Assembly (NCBI GenBank): GCA_002787255.1
Contig: PCWD01000056.1
Coordinates: forward strand, 1-38,243
DNA: 38,243 nucleotides
Reading direction: 5' to 3'
Source of the DNA: Parcubacteria group bacterium CG11_big_fil_rev_8_21_14_0_20_39_14
GTDB lineage: Bacteria > Patescibacteriota > Minisyncoccia > Minisyncoccales > GCA-002787255
The notes beneath the pieces were generated by a model. It was not told the DNA's origin, made no database searches, and saw nothing but the letters and a program-made list of their open reading frames with translations. Positions 1 through 38,243 of the stretch are shown piece after piece. The stretch's first letter is position 1, and the number at the start of each line of letters is the position of its first letter. A program made the translations under genes and the position numbers.

Positions 1-6859: not shown

Positions 6860-8338
6860 CTAAAGATTTAGAGTTTGTTCAAAGAGTTTGGCGAAGTCAA
6901 AAATTCTTTCTTCTTTAAACCAGGGCCCGATAACCTGAAGACCGACTGGCAACCCGCCAGCCTTGCCGCAAGAAACAGAAACTGCCGGAAGTCCGGCCAA
7001 GTTAATCGGAACGGTAAAAACATCGGACAGGTACATTGAAAGAGGGTCTTTGATTTTTTCGCCGAGTCTAAAAGCGGTAGTTGGACAGGTCGGAGTTAAA
7101 ATCAAATCTATCTTTTTGAAAGATTCCTCAAAATCTTTTTTTATAAGAGACCGAACTTTTTGAGCGCGTAAGTAGTAAGCCTCATAATAACCGGCTGACA
7201 AAGCATAAGTTCCCAGCATAATTCTTCTTTTTGGCTCGTCTCCAAATCCCTCCTGACGAGATTTTAAATAAACATCCAATAAATTATGCGCATTTTTTGA
7301 AAAAGCAGAATATCCAAACTTTATTCCGTCGTACCGGGCTAAATTAGCGCTAACCTCCGATGACATAATTATGTAATAACAAGCTATAGCGTATTCTGTG
7401 TGGGGCAAACTTATTTCCTCAATTTTTGCCCCCAATTCTCTTGCCTTGTCAATGGCTTTTTTTACCACATTTTCCACTTTTGAGTCAATACCCTTTACAA
7501 AATACTCCCTTGGAACCCCTATGCGTAGATTTTGGATTTTGCCTGCCCCGTACCGCGCCAAAGGCTCTGGTGCGGGGGATTTTGGATTTTGGATTTTGGA
7601 TTCGACAGAAGTCGAATCCATTTGGTCTTTACCCTTTATTACATTAAAAACAGTTCTGGCATCATCTACAGTCTTGGTGATTGGTCCTATCTGGTCAAGA
7701 CTGGAGGCCATAGCAATTAATCCGAAGCGAGAAACTGCTCCGTAGGTAGGCTTAAATCCAACCACCCCGCAGAATGAAGCGGGCTGGCGAATTGAGCCGC
7801 CGGTATCCGAGCCCAAAGCATAAACAGTAAAGGACGCAGCTACTGCTGCTGCCGAACCGGAGGAAGAACCGCCCGGAACCCGGGATTCATTATGGGGATT
7901 TTTGGTCGGGAAAAAACCCGAGTTTTCTCCGGAAGAACCCATAGCAAATTCATCCATATTGGTCTTTCCAAGAATTACTGCGCCGGCTTTTTTCAATCTT
8001 TCCACAACACAGGCGTCATAAACAGCGGTGTAATTTTCTAAAATTTTTGAGCCGGCAGTGCATCGCTCTCCTTCCACCAAAATATTATCTTTCACAGCCA
8101 TCGGGATTCCGGCAAGCGGGCTCAAATCTTCGCCATTTTCAATTTTTTCATCAATCCTTTTGGCTGTATTTAAAGCAATTTCCGGGGAAAGATTAATAAA
8201 TGCCCCTAATTTTTTGTCCTCTTTTTCAATTTTTTCCAAAAAAACCCGGGTTAATTCCAGAGAAGAAAATTTCTTTTTCTTTAAGCCCTCATAAGTTTCT
8301 TTGATGGTAAGTTTATGAAGCTCCACTTTAAAAATCAA
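6860..8338 (-). CDS. gatA: Glutamyl/aspartyl-tRNA amidotransferase subunit A
   Basis: 492 aa. Amidase signature GGSSSGSAAAVA. Motifs KDN, DSTS and IGVPREYF present. Confidence 0.93.
   Translation of the reverse strand: MIFKVELHKLTIKETYEGLKKKKFSSLELTRVFLEKIEKEDKKLGAFINLSPEIALNTAKRIDEKIENGEDLSPLAGIPMAVKDNILVEGERCTAGSKILENYTAVYDACVVERLKKAGAVILGKTNMDEFAMGSSGENSGFFPTKNPHNESRVPGGSSSGSAAAVAASFTVYALGSDTGGSIRQPASFCGVVGFKPTYGAVSRFGLIAMASSLDQIGPITKTVDDARTVFNVIKGKDQMDSTSVESKIQNPKSPAPEPLARYGAGKIQNLRIGVPREYFVKGIDSKVENVVKKAIDKARELGAKIEEISLPHTEYAIACYYIIMSSEVSANLARYDGIKFGYSAFSKNAHNLLDVYLKSRQEGFGDEPKRRIMLGTYALSAGYYEAYYLRAQKVRSLIKKDFEESFKKIDLILTPTCPTTAFRLGEKIKDPLSMYLSDVFTVPINLAGLPAVSVSCGKAGGLPVGLQVIGPWFKEERIFDFAKLFEQTLNL
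7528..7620. repeat. In-frame repeat insertion in gatA, related to the intergenic CCCCG...TACGGGGCAGGCAAA element
   Basis: Minus-sense sequence is aaaatccaaaatccaaaatcccccgcaccagagcctttggcgcggtacggggcaggcaaaatccaaaatc. It shares tacggggcaggcaaa plus flanking heptamer words with 24857-24899 and 27313-27356. Confidence 0.7.
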
Positions 8339-8471
8339 AAATCAAATATCAAAAATCAAAATTATCACCGCCGAAGCGGGATTCCGCTATGGCGGAACAT
8401 ATTAAAAATTAAAAATTTTGAATTTTGCATTATCATTTTGCATTTTAATTTTTTGCATTTTGATTTCGGGG

Positions 8472-8759
8472 TCAGAGCACTGCTTTGACCTTGATGTGTC
8501 CTTCCTTCGTTTCCGGAACCTCCTTGAGTATTTTTTTAACTTTTTCAACTTCAATTTTCCTGCTCTGGTCCGGCCTTGTCACATTTTTTGAACCGGTTAT
8601 GTGAGAAACTGGTTCAACTTTTGAAATATCAACTTTTTGAAGCTGGGAAACATAATCTAAAATTGAGGAGAGTTCCTTTTGAAACTTTCTTTCTTCTCTC
8701 TCGTTTAATCCCAATCGAGCTAATTTGGCTATATGTTTTACATCTTCTTGGAAAATCAT
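8472..8759 (-). CDS. gatC: Glutamyl/aspartyl-tRNA amidotransferase subunit C
   Basis: MIFQEDVKHIAKLARLGLNEREE... is a typical GatC N-terminus. The track ORF extends to a TTG at 8792; the ATG at 8759 is preferred. Confidence 0.85.
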   Translation of the reverse strand: MIFQEDVKHIAKLARLGLNEREERKFQKELSSILDYVSQLQKVDISKVEPVSHITGSKNVTRPDQSRKIEVEKVKKILKEVPETKEGHIKVKAVL

Positions 8760-8827
8760 GCCAATTTTCTCAGCGAAGCAAATCTCGAGCAAGGCGAGAG
8801 ATGCGGCTGAGCTGTTAGAAAATTGAG

Positions 8828-8921
8828 CACCCCGTTAGATAGAAAATTTATTTTATAAATTTTCATCTAACGGGGTAAAGGACTTTATAACGCTCCCCCG
8901 TTAGATAATTATCTAACGGGG
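8828..8921. repeat. ccccgttaga/tctaacgggg palindromic word element, locus 1, overlapping the ligA stop
   Basis: Two hairpins. The second, ccccgttagataattatctaacgggg (8896-8921), contains the last four ligA codons (GPVR) and the stop. Confidence 0.7.
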
Positions 8922-11044
8922 CCGCTAACAAATTCCTTTAAAAACATTTTTTCGTCTATAATTTTTACCCCAAGCTTTTTTGCTTTTTCCAATTTTGAAC
9001 CTGGATTCCTGCCGACTACCACAAAACTGGTATTTTTTGAAACAGAGCCGGAAACTTTTCCACCGAGTTCCTTTATTTTTTCTTTAACCTCGTCTCTGGT
9101 AAAAATTTTTAACTCACCGGTTAGCGCAAAAATCTTGTTTCGTAATTTTTGATTTTTTCCGCCCGAGGCGAATCCGCCTCTGGCGGAGATTTTTGCTTTT
9201 TGATATTGTGTTCTCACTCCCGCTCTTTGAAGTTTTTCCAAAAAACGAAGGTTGTCTTTGTCTTTAAACCATTTGTAAAGACTGTTGGAAACTTCCGGAC
9301 CGATATCTTGGACTTTCTGCAATTCTTCAAGGCTTGCCTTTTTTATTCTATCTAAATTTCCGAAATAATCTACCAGGGCATAAGCTGTTTCCTCCCCAAT
9401 ATGTCTTATTCCCAGAGCAAACAAAAATCGGTTTAAAGAAATTTCTTTTTTAGCTTGAATTGCTTTGATTAAATTTTTGGCTGACTTTTCAGCAAACCGT
9501 TCTAATGGTTTAATATCCCCCTCTTTTAGGATAAACAAATCGGGGATGTCGGAAATTAACCCCTCATCTAAAAATCGATCTATTATTTTTGGACCCAATC
9601 CTATTATATCAAAAGCTCTCTTGGAGACAAGATGATAAAAGTTCTCCCTTTTTATAGCCGGACAATTTTTGTTCGGACAATACCAAACCACTTCTTTCTC
9701 TTTTCTGCGCAATTTTGTCTTGCAAGCCGGACAAACTTCCGGCATTTTAAATTCTTTTTCTTTACCCGACCTAAGGCCGGGCAAAACTTTTATGATGTCG
9801 GGAATAACATCTCCGGCTCTGCCAACAATAACCGTGTCGCCAATTTTCACTCCTAATCTTTTAATTTCATCTTCATTGTGTAAAGTTGCCCGAGAAATTG
9901 TTGTTCCTCCAATCTCAACCGGCTTTAGATAAGCCACCGGGGTTAGAGCTCCGGTTCTTCCAATCTGAAGCGAAATCCCTTCAATAATAGTTATTGATTC
10001 TTTTAATGGAAACTTGTAGGCGATAGCTCCTCGGGGAGCCTTTCCAACTGTTCCCAATTTTTCAAACAAATCATTTTGATTAACAATTACCACGAGCCCG
10101 TCTATTTCATAAGGTAAAGTTTTTCTTTTTTCGCGCCAGGTTCCGTGAAATTCAAAAACCTCGGATAAATTCTTACAAAATTTATTGTGGGGATTGGTTT
10201 TAAAACCAAATGCCTTTAAAATTTTATGTTTTTCTTCATGGGTTTTTTGTCCTAAATCACAAATAAGTTCGTAAGCGTAGGAATCAAGGTTCCTGAAAGC
10301 GGTAACTTTTGGGTCAAGCTGTCTGATGGAGCCGGCAGCCATATTTCGAGGATTGGCAAAAATTGGCTCTCCCATTTTTTCTCTTTCTTTATTTACTCTT
10401 TCAAACTCTTTTTTAGTAATAAAAACTTCTCCCCTGACTATAAGTTTTTGGGGCCATTTTCTTTCTAAATTTTCAGCAATTTTTTTAAGTCCGCTTTCTT
10501 TTAATTCGGAAATTATCTCATTTTTCTCTCTTATTTTTAAAGGAATGGCTTCAATCGTTTTTAGGTTTTGAGAAACATTTTCACCGACAAAACCATCTCC
10601 CCTGGTTGAACCGACTGAAAAAATTTCTCTGTTATAAACCATTTCAATTGCCAGCCCGTCAATTTTTAATTCGCAATAATAATTCAATTCAGTTTTTGGC
10701 AACCCCTCGCCAAATTTATTTTTTTGGGGGGTAAATAAAAGTTTTTTGATTCTCTCCTCCCAGTCTTTTACATCTTTTTCCGAGAAAGCATCGTTAAATG
10801 AAAGCATTGGATAAGGATGTCTGAATTTTTCAAATTTTTCCAAAGGTTTCCCGCCCACTCTTTGAGTTGGAGAATCGAGGGTTATAAACTCGGGATGTTT
10901 TTGCTCCAAATCAAAAAGTTCCTGCTTTAGCGAATCCAAAGCCGAGTCCGAAATCTCCTGCCTGTCTAAAACATGATACAAATAACGATGGTGATTAATT
11001 TCCTTTTTTAACCTTTTAATCCGTTCAGCCGCCTCCATATTCAA
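8909..11044 (-). CDS. ligA: NAD-dependent DNA ligase
   Basis: 711 aa. Adenylation motif CELKIDGLA, Cys4 zinc finger CPACKTKL...WYCPNKNC, HhH region and C-terminal BRCT (FALTGEL...). Confidence 0.95.
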   Translation of the reverse strand: MNMEAAERIKRLKKEINHHRYLYHVLDRQEISDSALDSLKQELFDLEQKHPEFITLDSPTQRVGGKPLEKFEKFRHPYPMLSFNDAFSEKDVKDWEERIKKLLFTPQKNKFGEGLPKTELNYYCELKIDGLAIEMVYNREIFSVGSTRGDGFVGENVSQNLKTIEAIPLKIREKNEIISELKESGLKKIAENLERKWPQKLIVRGEVFITKKEFERVNKEREKMGEPIFANPRNMAAGSIRQLDPKVTAFRNLDSYAYELICDLGQKTHEEKHKILKAFGFKTNPHNKFCKNLSEVFEFHGTWREKRKTLPYEIDGLVVIVNQNDLFEKLGTVGKAPRGAIAYKFPLKESITIIEGISLQIGRTGALTPVAYLKPVEIGGTTISRATLHNEDEIKRLGVKIGDTVIVGRAGDVIPDIIKVLPGLRSGKEKEFKMPEVCPACKTKLRRKEKEVVWYCPNKNCPAIKRENFYHLVSKRAFDIIGLGPKIIDRFLDEGLISDIPDLFILKEGDIKPLERFAEKSAKNLIKAIQAKKEISLNRFLFALGIRHIGEETAYALVDYFGNLDRIKKASLEELQKVQDIGPEVSNSLYKWFKDKDNLRFLEKLQRAGVRTQYQKAKISARGGFASGGKNQKLRNKIFALTGELKIFTRDEVKEKIKELGGKVSGSVSKNTSFVVVGRNPGSKLEKAKKLGVKIIDEKMFLKEFVSGPVR

Positions 11045-11058
11045 ATAAAATATAAAAA

Positions 11059-11109
11059 ATAAAAAAGCATAGAGTATTCAAAATTTTCTGAAAGAAAATT
11101 TTGAATACT
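11059..11109 (-). terminator. AT-rich 16-bp hairpin followed by a T-run on the minus strand
   Basis: agtattcaaaattttc-tgaaa-gaaaattttgaatact (11073-11109). In minus sense it is followed by ctatgcttttttatttttt. Confidence 0.4.
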
Positions 11110-11239
11110 TATTTGCTATTTTAAATATTTTATACCCCGCACCAGCCCCGCACCAAGATTTCTCTGGTGCGAGGTGGTGCGGAAATAGTCCAGCACCGAG
11201 CTTTACTCTGGCGCTGGGTTTGCTCTTTTATTTTAGCGC

Positions 11240-12343
11240 TTACCATTTTGGCAAAACGGTCTTTTTAATAGAAGTGCTCTTTGAAATACTGCAGTAAAGA
11301 CCGTTGGAATCGGTAATTGTCAAGCTAACGGTTTTACTGCCGGCTGTTAGCGAAAAAATGGCTATTGGATTTTCTTTGTCTGAACTTTCGAGAACAGCAT
11401 CCTGAAATGTCCAGCGCCAGTTTTTAATAACGGTTCCCTCATAAGCCTTTGAGTCATCAATGAACTGAACTTCTTCGCCCAAAAAAGGACTCAATGGCTC
11501 CCAGGAAAAATCCGGTTTTGGGTAAGCGGAAATCGGAACGATATAGGGCTTCAAATAAACCGCCCAGTCTGATTGACCGCCCCGGCTGTCCCAAACTTTT
11601 ACTCTCCACCAATAAGTTTGGCCGTAAGACAGGTTTCCGTTCATTACAACAAAATTTTGAGAGGAACCGCTATTCTCCTTTTCTATTTCCGGAGAGGAAA
11701 AATTTTTATTGTTATCAACCTGAACTAAATATTTGGATTGAATATCTTTCTCATCGGAATCAGAAAAAGTCCAATAAAGAATTGGGTTTAAGGGATTTGG
11801 ACAACTGTGACAAGAAGCAGAGCATTCCGCTGGAGACATTGTAAGCTCTGTTGCTTTTGGAGGATTGTTTGGCAAAAGGGGGCCCGGCTGGTCCTGCTTT
11901 TCTTCTCCTTTATTCGTTTCGGTAGGCAATGGTTCGGGAGGGGATGGCAAACTGGCTGAAAAGGGAAAATCTTTTTCCAACCGAAGATAGTTTGTATTGA
12001 GCTTTTGGTCGCTCCAATAAAAAATATTCCAGCCAACGGCTTCTAATTTTGACTGAACAGCCGCGCCTCCGCCGAGTATTTTTTCCTTTTTAATCAAAAA
12101 ATCAAGACATCCGGCAATCCCTTCTAAAAGATTGGAAATTCCTTCCCCTGTCAGCTCTGTTGCCGTGGCGGTCATACCGGCCCCGAATCCCAAAACCGGT
12201 CTAATCCAATCCCAGACCGCTTTTTTGACACTCTTAAAGAGAGCCTCAACCGTGTTCCCTGCATTGTCAAAACTAAAAAAAGCTTGAGCGAAATTCGGAA
12301 AAATAAAGGAAAAAATAATTAAAAAGAAAATTGTTTTCTTCAT
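11240..12343 (-). CDS. Secreted protein with Fn3/PKD-like beta-sandwich domains
   Basis: Signal peptide MKKTIFFLIIFSFIFPNFAQA, Pro-rich linker, then YWWRVKVWDSRGGQSDW and PDFSWEP...VQFIDDS...TVSLTITDSNG (PKD-like). Confidence 0.6.
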   Translation of the reverse strand: MKKTIFFLIIFSFIFPNFAQAFFSFDNAGNTVEALFKSVKKAVWDWIRPVLGFGAGMTATATELTGEGISNLLEGIAGCLDFLIKKEKILGGGAAVQSKLEAVGWNIFYWSDQKLNTNYLRLEKDFPFSASLPSPPEPLPTETNKGEEKQDQPGPLLPNNPPKATELTMSPAECSASCHSCPNPLNPILYWTFSDSDEKDIQSKYLVQVDNNKNFSSPEIEKENSGSSQNFVVMNGNLSYGQTYWWRVKVWDSRGGQSDWAVYLKPYIVPISAYPKPDFSWEPLSPFLGEEVQFIDDSKAYEGTVIKNWRWTFQDAVLESSDKENPIAIFSLTAGSKTVSLTITDSNGLYCSISKSTSIKKTVLPKW

Positions 12344-12523
12344 TAAAGTTGGTGCGTAATAATTTTCGTGTAGTTTCGTATGGGCGGCTTCGGTCGAGCT
12401 TTATGTTGCCACAAGGCTTTGCAGCCGCCTTGTTTCGTGTGGTTTCGTGTAAAGAACCGCCATTTCTTATTACGCATCAAGTTTATTAAAGTAATGAAGG
12501 CGGAGCCTTCCTCCTGCTCTATT

Positions 12524-12907
12524 TTAATAACTTATCTGAACACTTCGATTGGTGCCTTTATAAGTGCCTGTTGATTTAATCTCAACCGGCGGAGCGGTTT
12601 TCTTGGTGCAAACTTTATAACTTGCTCCATTGGAAAGCTCGGTAGTGGGATAGCAATCAACAGTTTTTTCCGCGGCGCAGCCAGCGCCGGCGCAACAGCA
12701 GTTTGTCGGGTTAAGCGACTCTTTGTTTAAGCCATACATAAATCTCTCTATGCCGGTGTCAGCTGCTCCGTAGGCAAGAACCGAATTGGCAATTTCCTGA
12801 GAAAGCTTTATTTCCCTGACAAGCAAAGTGGCGATTCCCAAAGCCAAAGCTATAAGACCGGTTAATATTGAAAGAGTTAAAATTAAAGCAATACCCTTAC
12901 TCTTCAT
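12524..12907 (-). CDS. PilX/GspK-like minor pilin
   Basis: N-terminus MKSKGIALILTLSILTGLIALALG resembles the PilX_N/GspK hydrophobic segment. The gene lies directly after the three prepilin genes. Confidence 0.5.
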   Translation of the reverse strand: MKSKGIALILTLSILTGLIALALGIATLLVREIKLSQEIANSVLAYGAADTGIERFMYGLNKESLNPTNCCCAGAGCAAEKTVDCYPTTELSNGASYKVCTKKTAPPVEIKSTGTYKGTNRSVQISY

Positions 12908-12940
12908 AAAATTAAATATGAAAAATAAAAAATAAAAAAC

Positions 12941-13080
12941 CTAATTTGATATTTGATATTTGATTTTAGCGACCCCGCCCTTTCTATAATTTCCAAAAAG
13001 TTTTGAAATTTTTATCTGTATTTATCAATTATTTAAGTTATTAACCTTTGTGGAAACTTTAGAAAAGGCGGGGGAGCGCT
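12941..13080. mobile_element. MITE-like element, copy 1
   Basis: Own TIRs are ccccgccctttcta (12973-12986) and tagaaaaggcgggg (13060-13073). Its reverse complement is near-identical over about 130 bp to 20745-20886. Confidence 0.75.
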
Positions 13081-13619
13081 TACGGTAGGTCAAGATTTCT
13101 TTGGGAAACTGTTGTCTGAAAATTGAGCTCAACTTGATACATAGAACCAACGCTGTCCAGACTTTTTACTTTTAAAACCGTAGTTACCCTGGGTTGGGTA
13201 TTGTCTGCCGTGCCAACGCCCGAAACATCAAAGTAAAGCTTCTCAACCTTTACATTGCTTGAACTTATATAATCAGCCCCCTTGGTGGAAGAGTCTTCTT
13301 TAACTCTATTATTCTCAAGAGTGTAAATTATCGTTCCCTTGATTGCATGGTTTTTTACATTTAGGGAAAGGAGTTGGACGCCGTTGGAAGTAACAATTTC
13401 GCTCATTCTTAGGGCCTTGGCAACTGTTTCCATAACATATCTTCCATTGTCTAAAACTTTTTGAGTTTCCAAACTTCTCCGCTGGGCCTTGAGCGCCGCT
13501 GAAAAAAGACCGGAAGCAGCTGCCACGGTTAACCCAAACAATGCCACTGATACCAATAATTCAACGAGAGTAAAACCTTTGTTTTTTATTGTTCTATTGT
13601 TAAATTGTTCTATTGTCAT
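13080..13619 (-). CDS. Prepilin-type minor pilin, PilW/GspJ-like
   Basis: MTIEQFNNRTIKNKG|FTLVELLVSVALFGL: class III signal with G/F cleavage site and Glu at +5. Confidence 0.75.
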   Translation of the reverse strand: MTIEQFNNRTIKNKGFTLVELLVSVALFGLTVAAASGLFSAALKAQRRSLETQKVLDNGRYVMETVAKALRMSEIVTSNGVQLLSLNVKNHAIKGTIIYTLENNRVKEDSSTKGADYISSSNVKVEKLYFDVSGVGTADNTQPRVTTVLKVKSLDSVGSMYQVELNFQTTVSQRNLDLP

Positions 13620-13680
13620 ATTGTTAAACTGTTGTATTGAAAAAAGTAAAGCAATTTGTCAATTTAGCAATTTAGCAATT
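13575..13680 (-). promoter_or_regulatory. Conserved pilin upstream-plus-leader block, copy 1
   Basis: Minus sense: aattgctaaattgctaaattgacaaattgctttacttttttcaatacaacagtttaacaatATGACAATAGAACAATTTAACAATAGAACAATAAA. Confidence 0.6.
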
Positions 13681-14216
13681 TACTTCCAGTCATATAAATG
13701 CTCGGTCATTAGAATTTCTTTTGAAGTTCCCCGGCTAGTCCAATAAACTCGGGCTTCAACCAACATTTTTTTATATTGACCGGCCTCTGGAAATTCAAGA
13801 CACTGCACAGTAAGCTTTCTTTTGAAAGTTGTATCATTTCCGCTTGTATAATTATAATAGCCATTGCTGTCTAATTTTAAATAACTATCTGCGTAAGCTT
13901 CGGTAGAGGTGCTGTTGTAGGCTACTTGTTTATTTAAAGAACTTCCGTTACAATCCGAAATAATATTATCATTCCAATTTCCCGTTCCAACAAGCCAGTT
14001 GGTATCTCTTATATTTCTTATCACCTCAATTCCTTCCTGGGCAAGATTAACGGCAATTAATCTGTCTTTTGATATTTCGGATGTTCTTAAAACCTGATTG
14101 GCCAGGGTCATACAGCCGACAATTCCGACTGTCAGCACAAAAATAGCAACCAACGCCTCAATAATGGTAAAACCGTTGTCCTTTATTGTTCTATTGTTAT
14201 ATTGTTCTATTGTCAT
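13680..14216 (-). CDS. Prepilin-type minor pilin, PilV/GspI-like
   Basis: MTIEQYNNRTIKDNG|FTIIEALVAIFVLTVGIVG. Confidence 0.75.
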   Translation of the reverse strand: MTIEQYNNRTIKDNGFTIIEALVAIFVLTVGIVGCMTLANQVLRTSEISKDRLIAVNLAQEGIEVIRNIRDTNWLVGTGNWNDNIISDCNGSSLNKQVAYNSTSTEAYADSYLKLDSNGYYNYTSGNDTTFKRKLTVQCLEFPEAGQYKKMLVEARVYWTSRGTSKEILMTEHLYDWK

Positions 14217-14280
14217 ATTGAGAATAAGGAATGTTTATCACTTTAATTTAACAATTTAGCCATTTAACAATTTAGCAATT
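14172..14280 (-). promoter_or_regulatory. Conserved pilin upstream-plus-leader block, copy 2
   Basis: The same aattgctaaattg words and a near-identical ATGACAATAGAACAATATAACAATAGAACAATAAA leader. Confidence 0.6.
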
Positions 14281-14867
14281 TATTGAATGTCAATGTTTCC
14301 TTTGCTGTTAATTGTTAATTGTTTTGTTGTGGATTCATCAGTAGTGAGAGACAAGGTGATTGTGCCGCTTGTCCCGGAAGAAAAATTAGTGGTGGGGTCG
14401 GGAGGAACAAAAACAACCGAAAAGGAATAAACGGGAATAACCGTTTTAACTTTTACTCCGCTTTCTACGGAAATAGTCTCAATTTTAACATCAACGCCAG
14501 TGCCGCCATAAGCATTGTTGCCGTCACAATCGGCAAATAAAATATAGGAAGCATTTGAAGCATCGGAATCGTTGGCGCAGAAGTCGGCGCCGGGCCCGCC
14601 GCTGCTAAAGCAGATTCCATAACCGTCAATAGCCGCTGACTCGGGACAGGTATATCCCGGAGAAGACAGGGCCATATTTGAAGCTCTTCTTATCTCTTGA
14701 GAAACTCTTTGGGCCGTCCTTGTCAATGCCCAATTTTTGTTTCCGCCTCTAAAATAAACCAGGGTGGCTCCCGAGATAACTGTGATAATGGCAACAGAAA
14801 CCAAAAGCTCAACTAAAGAAAATCCTCTATGCTTTATTGTTCTATTGTTATATTGTTCTATTGTCAT
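14280..14867 (-). CDS. Prepilin-type minor pilin, GspH/FimT-like
   Basis: MTIEQYNNRTIKHRG|FSLVELLVSVAIITVISG. Confidence 0.75.
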   Translation of the reverse strand: MTIEQYNNRTIKHRGFSLVELLVSVAIITVISGATLVYFRGGNKNWALTRTAQRVSQEIRRASNMALSSPGYTCPESAAIDGYGICFSSGGPGADFCANDSDASNASYILFADCDGNNAYGGTGVDVKIETISVESGVKVKTVIPVYSFSVVFVPPDPTTNFSSGTSGTITLSLTTDESTTKQLTINSKGNIDIQ

Positions 14868-14920
14868 ATTGTTAAAATGTTGTATTGAAAGAAGTAAAGC
14901 AATTTAGCAATTTAGCAATT
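14823..14920 (-). promoter_or_regulatory. Conserved pilin upstream-plus-leader block, copy 3
   Basis: Minus sense: aaattgctaaattgctaaattgctttacttctttcaatacaacattttaacaatATGACAATAGAACAATATAACAATAGAACAATAAA. Confidence 0.6.
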
Positions 14921-15775
14921 TCAAATTAGAAAACCGAGATACCAATTTATTAACAAATCTCCCCAGAATAATGCAACAAAGGTTCCGGCTACTAAAAATG
15001 GTCCAAAGGGCACTTCGCTCTTAAGGCTCTTTTTGCCAAAAGCGAGCAGTCCCATACCCATTATACCCCCCAATAAAAAACCAAAAAAGAGGGCTGTTAA
15101 AATATTCGGCCAACCCAAAATTAACCCTAAAAGAAATGCCAATTTTACATCTCCCCAACCCATCCAGCGCTCCCGGGACATCAAAACGATAGCTAAAAAA
15201 AATGTTGATGCTAAAATCGCTGATAAAAATGGGTTTAATAGAGTTTTGAAATCCGAAATCCGAAATCCGAAATCCGAAACAAATTCTAAATTTAAAATTC
15301 TGAAAACCTGATAAAAAAACGTAATAATAATTGCTGGAAAAATAATTCTGTCGGGAATAATATAGTGTTTTAAATCTACAACAAAAATTATTATAAGAAA
15401 ACAGGCAATAAGCAAAAAATAACAAATAGGAAATGGGTTTTGAACCCCGCACCAGAACAAGTTCGATGCTGGGCAGGAATTTAAAATTGAAAATTCATTG
15501 AAAATTAGGAGAAATAGCGACCCGGTCGCTATTTCGACTAAGGGATATTGCCAGGAAATTTTTTGATGACAAGAACGGCATTTTCCCTGAAGCAAAATAA
15601 AACTAAAAACTGGCATGAGGTCATACCAGGCAATTACTTTTTTGCAATGAGGACAATAAGACCGACCAGAAATTCTTTCTCCTTTTGGCAAACGGCAGAT
15701 TACAACATTAAGAAAACTGCCGACACAAAGACCAAGAATGAAAATAATTAAAAACACCGGTTTTATCGGCGCCAA
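14921..15775 (-). CDS. pilD: Prepilin peptidase (A24 family)
   Basis: N-terminal Cys pairs CPHC...CRSC. Catalytic Asp motifs DLKHYIIPD and GWGDVKL. Start codon uncertain (TTG at 15775). Confidence 0.9.
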   Translation of the reverse strand: MAPIKPVFLIIFILGLCVGSFLNVVICRLPKGERISGRSYCPHCKKVIAWYDLMPVFSFILLQGKCRSCHQKISWQYPLVEIATGSLFLLIFNEFSILNSCPASNLFWCGVQNPFPICYFLLIACFLIIIFVVDLKHYIIPDRIIFPAIIITFFYQVFRILNLEFVSDFGFRISDFKTLLNPFLSAILASTFFLAIVLMSRERWMGWGDVKLAFLLGLILGWPNILTALFFGFLLGGIMGMGLLAFGKKSLKSEVPFGPFLVAGTFVALFWGDLLINWYLGFLI

Positions 15776-15817
15776 TCAGCGTTGCTATCGGCGTAATGTC
15801 AGCATAAATACTTAGTA

Positions 15818-15856
15818 ACGCTGAAGAACGCTGATATCTACGCTGAACTACGCTGA
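15818..15856. repeat. Helically phased ACGCTGA motif array (4 copies)
   Basis: acgctga starts at 15818, 15828, 15840 and 15850. An inverted counterpart lies at 21779-21818. Confidence 0.65.
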
Positions 15857-15879
15857 AAATCTTTATCAAAAAAATAGTA

Positions 15880-17097
15880 TTAAAATACCGTGCCGGCCAT
15901 CTGATAAATGGGCATTATAATCCCAACAACAATAAATCCCACGGCAGCCCCAAGCACTAAAATCATTAGGGGCTCAACAAGGCTGACCAAATTATCGGTC
16001 ATTCTGGTTACTTCTTTTTTATAAAATTCGGCTGAGTTTTTTAAAACTGCCGGCAATTTACCGGTTTTTTCACCGATTAAAATCATTTGAGTAATTAAAG
16101 GGGGTATTTCTTTTTCCATTTTAAATATAGAGCTCATAAATTCTCCCCGCCTTATTCCCGCCTCGGCTTTAAGAATTATGTCTCTATAAGTTTCGTTTCC
16201 GACGACATCTGCCGCTACCTCCATTGATTTGGAAATTGGCAAGCCTCCCGTGATTAGGGTGCTTAAATTTTCCGAAAAACGGGCAAGGGAGATTTTTTTA
16301 AAAAGTTCTCCAAAAACCGGCACTTTTAAAATAAATTTGTCCCAGATTTTTTTGCCTTTGGCCGTAGCTTTCCAATATAGAAAAAAAACAATGCCCCCGG
16401 CCAAAAATATAAATAATATCCAGCCCCAGCTTCTTAAAAACATGGTAAAGGCCATAATTATTCGGGTGACCGTTGGCAGACCCTGACCCGATTCTTCCAA
16501 AACTGAAGTTAAAGCCGGAATTACAAAAAGAAGCATTATGGTCATTACAATAATCAGGGCGCAAAAAATAAAAGCCGGGTAATACATTGACCCTTTAACT
16601 TTGCTCATTATATCGTATTCGCTTTCATAGTGGTCGGCAAGGTAAGACAGCGATTCGGAAAGTTTTCCGGAAAGTTCTCCGGCTCGAATCATGCTTACAT
16701 AAAAACTGGAAAAAATTTCAGGGTATTTTGAAAGAGCTTTGGAAAAAGCCGTCCCGGACTCAACATTGTCAGAGATTTTAAAAATCTTTTCCCGAAAACG
16801 AGAATTACCTACCTGGTTGCCCATTGTTCTTAAAGACTCAACCAAAGGAACTTCTGAGACAAAAAGGATGGCAAGCTGACGAGAAAAAATGGAAACATCC
16901 CGTAAACTAACCTTTTTGGTAATTAATGGAATTTCTAATTTTTTAAAGAAAGAAGGAGCTTCCTCAATTTCTCTTAAACTAGTTACTATAAGATTGTGTC
17001 TTTGTAAAATATCAATAGCCGCTTCCTGGCTGGAAACCTCAACAATGCCTGACTGAACTGTTCCCTTTGGGGTTCTGGCTTGATATTCAAACTTCAT
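15880..17097 (-). CDS. pilC: Type IV pilus platform protein PilC (GspF family)
   Basis: 405 aa with two GspF-like repeats and three TM segments. Located between pilB and pilD. Confidence 0.9.
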   Translation of the reverse strand: MKFEYQARTPKGTVQSGIVEVSSQEAAIDILQRHNLIVTSLREIEEAPSFFKKLEIPLITKKVSLRDVSIFSRQLAILFVSEVPLVESLRTMGNQVGNSRFREKIFKISDNVESGTAFSKALSKYPEIFSSFYVSMIRAGELSGKLSESLSYLADHYESEYDIMSKVKGSMYYPAFIFCALIIVMTIMLLFVIPALTSVLEESGQGLPTVTRIIMAFTMFLRSWGWILFIFLAGGIVFFLYWKATAKGKKIWDKFILKVPVFGELFKKISLARFSENLSTLITGGLPISKSMEVAADVVGNETYRDIILKAEAGIRRGEFMSSIFKMEKEIPPLITQMILIGEKTGKLPAVLKNSAEFYKKEVTRMTDNLVSLVEPLMILVLGAAVGFIVVGIIMPIYQMAGTVF

Positions 17098-17176
17098 ACC
17101 TTTAAAAACTTAAAAAATTAAAAATCTAAAAAAATAAAATAATCGGTTTTTATATCTTTAAATTTTTATGTTTTTA
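17098..17176 (-). repeat. AT-rich palindromic 5-prime leader element, copy upstream of pilC
   Basis: cctttaaaaacttaaaaaattaaaaatctaaaaaaataaaataatcggtttttatatctttaaatttttatgttttta. About 95 percent identical by eye to 20355-20433. Confidence 0.75.
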
Positions 17177-17285
17177 TCCCGCGCCTTTTCCAGCGAGCGT
17201 TTCCGATAATACGGAATTGGTCCCGCACCTTTTTAGGACAACTTCGTTATTTTGCGCAAAGCGCAGTCCACAAAAGGTGCGGGAT

Positions 17286-19031
17286 TTATTTTTCTATTTC
17301 GGTTGCCTGAACTACTTCCCCAATGCTTATAAGCCCCTGCAGAACTTTAATTATTCCGTCCTGGAGCATTGTGGTCATTTCTTGTCTTTGACCTTCTCTG
17401 ATTATTTCGCTTTCAATCGGTTTTTCAATTATTATCTTCTCAAGCTGAGGAGACATTGTTAAAGTTTCAAAAATAGCAACTCGCCCTCTGGTGCCCTGAC
17501 TTAAACATTTATCGCAACCTTTTGGCTGATAGACATATATCGGGGAAGAAACCTTAAGCTCTTTTTGAATAGCTTGAGGAAGTTTGGAAACCTCGTTTAA
17601 GATTAATTTTTCCATCTCCGGATTAGCTTTAATTTTTTCTTTGCAGCGGGGGCAAAGTCTTCTAATAAGCCGTTGAGCAACGCACAAAATTAAAGAAGAG
17701 GGAATCAGATAGGGAGCAACCTTTAAATCAATGAGGCGGTGAATAATTCCAACAGCATTATTGGTATGAATGGTTGATAAAACAATGTGTCCGGTTAAAG
17801 CGGCGTGAGTTGCCAGAGAGGCAGTTTCCTCATCGCGAATTTCACCAACCATAATAATATTGGGGTCCTGCCTCAAAACATTGCGAAGCCCTGTTGCAAA
17901 AGAATAGCCGATTTCCGGTCTAATCTGGGATTGATTTACTCCGCTAATATAATATTCAACCGGGTCTTCCAGGGTAACAATATTAACTCCTTCTTTGTTC
18001 AGGATATTTAAGATACCGTAAAGCGTGGTGGTTTTACCAGAACCCGTTGGTCCGGACAACAAAATCATTCCAAAAGGTTTTTTTATCCCTTGCTCCACTT
18101 TCTTTAAATTGTTAAACTGCAGCCCGAGATCGGGAAGTCCGCGCAAACCGGTGGAAGGATCAAGCACTCTCATTGCTACTTTTTCTCCAAGCGAAGTTGG
18201 AAAAGTGGAAATTCTAAAATCAATATCCTTTAGGCCAACCTTAGTATGAAATCTTCCATCCTGGGGAACTCTTGTTTCGTCAATCCTCAAATTTGAAAGA
18301 ATTTTAATTCTGGTAACAACGGCTGGAGCAATATTTAATGGCAAAGACAAAGCTGCATGCAAAACTCCGTCAACCCGAAACCGAACTCTTAAATTATCCT
18401 TGGTTGGCTCCACATGAATATCAGAAGCCCTGCCCTCAACAGCATACTTTATAATAACCGCCACCATTTTGATAATGGGGGCTTCTTTAGCAATTTTTTC
18501 GGCTTCCCCGGGAGCCTCAATCGGCAGTTCAATTCCTGGTCCCCTTTCGATAAAAGCTTCGGTTTCCAGTTCCTTTAAGGTTCTTGTTACTTCCTCGCCA
18601 AAAGTTTTATAGCGCTTTAAAATTTGCTCATAAGTTGTCGGCGTGATAATAAAAAATTCAGGAGCAAAACCCTCCTTGGCGGCAATAAACTTTAGAGCTT
18701 CTTTGGCCTCAAAATCACCGGGGTTTAGAATTCCTATCTCAAGTATCCCTCCCCTTTTCCCAAGGGGAACAAATTTATAAAACTTAGCCGCTTCTTCACT
18801 GATTTGTTTAAGAACATCTTCGGGTATTTCTGTTCCTTCGCTGATTTTTCTGAAAGGAACATTAAAAATTTTTGATTTTGCTTCAGCAACCTCCTCCTCG
18901 CTGGCTAATTTTTCTTCATAAATAAGAGCTTCAATTGATTTTTCAGTTTTTCCGGATTCCTCCTTTAAATAATCGGCATCTTGCTTTTTTAAGATGCCTA
19001 ATGATAGTAAAGTTTCAATTAGAGTAGGCAT
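17286..19031 (-). CDS. pilB: Type IV pilus assembly ATPase PilB (GspE family)
   Basis: 581 aa. N-terminal GSPII-like domain, Walker A GPTGSGKTT, tetracysteine CPRC...CDKC. Confidence 0.93.
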   Translation of the reverse strand: MPTLIETLLSLGILKKQDADYLKEESGKTEKSIEALIYEEKLASEEEVAEAKSKIFNVPFRKISEGTEIPEDVLKQISEEAAKFYKFVPLGKRGGILEIGILNPGDFEAKEALKFIAAKEGFAPEFFIITPTTYEQILKRYKTFGEEVTRTLKELETEAFIERGPGIELPIEAPGEAEKIAKEAPIIKMVAVIIKYAVEGRASDIHVEPTKDNLRVRFRVDGVLHAALSLPLNIAPAVVTRIKILSNLRIDETRVPQDGRFHTKVGLKDIDFRISTFPTSLGEKVAMRVLDPSTGLRGLPDLGLQFNNLKKVEQGIKKPFGMILLSGPTGSGKTTTLYGILNILNKEGVNIVTLEDPVEYYISGVNQSQIRPEIGYSFATGLRNVLRQDPNIIMVGEIRDEETASLATHAALTGHIVLSTIHTNNAVGIIHRLIDLKVAPYLIPSSLILCVAQRLIRRLCPRCKEKIKANPEMEKLILNEVSKLPQAIQKELKVSSPIYVYQPKGCDKCLSQGTRGRVAIFETLTMSPQLEKIIIEKPIESEIIREGQRQEMTTMLQDGIIKVLQGLISIGEVVQATEIEK

Positions 19032-19077
19032 GTTAGAAATTGTTAGCGAGCCAAAGGCGAGCGTTACAATTTCTTAC

Positions 19078-19143
19078 ACCCCGTTAGATAGCCCCAATTA
19101 GAGATGGCGACTACGCCTATCTAATGGGGCGTCTAATGGGGTA
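19078..19143. repeat. ccccgttaga/tctaatgggg palindromic element, locus 2, upstream of pilB
   Basis: ccccgttagatagccccaattagagatggcgactacgcctatctaatggggcgtctaatgggg. Aligns with 21644-21706. Confidence 0.7.
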
Positions 19144-19274
19144 AAGGACTTTGTAACACCCCGCTCTCTCTGTGCTCTTGGAATTTTTATTGAAAGTTAT
19201 TATAAGAGAATATAGCTTTCCAAATAATTTAATTTTCAATCCGAGGGCTTAGAGGGCGGGGTTAATAAATTCCT

Positions 19275-20354
19275 TTAGTATTGTTTTTTCATTCTTGACC
19301 TTAATTCTGACGGATTTAAAGAATAAATCAAAGCGTTTTCCATTGAAATTTCTCTTCTTTTTACAAGTTCGACCAAAGAACGATTGAGAGCTATCATTCC
19401 GAGCTCCGTATTTGTTTCAATAACCAAGTTTAATTCATGGGTTTTGCCCTCTCTAATCAGGGATGATACAGCCGGGCAACTAATCATTATTTCGCTTGCC
19501 GGAATTCTTCCACCCTCAATTCGAGGAATAAGCCTTTGGGAAATTACTCCCAAAAGAGTAGCCGCAAGCTGAGACCTTATCTGATTCTGTTGACTGGCCG
19601 GAAAACTATCAATAATTCTGTCAACAGTTTGAGAAGCGTTATTGGTGTGCAAAGAAGCAAAAACCAAGTGTCCGGTCTCGGCTGCCGTAATGGCCGCCGA
19701 CATCGTTTCATAGTCTCTCATCTCTCCTATCATAATTACATCGGGATCCTGACGGAAAACCGATCTTAGAGCATTGTGAAAATTATAAGTATCCAATATC
19801 ACCTCTCTTTGATTAACAATTGCCCTGTCCTGAATAAAAAGATACTCAATTGGGTCCTCAATTGTTACAATATGGTCGGTTCGGGTATGGTTTATTTCAT
19901 CAATTAAAGCCGCTAAAGTTGTGGATTTTCCGTGACCGGATGGGCCAACCACCAAAACAAAACCCTGATTTGCTTGAGAAAATTCATGACAGATGGGTGG
20001 CAAATTTAACTCTTCAATTGTTTTAATTCTGGCGGGAATAAGACGCAAGGCCGCGCTAATAAAACCCCTCTGAAAAAAAACATTAACCCGAAACCTGACT
20101 TTGTCCTTGTGGGAATAAGAAAAATCAATTTCTTTTTCTCTAAGAAACCTTTCTTTCTGTTCTTCTGAAAGCAAAGCAAAAACCAAACCCTCGCAATCCT
20201 TGGGAGTAAGAATTTCTTTCTTTTCAATGGAAACCAGAGCTCCGTCAATTCTCAAAGTTGGCTTTCTGCCTACCCCTAAATGAAGATCTGACGCATTGCC
20301 TTGAGCAACCATGAGTAAAAGCTCATCTAATTCTTGTTGATAATTAATTATCAT
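19275..20354 (-). CDS. pilT: Type IV pilus retraction ATPase PilT
   Basis: 359 aa. Walker A GPSGHGKST. PilT-type size with no N-terminal GSPII domain. Confidence 0.9.
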   Translation of the reverse strand: MIINYQQELDELLLMVAQGNASDLHLGVGRKPTLRIDGALVSIEKKEILTPKDCEGLVFALLSEEQKERFLREKEIDFSYSHKDKVRFRVNVFFQRGFISAALRLIPARIKTIEELNLPPICHEFSQANQGFVLVVGPSGHGKSTTLAALIDEINHTRTDHIVTIEDPIEYLFIQDRAIVNQREVILDTYNFHNALRSVFRQDPDVIMIGEMRDYETMSAAITAAETGHLVFASLHTNNASQTVDRIIDSFPASQQNQIRSQLAATLLGVISQRLIPRIEGGRIPASEIMISCPAVSSLIREGKTHELNLVIETNTELGMIALNRSLVELVKRREISMENALIYSLNPSELRSRMKKQY

Positions 20355-20433
20355 GCCTTTAAAAACTTAAAAAATTAAAAATCTAAAAACATAAAATAAT
20401 CGGTTTTTATATTTTTAGATTTTTATGTTTTTA
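20355..20433 (-). repeat. AT-rich palindromic 5-prime leader element, copy upstream of pilT
   Basis: Abuts the pilT start codon. Differs from 17098-17176 at about 4 positions. Confidence 0.75.
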
Positions 20434-20446
20434 GATTTTTATTACT

Positions 20447-20743
20447 TTAATATGGCACAAAGGGATTTTCTCGACCGCTCTCTTCTACGGTTAGAGAAGA
20501 AATGTCGGGAAAACTTTCCAGGGCCTGGAATCTCTCATCCTTTAAAATTTCCCATTTTATATCAAGTTTTTTTAGTTCTTCGGAAACAACGGGAACTGCC
20601 TCCTGGGGCTTTTCAGAAACCGGCGGCTTCGCCCCCAAAAAAACAAAATAAAAAATGCTTGCCAAAGCAATCAATACAATTACAAAACCAACCCACAAAA
20701 TGAGCTTTTTCCTTCTTCCTTTTTGAACAATTGTTATGGCCAT
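20447..20743 (-). CDS. Single-pass membrane protein, possibly PilP-like
   Basis: 98 aa with an N-terminal TM helix and a C-terminal GRENPFVPY motif. Located between pilO and pilT. Confidence 0.45.
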   Translation of the reverse strand: MAITIVQKGRRKKLILWVGFVIVLIALASIFYFVFLGAKPPVSEKPQEAVPVVSEELKKLDIKWEILKDERFQALESFPDISSLTVEESGRENPFVPY

Positions 20744-20744
20744 A

Positions 20745-20886
20745 AGCTCTCCCCTGCCCTTTCTAAAGTTTCCACAAAGGTTAATAACTCAAATAATTGA
20801 TAAATACAGATAAAAATTTCAAAACTTTTTGGAAATTATAGAAAGGGCGGGGTCGCTAAAATAAAATATCAAATATTAAAAATCAA
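20745..20886. mobile_element. MITE-like element, copy 2, inverted relative to copy 1
   Basis: tcccctgccctttctaaagtttccacaaaggttaataact...ggaaattatagaaagggcggggtcgc. It abuts the start codon of the 98-aa gene and supplies its GGGGAG Shine-Dalgarno. Confidence 0.75.
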
Positions 20887-21082
20887 AAATAGAATAAGGT
20901 TTCTAAAATTTACCTAGAACCAATTCTTCACGGAGTTTATCCCGCACCGAATTTATTCTGGTGCGGGGTTAAGAATGGCACGGGGCAAGCACTGGGGAAT
21001 TCGACCAAAAATACTGACCGTGCTTTCCCCCCACTCTCCACCAAGACGGGGTAGTATTTGAGGTTATTTTACATTTTGATTT

Positions 21083-21634
21083 TTATTTCTGAGGAAAGTA
21101 ATAAAGCTTGACTCCTAAAATAATGGGGAGAAGTTGCTCCGCCGTTTTCTCACCCTCTTCTTTGGTACCGGAAGAAAAATTAATACTTTGAACATCTATT
21201 ATTCTTAGATTTTTTTCTAATCTTTTTAAAAATGTTTTTAGCGAAGAATAACTTCCAATAAAATTATTATTAACCGAAACAGCCGCTCCGCCGGGAGAAA
21301 CCGATTCAGATTGTTCTTTGAAGTCAAAATTTTTCATAACCAAACCGCTGTCTGTCGCAAAATTCTGAAACTGAAATAAAATACTTGTTATTTGAGAATT
21401 CGTAGGCAGAGCCAAATTCAGTCTCTCTATCTGGTCTTGCCACAATCCGGACTCCTCCCGAAGCTCTTCAATCCTTTTTATAATTTTTTTCCTTTCGGCA
21501 AGATAAGCCTTTCTTTCCTCGAGTTTTATTTGAGTGTCTTGAGATTTTTCAATAGCCGGGAGAGTTAAAAACTGCAAAATCAAACCAAATGCCAAAAAAA
21601 CTCCAAAAATTGTATAAACTTTTTTCTTATGCAT
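21083..21634 (-). CDS. pilO: Type IV pilus assembly protein PilO-like
   Basis: TM helix plus coiled coil. The ATG at 21634 is preceded by gaaggaac. The 21 extra N-terminal residues of the track ORF are coded by a repeat element. Confidence 0.7.
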   Translation of the reverse strand: MHKKKVYTIFGVFLAFGLILQFLTLPAIEKSQDTQIKLEERKAYLAERKKIIKRIEELREESGLWQDQIERLNLALPTNSQITSILFQFQNFATDSGLVMKNFDFKEQSESVSPGGAAVSVNNNFIGSYSSLKTFLKRLEKNLRIIDVQSINFSSGTKEEGEKTAEQLLPIILGVKLYYFPQK

Positions 21635-21643
21635 GTTCCTTCG

Positions 21644-21706
21644 CCTGTTAGATAGCCCCGTTAGGTGGCGGTTACGCCCATCTAATGGGGCGCTCATCTA
21701 ACGGGG
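21644..21706. repeat. ccccgttaga/tctaacgggg palindromic element, locus 3, upstream of pilO
   Basis: ctgttagatagccccgttaggtggcggttacgcccatctaatggggcgctcatctaacgggg. Confidence 0.7.
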
Positions 21707-21778
21707 TCAGTCAACCCCGTTAGAAATAAAATATAAAAGATAAAAATTTATAGGGTGAGATTGTTGAATAATTATTTT

Positions 21779-21818
21779 TCAGCGTAATTTCAGCGTATAG
21801 TTCAGCGTGGTTCAGAAC
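21779..21818. repeat. Phased TCAGCGT motif array, inverse of 15818-15856
   Basis: tcagcgt at 21779, 21790 and 21802, plus a degenerate tcagaac at 21812. Confidence 0.65.
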
Positions 21819-21838
21819 CATTTTCTTATTTTTGCTCT

Positions 21839-22408
21839 TTAATTTTTGGTTTTTGATTTTTCCAACAATATCTCTTTGTCAAAAGTCAAATCCAGGCTAA
21901 ATATTACTTTGCCGCCGGGAGAAAGCGAAATACCGGAAACCCTTGCTTCTTTTACCTCCGGACTCTCCGAAAAAACAATCATCTGCTTTACCATGGCAAC
22001 ATAACCTTCCGCTTCCCCTTGAGAGCGAATTATACCATCCGCCAGGTTGACATCAAAACCATAATATCTAGTTTTGGGCAGGGCCAACTTCTCAAAAAAA
22101 GAAAAAACGGCCGAGGAGTGAATATGTTCGTCAAGGATATGTTTAAGGTTTCTAATTCTGGTATTAAGACTAAAAATATCATCTATAAATTTTTCATCTT
22201 CCTTAAGGTCTCGCTGGCTCTCAATCAATTTTATTTCACCTTCAATTGATTCAATAGATTTTTGCAACATGGCATTGTAAAGAAAAAAGCCTAAAAAAAC
22301 TAAAACCACCAAAGTTAACAGGGTTATCGGAAAATAAAAAATAGTTTTCTCAAAAGAAATCTTAAATCCCGGTTTTTCTTTTTTGGGAATTAAAGTAATT
22401 TCCGGCAT
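21839..22408 (-). CDS. pilN: Type IV pilus assembly protein PilN-like
   Basis: 189 aa, single TM helix after a short N-terminus. Located between pilM and pilO. Confidence 0.7.
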   Translation of the reverse strand: MPEITLIPKKEKPGFKISFEKTIFYFPITLLTLVVLVFLGFFLYNAMLQKSIESIEGEIKLIESQRDLKEDEKFIDDIFSLNTRIRNLKHILDEHIHSSAVFSFFEKLALPKTRYYGFDVNLADGIIRSQGEAEGYVAMVKQMIVFSESPEVKEARVSGISLSPGGKVIFSLDLTFDKEILLEKSKTKN

Positions 22409-22529
22409 GCAACATGATGCTAATCTACGAATTTTATGCGAATGCTACGAATATGCCAATATTTTTATTTGCATTTATTCGCATATTTGTAGATTGGCAT
22501 TGGATTTGTAGATTTGCATTATGTTTTTT

Positions 22530-23603
22530 TTACCTTAGTTCTCTCATTGCCAGCCCCACGGCTACGGCAAAAGAAGGACCTATTTCTTTTAAAATGGGGG
22601 TTAAAACCGGCGGACATTCAATTCCTCTGAAGGGATCGCCGATTCGAACCTCTCTTCCAAACTTCTCAACAAAGTATTCAACAAGCCCTGGCAACTTTGC
22701 TGTGCCGCCGGTTAATATAAATTTTACTACCCTGGTTCCGTTCTTTTGAAAATAGATAGCTGTAATTTTTTCAATTTCAAAAAAAATAATATCGACAAGG
22801 GGGGAAATAATCTGAGAAATTTCTTCCTCTCCCCCGCCCCTTCTTATCCCTCTTTCCTTCTTTATATCCTCAGCTCGCTTAAAATCGATATTCAGGCTTC
22901 CGGCTAAAACTTTGGTCATTTCGCTCCCGGAAGTTTCAATACTGCGGCAAACTTTAACCATTCCACCATCAACTATAGTAATATTGGTGCCCCTTGCGCC
23001 AAAATCTACTAAACAAATAGAACTTTTATCATCTTGAATCAGAGACCTCGCCAGACTAAAAGTTTCTACTTCCAAAGCTTTAACTTGAAGTCCGGAAAGC
23101 GCTGCAATGTCGGTATATTTTCGAATTATCTCCTCGGGAACAGCCACTAAAAGAATCGGAATTTTTTGAGGAGGTCCCCCTTCGGGTATTTCTTTTAAAA
23201 GAGTCCAGTCCAGCACCACTTCGGAAATTGGCACGGGAATATATTGTCTTGCCTGAAAAGTTACCGCCTGAGCAACCTCCTCTTTTGTCATAAAGGGAAG
23301 AGTCATGGTGGTAATAAAACTCGAAAAAACCGGAATAGATATTGAAGCTAACCTTGTTCGAACTTGAGCCTCTTTTAATGTTTTTTTTATTAACTCGGCG
23401 ATTCCTTCACCCAACACTTGAGTGGAGCTCATTTCTAATGGCGTAAAACTTTTTCTTTCAAGTTTTGGGCTAATGATTTCAGCGTAATTTGTTAATTTTA
23501 AAACATCCTCCCCTTTAGTTAATTCTACCATTTTTATTGAGGATGTGCCAATATCTATTCCCAGAGAAGTCGCCTTCCTTTTTTTAAGAAATGAAATGTT
23601 CAT
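22530..23603 (-). CDS. pilM: Type IV pilus assembly ATPase-fold protein PilM
   Basis: 357 aa. Actin-like fold motifs GIDIGTSSIK and DFGARGTN. Confidence 0.88.
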   Translation of the reverse strand: MNISFLKKRKATSLGIDIGTSSIKMVELTKGEDVLKLTNYAEIISPKLERKSFTPLEMSSTQVLGEGIAELIKKTLKEAQVRTRLASISIPVFSSFITTMTLPFMTKEEVAQAVTFQARQYIPVPISEVVLDWTLLKEIPEGGPPQKIPILLVAVPEEIIRKYTDIAALSGLQVKALEVETFSLARSLIQDDKSSICLVDFGARGTNITIVDGGMVKVCRSIETSGSEMTKVLAGSLNIDFKRAEDIKKERGIRRGGGEEEISQIISPLVDIIFFEIEKITAIYFQKNGTRVVKFILTGGTAKLPGLVEYFVEKFGREVRIGDPFRGIECPPVLTPILKEIGPSFAVAVGLAMRELR

Positions 23604-23770
23604 TAAACCACAAATTTTTGCTAATTAAGTGCTAATATGCGCTAATGATATTCGCCCAAATTCGCGCCCGCATTAGCGCAAATTAGTGAGGGAGTTTGAC
23701 TAAAACTCTTGTCTGGTTTTATTATACCATAAAGCGAAAAGTAAAGCCAAGGCAATATGGCAATAATAAT

Positions 23771-24475
23771 ATGTCGAGCTTTAAAAGATTTTTAAACTTC
23801 ATACTTGAGCTCTTTTATCCAAAATTCTGTCTTGGCTGCGGCAAGGAAGGAACTTGGATTTGTTCTGATTGTTTTGAAAAAATTAAAGCCCTTGATAGTT
23901 TTTACTGCCCGGTTTGCCGCAAACGACTGCCAAATGGAGAAATTTGCAAAACCTGTTCAGGGAAAACAAAACTGTCTAAATTTTTTGCCGCCGCCCGATA
24001 TGAAAGTCCTTTAATAAAAAAAGCCGTCCATAAATTAAAATATAATTTTATAAAAGATTTGGCTCCTCCCCTATCTTCTCTGATAATAAACTTCCTAAAA
24101 AATTTTAATTTTGATTCTGATTTTCTAATTATTCCCGTTCCCCTTCATAAATCTCGCGAACATTGGAGAGGATTTAATCAGGCAAACGAGCTTGCTAAAG
24201 AAATTTCAAAATCGCTAAGGGTTCCCTTGGACTCCAATGAGCTCACAAAGATAAAAAACGTCCCTCCCCAGGTAGAAGTAAAGGACTACCAAAAAAGAAA
24301 AGAAAACATCCAGGGAGCATTTAGGGTTAAGAGGCCGGAACTCTTAAGGAATAAACGGGTTATTTTAATAGATGATGTTTACACTTCCGGCTCCACAATG
24401 GAAGAATGCGCCAAGGTTTTAAAACGAGCCGGAGTAAAAGAAATTTGGGGGGTTGCAGCCATTGCTAAATTCTAA
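23771..24475 (+). CDS. comFC: ComF family protein (ComFC-type phosphoribosyltransferase)
   Basis: N-terminal Cys pairs CLGCG..CSDC and CPVC..CKTC. PRTase motif VILIDDVYTSGST. ATG at 23771 preferred over TTG at 23696. Confidence 0.85.
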   Translation: MSSFKRFLNFILELFYPKFCLGCGKEGTWICSDCFEKIKALDSFYCPVCRKRLPNGEICKTCSGKTKLSKFFAAARYESPLIKKAVHKLKYNFIKDLAPPLSSLIINFLKNFNFDSDFLIIPVPLHKSREHWRGFNQANELAKEISKSLRVPLDSNELTKIKNVPPQVEVKDYQKRKENIQGAFRVKRPELLRNKRVILIDDVYTSGSTMEECAKVLKRAGVKEIWGVAAIAKF

Positions 24476-24641
24476 AAAAAGTTTAAAATTACCTTATACC
24501 GGGTATGCCCCGTTAGAAGTCTGTCTTTAACCGGATAGACAATTAACGAGGCAAGTCAATATTTATTCTATTAATACTTTATTCTGCTGTTAGAAACTAT
24601 TCGTTTCTAAACAGGGCAAAGACTTTTAATTCTAATGGGGT

Positions 24642-24827
24642 ATGGCCAAACAATGTCAAATTTGCGGTAAAAAAAGCGTGCTGGTTTGGAGGCGAAAAAA
24701 ACTTCGCGGAAAGTATAACCCTACCAGCAAAAAAAGAAAATATCCCAACCTCCAGTGGATTCGTTTGCCTTCAGGCAAGCGAGTAAAAGCTTGCGCAAAA
24801 TGCATCAAACGCCTTTATAAGGCGTAA
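24642..24827 (+). CDS. rpmB: 50S ribosomal protein L28
   Basis: 61 aa, MAKQCQICGKK...NPTSKKRKYPNLQ... Basic, typical L28. Confidence 0.85.
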   Translation: MAKQCQICGKKSVLVWRRKKLRGKYNPTSKKRKYPNLQWIRLPSGKRVKACAKCIKRLYKA

Positions 24828-24856
24828 TTTCTAAATCTCAATTTCTAACTTCTAAA

Positions 24857-24899
24857 CCCGGAGGATCCCGCCAAGGCGGGACCTACGGGGCAGGCAAAT
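24857..24899 (+). repeat. GC hairpin core element CCCCG-(cccgcc aa ggcggg)-ACCTACGGGGCAGGCAAAT, copy A
   Basis: cccggaggatcccgccaaggcgggacctacggggcaggcaaat. Near-identical to 27313-27356 and flanked by heptamer-type AT words. Confidence 0.8.
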
Positions 24900-24982
24900 T
24901 CAAAATTCCAAATTCAAAATTCTAAACACGTAGTTTCGGATTTCAAAATTTGAATTTCGAATTTCCTGCCCACAGCAGGTTG

Positions 24983-25057
24983 CGGGGTGTAGTATAACGG
25001 CTATTATGCGCGCATGGGGTGCGTGCGATCCGGGTTCAATTCCCGGCACCCCGACCA
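24983..25057 (+). tRNA. tRNA-Pro (GGG), CCA encoded
   Basis: Acceptor CGGGGTG/CACCCCG (C1:G72), A73, CCA. Anticodon stem CGCGC/GCGTG, loop ATGGGGT. T-arm CCGGG-TTCAATT-CCCGG. Confidence 0.85.
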
Positions 25058-25212
25058 GACAACTTAACGAATTTCTGGCGGGAAATTGAGGTCGCTTGAG
25101 CCTCGCTTCGGAAGCGAGCAGAAACGTTAGACGGGAGTGCCGGCCGCGGGACGGCACTAAAACTCCGCGTCAGGATTTCTCTTGAAATGGGTTCGGATTT
25201 CGTCAGTAGTCC
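25058..25212. ncRNA. GC-rich structured spacer (E3), partly homologous to elements E1/E2; candidate small RNA or element remnant
   Basis: Hairpins ctcgctt-cgg-aagcgag (25102-25118) and gtgccg-gccgcggga-cggcac (25137-25157). gaaattgaggtcgcttgagcctcgcttcggaagcgagcagaaacgt aligns with E2 aatttgttgaggacttagtgagcgagccgctggaagcgagcgaacgt. Confidence 0.4.
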
Positions 25213-25263
25213 CAGTTTCCAAACCAAAAATGCCCGTTACGGGCATTTTTGGTTTGGAAACTG
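25213..25263. terminator. Perfect ~24-bp hairpin between convergent tRNA-Pro and tRNA-Gln
   Basis: cagtttccaaaccaaaaatgcccg-tta-cgggcatttttggtttggaaactg. The 3-prime arm touches the tRNA-Gln 3-prime end. Confidence 0.6.
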
Positions 25264-25333
25264 CCGGGCTAGGGATCGAACCTAGAATCTTCAGGTCCAA
25301 AGCCTGACGTGTTACCAATTACACCACCCGGCA
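25261..25333 (-). tRNA. tRNA-Gln (TTG)
   Basis: Acceptor TGCCGGG/CCCGGCA (U1:A72), G73. D-arm GTGT-AATTGGTA-ACAC. Anticodon stem TCAGG/CCTGA, loop CTTTGGA. T-arm CTAGG-TTCGATC-CCTAG. Confidence 0.9.
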
Positions 25334-26011
25334 ATATTTGCAAATCCCATCTGTCCAGCCCGAAATTTTTCTGTTTAAATTTGTACTTTTTCTTACGTAT
25401 ATATTTAACAGACCAAAATATTTTTCTCCCCTATTTTTTCTTTTTGTATAAATTTTGTGCTTTTTCCAATCAATTCCCTTAAAATTATCTATTTTAAACC
25501 CCGTTACGCTGCTCCAATATTTTTGAACTGTCTTTAATTTGTTTTTCGCAATTTTATGCAAAGAAATTCTAAAATGGATATCTTTCTTGGAAATAGAACA
25601 GATATCCAAAAGCCATTTGAGAAAAACTTTTATCATCTCTGGATCAGAATTGCTAAATTTTACCTTTTGAGAAATATTATAATCCTTCTGTTTTGTGCCT
25701 TCGGCCCAATAAAGAGCTATGCCAATAAGCCACAATTCTCGATTGGATAATTTTCCTATCTCACTCCTCGCTTTATTTTTAATCTCTTTAGTAATAGTTA
25801 ATCTATAAATCCTCCTTGCTTGAGCTCCCCTAAAAGCGGCAGCGAGCTTTTTTTCTGTAAGTCTTTGTTTTTGTTCTTTGGCAAGCCCAACACTTCTTAG
25901 CCACAAAGATAAAGTAGATTTAGCAACAGGAATCTTTTTTAAAATTTCGGAGTAAGAAAAACCCTTTTTTCTAAGCTTTGTTGCTTTTTCTTTTTCTTTG
26001 AATTTAGACAT
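25319..26011 (-). CDS. HTH plus LAGLIDADG-like (single-motif) putative homing endonuclease
   Basis: N-terminal resolvase-type HTH (KLRKKGFSYSEILKKIPVAKSTLSLWLR). LWLIGIALYWAEGTK followed by KVKFSNSDPEMIKVFLKWLLD resembles the LAGLIDADG_3 layout. Confidence 0.5.
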   Translation of the reverse strand: MSKFKEKEKATKLRKKGFSYSEILKKIPVAKSTLSLWLRSVGLAKEQKQRLTEKKLAAAFRGAQARRIYRLTITKEIKNKARSEIGKLSNRELWLIGIALYWAEGTKQKDYNISQKVKFSNSDPEMIKVFLKWLLDICSISKKDIHFRISLHKIAKNKLKTVQKYWSSVTGFKIDNFKGIDWKKHKIYTKRKNRGEKYFGLLNIYVRKSTNLNRKISGWTDGICKYCRVV

Positions 26012-26083
26012 AATGAACCACGGTTATTATTTATTTTATTATATTACCGTGGTTCAAGATTGTAAAGGGCGGGTATCTTATTA

Positions 26084-27274
26084 TTAACTCGTGACGCTTA
26101 TCGCCTCCACGACTGCCAGTTCCAAAGGAAGCTGGGGCAAGTTCGCGTATTTTATGTCGTTCCCCGCTTTTATAAAGAATTTTAAGGCATTTTTCAAGCC
26201 GCCCTGGGAAAATTCTTTAGCCTGCTCTTGCAAAATTTTAATTTCATCTTCGCCGTGACCGGAAATCAAAGGATTGAGCAAGTTCTGGTCAATATTCAAA
26301 ATTAAAAGCTCCCTCAAATAATCCACTAAGGCCTTGCTAAGTTGGAGCAGGTCGCAGCCTTTTTCGTTTAATTCATTTATGTACCTGATTGCTCCGGACT
26401 CATCCTTTTTAGCAATAAAATCCACAAATTTTGAAATTGCCGTAAATTCAACCAGCCCTAAAATTTCTTCAACCTCCTTGGCGGTAATGTTTTTGTCTTC
26501 CATGGTCATTACCTGGTCAAGAAGGCTTTCGGCATCGCGGATTGAACCCTCGCTGTTTTTGGCAATAAGCTCAAAGGCCGGTTTTTCAATCTCCACTCCT
26601 TCGTTCTTGGCAATGTAGGCTAATTTTTTTATAATTTCCAAAAAACTTAATTTTTTGAAATCAAAATGCTGGCACCTTGAAGCAATGGTCGGCAAAATTT
26701 TATGAACTTCGGTTGTAGCCAGAACAAAAATAGCATGAGCCGGGGGCTCTTCCAATGTCTTAAGCAAAGCGTTTGAAGCTTCTTTTGTCAATTGATGGAC
26801 CTCGTCAATAATAAAAACTTTGTATTTTGCCCTTACCGGAGCAAATCTAATTCCATCGCGCAGTTCTCTAATTTCGTCAATTCCCCGGTTTGAAGCGGCA
26901 TCAATTTCAATCAAATCAATTGATTTTCCCTGATTTATTTCCAGGCAGGACTGACATTCGTTGCAAGGTTCATATTTATTTCCAATTTTTTTTCTAATTT
27001 CATGTTTTTTCTGAAAATCTTTATTTATTTTTTCTGACACCTCCTCGCTATCCCAACCTTCACCCCCGCCAATAACTGGCTCCAACGTCTCACAGTTTAC
27101 CGCTTTTGCCAGAAGCCGAGCAATTGTTGTTTTGCCCGACCCCCTCGGCCCGGAAAATAGATAAGCATGGGAAATTTCGCCAGTTGAAATGGCGTTTGTC
27201 AAAGTTTTAACAATATGCTCCTGGCCGATAATCTCGGAAAAGGTCTTCGGACGATATTTGCGATATAATACCAT
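26084..27274 (-). CDS. dnaX: DNA polymerase III subunit gamma/tau
   Basis: Starts with the typical YRKYRPKTFSEIIGQEH. Walker A GPRGSGKTT, DEVHQL, SRC motif (ASRCQ). Confidence 0.92.
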   Translation of the reverse strand: MVLYRKYRPKTFSEIIGQEHIVKTLTNAISTGEISHAYLFSGPRGSGKTTIARLLAKAVNCETLEPVIGGGEGWDSEEVSEKINKDFQKKHEIRKKIGNKYEPCNECQSCLEINQGKSIDLIEIDAASNRGIDEIRELRDGIRFAPVRAKYKVFIIDEVHQLTKEASNALLKTLEEPPAHAIFVLATTEVHKILPTIASRCQHFDFKKLSFLEIIKKLAYIAKNEGVEIEKPAFELIAKNSEGSIRDAESLLDQVMTMEDKNITAKEVEEILGLVEFTAISKFVDFIAKKDESGAIRYINELNEKGCDLLQLSKALVDYLRELLILNIDQNLLNPLISGHGEDEIKILQEQAKEFSQGGLKNALKFFIKAGNDIKYANLPQLPLELAVVEAISVTS

Positions 27275-27312
27275 ACAAAATAAATTCTAAATCCTAATAT
27301 CTAAATCCTAAA

Positions 27313-27356
27313 CCCCGAAGAATCCCGCCAAGGCGGGACCTACGGGGCAGGCAAAT
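27313..27356 (+). repeat. GC hairpin core element, copy B
   Basis: ccccgaagaatcccgccaaggcgggacctacggggcaggcaaat, located upstream of dnaX. Confidence 0.8.
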
Positions 27357-27476
27357 ACCAAATTCTAAATCCCAATGTTTCAAACGTGTTTAAAATTTAA
27401 GGAATTGAAATTTAGATATTGTTTAGAATTTCGGACCAGAGCGCTAATTCCATTAGTGCTCGGCCGAGCACTCAAT

Positions 27477-28100
27477 TTATTGGATGCTCCGGTTTTGAAT
27501 TTCGGATTTATGTTTGAACACCCAGAATTTAAAGCCGATAAAATTCCAGGTCATACCAACAAAGGTGGCAACAAACGCTCCGATATTTGCCCAAAGTTTT
27601 AATCCAATGCCAAATTGAGGACCGATAACATTTACCACCAAAGAAGCTGTTCCCACATTTATAATAAAACCAACGGTAGCTGTCAACAAAAACTTTGAAA
27701 ATTCTTTTGGTCCGGATGGTTCCTTTCTTCTTTCAAAAGTCCAATATTTGTTCCAAATGTAGCTGTGAATTACCGCTATTATAAAAGAGATGCTCTTAAA
27801 AACCGGGTATAACGGACCGGCGGCAATTCCCGAAATCCAGATTAACCCATTCAAAACTCCCAGGTCAACAAAAGTAGTGAGGGCGCCGGACAAAGCAAAT
27901 TTGCCAGCTTGATAAATAAACAAAAATTTTTTTCCAAGCGTAAAAACAACAAACATTCCAAGCAAAGAAAGAGGCGGCATAACGAAGGGCATCAACCATG
28001 AATAAGGAATCTTAAATCCGATATTTTTTAAAACGCCAAAAAAAACAGCTCCTATTATAAAACCGATTATTGGACTTATTATAACGTCTACTTTTTTCAT
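27477..28100 (-). CDS. GtrA-like membrane protein
   Basis: 207 aa, multi-TM. C-terminal ...FVGMTWNFIGFKFWVFK is typical of the GtrA family. Confidence 0.55.
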   Translation of the reverse strand: MKKVDVIISPIIGFIIGAVFFGVLKNIGFKIPYSWLMPFVMPPLSLLGMFVVFTLGKKFLFIYQAGKFALSGALTTFVDLGVLNGLIWISGIAAGPLYPVFKSISFIIAVIHSYIWNKYWTFERRKEPSGPKEFSKFLLTATVGFIINVGTASLVVNVIGPQFGIGLKLWANIGAFVATFVGMTWNFIGFKFWVFKHKSEIQNRSIQ

Positions 28101-28669
28101 TATTTTAATGCTTTGATTTTATCTTCCTCAAGTTCCTTCGGAAGCTCGCCGGCTTTAACCGCCTCAATGTCTCCTCCGAGTCCCAAAAAGTTCTTTTTTA
28201 AAAACAGGAAAAATAGCCAGATAAAGCCAAGTATGATTAAAAGGTCAAAAATCGCCCAAAGACTTATTTTTAGATGACCCTGACCAAACAAAATAATGGT
28301 AATTGACAGGGGGTAAAGCGTATTCGGACTTGCCAGCGTTCCCACAAATTCCCGGGAAACTTTGTGAGAATAGGCATTATAAATTATAAACAATCCATAA
28401 AAAAGGAAAATAACCAGGATGTAAATTCTTATCAAAATATCATCGGGTTTGATAATAAATAAAATTCTCAAGGTGGAAATATTAATCCAGAGGAAAGAGA
28501 TTCCGGCCGAAAAAGCTCCGGCAAAGCTAATTTTTTCTCTTTTATACTCTCCAAAATAAATCTGGGTGGCAAGCCACAAAATTAAAATCGGAGCCAAAAA
28601 CCACCAGACGCCGGGGTCTTTTGTAAAAGAATCAAAGATAAGTTCAAAACCGTTTAAAAAATAATTCAT
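28100..28669 (-). CDS. Hypothetical polytopic membrane protein
   Basis: 189 aa with about 5 hydrophobic segments. Its stop overlaps the next gene's start. Confidence 0.55.
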   Translation of the reverse strand: MNYFLNGFELIFDSFTKDPGVWWFLAPILILWLATQIYFGEYKREKISFAGAFSAGISFLWINISTLRILFIIKPDDILIRIYILVIFLFYGLFIIYNAYSHKVSREFVGTLASPNTLYPLSITIILFGQGHLKISLWAIFDLLIILGFIWLFFLFLKKNFLGLGGDIEAVKAGELPKELEEDKIKALK

Positions 28670-28671
28670 CT

Positions 28672-29610
28672 TTATAAATGGAAGATGGTGGCAAGCTCCT
28701 CGCTGTTTAAAATTACATTTTTTGACGGGTCAAAAACTCTAAAAACAAAATTGAAAATAAATTCGTTCAAATCTCCCGGTGTTTTAACTTTTAAATTGTT
28801 GTATATGTTATTATAATTCTTATCCCGAACTTCTTCAAACAATTTTTCCAGAGCGACCAAATTTAATTTTGCATCTGTCAAATCTCGGCCCGGGCTTAAA
28901 AATCCAATATTTAAATCAAAGGACGGCTTCTCCGCCTTTTGTTTTACCGCATGGGATGGGGGTTTTATTTCTTTTAAAGAATAAAAAGTTGGTTTGAGCA
29001 AAATTTGCATTATCACTTTTCCTCGAGAGCGTTGAAAGATTTCAAAAACTCTGTTAAATAAATCTTCGCTCGGGGTATAAGTTTTAATTGGCAAAACAAA
29101 AGGTTTTTCCAACGAAACTTCCAATCCCTGACCTTTTTCCCGGGGAGTAAAAAAATTCGGAGCCTCGGTTTCTATAAGCTCAAAATCCGGCCAGAATTTT
29201 AAGAAATTGTCTAAAATAAATTTTTTTTCTTTTCTTTGACAGGCAAGATAAAATTCAATATCGCTTTCTCCAAAATAAGATTCTCTTCCCTCGTTAATCT
29301 CTGTTTTTACATTCGGGGTCCTAGCCCCAAAGTTTTCTCTTTTTGCCATTTCAAAAACAATCAAGGACCTTCCGTGCTCAAAAGTTTTAAACCAATTTTC
29401 CCCGAAAGAATGCAAAAAATTATAAAAATTTTCGGAAAATTCCGGCTTTTCTTCAAAACCTTTCTTTATTTTAAAAAATGTTAAGTTTAGAGCCTGAACA
29501 ACTCTTTTTTCCTGCTGGCTGATTGTTTTCAAAAAATAAATTAAAAGGGCTCCCAGGATAACGCCGAAGGTTATAATTCCCAAAATTATAATCAAAGATT
29601 CTATCGTCAT
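28672..29610 (-). CDS. Hypothetical membrane-anchored protein ending in ...NSEELATIFHL
   Basis: 312 aa with an N-terminal TM helix. ATGA overlap with the upstream 65-aa ORF. Confidence 0.55.
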   Translation of the reverse strand: MTIESLIIILGIITFGVILGALLIYFLKTISQQEKRVVQALNLTFFKIKKGFEEKPEFSENFYNFLHSFGENWFKTFEHGRSLIVFEMAKRENFGARTPNVKTEINEGRESYFGESDIEFYLACQRKEKKFILDNFLKFWPDFELIETEAPNFFTPREKGQGLEVSLEKPFVLPIKTYTPSEDLFNRVFEIFQRSRGKVIMQILLKPTFYSLKEIKPPSHAVKQKAEKPSFDLNIGFLSPGRDLTDAKLNLVALEKLFEEVRDKNYNNIYNNLKVKTPGDLNEFIFNFVFRVFDPSKNVILNSEELATIFHL

Positions 29611-29804
29611 AATGATTTTAGTTTCTTTCTTTTAACCAGTTCGTTGTAAATATCGCCTGTTAGGTTTCTATAAAACTCGCCCAAAATAAAAGGGTTGTCA
29701 AGATGCTCGGCAACCTTGAGAGTGTGAGACAATCCTTTGGCAAATATTAAATCAATAAGGATTTTTATCTGACGTTGGGTTTTTTCATCTTTCTCTTCGA
29801 GCAT
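29607..29804 (-). CDS. Small hypothetical protein (65 aa)
   Basis: First gene of the tightly coupled 29804-27477 operon. No recognisable motif. Confidence 0.4.
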   Translation of the reverse strand: MLEEKDEKTQRQIKILIDLIFAKGLSHTLKVAEHLDNPFILGEFYRNLTGDIYNELVKRKKLKSL

Positions 29805-29977
29805 GTTTTCAGACTGTTGAATAATTTCGCGTAATTTCGCGCTATTCGCAAAGTTTTCGGCCCCTATCTCGTTATAGAAGCGAATTTGCGCGCGAATAGC
29901 GCGCGAATTAATGCGAAAATATTGTTCAACGCTCTCATCTTGGAAATTATATTATTTTATCATATTAATCCTAAATC

Positions 29978-29986
29978 TGCTATAAT
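29978..29986 (+). promoter_or_regulatory. Extended -10 promoter box (TGcTATAAT) 6 nt before the GT-C gene start codon
   Basis: tgctataat at 29978-29986; GTG start at 29993. Confidence 0.35.
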
Positions 29987-29992
29987 ATAAGT

Positions 29993-31555
29993 GTGGCTAA
30001 AAAAAAAGAAATAATTATTCTTTTAATAATTTTAGCGATTGCCGCCTTTTTCAGGTTTTTTGAATTGGCGGATATTCCTCCCGGGCTTTATCCAGATGTG
30101 GCAATTAACGGGAATGACGCCCTTGACGCCCTCAAAACCGGAGATTTTAAGGTTTTTTATCCTGAAAATAACGGCCGAGAGGGCCTTTTTATTAATCTTA
30201 TCGCCCTGTCTTTTTTAATTTTCGGCCCTTCAATCCTGGCTATAAAAATTGTAGCGGCAGTTATCGGAATTCTTACAGTTTTTGGTCTTTACCTTTTGAC
30301 AAAAGAGCTGTTTAAAAAAACGCCGATTGCCCTGCTTTCCGCTTTTTTTCTGGCTACTTCATTCTGGCATACCAATTTTTCGCGCATCGGCTTTCGGGGA
30401 ATTTTAGTTCCTTTTATTCTGGTTTTTTCTTCTTATTTCCTCTTTAGAGCATTGAGAACCAACAAGCTTTCGGATTTTATAATCTCCGGTGTATTTTTTG
30501 GTTTGGGATTTTATACTTATATTTCCTTTAGAATGGCTGTTTTGATTTTACCCGCTATCATCATTCCTTTTTGGTTTGTCTGCAAAAAAAATAAGGTCCA
30601 GAAGAAATATCTATTTTCTGTTTTCTATTTTCTATTTTCTATTTTTTTAGTTGCTCTGCCGATTGGTCTTTATTTTTTAGACAATCCCCAAGATTTTATT
30701 AGTCGAGCCGGCGGAGTTTCAATTTTTGCTCAAGAAAATCCCTTCAAAGCGTTTTTTGAAAGTTTTATAAAACACTTAGGAATGTTTAATATCCGGGGGG
30801 ACGGCAACTGGAGGCATAACTTCGCGGACGCTCCAATGCTCTCCTGGCCGGTCGGAATATTCTTTTTAATCGGCTTGGTGATATCAATTAAGGATTTATT
30901 CTTATTGCGAAAAGAAAAAAACTATTTTAGGTTTTATGTTTTATGTTTTATGTTAAGCTGGTTTTTGGCAATGCTTTTGCCCGGAATTCTAACTTATGAG
31001 GGTGTCCCCCACGCTTTGCGGGTAATCGGAGTTGTCCCCGCACTCTATATCTTTGCCGGCCTCGGGGCTTTCTGGTTTATTGAAAAAGCAAAACCTTTGA
31101 CAAAAAACTTAAAATTATTTTTTATTTTTTACTTTTTGCTTTTTGCTTTGAGCGGATATGCCGAGTATGATAAATATTTTGTTGATTGGGCGAAGCACCC
31201 AACCACTTCCGATGAATTCTCCAAAGAAAAAGTGGAAATCGGACTGTATTTGAATTCATTGACTGATAATATAGAAAAATTTGTGATTATAAACGAAGCC
31301 GGAGTCCCCGCGCCCTGGCCCGACGGGCTTCCGATGCCGGCTCAAACACCAATGTTTATTGAAAGAACGGTTTTTAACGAGCCTCAAGCTGCTTACTTAA
31401 AAGAAAATGAGCTTGATAAAATTAAACCCGCCAAAAAGGCGGTAATAATTCCAATAAGGTTTGATAAAGAACTTTTTGATAAACTTAAAGAACTCCATCC
31501 CGAAGGAGAAGCTAAAAAGGAAAATGGAGTGTGGATATACCTTATAAAAAAATAA
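29993..31555 (+). CDS. GT-C fold glycosyltransferase (family 39/83, ArnT/PMT-like)
   Basis: 520 aa with more than 10 TM segments. ArnT/PMT-like topology with a soluble C-terminal domain. Confidence 0.6.
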   Translation: MAKKKEIIILLIILAIAAFFRFFELADIPPGLYPDVAINGNDALDALKTGDFKVFYPENNGREGLFINLIALSFLIFGPSILAIKIVAAVIGILTVFGLYLLTKELFKKTPIALLSAFFLATSFWHTNFSRIGFRGILVPFILVFSSYFLFRALRTNKLSDFIISGVFFGLGFYTYISFRMAVLILPAIIIPFWFVCKKNKVQKKYLFSVFYFLFSIFLVALPIGLYFLDNPQDFISRAGGVSIFAQENPFKAFFESFIKHLGMFNIRGDGNWRHNFADAPMLSWPVGIFFLIGLVISIKDLFLLRKEKNYFRFYVLCFMLSWFLAMLLPGILTYEGVPHALRVIGVVPALYIFAGLGAFWFIEKAKPLTKNLKLFFIFYFLLFALSGYAEYDKYFVDWAKHPTTSDEFSKEKVEIGLYLNSLTDNIEKFVIINEAGVPAPWPDGLPMPAQTPMFIERTVFNEPQAAYLKENELDKIKPAKKAVIIPIRFDKELFDKLKELHPEGEAKKENGVWIYLIKK

Positions 31556-31613
31556 AATATTAAATATTAAAAATAAAAAATAAAAACGCAAAAACGCAAA
31601 AATTTTTAATTTT

Positions 31614-33515
31614 ATGCCAAATAAACTTACCTACATAATTGCTGCGATACTGCTCACCATAATGGCTGGTTTGGCATTTACCAGCCTGGTTGGTGATTCA
31701 GCGACAATGGATGAACTCTCTCATATTCCGGCCGGTTATTCTTATGTCAGCCAAAAGGATATGAGGATTAATCCCGAGCATCCGCCCCTAATCAAGGACT
31801 TGGGCGGACTTTTGCCTTATCTTTTTTTGAATGTCAATTTCCCAAAAGACCATAAAAGCTGGACCGAAGAGATAAATAGCCAATGGTGGTTTGGCGAAAC
31901 TCTCTTATACAAATCGGGAAATGACGCTGACAAAATTATATTTTTGGCAAGAATACCAATGATTTTTATTCTCTTGCTCTTGGGATTTTATGTTTTCAGG
32001 TGGGCAAGAGAGCTCAAGGGAAATTCAGCCGGAATTTTAGCCCTTGTTTTCTATAGTTTTTCTCCGACTTTTTTGGCTCACGGCAGATATGTAACAACCG
32101 ACATAGGAGCGGCGGCCGGTTTTTTCATCAGCATTTATTATTTTTGGCGTTTTCTTAAAAAACCCTCAAAAAAAAATCTAATCTTTGCCGGAATCGCCTT
32201 TGGGACAGCCCAGCTTTTAAAATTTACCGTCTTTTTGGTGGCGCCGGCTTTACCGATTTTAGCGGTAATTTGGGCGGTTTTACACAAAAAATCAATATTA
32301 AAATACCTTGGCTATTCTCTACTGCTCATGTTTATTGGGTTTTTGCTTGTTTACCCTGTTTATCTTTATCATACCTGGAATCTACCAATGGAAAGACAGA
32401 TAAATGATACCGAAAAATTATTATCCTCAACTCCATTTAAGCCGCTGGCAAAATTGGATATCTGGATGGCCTCAAAACCGATTTTAAGACCCTACGCTCA
32501 ATATTTTTTGGGACTTTTGCTTGTCTTCCAGCGAGGAATCTATGGTCATACAACTTATTTTTTGGGTGAAATTTCAGCTGGAGGCTGGAAACATTATTTC
32601 CCGGTGGTTTATCTATTAAAACCGCCCCTGGCTTTTCATATTCTGACAATAATCGCTCTTGTTTGTTTTGTTTGTTTTGTTTTCCGGCTTAAACCCAAAA
32701 TTGGCTCCCAAAGAATAAAAGAGGTTCTGCAAGATAAAAAACATTTTGCTGTTTTTGCAATGCTCGCTTTTATAATCGCCTATTGGCTAGTCAGTCTTTC
32801 GGGAAATTTAACTCTCGGCGTCCGCCATCTCTCCCCTATTTTTCCCTTTATGCATATTCTGGTAAGCCTTGGAATAATCCACTGGATAAGGGGCGAGGGA
32901 ACGTGGCTCTTGAGACAATCCGCAGACAAATTGGCTTGGTCTCCGCCAAAGGCGGAGCAATTTGTTGAGGACTTAGTGAGCGAGCCGCTGGAAGCGAGCG
33001 AACGTGTCAAAAGAGCCACTTTCCGAGCCCCCCGCTTTCGAGATAACTGCCCGAGCCTTCTTAAAAAACACGCCAAACTAATAATAATCTGCATTCTCTT
33101 TGGCTGGTATATTTTCTCCTCTGTTTCGGTTTATCCGCACTATCTTACCCATTTCAACGAATTGGCCGGAGGGCCAAAAGGCGGCTCGCGCTATACGGTT
33201 GATTCTAATTTAGATTGGGGTCAGGATTTAAAAAGATTGAAAAAATGGGTTGAAGAAAACAATATTGAGAAAATAAAAATTGATTATTTTGGCGGCGGAA
33301 ATGTTGAATATTATTTCGGCAAAACCTACGAAAAGTTTGACCCAAAATCCGGCAAACAGAACGGCTGGCTGGCAATCTCGGCCACCCCCTTGCGAAACGG
33401 ACAGGGAAAACCAGCCCCGGGATTTAAAGAAGAAACCGGTTATTACAATTGGCTGAAAACCTACGAACCCGTCACCGTGCTCGGCAACTCAATTTTTGTC
33501 TACCATATAAAATAA
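31614..33515 (+). CDS. GT-C fold glycosyltransferase (family 39-like) with an in-frame GC-rich insert
   Basis: 633 aa. N-terminal loop GDSATMDELSHIPAGYSY...NPEHPPLIKDL. Polytopic. Confidence 0.65.
   Translation: MPNKLTYIIAAILLTIMAGLAFTSLVGDSATMDELSHIPAGYSYVSQKDMRINPEHPPLIKDLGGLLPYLFLNVNFPKDHKSWTEEINSQWWFGETLLYKSGNDADKIIFLARIPMIFILLLLGFYVFRWARELKGNSAGILALVFYSFSPTFLAHGRYVTTDIGAAAGFFISIYYFWRFLKKPSKKNLIFAGIAFGTAQLLKFTVFLVAPALPILAVIWAVLHKKSILKYLGYSLLLMFIGFLLVYPVYLYHTWNLPMERQINDTEKLLSSTPFKPLAKLDIWMASKPILRPYAQYFLGLLLVFQRGIYGHTTYFLGEISAGGWKHYFPVVYLLKPPLAFHILTIIALVCFVCFVFRLKPKIGSQRIKEVLQDKKHFAVFAMLAFIIAYWLVSLSGNLTLGVRHLSPIFPFMHILVSLGIIHWIRGEGTWLLRQSADKLAWSPPKAEQFVEDLVSEPLEASERVKRATFRAPRFRDNCPSLLKKHAKLIIICILFGWYIFSSVSVYPHYLTHFNELAGGPKGGSRYTVDSNLDWGQDLKRLKKWVEENNIEKIKIDYFGGGNVEYYFGKTYEKFDPKSGKQNGWLAISATPLRNGQGKPAPGFKEETGYYNWLKTYEPVTVLGNSIFVYHIK
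32889..33040. repeat. GC-rich palindromic element, copy E2, inside the GT39-like CDS
   Basis: TIRs gcgagggaacgtggctctt (32893-32911) / aagagccactttccgagc (33011-33028). Nested hairpins acaaatt/aatttgt and ctccgcc/ggcggag. Same plus-strand orientation as E1. Confidence 0.75.
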
Positions 33516-33517
33516 TT

Positions 33518-33564
33518 CAATATCCAATATCCAATATCTAATATCTAATATCTAATATCTAATA
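33518..33564. repeat. Heptanucleotide tandem array (CAATATC x3, TAATATC x3, partial)
   Basis: Read directly. It fills the spacer between the GT39-like stop and the truncated paralogue's start. Confidence 0.85.
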
Positions 33565-33568
33565 AAGC

Positions 33569-33907
33569 ATGCCTAATCGTCTCGCTAATTTAACTGCCGG
33601 AATTTTGCTTTTGTTAATGGCTCTTTTCACAATTCCAAGCGCTGCCGACGATTCAGCCACCTGCGATGAAATCACCCACATTACAGCCGGCTATTCTTAT
33701 CTAACCCAGAAAGATATGCGGCTGAATCCCGAACATCCGCCGCTTATCAAAGATTTAGCCGCTTTGCCCCTGCTTTTTTTCAATCTGAATTTTCCAATAA
33801 ACTCAATATACTGGAATTCGGGATTCAATATGTCCTCTGATATGGGCGAGCAATTTTTATATTCAGGCAACAATTTCGGTCAAATTTTATTTTTTGCCAG
33901 GGGCTAA
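33569..33907 (+). pseudogene. Truncated third GT39-like paralogue (N-terminal 112 aa only)
   Basis: MPNRLANLTAGILLLLMAL...DDSATCDEITHITAGYSYLTQKDMRLNPEHPPLIKDL parallels residues 1-115 of the 31614-33515 product, then stops. Confidence 0.65.
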
Positions 33908-34076
33908 AGTATCCTGGTCAAAAAGAAAATACAATTCAGGTAAATCCGGATATTCTAAAGATACTGGTTTTTAGCAGATGGGTTGGGAAAATAAAATTCT
34001 TTGAGCAAAGTTAAAAGCGCCCATAGCGGACGCTCTTTTTAAAAACTATAGACGCCCGGTCTCTATAAAGAGCGTT

Positions 34077-34718
34077 CTATCGCTTGGTCAAATACGGTTC
34101 GTGGCTGGTTTTTATTTCCGGCAGTCGGGAGGATTTATGGTCTCTTGGCAAAAAGTCTTTATAAATTAAAAGTGGCAGAAAAGCAGACAGCAGAACAAAA
34201 ATTCCCACACCTGTAAAAAGAAGGGTAAATCCAAATCTGATGGCAATTATTCCTCCCAAGGCCCCGGCCACTCCGGCTCCGGCTCCAACAAAAGCTCCTC
34301 TAACGCTCCAGCCAAAAGCTTCCTTGCCCTTATCTATATGCCTTGTAAAAATGGCGGTGTAGCCGGGAACATTCATTCCCATTCCTATAGCATAAATTGC
34401 CTGCAGAAAATAAATGTGCCAGGGCAGAGAGCTAAAAATATAGCCGAAAACAGCTAAAGCCGCCAAAATATTGCCGAAAATTATAAAATAAAGGTCGTCT
34501 CTTTCTCCCCTATTTTTATCCAAATATTTTCCAAAAGGAATCAAGACCATTGAATTTAATATCCAATAAATTGCCGCGGCAAAGCCGGCAATCTCAGCAT
34601 TGCCTCCCTGAATTTTATCAGTGATAAAAATAGCAAAAATTGGCACTATAAATCCAAAGCCGGCTATTAAAGCAACATCTGATAAAATTAAAATTTTTAT
34701 AATTTTGTTAACCTTCAT
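34077..34718 (-). CDS. Six-TM MFS-like half-size transporter, possibly truncated
   Basis: 213 aa with six hydrophobic segments and an MFS-like loop GKYLDKNRGERDD. Confidence 0.45.
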   Translation of the reverse strand: MKVNKIIKILILSDVALIAGFGFIVPIFAIFITDKIQGGNAEIAGFAAAIYWILNSMVLIPFGKYLDKNRGERDDLYFIIFGNILAALAVFGYIFSSLPWHIYFLQAIYAIGMGMNVPGYTAIFTRHIDKGKEAFGWSVRGAFVGAGAGVAGALGGIIAIRFGFTLLFTGVGIFVLLSAFLPLLIYKDFLPRDHKSSRLPEIKTSHEPYLTKR

Positions 34719-34824
34719 AAAAATTTACAAAGTCTGGGGGTCAACCCCCCACACCAAACAAGTACTTAGCGTTGAAAATAATCACTTCGACAGATAAATC
34801 TGAATGGTTAAATTATATGCGAGC

Positions 34825-37350
34825 TTAACTTGTATTTGTTATGGTCTGGGGGTCAATGGTAATCATCTCTCCCCTTTTTGCCTCTCCCTCCAAAAGCTTA
34901 TTGGCAATAAAATTTTCCACTTTATCTTGAATCACTCTTTTCATTGCTCTTGCCCCGAATGTTGGATCGCTTCCCAGCTCCACTAATTTTTCCAAAAGTT
35001 CCGGGGTAACAGACACTCCAATTCCCTGAGGCAAAAGCCGTTTATTCAGGGAATTAAGCATCAAATGGGCGATTTTTGAAAGATGCTCTTTGGTCAGGGG
35101 TTTAAAAATAATAATGTCATCAAAGCGGTTTAGAAATTCCGGTCGGAAGATGTTTTCTCTTTGAAGTCTGTCCAATAACTCATTTTTTAAAACAGCTAAA
35201 TTTTTTCCCTCTAAAATAACCTGGCGGATAAACTCGGCCCCGGCATTGGAAGTGCCAATAATTATGGCGTTTAAAAAGCTAACAGTCCGGCCGAGACTAT
35301 CGGTCAATCTCCCTTCATCCAAAACTTGTAAAAATAAATTTAAAATCCTGAAGTGAGCTTTCTCAATTTCGTCCAGTAAAACTAAAGAAAACGGGTCTTC
35401 TCTGATGGCTGTAGTGAGATATCCGGGCTCCTTGCCATCGGGCGAACCAATAAGACGATTGATGGCATCTATTTGCTGATATTCTGACATATCAAGCCGA
35501 ATCATCCTTTTCTCCGAACCAAAATAAGCTTCGGCTAAGGTTTTGGTGGTCTCGGTTTTGCCAACGCCGGTTGGCCCAAGGAATAAAAAAGTGCCAATCG
35601 GTTTTTTCGTTCCGGCTACCCCGGTTCTGGCTCTTCTCATTGCCGAGCAAACTCCCACAACCGCCTCTTCCTGGTTTACAATGCGCTTGTGCATTATTTT
35701 CTCCAGGTTTTTTAATTTTTCTTTTTCTTCAGCTTGTAGCTCGCCGATTGGAATTTCAACCTTTCCGGAAACAATCTCCTGAACATCTTTCGGCAGAACC
35801 AACTTCTTATTTTTTTGTCTTGAAACAAAAATTACCACCTCCTGCAAAAGCCTGATTGCTTTTTCGGGAAAAGGAACATCCTGAATAAATCTATCAGACA
35901 GTTCAATTATCTCCCTGGCCGCTCCGTAAGAAATAAAAAGTTTGTATTTTTTTTCAAGTCCGGGAATAAGATTTTCAATAACCAGCAAACTTTCTTCCTT
36001 GGATGGTTCCTGTATTTCTACTTTGTCAAAAAGATTGGAAAAAGAAACAAAAGGGGCAATGCTTTGATGATATCCCAAAAAATTAGTCAGAGCAATTAAC
36101 TGAAATTTGGGCGATTTTAAATAGGAAAGCAGAATGCCGGAAACATCCACTCCCAAAGAAGCTTTACTTCCAATAAAATTGTGAATATCTTCAACTGCCA
36201 AAATTACATTTCCCGCCCCAACCACTTCTGACAAAACCTGATTAAACCTCATCCTTATTTCGCCCGGGGTTTTGAGTCCGGAGAGAATTTTATCAACATC
36301 AAGCATCACCACTCTCTTAAAATTAAGGCTCGGCACTGTTTGGCCGTTTATAACCAAAGCGGCAAACCCGTAAAGCACTCCTCTTTTGGCAATATCCGAA
36401 TCGCCAACAACTATTACATTGTTTTCTCCGGCTTTTGATAATATCCTCTCAATGCTTTCAATTTCTTCCCGACGGCCCAGGGCCCCGGTTGAATAGCCCT
36501 CCATTGCCTGGGTTAAATCAAAAGAAAAGTAATCCAAACTTGGGGTATAGCCGGCGGCCCAAGCCTTGCCCAGAGAACCAATCCTCATTAAATTGCGGTA
36601 ATCCCAAAATTTCCCCTTTATCTTTTCTTCCAGATAGCGACCTCTTTCCCAGTTTGTTAAATTTAAAATGTCTTTTGGGTTCAGTTTTTTATCAAAAATA
36701 AATTTTTGAAAAATTGGATCTCCTTGAGAAAGGGCGGCGAAAAAATCTCCAATTTCAATGGTTTGACCCCATCTTGAGGAAGCAAATTCAGCCGCTGTTC
36801 TTAAAATTAAAGGAAAATCAGTTCCCTCTTTATTCAAATTTAAAGCTTCTTTGACCTCTCTTCTAAATTCTTTTAAATTAAGTTCCGAACGGTTAAAAAT
36901 AAACCTTATTCTCTTCTCTTCCAAAATTTCTGAAAGAATAGACAGGGAATCCAAAAGTCTTTTCTTTTTTTTGCAAAGCCTGGCTGCTCCATCAATTACC
37001 CTGGCGCAATCATAATCAAGATATCCCATCAAATTTATTGTAGATAGCTCTCTGTCCGGGCGCCAAGATGGAGCAAACTCTCTTGCCTCCGCCTTTTTCT
37101 TTAACAACTCCAGGCTCTCGTTCAGAGAAATCTTATAAACTGGTTTTTTTATTTTTTGCTGAAAAAAGGCTTCCCAGAGTGAAAAAATAACAGCCAGAGA
37201 AACAAAAATAAATAAAAACCCAAAAGCCTGCTCCCGATTTAGAGGAGATTTTAACCAGAACAGAAGCAATAAAATCAGAAAGACGAAAATATGGGCTTTG
37301 CGCAGTTTTTTGCCAAAATCAATGGCGATAAAGATAGCGGTTCTTTCCAT
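34825..37350 (-). CDS. Membrane-anchored Clp/Hsp100-family AAA+ ATPase with a degenerate first nucleotide-binding domain
   Basis: Two N-terminal TM helices. D1 Walker A position reads VVGDSDIAKRG. D2 is intact (GPTGVGKTE, LLDEIEKAH, NRFD). Confidence 0.8.
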   Translation of the reverse strand: MERTAIFIAIDFGKKLRKAHIFVFLILLLLFWLKSPLNREQAFGFLFIFVSLAVIFSLWEAFFQQKIKKPVYKISLNESLELLKKKAEAREFAPSWRPDRELSTINLMGYLDYDCARVIDGAARLCKKKKRLLDSLSILSEILEEKRIRFIFNRSELNLKEFRREVKEALNLNKEGTDFPLILRTAAEFASSRWGQTIEIGDFFAALSQGDPIFQKFIFDKKLNPKDILNLTNWERGRYLEEKIKGKFWDYRNLMRIGSLGKAWAAGYTPSLDYFSFDLTQAMEGYSTGALGRREEIESIERILSKAGENNVIVVGDSDIAKRGVLYGFAALVINGQTVPSLNFKRVVMLDVDKILSGLKTPGEIRMRFNQVLSEVVGAGNVILAVEDIHNFIGSKASLGVDVSGILLSYLKSPKFQLIALTNFLGYHQSIAPFVSFSNLFDKVEIQEPSKEESLLVIENLIPGLEKKYKLFISYGAAREIIELSDRFIQDVPFPEKAIRLLQEVVIFVSRQKNKKLVLPKDVQEIVSGKVEIPIGELQAEEKEKLKNLEKIMHKRIVNQEEAVVGVCSAMRRARTGVAGTKKPIGTFLFLGPTGVGKTETTKTLAEAYFGSEKRMIRLDMSEYQQIDAINRLIGSPDGKEPGYLTTAIREDPFSLVLLDEIEKAHFRILNLFLQVLDEGRLTDSLGRTVSFLNAIIIGTSNAGAEFIRQVILEGKNLAVLKNELLDRLQRENIFRPEFLNRFDDIIIFKPLTKEHLSKIAHLMLNSLNKRLLPQGIGVSVTPELLEKLVELGSDPTFGARAMKRVIQDKVENFIANKLLEGEAKRGEMITIDPQTITNTS

Positions 37351-37432
37351 AAAATCAAATATTAAAAATTAAAAATCAAAATTATGGTTAAGTCTTTTGG
37401 CCGCCACCCCGGCTAAAAGAGTAAAATTTTCC

Positions 37433-37810
37433 TCATAACAAAATAATGCCGTAAAATAGTGTCCAGATTAAAATCAGGGGCAGGAAAAACCAAAGAATTA
37501 AAAAGGCGGCGCCAAAAATTAAAACAAAAATTTCAGCCAGGACCCCCATAAAAATAGCCGCACTTCTCATAATAAAGCCAATAGACCTTGAAAGCACATT
37601 TAAAGTCAAGGCGCTAAAGAATTTTCCAATGTCAAAACCCCGGCCGTAAGATTCAGAGATTCTTTTCCAGGGGTTAAAAAGAGTTTTAAAAAGCAAAACA
37701 ATAGAAAAATAATTGGCGACAAACAAAATAAAATTACGCCAAATCCCCAAAATGCTCAATGTAGCATCCTTAAAATACCAAGAGATAAAAAGTCCGAAAA
37801 TCTTGAACAT
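37433..37810 (-). CDS. Hypothetical 4-TM membrane protein
   Basis: 125 aa, strongly hydrophobic. Confidence 0.5.
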   Translation of the reverse strand: MFKIFGLFISWYFKDATLSILGIWRNFILFVANYFSIVLLFKTLFNPWKRISESYGRGFDIGKFFSALTLNVLSRSIGFIMRSAAIFMGVLAEIFVLIFGAAFLILWFFLPLILIWTLFYGIILL

Positions 37811-37822
37811 TACTTACATTAT

Positions 37823-37862
37823 AACAAAAATCCGCTCCAACCTAAAGTCAGAGCGGACTTTT
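37823..37862 (-). terminator. Rho-independent terminator after the Thr-Pro-repeat protein gene
   Basis: Stem tccgctc/gagcgga (37831-37837/37851-37857), followed in minus sense by tttttgtt. Confidence 0.6.
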
Positions 37863-37886
37863 GAGCGAACTTTTATTTTACAATTT

Positions 37887-38243
37887 TTATTGTCCGTAAT
37901 AATAGTCCTGGTTTGTTGAATAACCTTTACCATCCATACAGGTTACTTCATATACCGGAAAATAGTAAGACCTGGAAGCGACATCCCAGTTTTCATTATC
38001 TCCTGTATCAACATATTTATAAACTATCACCCTTCCCCGCTGGTATTTGTAATTTTGGTATCCATAGGTTCCTTGAGCGCATTTACAGAATTTTTTTGCC
38101 TGGCCTTGATTCCTATAAAGATACTGGTAATCTCCTTTCCAACATTTTTCAGCTGGTGGCGGTATGGGAGTTGGTGTGGGTGTTGGAGTTGGAGTTGGAG
38201 TTGGAGTTGGAGTGGGAGTGGGAGTTGGAGTTGGAGTTGGAGT
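37887..38243 (-). CDS. Partial CDS: (Thr-Pro)n linker plus Cys/Tyr-rich C-terminal domain; N-terminus lies beyond the window
   Basis: Own translation: TPTPTPTPTPTPTPTPTPTPTPTPIPPPAEKCWKGDYQYLYRNQGQAKKFCKCAQGTYGYQNYKYQRG...DYYYGQ*. Stop codon at 37887-37889. Confidence 0.7.
   Translation of the reverse strand, partial: TPTPTPTPTPTPTPTPTPTPTPTPTPIPPPAEKCWKGDYQYLYRNQGQAKKFCKCAQGTYGYQNYKYQRGRVIVYKYVDTGDNENWDVASRSYYFPVYEVTCMDGKGYSTNQDYYYGQ

What the first reader, a model, noticed from the sequence alone, without database searches (positions are those of the whole stretch)
7528..7620. Essential gatA carries an in-frame copy of an intergenic repeat family
GatA between the conserved DSTS and IGVPREYF motifs reads VESKIQNPKSPAPEPLARYGAGKIQNLR.

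- The coding DNA is (AAAATCC)n - CCCCGCACCAGAGCCTTTGGCGCGGTACGGGGCAGGCAAA - ATCCAAAATC.
- This is the same layout, with the same 15-nt TACGGGGCAGGCAAA block, as the two intergenic copies at 24857-24899 and 27313-27356. Those copies have AT heptamer words, then CCCCG, a hairpin, then TACGGGGCAGGCAAA, then AT words.
- From memory of Bacillus-type GatA, this linker is roughly 10 residues longer than usual.
- A 9-bp palindrome, ggattcgac-agaa-gtcgaatcc (7598-7619), marks one junction and includes the DSTS codons.
Basis: partly seen in the sequence, partly recalled or inferred. Interest (0 to 1): 0.7.

Follow-up and report, generated by a model that had tools for sequence, protein, structure and literature searches.

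The report
Hairpin repeat inserted in-frame in gatA
The essential gatA gene of this ultra-small (Parcubacteria-type) bacterium has a 36-base GC-rich hairpin repeat inserted in-frame inside a run of 7-base "words", and the same little element turns up between genes and inside many housekeeping genes across numerous bacterial phyla, apparently without having been described.

Summary

- **The insert.** GatA (6860..8338, minus strand) reads (AAAATCC)x3, then a 36-nt core CCCCG...CGGGGCAGG (7542-7577), then CAAAATCC AAAATCT.
- **Family membership.** A covariance model scores the GatA copy at 46.5 bits (E 2e-11), as high as the two intergenic copies.
- **Empty site.** A syntenic relative (L002) has only (AAAATCA)x4 at this position.
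- **Hot spot.** At least seven other GatA lineages carry different cores of the same family at the same spot, in two reading frames.
- **Other genes.** PilD carries a diverged copy of this family in-frame; LigA carries a second kind of GC hairpin in a word array.
- **Distribution.** A pattern scan hit at least 119 loci in many phyla. About a third are in-frame in genes such as SecA, EF-G, IF-2, UvrC and RuvB, almost always in sense.
- **Structure.** The hairpin shows strong compensatory covariation.
- **Insertion point.** Removing exactly CCCCG...CAGG usually restores the heptamer register. This indicates precise insertion just 5' of CAA(A), with no target duplication.

Best reading: a REP/RPE-like selfish hairpin element tolerated in a disordered surface linker. 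No mobilising enzyme was found, and a function at the RNA level is not excluded.

The parts
6860..8338 (-). gatA (Asp/Glu-tRNA amidotransferase subunit A). The listed ORF starts at TTG 8338; the likely true start is GTG 8326.
   Evidence: The ORF is. Hits at up to 99% identity carry PF01425. Solved GatA structures match at E 1e-148. The AF2 model matches GatA structures with TM 0.83-0.87. Catalytic K83, S158 and S182 lie in invariant or near-invariant columns.
7542..7577 (-). The inserted 36-nt GC-rich hairpin core, CCCCGCACCAGAGCCTTTGGCGCGGTACGGGGCAGG. It encodes most of PAPEPLARYGAG. The boundaries can be slid by one C.
   Evidence: The covariance model match 7538-7577 scores 46.5 bits, E 2e-11. 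The predicted hairpin has -17.0 kcal/mol. The core is absent from the L002 linker. Excising it leaves five in-register heptamers (sequence).
7578..7597 (-). Upstream part of the heptamer word array, (AAAATCC)x3, which shares its last C with the core.
   Evidence: TRF reports period 7 at 100% identity over 7577-7602. The L002 orthologue has (AAAATCA)x4 here.
7527..7541 (-). Downstream part of the word array, CAAAATCC AAAATCT, encoding KIQNL.
7597..7620 (.). A 10-bp perfect palindrome with a 4-nt loop over the DSTSVES codons, at the 5' edge of the array.
   Evidence: An 8-bp version exists in L122, but not in L002, L124, L125 or L126. Its significance is unclear.
24857..24898 (+). Intergenic family copy between a ribosomal protein L28-like small ORF and tRNA-Pro, flanked by word arrays.
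   Evidence: 34.7 bits, E 4e-8.
27313..27355 (+). Intergenic family copy between the GtrA-like gene and dnaX, flanked by word arrays. It is antisense to both genes.
   Evidence: 47.1 bits, E 1.5e-11.
15445..15479 (+). A diverged family copy inside the prepilin peptidase ORF (14921..15775, minus strand). It is antisense to the gene and in-frame, encoding the hydrophobic stretch SCPASNLFWCGV.
   Evidence: 19.0 bits, E 8e-4.
15248..15279 (+). (GAAATCC)x4.6 word array, in-frame in the prepilin peptidase (FVSDFGFRISDFK). L002 has words plus a sense core at the same site.
20941..20967 (-). Partial family member: the hairpin is present but the CAGG tail is missing. Intergenic.
   Evidence: 17.2 bits, E 0.003.
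9134..9211 (-). LigA segment in which a second kind of GC core (the double hairpin TCCGCCAGAGGCGGA TTCGCCTCGGGCGGA) sits in-frame in a word array, giving ISARGGFASGG.
   Evidence: The same kind of core occurs in the gatC-gatA spacer 8365-8395 and in the GatA linkers of L124 and L125.

Best explanation
The GatA insert is one copy of a small, non-autonomous, REP/RPE-like selfish element.

**What the element is.** It is a 33-45-nt GC-rich hairpin. It has an outer stem CCCCG/CGGGG, an A-A mismatch, a 3-bp stem, a bulged A and a variable inner stem-loop. A single-stranded CAGG(C) tail follows.

**Where it lands.** It inserts precisely, with no target duplication, immediately 5' of CAA(A). On the other strand that is 3' of (A/T)TTG. 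Arrays of 7-nt words of the form CAAAxxx, which fill the spacers of these AT-rich genomes, therefore offer many targets.

**Why GatA was hit.** In Parcubacteria the surface linker between the DSTS helix and the IGVP strand of GatA is itself encoded by such an array. In the lineage of this window the element landed between the third and fourth word.

**Why it was tolerated.** The unit is 36 nt long and was inserted in sense, so it adds 12 hydrophilic Pro/Gly/Ala-rich residues to a flexible loop. The enzyme is left intact.

**Shown:** family membership, hairpin covariation, the empty site in a relative, recurrence at the same site, in-frame copies in many housekeeping genes, and restoration of the array register on excision.

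**Inferred:** that the element is mobile, the mechanism of mobility (single-strand hairpin recognition of the IS200/IS605 or RAYT type, or copy-in by recombination between arrays), and neutrality for GatA.
For: 1. **Full-length family member.** The GatA copy scores 46.5 bits, E 2e-11.
2. **Empty versus filled site.** The L002 linker is GAGCTC(AAAATCA)x4, with no core.
3. **Independent insertions at the same linker.**
   - L122 scores 54 bits with a different inner stem.
   - Core-encoded peptides occur in both frames. The window, P0010 and P0079 read ..YGAGK. P0091, P0032, P0056 and P0101 read ..TGQA..
   - 87 of 117 relatives have short linkers of 16-20 aa.
4. **Same behaviour in other genes.**
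   - L002 PilD has two sense cores at the sites where the window has an antisense core and bare words.
   - L002 LigA also carries a copy.
5. **Wide distribution.**
   - 35-38 of 120 matches lie inside long ORFs, including SecA, EF-G, IF-2, UvrC, RuvB, a P-type ATPase and DnaX/HolB.
6. **Evidence that the copies are translated.** The ratio is 35 sense to 4 antisense. About 17 copies use one frame and about 16 another, while the Arg-rich third frame is used about once. This points to protein-level purifying selection.
7. **Hairpin covariation.** 94.3% of cells are paired against 75.9% in shuffles. 77 cells have changes on both sides against 21.8 +/- 3.6 in shuffles. Slid controls reach at most 47.5%.
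8. **Precise insertion.** Excising exactly CCCCG...CAGG restores the heptamer register in about 11 of 19 informative loci, where about 3 would be expected by chance.
9. **Shared cores in unrelated contexts.** 97-100% identical 40-nt cores sit in unrelated flanks in different genomes.
10. **Disordered linker.** The insert falls in a coil with pLDDT 39-63, between helix 224-234 and strand 272-276 (pLDDT 85-94). The model has pTM 0.85.
11. **Precedent.** In-frame REPs, RPEs and mitochondrial GC clusters are documented (PMC3733652, PMC10969869, PMC8811140).
Against: - **No enzyme found.**
  - The window has no transposase.
  - A tblastn search with E. coli RayT over 917 kb of element-bearing loci gave nothing significant.
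  - The single Y1-like ORF (in L102) is flanked by hairpins of a different kind.
- **No recent donor.** No copy in the window has the same inner stem as the GatA core, so there is no sign of recent transposition.
- **Distant comparison.** The only filled/empty comparison is with a relative at 75% protein identity.
- **Conservation suggests constraint.**
  - REP families are usually species-specific. Here a 13-15-nt tag is shared across phyla.
  - An orthologous copy in RuvB of three species is 97-100% identical while its flanks are 71-79% identical.
  - This hints at nucleotide-level constraint or gene conversion. The sample was, however, ascertained by exact match to 20 of the 37 positions.
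- **Orientation and position.** Intergenic copies are biased towards the sense orientation (25 to 11). They sit closer to the upstream gene's stop than to the next gene's start. This would also fit a 3'-UTR function.
- **No viral copies** were found.
Confidence: 0.6

Rival explanations
1. The hairpin is a functional cis element that selection maintains at the nucleic-acid level. It could be an mRNA 3'-end stabiliser or processing site, a Rho-type signal working with the C-rich, G-poor words, or the binding site of a widely conserved protein. Under this view the GatA copy either acts on the gatCA mRNA or is a by-product of the process that creates such sites.
For: - The CGGGGCAGG tag is conserved across many phyla.
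- Compensatory changes keep the stem intact.
- The orthologous RuvB copy is 97-100% identical while its flanks are 71-79% identical.
- Intergenic copies between co-directional genes are 25 sense to 11 antisense. They lie a median of roughly 90 nt after the upstream stop, closer than to the next start.
- The Bacteroidota-type copies keep a conserved 14-nt loop sequence instead of an inner stem.
Against: - About a third of the sampled copies lie inside unrelated housekeeping ORFs, at non-homologous positions.
- Presence at a given site varies between relatives.
- The orientation differs at the same PilD site in two relatives.
- No Rfam family matches.
- The conservation statistics are inflated, because loci were selected by exact match to 20 positions.
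- The sense orientation is not that of an intrinsic terminator, since no U-tract follows the stem.
Confidence: 0.25
2. There is no dedicated mobility. The core was copied into gatA by ectopic homologous recombination or gene conversion between similar heptamer arrays. The word arrays on either side of an intergenic copy would supply the homology.
For: - The core is flanked on both sides by the same kind of words in gatA and in the spacers.
- Arrays are everywhere in the window.
- Insertion leaves no target duplication and keeps the register, as conversion would.
- Yeast mitochondrial GC clusters spread in var1 by unidirectional gene conversion (PMC8811140).
Against: - Words differ between loci: AAAATCC in gatA, against TCTAAAT and AAATTCA at the spacer copies. 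The available homology is therefore only a few bases.
- Many coding copies in other genomes have no word array around them, for example RuvB, EF-G and the P-type ATPase.
- The insertion point relative to CAA(A) is more precise than recombination would require.
Confidence: 0.1
3. The extra residues are an adaptive, protein-level addition to GatA, such as a new interaction loop, and the nucleotide resemblance to the spacers is secondary.
For: The insert is in-frame, hydrophilic and retained in two or three closely related assemblies.
Against: - The peptide is not conserved, and other lineages carry different cores, frames and lengths.
- The same DNA element occurs in spacers and in dozens of unrelated proteins.
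- The predicted loop is disordered.
Confidence: 0.03
4. The segment is not translated. It would be removed from the RNA, or bypassed by the ribosome as are the 'byp' GC clusters of Magnusiomyces mitochondria.
For: A stable hairpin sits in the coding sequence, flanked by near-identical words that could act as take-off and landing sites. Bypassed GC clusters exist (PMC8811140).
Against: - The unit is a multiple of three (36 nt here, 33 nt in L122) and is open.
- Across genomes the coding copies avoid one frame and the antisense orientation. That pattern is expected only if they are translated.
Confidence: 0.02

Closest known systems
REP elements (repetitive extragenic palindromes), including intragenic REPs (Di Nocera et al. 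2013, PMC3733652)
   Same: - A 20-40-nt GC-rich imperfect palindrome with an unpaired tag at one end.
- Many copies, mostly just downstream of ORFs.
- Some copies lie inside genes, notably replication and repair genes, where they encode short tolerated peptides.
   Different: - The tag is CAGG(C) 3' of the stem, not GTAG or CGTC.
- No dimers (BIMEs) were seen.
- No RAYT was found.
- The family spans many phyla, including Patescibacteria.
- Copies are nested in heptamer word arrays.
Rickettsia palindromic elements (RPEs; Ogata et al. 2000, as reviewed in PMC10969869)
   Same: Palindromic repeats inserted in-frame into unrelated, functional housekeeping genes of a reduced genome. They encode peptides compatible with the protein's fold.
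   Different: - RPEs are about 100-150 bp and restricted to Rickettsia.
- This unit is 33-45 nt, is found in many phyla, and is used in two reading frames.
Mobile GC clusters of yeast mitochondrial DNA (var1 in-frame insertions; PMC8811140)
   Same: - Short GC-rich palindromes scattered in AT-rich spacers.
- Optional in-frame insertions in a protein gene.
- Conserved termini with a variable interior.
- Spread by conversion-like events.
   Different: - They are mitochondrial.
- They have AG/TAG terminal repeats that are read as target duplications.
- There is no sequence relationship to this family.
- No target duplication is seen here.
IS200/IS605-type ends and their derivatives (PATEs, REP/RAYT): single-strand hairpin transposition (own knowledge of IS608/ISDra2)
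   Same: - A subterminal hairpin with a mismatch or bulge.
- Insertion next to a fixed short motif, without target duplication.
- Orientation bias.
   Different: - No Y1 transposase is linked to the element.
- Only a single hairpin is present, rather than distinct left and right ends.

Membership tests
REP (GTAG/CGTC-tagged superfamilies) | Small (20-40 bp) imperfect palindrome able to form a stem-loop. | tested here: met
   Cores are 33-45 nt. 94.3% of cells are paired, with 77 compensatory cells.
REP (GTAG/CGTC-tagged superfamilies) | Unpaired GTAG or CGTC motif at one end of the stem. | tested here: not met
   The conserved unpaired tag is CAGG(C), 3' of the stem. On the other strand GTA(G) lies inside the helix.
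REP (GTAG/CGTC-tagged superfamilies) | A linked RAYT (Y1 transposase) flanked by the repeats. | tested here: inconclusive
   None was found in the window. None was linked to the element in 917 kb of loci. The L102 Y1-like ORF has different flanking hairpins. Whole genomes were not available.
REP (GTAG/CGTC-tagged superfamilies) | High copy number, mainly extragenic and downstream of ORFs. | tested here: inconclusive
   The window holds 4 confident and 2 partial copies in 38 kb. 81 of 120 sampled copies lie outside long ORFs, closer to the upstream stop. The genome-wide count is unknown.
Rickettsia palindromic elements | In-frame insertion into unrelated functional ORFs. | tested here: met
   GatA and PilD in the window, and LigA in L002. 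Elsewhere: SecA, EF-G, IF-2, UvrC and RuvB.
Rickettsia palindromic elements | A unit of about 100-150 bp that encodes one conserved peptide. | tested here: not met
   The unit is 33-45 nt, and two frames are used about equally.
MITE | 15-30-bp terminal inverted repeats, 70-300 bp in length, with a target-site duplication. | tested here: not met
   The unit is too short. Excising the unit alone restores the array register, so there is no duplication.
IS200/IS605-like single-strand elements | Insertion adjacent to a fixed tetranucleotide, without target duplication. | tested here: inconclusive
   The register test supports insertion just 5' of CAA(A). However, the scan pattern itself required GGCAAA. 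Non-seed copies keep CAGG(C), while the AAA is less constant.
Intrinsic (Rho-independent) terminator | A GC hairpin followed by a U-tract in the direction of transcription. | tested here: not met
   Only the antisense strand has this form. Between co-directional genes the copies are 25 sense to 11 antisense.
Translational bypass elements (byps) | An insert that breaks the reading frame or contains stops, and is skipped by the ribosome. | tested here: not met
   The units are 36 nt and 33 nt and open. Frame and orientation show signs of selection.
Rfam RNA families | A match to a curated covariance model. | tested here: not met
   Only tRNAs reach the gathering score. Nothing relevant appears up to E 10 over 24700-25000.

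The most novel reading that the evidence does not exclude
This may be an undescribed, pan-bacterial family of about 36-nt hairpin elements carrying a CGGGGCAGG tag. Under this reading:

- The element inserts site-specifically beside CAA(A) in heptamer microsatellite arrays.
- It is moved by a still-unknown hairpin-recognising enzyme, or it serves a conserved RNA or DNA function.
- Together with the arrays, it repeatedly remodels surface loops of essential proteins (GatA, PilD, LigA, SecA, EF-G, IF-2, RuvB) in Patescibacteria and other AT-rich lineages.
Probability: 0.35. Interest if true: 0.8.

Novelty: new variant of a known kind. Interest (0 to 1): 0.62.

Why it matters
- **A new case outside Rickettsia and mitochondria.** Selfish palindromes that survive inside essential genes are known there. 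Here the same phenomenon appears in the Candidate Phyla Radiation and in many other phyla, with one recognisable 36-nt unit.
- **A testable insertion rule.** The element lands next to CAA(A) in 7-nt arrays and leaves no target duplication.
- **An explanation for odd loops.** It accounts for the low-complexity loops (KIQNSK..., ..PEGxQxxYGAGK.., ..PKExKxPTGQAK..) that litter CPR proteins. These loops confound alignments, structure prediction and gene calling.
- **A mutational hazard.** Heptamer arrays inside essential genes can shift the reading frame by slippage.
- **Practical value.** If a mobilising enzyme or a binding protein exists, the conserved tag gives a handle for finding it. The covariance model built here can annotate the family.

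Tried and rejected
- **Intrinsic terminator.** Rejected on the orientation counts.
- **Known RNA family.** Rfam gave nothing at the gathering score or at E up to 10.
- **Literature.** The sequence strings, and CPR combined with MITE/REP/RAYT/palindromic terms, returned no description. One preprint could not be opened.
- **Phage vehicle.** There were no hits in viral contigs.
- **Closer empty site.** A metagenome scan with the gatA junction 21-mer returned only the P0002 contig.
- **Transposase.** Pfam on 20 window ORFs found none. RayT tblastn over all loci found only a weak Y1-like ORF in L102, which has its own, different flanking hairpins.
- **L026.** Its pair of inverted copies proved to be a 204-nt inverted duplication around a paralogous secreted-protein gene, not an IS.
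- **Structure prediction.** The first AF2 run, on 36 sequences, was too poor to use (pLDDT 59.8). The second run, on 119 sequences, was usable. Solvent exposure could not be computed because no coordinates are returned.
- **Register test.** The first thresholds were too strict and left only one locus. The test was repeated with looser thresholds.
Full report
**What is in the window.** The ORF 6860..8338 on the minus strand is gatA.
- Its best database hits (up to 99% identity) carry the amidase domain and come from Parcubacteria/Nealsonbacteria-type metagenome bins.
- It matches solved GatA chains at E 1e-148.
- Its catalytic Lys/Ser/Ser positions lie in invariant or near-invariant alignment columns.
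- Between the DSTS and IGVP motifs the coding strand reads GGATTCGACTTCTGTCGAATCC, (AAAATCC)x3, CCCGCACCAGAGCCTTTGGCGCGGTACGGGGCAGGC, AAAATCC AAAATCT.
- The 15-mer TACGGGGCAGGCAAA occurs three times exactly in the window.
- The two spacer copies are 88% identical over 65 nt.
- The same gatA insert is present in two independent assemblies (L001, L127).

**Two layers, not one.** I aligned 36 and then 119 relatives and read the linker DNA of six of them.
- The GatA linker of these bacteria is normally encoded by a heptamer array:
  - (AAAATCA)x4 in the syntenic relative L002;
  - CAAATTT words in L122;
  - CGAAATC words in L123.
- 87 of 117 relatives have linkers of 16-20 aa of the KIxNxKxxIxNLR type.
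- A second loop after DGIKYG is also array-encoded in many relatives: (TCAAAAG)x5 in L122 and (TCCGAAA)x5 in L125.
- In solved GatA structures the first segment is 19-20 aa and not repetitive.
- What is specific to the window's lineage is the 36-nt GC core (7542-7577) between the third and fourth word. Removing it leaves five heptamers in register.

**The core belongs to a very large family.** I scanned one genome per species with TTTGCCTGCCCCGTA N15-35 CSGGG.
- By record title the hits come from many CPR lineages: Nomura-, Kaiser-, Giovannoni-, Moran-, Wolfe-, Berkel-, Doudna-, Yanofsky-, Nealsonbacteria and others.
- They also come from Bacteroidota, Ignavibacteria, Cloacimonadota, Latescibacterota, WOR-3, Armatimonadota, Omnitrophota, Elusimicrobia, Desulfobacterales, Planctomycetia and some Gammaproteobacteria MAGs. 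MAG labels may be imprecise.
- Two subtypes stand out:
  - a CPR type with an inner stem-loop, consensus CCCCGAAGGAGAACAAGTTCCCTACGGGGCAGGCAAA;
  - a Bacteroidota-type with a 7-bp stem and a conserved 14-nt loop, CCCCGTACAGTCATTCTTCCTTACGGGGCAGGCAAA.
- Most copies sit between A/C-rich word arrays.

**The hairpin is under structural constraint.** I tested 38 CPR-type cores against the structure P1(5 bp)-A.A-P2(3 bp)-bulged A-P3(4-5 bp).
- 94.3% of cells are paired, against 75.9% in shuffles and at most 47.5% when the partners are slid.
- 77 cells have changes on both sides, against 21.8 +/- 3.6 in shuffles.

**The covariance model finds more copies.** The model built on this structure (R1) finds the following in the window:

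| Position | Strand | Bits | Note |
|---|---|---|---|
| 27313-27355 | + | 47.1 | spacer copy |
| 7538-7577 | - | 46.5 | the GatA copy |
| 24857-24898 | + | 34.7 | spacer copy |
| 15445-15479 | + | 19.0 | inside PilD, antisense to the gene |
| 20941-20967 | - | 17.2 | partial, hairpin only |
| 11145-11174 | - | 10.9 | partial |

The model's two ends match by construction, because the seed sequences were chosen by those ends. The fit of the GatA inner stem is independent evidence.

**Recurrent insertion at the same sites.**
- L122 carries a 54-bit copy at the same GatA position, with a different inner stem.
- Among the 119 GatA proteins, core-encoded peptides occur in both reading frames. The window, P0010 and P0079 read ..YGAGK. 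P0091, P0032, P0056 and P0101 read ..TGQA.. A shared ancestral insert cannot explain the two frames.
- Other relatives carry a second kind of GC core at the same position, a double hairpin CCCGCC..GCGGGATCCCG..GGCGGGA (L124, L125). This kind also occurs in the window's gatC-gatA spacer and in-frame in LigA (9134-9211).
- PilD behaves in the same way. At two sites the window has an antisense core plus words, and bare words. L002 has sense cores at both sites.
- The antisense reading is hydrophobic (SCPASNLFWCGV) and lies in a membrane protein. The sense readings are hydrophilic and lie in soluble proteins.

**Coding copies elsewhere.**
- 35-38 of the 120 sampled copies lie inside long ORFs.
- The ten I checked include SecA, EF-G, IF-2, UvrC, RuvB, a P-type ATPase, DnaX/HolB, FemAB and an O-antigen ligase/TPR protein.
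- The ratio is 35 sense to 4 antisense.
- About 17 use the frame ..PEGxQxxYGAGK.., about 16 use ..PKExKxPTGQAK.., and about one uses the Arg-rich third frame.
- All three sense frames are open, so the skew points to selection on the translated peptide. In other words, the copies are translated.

**Insertion geometry.** I took loci whose flanks are periodic and asked which excision restores the heptamer register.
- Removing exactly CCCCG...CGGGGCAGG is the best choice in about 11 of 19 informative cases. By my arithmetic chance would give about 3.
- Examples are GT^CAAAT in L004, TT^CAAAA in L100, CAAATTT^CAAATTT in L122 and AAAATC^CAAAATCC in gatA.
- There is no target duplication.
- Copies found by the model rather than by the search pattern keep GGGGCAGG(C). 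The following AAA is less constant. The mobile unit is therefore the hairpin plus CAGG(C), and CAA(A) belongs to the target.
- Read on the other strand, this is insertion 3' of (A/T)TTG next to a hairpin with a mismatch and a bulge. That is the geometry of IS200/IS605 and REP/RAYT systems (own knowledge). This is an analogy, not a demonstrated mechanism.

**What I could not find.**
- No transposase is present in the window.
- No RayT-like gene is linked to the element in 917 kb of loci. The one Y1-like ORF (L102) has unrelated flanking hairpins.
- No Rfam family matches.
- No copies occur in viral contigs.
- No paper in the searchable library mentions the sequence or describes such elements in CPR bacteria.

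**Function versus selfishness.** Some data lean towards a nucleic-acid-level role.
- Between co-directional genes the copies are 25 sense to 11 antisense, and they sit nearer the upstream stop.
- An orthologous RuvB copy in three species is 97-100% identical while its flanks are 71-79% identical. This is tempered by the exact-match ascertainment.
- The sense orientation lacks a U-tract, so it is not a classical terminator.
- A REP-like role in mRNA stabilisation or processing remains possible, and it is compatible with a selfish origin.

**Effect on GatA.**
- The second AF2 model (119 sequences, pLDDT 78.7, pTM 0.85) matches GatA structures with TM 0.83-0.87.
- It places residues 249-265 in a coil with pLDDT below 50. 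This coil lies between a confident helix (224-234) and a confident strand (272-276).
- Together with the length hypervariability of this segment (15-37 aa), this supports a flexible surface linker.
- Exposure relative to GatB, GatC and the tRNA could not be computed here.

**Comparison with what is known.**
- In-frame palindromic repeats are established for RPEs (PMC10969869) and for GTAG/CGTC REPs, including copies in repair and replication genes (PMC3733652).
- They are also established for the GC clusters of yeast mitochondria, including var1 (PMC8811140).
- This element works like those but fails their membership tests. Its tag is CAGG(C), not GTAG or CGTC. It is 36 nt, not about 150 bp. 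It has no target duplication and no TIR-plus-TSD architecture. It spans many phyla.
- I therefore file it as a new variant of a known kind.

**Verdict.**
- The finding is a good entry point to an apparently undescribed, widespread hairpin element, and to the heptamer arrays that host it.
- The mechanism of spread, and any function, remain inferred.

Noticed in passing
window, nearly all spacers, e.g. 1221-1348, 2416-2524, 5998-6237, 8330-8466, 17102-17177, 20359-20449, 24896-24965, 33519-33564: Almost every intergenic region consists of tandem 7-nt (sometimes 8-nt) AT-rich words that are specific to each locus. They are usually arranged as two inverted arrays that would form long AT hairpins. 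Some also lie inside ORFs (30610-30645, 30925-30954 and 31115-31149, in the PMT_2 glycosyltransferase gene).
   Followed up: partly
window 14921-15775 (-), sites 15445-15479 and 15248-15279; L002 4413-4455 and 4605-4644: The prepilin peptidase carries an antisense hairpin core and a (GAAATCC)x4.6 array in-frame. The syntenic relative has sense-oriented cores at the same two sites. The antisense reading is hydrophobic, which suits a membrane protein.
   Followed up: partly
window 9134-9211 (LigA), 8365-8395 (gatC-gatA spacer); L124 and L125 GatA linkers: A second family of GC cores, consisting of two short hairpins in tandem ((T)CCGCC-N3-4-GGCGGA twice). It is also nested in word arrays and is also found in-frame (LigA ISARGGFASGG).
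   Followed up: partly
window 10676-10741 (LigA): An 11-residue insertion (TPQKNKFGEGLPKT) relative to L002 LigA. Its DNA, CCCCCCAAAAAAATAAATTTGGCGAGGGGTTGCCAAAA, looks like a decayed core.
   Followed up: no
window 12945-13085 and 20740-20880: A 141-nt inverted repeat, 95% complementary, brackets the whole type IV pilus gene block (pilins to pilT).
   Followed up: no
window 17080-17176 and 20337-20433: A 97-nt direct repeat (91% identity) made of word arrays lies immediately upstream of both pilB and pilT.
   Followed up: no
window 8825-8908, 19056-19160, 21698-21723, 24505-24640: A third repeat family is built on CCCCGTTAGA / TCTAACGGGG hairpins, with a TAAAGGACTTTnTAAC box. It occurs at several gene ends.
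   Followed up: no
window 7597-7620; L122 linker: A 10-bp perfect palindrome over the DSTSVES codons sits at the 5' edge of the gatA array. An 8-bp version is present in L122, which also has a core of this family. It is absent from four relatives that lack this kind of core (only two positive cases).
   Followed up: partly
P0002 / L127: The first ~200 residues of this GatA are diverged, while the rest is identical to the window, insert included. The contig is either a recombinant or a chimera.
   Followed up: no
window 38167-38243: A (GGAGTT)n hexamer array at the edge of the window encodes a Pro-Thr repeat on the minus strand of a truncated ORF.
   Followed up: no
L102 3968-4639 (-): A CPR contig encodes a Y1 (IS200-like) transposase-like protein (Pfam 20.9 bits, below the cutoff). 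It is flanked on both sides by GATTGAGGTTTAACCTCAATC hairpins, giving a REPtron-like unit unrelated to the element studied here.
   Followed up: partly
L017, L041, L107 (RuvB): Three species share an orthologous in-frame core in RuvB. The core is 97-100% identical while 300-nt flanks are 71-79% identical. This suggests constraint or conversion, subject to ascertainment bias.
   Followed up: partly

What the first reader, a model, noticed from the sequence alone, without database searches (positions are those of the whole stretch)
12941..20886. MITE-like ~130-bp elements in inverted orientation bracket the pilin-pilD-pilC-pilB-pilT block
The reverse complement of 12941-13080 matches 20745-20886 almost base for base over about 130 bp.

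- Each copy has its own GC-clamp TIRs (CCCCGCCCTTTCTA ... TAGAAA(A/G)GGCGGGG) and an AT-heptamer tail.
- The pair flanks ~7.7 kb holding three minor pilins, pilD, pilC, pilB, pilT and the 98-aa gene.
- Copy 2 abuts the start codon of the 98-aa gene and provides its GGGGAG ribosome-binding site. Copy 1 abuts the stop of the last prepilin gene.
- A more diverged look-alike, with the same length and the same CCCCGC...GCGGGG clamps, lies at 19158-19262.
- Inverted repeats of this size could mediate inversion of the segment. Alternatively they are independent insertions of a non-autonomous element.

Caveat: other word families in this window also occur in both orientations (for example 15818-15856 versus 21779-21818). 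The bracketing may therefore be coincidental.
Basis: partly seen in the sequence, partly recalled or inferred. Interest (0 to 1): 0.6.

Follow-up and report, generated by a model that had tools for sequence, protein, structure and literature searches.

The report
Mobile hairpin repeats flanking pilus genes
The two inverted 141-base repeats around the pilus genes of this tiny groundwater (CPR) bacterium are real, but they are two separate copies of a small hairpin-shaped jumping element that settles at gene starts and ends, probably moved by a miniature GIY-YIG nuclease, and not an on/off inversion switch.

Summary
Observation confirmed. 12945-13085 and 20740-20880 are inverted copies (141 nt, 95%, no gaps) flanking p98-pilT-pilB-pilC-pilD-3 prepilins.

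Each arm is a 101-nt GC-clamped hairpin ("family A") nested in a short frame, [T-rich heptamers]-TTTTAGCGA|core|GAGCGCTTA. About 14 copies of that frame occur in the genome, holding other hairpins or none.

Evidence that the core is mobile:
- 5 copies here, and at least 14 other sites in a sister species.
- It sits in either orientation within the same frame.
- Both sites are empty in two related species.

A2 ends exactly at the conserved ATG of p98 and supplies its GGGGAG. A1, in the opposite orientation, split a 4-nt gene overlap, and its terminal TTA is now the pilin's TAA stop.

Inversion is not supported:
- About 16 independent assemblies are collinear.
- The 7 A1/A2 differences are unchanged in all of them.
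- No recombinase domain lies within 10 kb.

New lead: the look-alike at 19159-19261 (family B) shares its 15-nt ends with a 247-nt element whose only gene is a 73-aa GIY-YIG nuclease. Those ends and that gene co-occur in 4/4 versus 0/37 genomes. For family A the link is inferred only.

The parts
12945..13085 (+). Copy A1 (composite). T-rich heptamer tail 12945-12963; left frame TTTTAGCGA 12964-12972; 101-nt family-A hairpin core 12973-13073; right frame GAGCGCTTA 13074-13082 followed by CGG. It points towards the 3' end of the convergent last prepilin gene.
   Evidence: DNA fold z = -3.7 and -5.2 on the two strands. The junction is contiguous in 10 independent contigs. In the relative L047 this junction is a 4-nt gene overlap.
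13080..13082 (-). TAA stop codon of the last prepilin, supplied by the terminal TTA of the A1 frame.
   Evidence: The C-terminus ...NLDLP* is identical in window and relative. The relative uses CC-ATGA (TGA overlapping the next ATG), whereas here the inserted block begins TAAGCGCTC. Another orphan frame does the same (G000 C38:6895, stop at 6922-6924).
20740..20880 (-). Copy A2 (composite). Tail 20862-20880; TTTTAGCGA 20853-20861; core 20752-20852; right frame GAGAGCTT 20744-20751; ATG 20741-20743 is the start of the 98-aa ORF. The 3' clamp plus GAG gives GGGGAG 8 nt upstream of the ATG.
   Evidence: The junction is contiguous in 6 contigs. Orthologues in two related species start with the same ATGGC(C/T)ATAAC but have only 26 nt and 86 nt spacers without the element.
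19159..19261 (-). Copy B1: a family-B hairpin (ends CCCCGCCCTCTAAGC ... GAGAGAGCGGGG, right end degenerate), 12 nt after the pilT stop. Nested CCCC(A/G)TTAGA-type hairpins follow, down to the pilB start.
   Evidence: DNA fold z = -2.2. Family-B ends are shared with the GIY-YIG element at G000 C40:11336-11584.
13080..20743 (-). Bracketed gene block: p98 (20447-20743), pilT (19275-20354), pilB (17286-19031), pilC (15880-17097), pilD (14921-15775), prepilins (14280-14867, 13680-14216, 13080-13619).
   Evidence: ORFs, Pfam, orthology to L047.
12524..12907 (-). p127, the gene downstream of A1 (no Pfam match). It is the orthologue of p131 in the relative, where it overlaps the last pilin by 4 nt.
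21083..21697 (-). pilO, the gene upstream of A2. The 339-nt spacer to p98 holds A2 plus other GC hairpins.
17080..17176 (.). AT-rich palindromic repeat upstream of pilC. It is 91% identical to 20337-20433 upstream of pilT. This is a different repeat family in the same operon.
   Evidence: families D2, I6, I7.
20337..20433 (.). Second copy of the AT-rich palindromic repeat, upstream of pilT.
   Evidence: D2.

Best explanation
The two arms are separate copies of one composite, non-coding palindromic repeat. They are not a working pair.

SHOWN
- The 101-nt core (14-nt perfect ends CCCCGCCCTTTCTA / TAGAAAGGGCGGGG, AT-rich interior) is a discrete unit. It occurs 5 times in this 0.98-Mb genome, at 14 or more other sites in a sister species of the same aquifer, and its ends occur in 17 of 400 other genomes of the order.
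- It sits in either orientation inside the same short frame, TTTTA-GCGA|core|(G)AGC-GCTTA. When unoccupied, that frame is a GCGAAGC mini-hairpin.
- The same frame holds four or more other hairpin families.
- Both window sites are unoccupied in two related species.
- A2 ends exactly at the conserved ATG of p98 and gives it its only Shine-Dalgarno-like sequence.
- A1, in the opposite orientation, split an ATGA gene overlap, and its last three bases became the pilin's stop codon.
- Six of nine family A/B cores lie 8-9 nt before a start codon.
- Family B has the same architecture, uses the same frame, and has a copy inside this operon. It shares both 15-nt ends, including a conserved A/T asymmetry, with a 247-nt element whose only gene is a 73-aa GIY-YIG nuclease with its stop codon inside the right end. 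B ends and that gene co-occur across genomes.

INFERRED
- The hairpins are gene-less derivatives that a small GIY-YIG (Ssn-like) nuclease copies in trans. It would recognise the hairpin ends on single-stranded DNA and place them in the loops of other hairpins.
- Because the ends are symmetric, either strand can be used, which would explain both orientations at one site and the absence of a target duplication.
- Copies survive only where they leave both neighbouring genes intact. The element's own ends permit this: GGGG-GAG-N5-ATG in one direction, TTA (read as TAA) in the other. That is why copies pile up at gene boundaries.
- Two boundaries of one operon were hit, so the pilus block looks bracketed.
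For: - Repeat and copies.
- Core flipped within an unchanged frame: A4/A5 versus A1/A2, B2 versus B3.
- Frame with other hairpins and two empty frames: C32:19893 TTTTAGCGAAGCGCTTGTG and C48:10212.
- A2's tail is 47/48 identical to the tail of a frame on C9 that holds a different hairpin, but only 26/28 identical to A1's tail, so cores and frames assort independently.
- Position relative to genes.
- Downstream genes are diverse (PilN, S14, FtsH, acetate kinase, MFS).
- Empty orthologous sites and exact junctions.
- Sister-species copies at other loci, in both orientations, where our genome has no core.
- Copies cluster by genome (within-genome identity 84-97%, between genomes 84%).
- Family-A end in 17/400 genomes against 3 hits for the reversed control.
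- No inversion: 13-kb collinearity above 99.9% in all same-species contigs; the A1 junction in 10 contigs and the A2 junction in 6, with the 7 diagnostic differences constant; no recombinase domain among called genes within 10 kb.
- GIY-YIG link: the C40 element (PF01541 46.4 bits against a cut-off of 22.6); the same ends around orthologous genes in G034 and G035; inverted repeats of 12 nt or more around about 12 of 29 GIY-YIG ORFs against 0 of 880 controls; co-occurrence 4/4 versus 0/37, Fisher p = 1e-5.
- Published precedent for single-domain GIY-YIG ssDNA nucleases flanked by dispersed hairpin repeats: PMC11893778.
Against: - No movement was observed and no enzyme was tested.
- No target-site duplication. 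Only a 2-nt GA on both sides of framed copies, and nothing at A3.
- No GIY-YIG gene carries family-A ends, neither in this 91%-complete genome nor within 1.5 kb of 30 family-A ends in 17 other genomes. The link to the finding's own element therefore rests on analogy with family B.
- Beyond the 15-nt ends, family-B hairpins share no sequence with the GIY-YIG element.
- A1 and A2 are each other's closest relatives (97% in the core) and lie 7.7 kb apart. A local inverted copy or gene conversion is as likely as two separate arrivals.
- Assemblies show only the majority arrangement, and several contigs break inside the cores, so a rare inverted subpopulation cannot be excluded.
- A co-opted role for the hairpin as leader or 3' structure is untested.
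Confidence: 0.7

Rival explanations
1. Invertible segment. Homologous or site-specific recombination between the two 141-nt inverted arms flips the 7.65-kb pilus block as a phase- or antigenic-variation switch.
For: The arms are inverted, 95% identical and share a 71-nt exact run, so they are long enough for RecA-type recombination. Several metagenome contigs break exactly within the arms; L041 runs from core A2 to core A1.
Against: - All contigs that cross either junction (10 for A1, 6 for A2, from many samples and years) show the reference arrangement.
- The 7 diagnostic A1/A2 differences are never exchanged.
- No recombinase or invertase domain lies within 10 kb.
- Contig breaks are what a 71-nt exact repeat with 5 genomic copies produces in short-read assembly.
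- After inversion the operon would still sit behind an identical module, so no obvious on/off effect follows (inference).
- The same elements precede S14, FtsH, AckA and others.
Confidence: 0.04
2. Co-opted RNA structures. A2 acts as a 5' leader hairpin (mRNA stabiliser or translational gate that partly sequesters the SD), and A1 as a 3' hairpin (stabiliser or terminator) of the same polycistronic mRNA. The two ends might pair with each other over about 110-140 nt.
For: - On the operon strand A2 lies between any upstream promoter and the p98 ATG, and its 3' clamp overlaps the GGGGAG.
- A1 follows the last pilin's stop.
- Both fold far better than shuffles (z from -3.7 to -5.9).
- Six of nine cores sit 8-9 nt before a start codon.
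- If both are transcribed, the 5' and 3' copies are complementary by construction.
Against: - Cores occur in both orientations relative to the downstream gene, so no loop sequence is kept on the RNA.
- No compensatory changes and no strand bias in wobble versus mismatch (13/16 versus 15/14).
- No U-run after the hairpin on either strand, so it is not a canonical terminator.
- No Rfam match.
- Orthologous genes in relatives function without it.
- Transcription could not be examined.
Confidence: 0.15
3. REPIN-like elements moved by the genome's single Y1 (HUH) RAYT-like transposase, rather than by a GIY-YIG nuclease.
For: - One Y1_Tnp gene at G000 C41:3239-3892. Pfam 37.6 bits against a cut-off of 23; best NCBIfam hit is REP-associated tyrosine transposase; HUH and Y motifs are present.
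- A degenerate family-B copy lies 140 nt downstream.
- Homologues occur at 1-3 copies in 22 of 41 same-order genomes, a RAYT-like pattern.
- Insertion without target duplication at hairpins fits HUH chemistry (established knowledge of IS200/IS605 and RAYTs; PMC3116915).
Against: - The gene is flanked on both sides by GGACWGTCC palindromes (about 7 loci genome-wide), not by family A/B ends.
- The NCBIfam score of 44.7 is below the 80-bit cut-off.
- The arms of the element are not REP-type palindromes and carry no GTAG/CGTC tag.
- Family-B ends track the GIY-YIG gene, not Y1, across genomes. G035 and G034 have B-type GIY genes; the closest Y1 orthologues are in G006 and G008, and G008 has no B ends.
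Confidence: 0.1
4. A1 is a local inverted duplication of A2 (or the reverse), made by template switching or gene conversion within the locus, rather than an independent transposition.
For: A1 and A2 are the closest pair in the family (97% core identity against 84-94% to the other copies). They carry the core in the same orientation relative to the frame and lie only 7.7 kb apart.
Against: - Outside the core the similarity is only what any two frames share: tail 26/28, then none, while A2's tail is 47/48 identical to a frame on another contig.
- The A1 insertion also contains 30 nt or more of unrelated T-rich array.
- This variant changes the history, not the nature, of the elements.
Confidence: 0.15

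Closest known systems
Ssn family: single-domain GIY-YIG site-specific ssDNA nucleases with their flanking and dispersed hairpin repeats (SRM/NTS), Neisseria and many other bacteria (PMC11893778)
   Same: A roughly 70-100-aa stand-alone GIY-YIG protein whose gene is bounded by hairpin-forming inverted repeats that are also scattered through the genome. The authors themselves compare it with RAYT/REP. In our data the repeat ends and the gene co-occur across genomes.
   Different: - Here the two ends are the two arms of one hairpin with the gene in its loop and the stop codon inside the right arm, rather than a separate hairpin on each side.
- The dispersed copies are about 98-101-nt gene-less hairpins with AT-rich interiors.
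- They lie at start or stop codons and nest in other hairpins.
- Sequence membership of our protein in the Ssn clade was not tested, and no biochemistry was done.
REP / BIME / REPIN elements and RAYT transposases (PMC3116915, PMC3337134, PMC3733652)
   Same: Short extragenic palindromes in many copies and several co-resident families forming mosaics in spacers. There is no target duplication, and a single-copy HUH gene is present in the genome.
   Different: The arms are not REP doublets, there is no GTAG/CGTC tag, and the Y1 gene is flanked by a different palindrome. The gene that shares ends with the hairpins is a GIY-YIG nuclease.
Bacterial MITEs, especially Correia repeat-enclosed elements of Neisseria (PMC2649163, PMC2229807, PMC10969869)
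   Same: About 100-150 nt with terminal inverted repeats, found in both orientations, next to genes and co-transcribed with them, and able to supply expression signals at their ends.
   Different: No TA (or other) target duplication, no DDE transposase partner with matching ends, insertion into a specific hairpin frame, and ends that provide an SD or a stop codon rather than promoter boxes.
GIY-YIG-encoding non-intron insertion sequences in rRNA genes of CPR bacteria (PMC11270868)
   Same: The same phylum-level group, with small GIY-YIG ORFs inserted at the tips or bases of stem-loops and not behaving like homing introns.
   Different: Those were described only inside rRNA genes. That paper does not mention inverted-repeat ends, gene-less derivatives or gene-boundary insertion (no occurrence of 'inverted repeat', 'hairpin' or 'palindrom').
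Invertible DNA switches (E. coli fimS, Salmonella hin; from my own knowledge)
   Same: Inverted repeats flank a segment linked to surface-appendage genes.
   Different: Those switches have short (9-26 bp) repeats, a dedicated recombinase next door, a promoter inside the invertible segment, and both orientations in any population. None of these features was found here.

Membership tests
MITE | Small (under about 300 bp), no coding capacity | tested here: met
   The core is 95-101 nt with an AT-rich interior and no ORF.
MITE | Terminal inverted repeats | tested here: met
   14-nt perfect and about 28-nt imperfect terminal repeats. The left arm is invariant in 17 of 19 copies from two species.
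MITE | Target-site duplication flanking each copy | tested here: not met
   No direct repeat at A3. Framed copies show only GA|core|GA, and the empty frame reads GCGAAGC, which does not fit a simple duplication.
MITE | Multiple copies at unrelated loci, with insertion polymorphism between relatives | tested here: met
   5 copies in G000. The sites are empty in L047 and L106. Fourteen sister-species copies lie at loci that lack the core in G000.
MITE | Autonomous partner with the same ends encoding a transposase | tested here: inconclusive
   - Family A: none found.
- Family B: a 247-nt partner with identical 15-nt ends, but its gene is a GIY-YIG nuclease, not a known transposase.
- DDE_Tnp_1, DDE_3, IS110 and TnpB are absent. 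Two rve hits lack matching ends.
REPIN / RAYT system | Element is two inverted REP palindromes carrying a conserved GTAG (or CGTC) tag | tested here: not met
   The arms CCCCGCCCTTTCTATAATTTCC are not themselves palindromic and carry no tag. Definition taken from PMC3116915 and PMC3733652.
REPIN / RAYT system | Single-copy RAYT gene flanked by the same repeats | tested here: not met
   One Y1 gene is present, but it is flanked by GGACWGTCC palindromes. NCBIfam RAYT score is 44.7 against a cut-off of 80.
Ssn nuclease / SRM repeat system | Stand-alone single-domain GIY-YIG protein | tested here: met
   73 aa, PF01541 46.4 bits against a cut-off of 22.6, no other domain.
Ssn nuclease / SRM repeat system | Gene bounded on both sides by hairpin-forming repeats that are also dispersed in the genome | tested here: met
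   - Family-B ends bound the gene in G000, G034 and G035 and occur as gene-less hairpins in G000, G006 and G034.
- The C9 paralogue is bounded by the ends of the CCCCGTTAGA family, which has 166 arm hits.
- The arrangement differs from Ssn: one hairpin with the gene in its loop.
Ssn nuclease / SRM repeat system | Site-specific cleavage of single-stranded DNA next to the hairpin | not testable with these tools
   Needs purified protein and oligonucleotides.
Ssn nuclease / SRM repeat system | Sequence membership in the Ssn clade of the GIY-YIG superfamily | not tested
   None of the libraries I searched (Pfam, NCBIfam) named an Ssn family for these proteins. NCBIfam gave only weak sub-threshold hits to group I intron endonuclease and UvrC.
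Invertible DNA switch | Both orientations present in the population | tested here: not met
   16 junction-spanning contigs from many samples all show one orientation. The read-level test was unavailable, so a rare minority is not excluded.
Invertible DNA switch | Dedicated recombinase encoded nearby | tested here: not met
   No recombinase or invertase family is listed among the precomputed Pfam families of the genes called within 10 kb on either side.

The most novel reading that the evidence does not exclude
The family A and B hairpins are the gene-less offspring of what may be the smallest self-contained mobile DNA known: a roughly 250-nt unit consisting of one 73-aa GIY-YIG nuclease gene wrapped in a hairpin. 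The nuclease would insert hairpins into the loops of other hairpins at gene boundaries. Its ends hand the neighbouring genes a ribosome-binding site or a stop codon, so the elements can pry apart overlapping genes. This would progressively inflate and reshape operons, including this pilus operon, in ultra-small CPR bacteria.
Probability: 0.35. Interest if true: 0.75.

Novelty: new variant of a known kind. Interest (0 to 1): 0.45.

Why it matters
The specific claim, an inversion switch around pilus genes, would have meant phase-variable pili in a CPR bacterium. The evidence says no, which keeps a tempting but wrong annotation out of the record.

What remains is still useful:
- It is a clean, well-bounded example, with empty sites and a sister species for comparison, of how tiny palindromic elements colonise gene boundaries in streamlined genomes without breaking genes. 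The same 9-nt end gives GGAG-N5-ATG in one direction and a TAA stop in the other.
- Genome-level co-occurrence links one such hairpin family to a 73-aa GIY-YIG nuclease.
- If that nuclease is the mover, it extends the recently published Ssn/hairpin-repeat association (PMC11893778) from 'domesticated nuclease with repeats' to an active, minimal mobile element.
- It would explain the repeat-stuffed spacers of many Patescibacteria.
- It would offer very small, sequence-specific ssDNA nucleases for study.

Tried and rejected
1. Heptamer tail as a promoter or UP element. T-rich arrays are 20 sense versus 25 antisense in co-directional spacers, and promoter-like hits equal the shuffled expectation. 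Dropped.
2. Strand-specific (RNA or one-strand ssDNA) selection on the stem. Wobble/mismatch counts are 13/16 versus 15/14 on the two strands and there are no compensatory pairs. Dropped.
3. Known RNA family. Rfam finds only the 5 tRNAs.
4. Canonical terminator. No U-run follows the hairpin on either strand.
5. Contig ends inside the cores as evidence for inversion. Rejected, because a 71-nt exact shared run plus 5 copies explains them, and every contig that crosses shows the reference order.
6. Pattern scan of the species-representative genome collection for one arm. It gave 28 single, unpaired hits in unrelated phyla, of the order chance would give (about 9 expected by my rough estimate), plus a cluster in Nostoc; I did not inspect them.
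7. TnpB, DDE_Tnp_1, DDE_3 and IS110 are absent. Two rve ORFs on C56 have no matching ends.
8. A GIY-YIG gene with family-A ends was searched for in G000, in sister-species contigs and in 30 loci from 17 genomes. None was found.
10. Literature search for palindromic repeats in CPR genomes found nothing relevant.

Full report
**1. The observation**

The window is one whole contig (C45) of a 0.98-Mb, 71-contig, 38% GC genome, 91% complete. Earlier scan notes call it a groundwater Parcubacteria/CPR organism. An identical locus is in NCBI GCA_002774495.1.

The repeat finder reports arms 12945-13085 and 20740-20880: 141 nt, 95% complementary. BLAST gives 134/141 with no gaps.

All genes between the arms lie on the minus strand:
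- a 98-aa ORF (p98);
- PilT, PilB, PilC;
- the A24 prepilin peptidase (PilD);
- three N_methyl prepilins.

pilM, pilN and pilO lie upstream. A 127-aa gene (p127) lies downstream.

**2. Anatomy**

Each arm is composite.

- **The core.** It is a 101-nt hairpin with ends CCCCGCCCTTTCTA...TAGAAAGGGCGGGG. As single-stranded DNA it folds with z between -3.7 and -5.9.
- **Copy number.** The genome holds five copies, which I call family A: the two here, plus C49:4408-4508, C7:23629-23727 and C35:5490-5584.
- **The frame.** In four of the five copies the core sits inside a conserved frame: a run of T-rich heptamers, then TTTTAGCGA, the core, then GAGCGCTTA.
- **Orientation.** In C7 and C35 the frame has the same orientation as in A1/A2, but the whole core is flipped, including the positions at which its two arms differ.
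- **Family B.** Its copies on C27 and C29 likewise occupy the same frame in opposite orientations.
- **Other occupants.** The same frame occurs about 14 times in the genome. It holds at least three further kinds of small hairpin, and twice holds nothing: C32 reads TTTTAGCGAAGCGCTTGTG, and C48 is also empty.
- **The empty frame.** It contains GCGAAGC, the known very stable DNA mini-hairpin (PMC13037366). That motif occurs 171 times in the genome, against about 47 expected.
- **Independent assortment.** A2's tail is 47/48 identical to the tail of the C9 frame, which holds a different hairpin. It is only 26/28 identical to A1's tail.

So cores and frames assort independently. The '141-nt repeat' is a shared core plus the generic similarity of two frames.

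**3. Relation to genes**

Six of the nine family A/B cores end 8-9 nt before a start codon. The clamp plus GAG forms GGGGGAG. This holds even for A3, which has no frame.

The downstream genes are diverse: p98, a second PilN, ribosomal protein S14, FtsH and two unknowns. Other framed hairpins precede acetate kinase and an MFS transporter. So there is no tie to pili.

Three frames point the other way, into the 3' end of a convergent gene. In A1 and in C38 the frame's last three bases, TTA, are that gene's TAA stop. In C56 the gene reads through the module.

**4. Are the sites insertions?**

PilT homologues led to two kinds of comparison material: many independent assemblies of the same species, and a relative with 85% PilT identity (L047/L048). 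A metagenome pattern scan then revealed a sister species in the same aquifer (for example L106).

| Junction | Relative(s) | Window |
|---|---|---|
| pilO to p98 | spacers of 26 nt (L047) and 86 nt (L106); the ORF starts ATGGC(C/T)ATAAC | 339 nt, ending with A2 directly against the same ATG |
| last pilin to p127 | in L047 the two genes overlap by 4 nt (CC-ATGA) | pilin keeps the identical C-terminus ...NLDLP but stops at the TAA that begins a 172-nt insert (TAAGCGCTC-core-...), and p127 keeps its own ATG |

Both sites are therefore derived insertions that left both neighbouring genes intact.

The sister species carries at least 14 family-A cores (about 85% identical, both orientations) at other loci, including directly before and after its pilB. 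At the sites I inspected (those of L068, L073, L104 and L082/L105) our genome has no core.

Copies are somewhat more alike within each genome than between the two. The 14-nt family-A end occurs in 17 of 400 other genomes of the order, against 3 hits for a reversed control. It often appears as hairpins of about 97 nt with unrelated interiors. The core is absent from 40 same-order genomes. A scan of the species-representative collection gave only unpaired single-arm hits in unrelated phyla, which I did not inspect.

**5. Inversion**

- All same-species contigs are collinear with the window at above 99.9%.
- The A1 junction is crossed by 10 contigs and the A2 junction by 6. They come from many samples and always show the reference arrangement.
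- The seven differences between A1 and A2 (12948, 12962, 13035, 13066, 13070, 13077, 13083) are the same in every contig that holds both copies, so the arms have not exchanged sequence.
- Several contigs do stop inside the cores, and one spans exactly core to core. A 71-nt exact run present in several copies explains that.
- No recombinase domain is listed among genes within 10 kb.
A rare inverted minority therefore remains formally possible.

**6. What moves them?**

| Candidate | Result |
|---|---|
| Y1/HUH RAYT-like gene (C41) | One copy, but flanked by a different palindrome (GGACWGTCC). Scores below NCBIfam's RAYT cut-off |
| TnpB, DDE_Tnp_1, DDE_3, IS110 | No hit to any of these families |
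| rve (two ORFs on C56) | Present, but lack matching ends |

Listing every occurrence of the family ends revealed C40:11336-11584. This is a 247-nt element whose two 15-nt ends are those of family B, including the conserved TATGC/TAAGC asymmetry.

- Its interior is one ORF: a 73-aa GIY-YIG nuclease (PF01541, 46 bits).
- The ORF starts 3 nt after the left end, and its TAG stop lies inside the right end.
- A paralogue on C9, with one in-frame TGA, is wrapped in the same way by the ends of the genome's commonest hairpin family, ACCCCGTTAGAAAC/GTTTCTAACGGGGT.

In other genomes of the order, about 12 of 29 small GIY-YIG ORFs are bracketed by exact inverted repeats of 12-21 nt, against 0 of 880 control placements. 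Two of these, from different families, use the family-B ends.

Among 41 genomes, two or more family-B ends occur only in the four that also have a B-type GIY-YIG gene or an N-terminal remnant abutting an end: 4/4 versus 0/37, p = 1e-5.

A published precedent exists. Ssn proteins are single-domain GIY-YIG nucleases that cut single-stranded DNA next to hairpin repeats. Those repeats flank their own gene and are dispersed in the genome (PMC11893778). GIY-YIG ORFs in non-intron insertions at rRNA stem-loops of CPR bacteria are also on record (PMC11270868).

No GIY-YIG gene with family-A ends was found. For the finding's own element the link is therefore an inference. It rests on three things family A shares with family B: architecture, frame and CCCCGCCC clamp.

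**7. Mechanism proposed**

Shown: discrete hairpin units, orientation-free occupation of one specific site, empty orthologous sites, exact preservation of the neighbouring ORFs, and co-occurrence of family-B ends with the GIY-YIG gene.

Inferred:
- The small nuclease recognises the clamp on single-stranded DNA and copies the hairpins into the loops of other hairpins.
- The symmetric ends let either strand be used. That would account for both orientations and for the missing target duplication.
- Purifying selection then keeps only copies at gene boundaries, where the element's ends supply an SD-ATG spacing or a stop codon.

The pilus block looks bracketed because two of its boundaries were hit. 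At least three other repeat families occupy its other spacers.

**8. Comparison and novelty**

The pair itself is ordinary selfish DNA of the MITE/REP kind. It is not a textbook MITE, because it has no target duplication and no transposase partner. It is not a REPIN either, because it has no REP doublets and the RAYT-like gene is flanked by other repeats.

It works most like the Ssn/SRM association. It differs in three ways: the gene sits inside the hairpin, the derivatives are gene-less hairpins of about 100 nt, and insertion is nested and gene-boundary-specific.

My literature searches found no description of such elements in CPR spacers. Earlier notes of this scan describe the same class in other genomes. 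I found the link independently, before reading them, and I treat them only as agreement.

I rate this a new variant of a known kind. Interest is moderate for the element biology and low for the inversion idea.

Noticed in passing
window 17286-20354; L047 7563-10961; L106 5003-7143: Gene order differs from both related species. They have p98-pilB-(response regulator)-pilT-pilC (L047) or p98-pilB (L106). The window has p98-pilT-pilB-pilC with no response regulator. So pilT was relocated and the regulator lost. pilT and pilC now share a 97-nt AT-rich palindromic upstream repeat (17080-17176 / 20337-20433, 91%), which may mark the rearrangement.
   Followed up: partly
L106 4917-5002 (sister species, JGI Ga0066637_10007454): The pilO-p98 spacer is (AATGGCT)x6 running straight into the ORF start ATGGCTATAAC. 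The heptamer word equals the gene's first 7 nt, as if the array grew by 7-nt tandem duplication seeded at the start codon. In L047 the p131 N-terminus is coded by (AATATCC)x4.
   Followed up: no
G000 C40:11336-11584: A 247-nt element made of family-B ends plus a 73-aa GIY-YIG ORF whose TAG stop lies inside the right end. A scaffold gap (N run) lies about 35 nt upstream, so its left context is incomplete.
   Followed up: yes
G000 C9:18196-18484 (minus strand): A GIY-YIG paralogue (94 codons, one in-frame TGA) wrapped by the 14-nt perfect ends ACCCCGTTAGAAAC/GTTTCTAACGGGGT. These belong to the genome's most abundant hairpin family (CCCCGTTAGA, 166 arm hits). The stop TAA lies inside the right end.
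   Followed up: partly
G000 C41:3239-3892 (minus strand): The only Y1/HUH (RAYT-like) gene, 217 aa, with GGACAGTCCTAGGACTGTCC-type palindromes immediately before its start and after its stop. About 7 loci of that palindrome exist genome-wide. Homologues are present at 1-3 copies in 22 of 41 same-order genomes.
   Followed up: partly
window 19032-19158 (minus strand): The pilT-pilB spacer after B1 is a set of nested hairpins: ACCCCATTAGA[CGCCCCATTAGAT[AGGCG..CGCC]ATCTCTAATTGGGGC]TATCTAACGGGGT. After it comes a hairpin, GTAAGAAATTGTAAC...GTTAGAAATTGTTAGC-type, whose 3' arm abuts the pilB ATG with no SD. The same start-abutting hairpin precedes other genes in the sister species (L067, L117).
   Followed up: no
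G000 C56:4103-4190: An 807-codon plus-strand ORF reads through an oppositely oriented frame-plus-hairpin module and stops in its tail, so about 25 C-terminal residues are encoded by the repeat.
   Followed up: no
L162 646-752 (genome G057): In another genome of the order the family-A ends enclose what looks like the reverse complement of a tRNA gene instead of an AT-rich interior.
   Followed up: no
G000 C49:9088-9495: An intact 83-aa GIY-YIG ORF lies directly after a tRNA gene and three CCCCAGAACCATACGGTTCGGGG hairpins. No bracketing inverted repeat was found.
   Followed up: no
window 38151-38243: A hexamer tandem array (GTTGGA/GTGGGA) runs off the contig end inside open reading frames on both strands.
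   Followed up: no

What the first reader, a model, noticed from the sequence alone, without database searches (positions are those of the whole stretch)
32889..33040. Second copy of the element, in a GT39-like gene, shows compensatory stem changes relative to copy E1
Copy E2 adds about 50 residues (GEGTWLLRQSADKLAWSPPKAEQFVEDLVSEPLEASERVKRATFRAPRFRD) to a loop of the polytopic GT-C enzyme.

- Both nested stems differ in sequence from E1 but stay paired: GGCAAAAT/ATTTTGCC versus ACAAATT/AATTTGT, and CTTCCG/CGGAAG versus CTCCGCC/GGCGGAG.
- The TIRs also co-vary.
- E1 additionally carries a ~45-bp extra hairpin module (ggcttcgccgaaggcgaagg).

Covariation suggests the fold, as DNA cruciform or RNA, is what is conserved rather than the encoded peptide.
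Basis: seen in the sequence. Interest (0 to 1): 0.72.

Follow-up and report, generated by a model that had tools for sequence, protein, structure and literature searches.

The report
Mobile three-armed hairpin element in genes
A 145-base GC-rich element that folds into a three-armed hairpin sits in frame inside a membrane glycosyltransferase gene of a candidate-phyla-radiation bacterium. It belongs to a small uncatalogued family whose stems change in matched pairs while the loops stay fixed, which is a new variation on the 'selfish' palindromic repeats known from Rickettsia.

Summary
E2 (window 32890-33031, + strand) and E1 (896-1076) are two copies of one element. They share exact core motifs, and their stems differ by compensating changes.

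I found 17 distinct copies in Parcubacteria and Saccharibacteria contigs. All fold as a three-way junction:
- a long terminal stem, P1;
- an arm made of P2, a conserved loop (GCUUGGU / GGCAUGGUC) and P3;
- a short hairpin, P4 (GAGCGAGC-CGCUGG-GCGAGCGA).

P2 and P3 are 96-99% paired, and 14 of their 15 pairs show double changes. No Rfam family matches.

The copies lie at unrelated sites. Most are intergenic. Three are in frame inside different genes: a PMT_2 GT-C enzyme, a GT4 glycosyltransferase and MnmA. The closest homologues lack the insert. In the GT-C host the insert is a low-confidence excursion between the last two transmembrane helices. The encoded peptide has no relatives.

No target-site duplication, conserved termini or nearby transposase were found, and the density is low.

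Best reading: a non-autonomous, RPE-like insertion element whose folded core is what selection preserves. The in-frame copies are the tolerated survivors.

Still open are RNA versus single-stranded DNA, the acting strand and the mobilising enzyme.

I class it as a new variant of a known kind, of moderate to high interest.

The parts
32890..33031 (+). Element copy E2, whole palindrome (142 nt; C-run continues to 33033)
   Evidence: Fold z-scores. Covariance-model scores of 93.2 and 93.7 bits. Coordinates.
32890..32917 (+). E2, P1 5' arm. Pairs with 33003-33031. Contains a CGAG/CGAG tandem G.A and a 2x2 purine internal loop.
32918..32925 (+). E2, junction J1 (ATCCGCAG). CCGCAG is conserved in the family.
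   Evidence: column identity 0.86
32926..32965 (+). E2, the P2 arm. P2 is 32926-32933 paired with 32958-32965. The conserved asymmetric loop GCTTGGTC is at 32934-32941. The P3 hairpin is at 32942-32956.
   Evidence: Covariation. Loop identity 0.91, and this loop was not part of the search pattern.
32966..32977 (+). E2, junction J2/4: TGAGGAC plus a variable purine-rich spacer
   Evidence: GAGGAC was fixed by my search pattern in most fetched copies.
32978..33001 (+). E2, P4 hairpin GAGCGAGC-CGCTGGAA-GCGAGCGA. The stem carries two tandem G.A steps.
   Evidence: Diverged copies replace the G.A steps with Watson-Crick pairs: L125b is GUUCGC/GCGAAC and L024b is CUUCGGC/GCCGAAG.
33003..33031 (+). 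E2, P1 3' arm
31614..33515 (+). Host gene of E2: a 633-aa PMT_2 / GT-C glycosyltransferase. The insert is residues ~426-477, between the last two transmembrane helices.
   Evidence: Pfam PF13231. Homologues of ~580 aa lack the insert. Hydropathy. AlphaFold pLDDT below 50 for residues 429-480. Foldseek top hits are Pmt4, STT3/AglB and ArnT.
896..1076 (+). Element copy E1 (181 nt), in the same strand orientation as E2
   Evidence: (82 bits)
928..964 (+). Extra 37-nt module present only in E1, with the mini-hairpin CTTCGCC-GAA-GGCGAAG
   Evidence: The same CGCC-GAAG-GCG hairpin is found in L024b and in the unrelated element of L135.
3..1220 (-). Host gene of E1: a GT4 glycosyltransferase that runs off the window start. 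E1 is read in frame, antisense to the element's + orientation, and adds 60 aa.
   Evidence: Frame. Pfam hits. After deleting the 60 aa, Glyco_transf_4 aligns in one piece (protein 17-168 to profile 3-167; 68.5 against 64.7 bits).

Best explanation
**What it is.** E2 and E1 are copies of a non-autonomous insertion element of about 135-180 nt. The element is GC-rich in AT-rich genomes and is specific, so far, to Patescibacteria (CPR): Parcubacteria, including Liptonbacteria-like genomes, and Saccharibacteria.

**Shown.**
- Each copy folds, as a single strand, into a three-way junction. It has a long terminal stem P1 of 20-33 bp, an arm made of P2, a conserved asymmetric loop and P3, and a short hairpin P4.
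- Stem sequences drift but stay complementary. The loops and junction strands are nearly invariant.
- Copies sit at unrelated genomic sites.
- In three different genes the copy is an extra segment that the closest homologues lack.

**Inferred.**
- The element spreads, rarely, with the help of a factor encoded elsewhere. That factor recognises the folded core rather than the ends. This would explain why the core is constrained while the arms co-vary and no target duplication is seen.
- Copies that land in genes survive only when three conditions hold: the length is a multiple of three, the reading frame is stop-free, and the site is a permissive loop.
- The 48-60 added residues are therefore a by-product, as with Rickettsia palindromic elements.

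**Open.** Whether the folded form that matters is RNA or single-stranded DNA is not settled.
For: **Family membership**
- There are 17 distinct copies, scoring 46-113 bits. Chance occurrences of the same 20-25-nt core in high-GC DNA score only 20-31 bits.

**Covariation**
-. L022 against L072 gives 52 unchanged pairs, 10 compensated and 0 broken.

**Conserved unpaired parts outside my search pattern**
- Loop L2 has column identity 0.91 and J1 has 0.86.
- The P4 3' strand is identical in 13 of the 15 full-score copies.

**Insertion status**
- P0002/L127 (66-72% identical protein) lacks E2.
- The GT4 domain becomes contiguous when E1 is removed.
- MnmA of L125 has 46 residues where the solved MnmA 9hlv has 6.
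- An independent sample carries the identical E2.

**Unrelated contexts**
- pilC-pilin, pheS-pheT, dnaJ-grpE, efp-mnmA, next to tRNA genes, downstream of lemA.

**Peptide**
- Not conserved.

**Fold of the insert in the host**
- A disordered loop excursion.

**Precedent**
- Small bacterial repeats fused in frame into ORFs (RPE and others), and repeats with compensatory changes (bcr1): PMC3184786 and PMC5896051.
- A homologue of the same GT family carries a different in-frame hairpin element.
Against: - No target-site duplication.
- No conserved terminal sequence.
- No transposase, reverse transcriptase or HUH gene in the window or next to other copies.
- Low density. Only the index copy was found in about 45 kb of additional flanking DNA, and only two copies in the 38-kb window even with search filters off.
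- No recent near-identical copies within one genome. E1 and E2 are only 77% identical.
- Invariant loops and junctions with covarying stems are more typical of a functional RNA than of a decaying selfish repeat.
- No empty-site / filled-site pair at nucleotide resolution was obtained, so mobility is inferred from protein-level comparisons.
Confidence: 0.58

Rival explanations
1. It is primarily a functional structured RNA that has been copied to several sites and only occasionally lands in genes. Possible roles are a small RNA, an antisense RNA, a protein-binding RNA or an mRNA-processing or stabilising module. The conserved loops would bind a protein or another RNA.
For: - Loops and junctions are near-invariant while stems covary.
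- Tandem G.A motifs are conserved on one strand only: 27 G.A against 10 C.U in P1.
- The + strand folds better than the - strand in 13 of 14 copies: total -1002 against -892 kcal/mol, with 62 against 42 G.U pairs.
- Copy number is low.
- The element is conserved across CPR classes.
Against: - There is no conserved gene neighbourhood.
- Three copies lie inside ORFs.
- The better-folding strand is antisense to local genes in 11 of 15 copies, and no promoter signal exceeds chance.
- G.U pairs are almost absent from P2 and P3: 2 of about 250 cells. In P1, G.U (10) equals A.C (9). This fits a constraint felt by both DNA strands better than a one-strand RNA constraint.
- No Rfam family matches.
Confidence: 0.22
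2. It is a catalytic or retro-mobile RNA. The three-way junction would be a self-cleaving ribozyme with a hammerhead-like topology, or the recognition module for a reverse transcriptase, and the element would spread through an RNA intermediate.
For: - The strand order P1, [P2 hairpin], junction, [P4 hairpin], GAA, P1' matches a type III hammerhead.
- P4 is flanked by GA ... GAA, like hammerhead stem II (read directly from the alignments).
- Target-site duplications and conserved termini are absent.
- RNA-like tandem G.A motifs are present.
Against: - The hammerhead core CUGANGA is not present. The spacer is variable (UUAGU, UGAAC, AAAGC, UAGC and others), and the base after GAA is C, G or U, not A.
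- No ribozyme or retron family of Rfam matches, even at E <= 10.
- No reverse transcriptase gene was seen near any copy.
- Antisense copies would need their own promoter.
Confidence: 0.1
3. It acts as DNA. The element would be a cruciform or single-strand hairpin site for a recombinase or an HUH-type enzyme, or for replication or segregation, comparable to REP/RAYT, IS200/IS605 ends or integron attC sites.
For: - Stems are strictly Watson-Crick with very few wobble pairs.
- Close copies differ by mirrored substitutions and mirrored indels in the two arms.
- Both window copies, and L128 next to dnaA/dnaN, have the same orientation relative to the inferred direction of replication.
- The DNA fold z-score is -4.5.
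Against: - The defining sequence tags are missing: GTAG/CGTC for REP, and RYYYAAC/GTTRRRY for attC.
- No Y1/HUH or integrase gene is nearby.
- A three-way junction with conserved loops is not known for these systems (from my own knowledge).
- The orientation bias is not significant (11:4, two-sided p about 0.12).
Confidence: 0.1

Closest known systems
Rickettsia palindromic elements (RPE; Ogata et al. 2000, as summarised in PMC3184786)
   Same: - About 105-146 bp palindromic repeats.
- Found in intergenic DNA and fused in frame inside ORFs in permissive regions.
- The peptide is a by-product.
- No transposase of their own, and the mobilisation mechanism is unknown.
   Different: - A different phylum, with no sequence relation shown.
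- Much lower copy number here.
- A branched three-way core with invariant loops that is conserved across classes of CPR bacteria, rather than genus-specific families.
bcr1 (Bacillus cereus group) and ERIC / RU-type small mobile repeats (PMC3184786, PMC2759123)
   Same: - About 100-170 bp repeats that fold into extended hairpins.
- Compensatory base changes keep the RNA-level structure (bcr1).
- Some copies are intragenic or fused to ORFs.
   Different: - bcr1 is flanked by 5-bp direct repeats; none were found here.
- Those families are high-copy within a genome and restricted to close relatives.
Bacterial MITEs (for example Coxiella QMITE, PMC5896051; review PMC10969869)
   Same: - Short and non-coding.
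- Inverted-repeat ends.
- Occasional in-frame insertion into genes.
   Different: - In MITEs the terminal inverted repeats are the conserved part and match a parent IS element, and insertions are flanked by target-site duplications.
- Here the ends vary, the centre is conserved, and neither a parent IS nor a duplication was found.
Type III hammerhead ribozyme
   Same: - A three-way junction closed by the 5'/3' terminal stem.
- A hairpin flanked by GA ... GAA.
   Different: - The catalytic core (CUGANGA, A15.1-U16.1, cleavage triplet) is absent.
- No Rfam hit.

Membership tests
RPE-like in-frame palindromic repeats (functional class) | Short palindromic repeat present at several unrelated sites in a genome or lineage | tested here: met
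   17 distinct copies at unrelated loci, two of them in the window.
RPE-like in-frame palindromic repeats (functional class) | Copies inside ORFs that keep the frame and are absent from homologues | tested here: met
   PMT_2, GT4 and MnmA.
RPE-like in-frame palindromic repeats (functional class) | Insert lies in a surface or loop region, not in the catalytic core | tested here: met
   In the GT-C host it lies between transmembrane helices 407-425 and 479-505, with pLDDT below 50. In MnmA it replaces a 6-residue connector.
Rickettsia RPE families proper (RPE-1 to RPE-8) | Sequence homology to an RPE consensus | not tested
   No RPE consensus sequences were available in the tools. The hosts belong to a different phylum, so membership is not claimed.
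MITE | Terminal inverted repeats conserved in sequence among copies | tested here: not met
   The arms always pair, but their sequence differs completely between subfamilies.
MITE | Target-site duplication flanking the element | tested here: not met
   13 of 15 copies have a best flanking direct repeat no better than random positions (null fraction 0.42 or more). The two that stand out are L031 (ATTTTT at the exact boundaries, null fraction 0.09) and L021 (AGCGAA, null fraction 0.04), which is the element's own terminal motif repeated.
MITE | Related autonomous IS element or transposase | tested here: inconclusive
   None in the window or in about 185 kb of related loci. Whole genomes could not be searched.
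Any Rfam 15 family (ribozymes, retron msr, HEARO, 6S, SRP and others) | Covariance-model match | tested here: not met
   No hit at gathering score in the window or in 11 loci. At E <= 10, only two chance miRNA/lncRNA matches appeared.
Hammerhead ribozyme, type III | Three-way junction with the terminal stem closing the structure | tested here: met
   Consensus fold.
Hammerhead ribozyme, type III | Conserved core CUGANGA ... GAAA and the cleavage triplet | tested here: not met
   The junction is CGAGGAC plus a variable spacer of 4-7 nt, and GAA is followed by C, G or U.
REP / REPIN with RAYT | 20-40-nt palindrome tagged by GTAG or CGTC, with a RAYT gene in the genome | tested here: not met
   The 5' end is (A)GCGAG, the element is 135-180 nt, and no Y1 transposase is in the window. 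The tag rule is taken from the abstract of PMC3733652.
GT-C / PMT_2 glycosyltransferase (host protein) | PMT_2 domain and GT-C fold | tested here: met
   PF13231, 54.6 bits. Foldseek hits to Pmt4, STT3/AglB and ArnT with probability 1.00.

The most novel reading that the evidence does not exclude
The conserved three-way junction is the active part of a new kind of mobile RNA in CPR bacteria. It would be either a small ribozyme or an RNA module recognised by a reverse transcriptase or an RNA-guided enzyme. The element would then copy itself through a processed, RNase III-trimmed RNA intermediate and could land inside genes. This would explain several observations:
- the invariant loops;
- the one-strand G.A motifs;
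- the lack of target-site duplications;
- the absence of conserved ends.
Probability: 0.15. Interest if true: 0.85.

Novelty: new variant of a known kind. Interest (0 to 1): 0.6.

Why it matters
- **Mobilisation problem.** How small palindromic repeats such as RPEs move, and why they can sit inside essential genes, has remained unsolved since 2000. This family gives a different handle on the question. The terminal arms are free to vary while a 60-nt branched core is held almost constant across CPR classes, which points to a structure-reading partner that could be found by co-occurrence analysis.
- **Annotation.** Some 'extra loops' in CPR proteins are repeat-derived. A second, unrelated hairpin element sits in frame in a homologue of the same glycosyltransferase. 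This matters for gene annotation and structure prediction in these poorly known bacteria.
- **Catalogues.** The element is a candidate structured motif that is missing from Rfam.

Tried and rejected
- **Rfam.** Searched at gathering score and at E <= 10. Nothing was found.
- **blastn of E2 against phage and plasmid collections.** Nothing.
- **Two scans of viral contigs.** Nothing.
- **Six-frame peptide profile against 5.8 billion proteins.** It recovered only the two proteins already known. It did not even return the E1 host, so it says little about how common in-frame copies are.
- **phmmer of the insert peptide against 1.84 billion representatives.** Nothing.
- **Target-site duplication search.** Negative.
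- **Empty-site comparison at DNA level with L127.** The loop is too diverged to place boundaries.
- **Pseudoknot GGUCC / GGAC.** Considered by eye. It is not kept in L014, L100, L082, L125b or L024b, so I dropped it.
- **HDV-like reading of GGCAUGGUCC.** No model hit, and the topology differs.
- **Hammerhead.** The topology fits but the core is absent.
- **Intron.** Rejected, because E1 and L125a are antisense to their host genes while E2 is sense.
- **Intrinsic terminator or promoter role.** Scan results are at chance level, and the flanking T-runs are inconsistent.
- **LigA and DnaX split Pfam matches.** Checked for further inserts. No GC-rich element was found in LigA.
- **Chromosome walking.** About 100 kb around known copies yielded no further copies.
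Full report
**1. The observation**

The window is AT-rich (about 38% G+C) and most of its genes lie on the minus strand. At 32890-33031 a 142-nt stretch with 58% G+C forms a long imperfect palindrome. As a single strand it folds far better than dinucleotide shuffles: z = -3.5 as RNA and -4.5 as DNA, with 0 of 200 shuffles as good.

A second copy, E1, lies at 896-1076 on the same strand. The two align at 76-77% identity. They share the exact 20-mer GAGCGAGCCGCTGGAAGCGA, which occurs nowhere else in the window and in no shuffle.

Mapping E2's fold onto E1 gives 31 unchanged pairs, 7 compensated, 2 one-sided but still paired, and 7 broken. E1 carries an extra 37-nt hairpin module at 928-964. A covariance-model search with filters off finds no third copy in the window.

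**2. Both window copies are in-frame inserts**

E2 is read in the sense direction in ORF 31614..33515. This is a 633-aa PMT_2 protein (PF13231) whose predicted structure matches Pmt4, STT3/AglB and ArnT, so it has the GT-C fold.
- 1464 homologues were found. The typical length is about 580 aa, and the closest ones without the insert are 66-72% identical (P0002, P0003, P0006).
- A 99.9%-identical contig from another ENA sample carries the identical E2, so the element is not an assembly artefact.
- The insert (residues 426-477) lies between hydrophobic segments 406-425 and 486-508.
- It coincides with the AlphaFold stretch of pLDDT below 50 (429-480), between helices 407-425 and 479-505.
- Other homologues also vary in length at this point.

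E1 is read on the opposite strand inside a GT4 glycosyltransferase gene. Deleting the 60 element-encoded residues turns a truncated Glyco_transf_4 match (profile positions 57-167) into a contiguous one (3-167) with a higher score.

**3. A family**

A scan of one genome per species for the 20-mer gave 17 places. Two are real copies: a Parcubacteria MAG (L014) and a Saccharibacteria MAG (L002). The rest are chance matches in high-GC DNA.

A metagenome scan for GAGGAC-N4-9-GAGCGAGCCGCTGG gave 108 places, ten of which are distinct low-GC real copies. Covariance models R1 and R2 score real copies at 46-113 bits and the chance places at 20-31 bits. They also revealed two diverged copies, L125b and L024b.

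The ribosomal protein S12 next to one copy clusters with Liptonbacteria / Parcubacteria proteins.

Ascertainment caveat: GAGGAC and the first 14 nt of P4 were fixed by my pattern in most fetched copies, so their invariance is partly by construction. The diverged copies show that they can change.

**4. Architecture**

All copies fold as follows:
- a terminal stem P1 of 20-33 bp, often with 2x2 purine loops and a CGAG/CGAG end;
- J1, (C)CGCAG;
- P2, 8-9 bp;
- an asymmetric loop, GCUUGGU(C) or GGCAUGGUC;
- a P3 hairpin with a variable loop;
- the 3' strand of P2;
- CGAGGAC plus a spacer of 4-7 nt;
- the P4 hairpin GAGCGAGC-CGCUGG(AA)-GCGAGCGA;
- the 3' strand of P1.

P4 in the canonical copies contains two tandem G.A steps. 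In L125b it reads GUUCGC/GCGAAC and in L024b CUUCGGC/GCCGAAG, fully Watson-Crick, around the same loop CGCUGGA. That is the only covariation evidence for P4.

**5. Covariation**

RNAalifold on an untuned MAFFT alignment predicts P2 and P3, and 12 of 21 pairs have compensatory changes.

On the model-based alignment of 17 distinct rows:
- P2 is 98.7% paired, with 8 of 9 pairs changed on both sides.
- P3 is 96.1% paired, with 6 of 6.
- Overall, 81% of cells are paired, against 56.8 +/- 1.3% in shuffles (0 of 500 reach the observed value) and 28-44% when partners are slid by 1-3 columns.

This alignment is fitted to the structure, and the sequences are related, so these numbers are not probabilities. 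R-scape was not available.

In close pairs the arms of P1 differ by mirrored changes. L022 against L072 gives 52 unchanged, 10 compensated and 0 broken pairs. L021 against L031 gives 39 unchanged and 6 compensated.

Unpaired parts that were not in my search pattern are more conserved than the stems. Column identity is 0.91 for L2 and 0.86 for J1, against 0.54-0.61 for the P2 and P3 strands.

**6. Which strand, RNA or DNA?**

The + orientation folds better than its complement in 13 of 14 copies: total -1002 against -892 kcal/mol, with 62 against 42 G.U pairs. It also carries the G.A mismatches: 27 G.A against 10 C.U in P1.

On the other hand, G.U pairs are almost absent from P2 and P3, at about 2 of 250 cells. 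In P1, G.U (10) equals A.C (9). This fits a constraint felt by both DNA strands, or arm-to-arm templated correction.

The + orientation is antisense to the host or neighbouring genes in 11 of 15 scorable copies. The two-sided binomial p is about 0.12. Promoter-like and terminator-like matches around E1 and E2 are at chance level. I leave this question open.

**7. Contexts and mobility**

Copies lie in the following places:
- between pilC and a pilin gene;
- between pheS and pheT;
- between dnaJ and grpE;
- between efp and mnmA;
- abutting the 3' end of tRNA genes;
- downstream of lemA;
- upstream of a GT gene close to dnaA/dnaN;
- inside three ORFs.

In MnmA of L125 the element-encoded 46 residues replace a 6-residue connector of the solved enzyme 9hlv.

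Several features expected of a transposon are missing:
- There are no flanking direct repeats above chance.
- No terminal sequence is conserved across subfamilies.
- No transposase, reverse transcriptase or HUH gene is in the window or near other copies.

Density is low. About 45 kb of newly fetched flanks hold no further copy.

The insert peptide has no relatives among 1.84 billion representative proteins. A six-frame profile search returned only the two proteins already known.

**8. Interpretation**

The element is inserted DNA that has reached unrelated sites. It is therefore, or was, mobile and non-autonomous. Its in-frame copies are best seen as survivors of selection on frame, stop codons and position.

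This is the behaviour described for Rickettsia palindromic elements and other small bacterial repeats. Compensatory changes in such repeats are known for bcr1 (PMC3184786, PMC5896051). A homologue of the same glycosyltransferase (P0081) carries a different perfect-hairpin element in frame in another loop, so the phenomenon recurs in CPR genomes.

Three things differ from classical MITEs and RPEs:
- a branched three-way core with invariant loops, conserved across CPR classes;
- variable ends without target duplications;
- low copy number.

These features keep open three alternatives: that the fold is a functional RNA, that it is a ribozyme-like or retro-mobile RNA, or that it is a single-strand DNA site. 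Rfam has no such family.

**9. Verdict**

- The element is a new variant of a known kind.
- Interest is 0.6.

Noticed in passing
L135 ~1630-1720 (gene 912-2846, protein P0081): A homologue of the E2 host carries a different GC-rich perfect hairpin (GTCATTGTGAGG...CTCGCAATGAC, -60 kcal/mol). It is in frame in another loop and encodes ..VIVRRSPKATDEAIPWYASGLPRSLRSLAMT... It contains the same mini-hairpin CGCC-GAAG-GCG as the extra module of E1. Other homologues (P0009, P0039, P0088) also have unexplained extra segments.
   Followed up: partly
window ~7540-7580, 11137-11180, 15438-15472, 20941-20975: REP-like GC-rich hairpins built on CCCCGCACCAG ... CTGGTGCGGGG recur in intergenic DNA.
   Followed up: no
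window 8865-8898, 19056-19089, 21647-21721: Another hairpin repeat family built on CCCCGTTAGAT / ATCTAACGGGG.
   Followed up: no
window 24854-24918 and 27311-27375: A 65-nt direct repeat (88% identical) containing the hairpin GGATCCCGCCAAGGCGGGACC. One copy lies next to a tRNA gene.
   Followed up: no
window 12945-13085 / 20740-20880 and 17080-17176 / 20337-20433: A 141-nt inverted repeat (95%) and a 97-nt direct repeat (91%) of AT-rich intergenic DNA bracket the type IV pilus gene cluster.
   Followed up: no
window 25060-25216: A GC-rich, strongly folded stretch of about 160 nt lies between two tRNA genes. No Rfam family matched beyond generic hairpin (miRNA) matches.
   Followed up: partly
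window 33569-33907: A 112-aa ORF right after the E2 host gene is an N-terminal fragment of another PMT_2 paralogue, probably a gene remnant. A full paralogue lies upstream at 29993-31555.
   Followed up: partly
window 38151-38243: A tandem hexanucleotide repeat (AGTTGG / GGAGTT type) runs off the end of the window.
   Followed up: no
L022 ~8300-8360 (- strand) and L072 ~1160-1210: A conserved sequence just 5' of the element in both loci contains a tRNA-like T-arm motif (GGGTTCGATTCC). It is not called as a tRNA or as any Rfam family. In both loci the element's other end abuts the 3' end of a tRNA gene.
   Followed up: no
all copies; window both copies on + strand: The better-folding strand of the element is antisense to local genes in 11 of 15 copies. 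In the window and in L128 (next to dnaA/dnaN) it lies on the inferred leading-strand template. The bias is not significant and is unexplained.
   Followed up: partly
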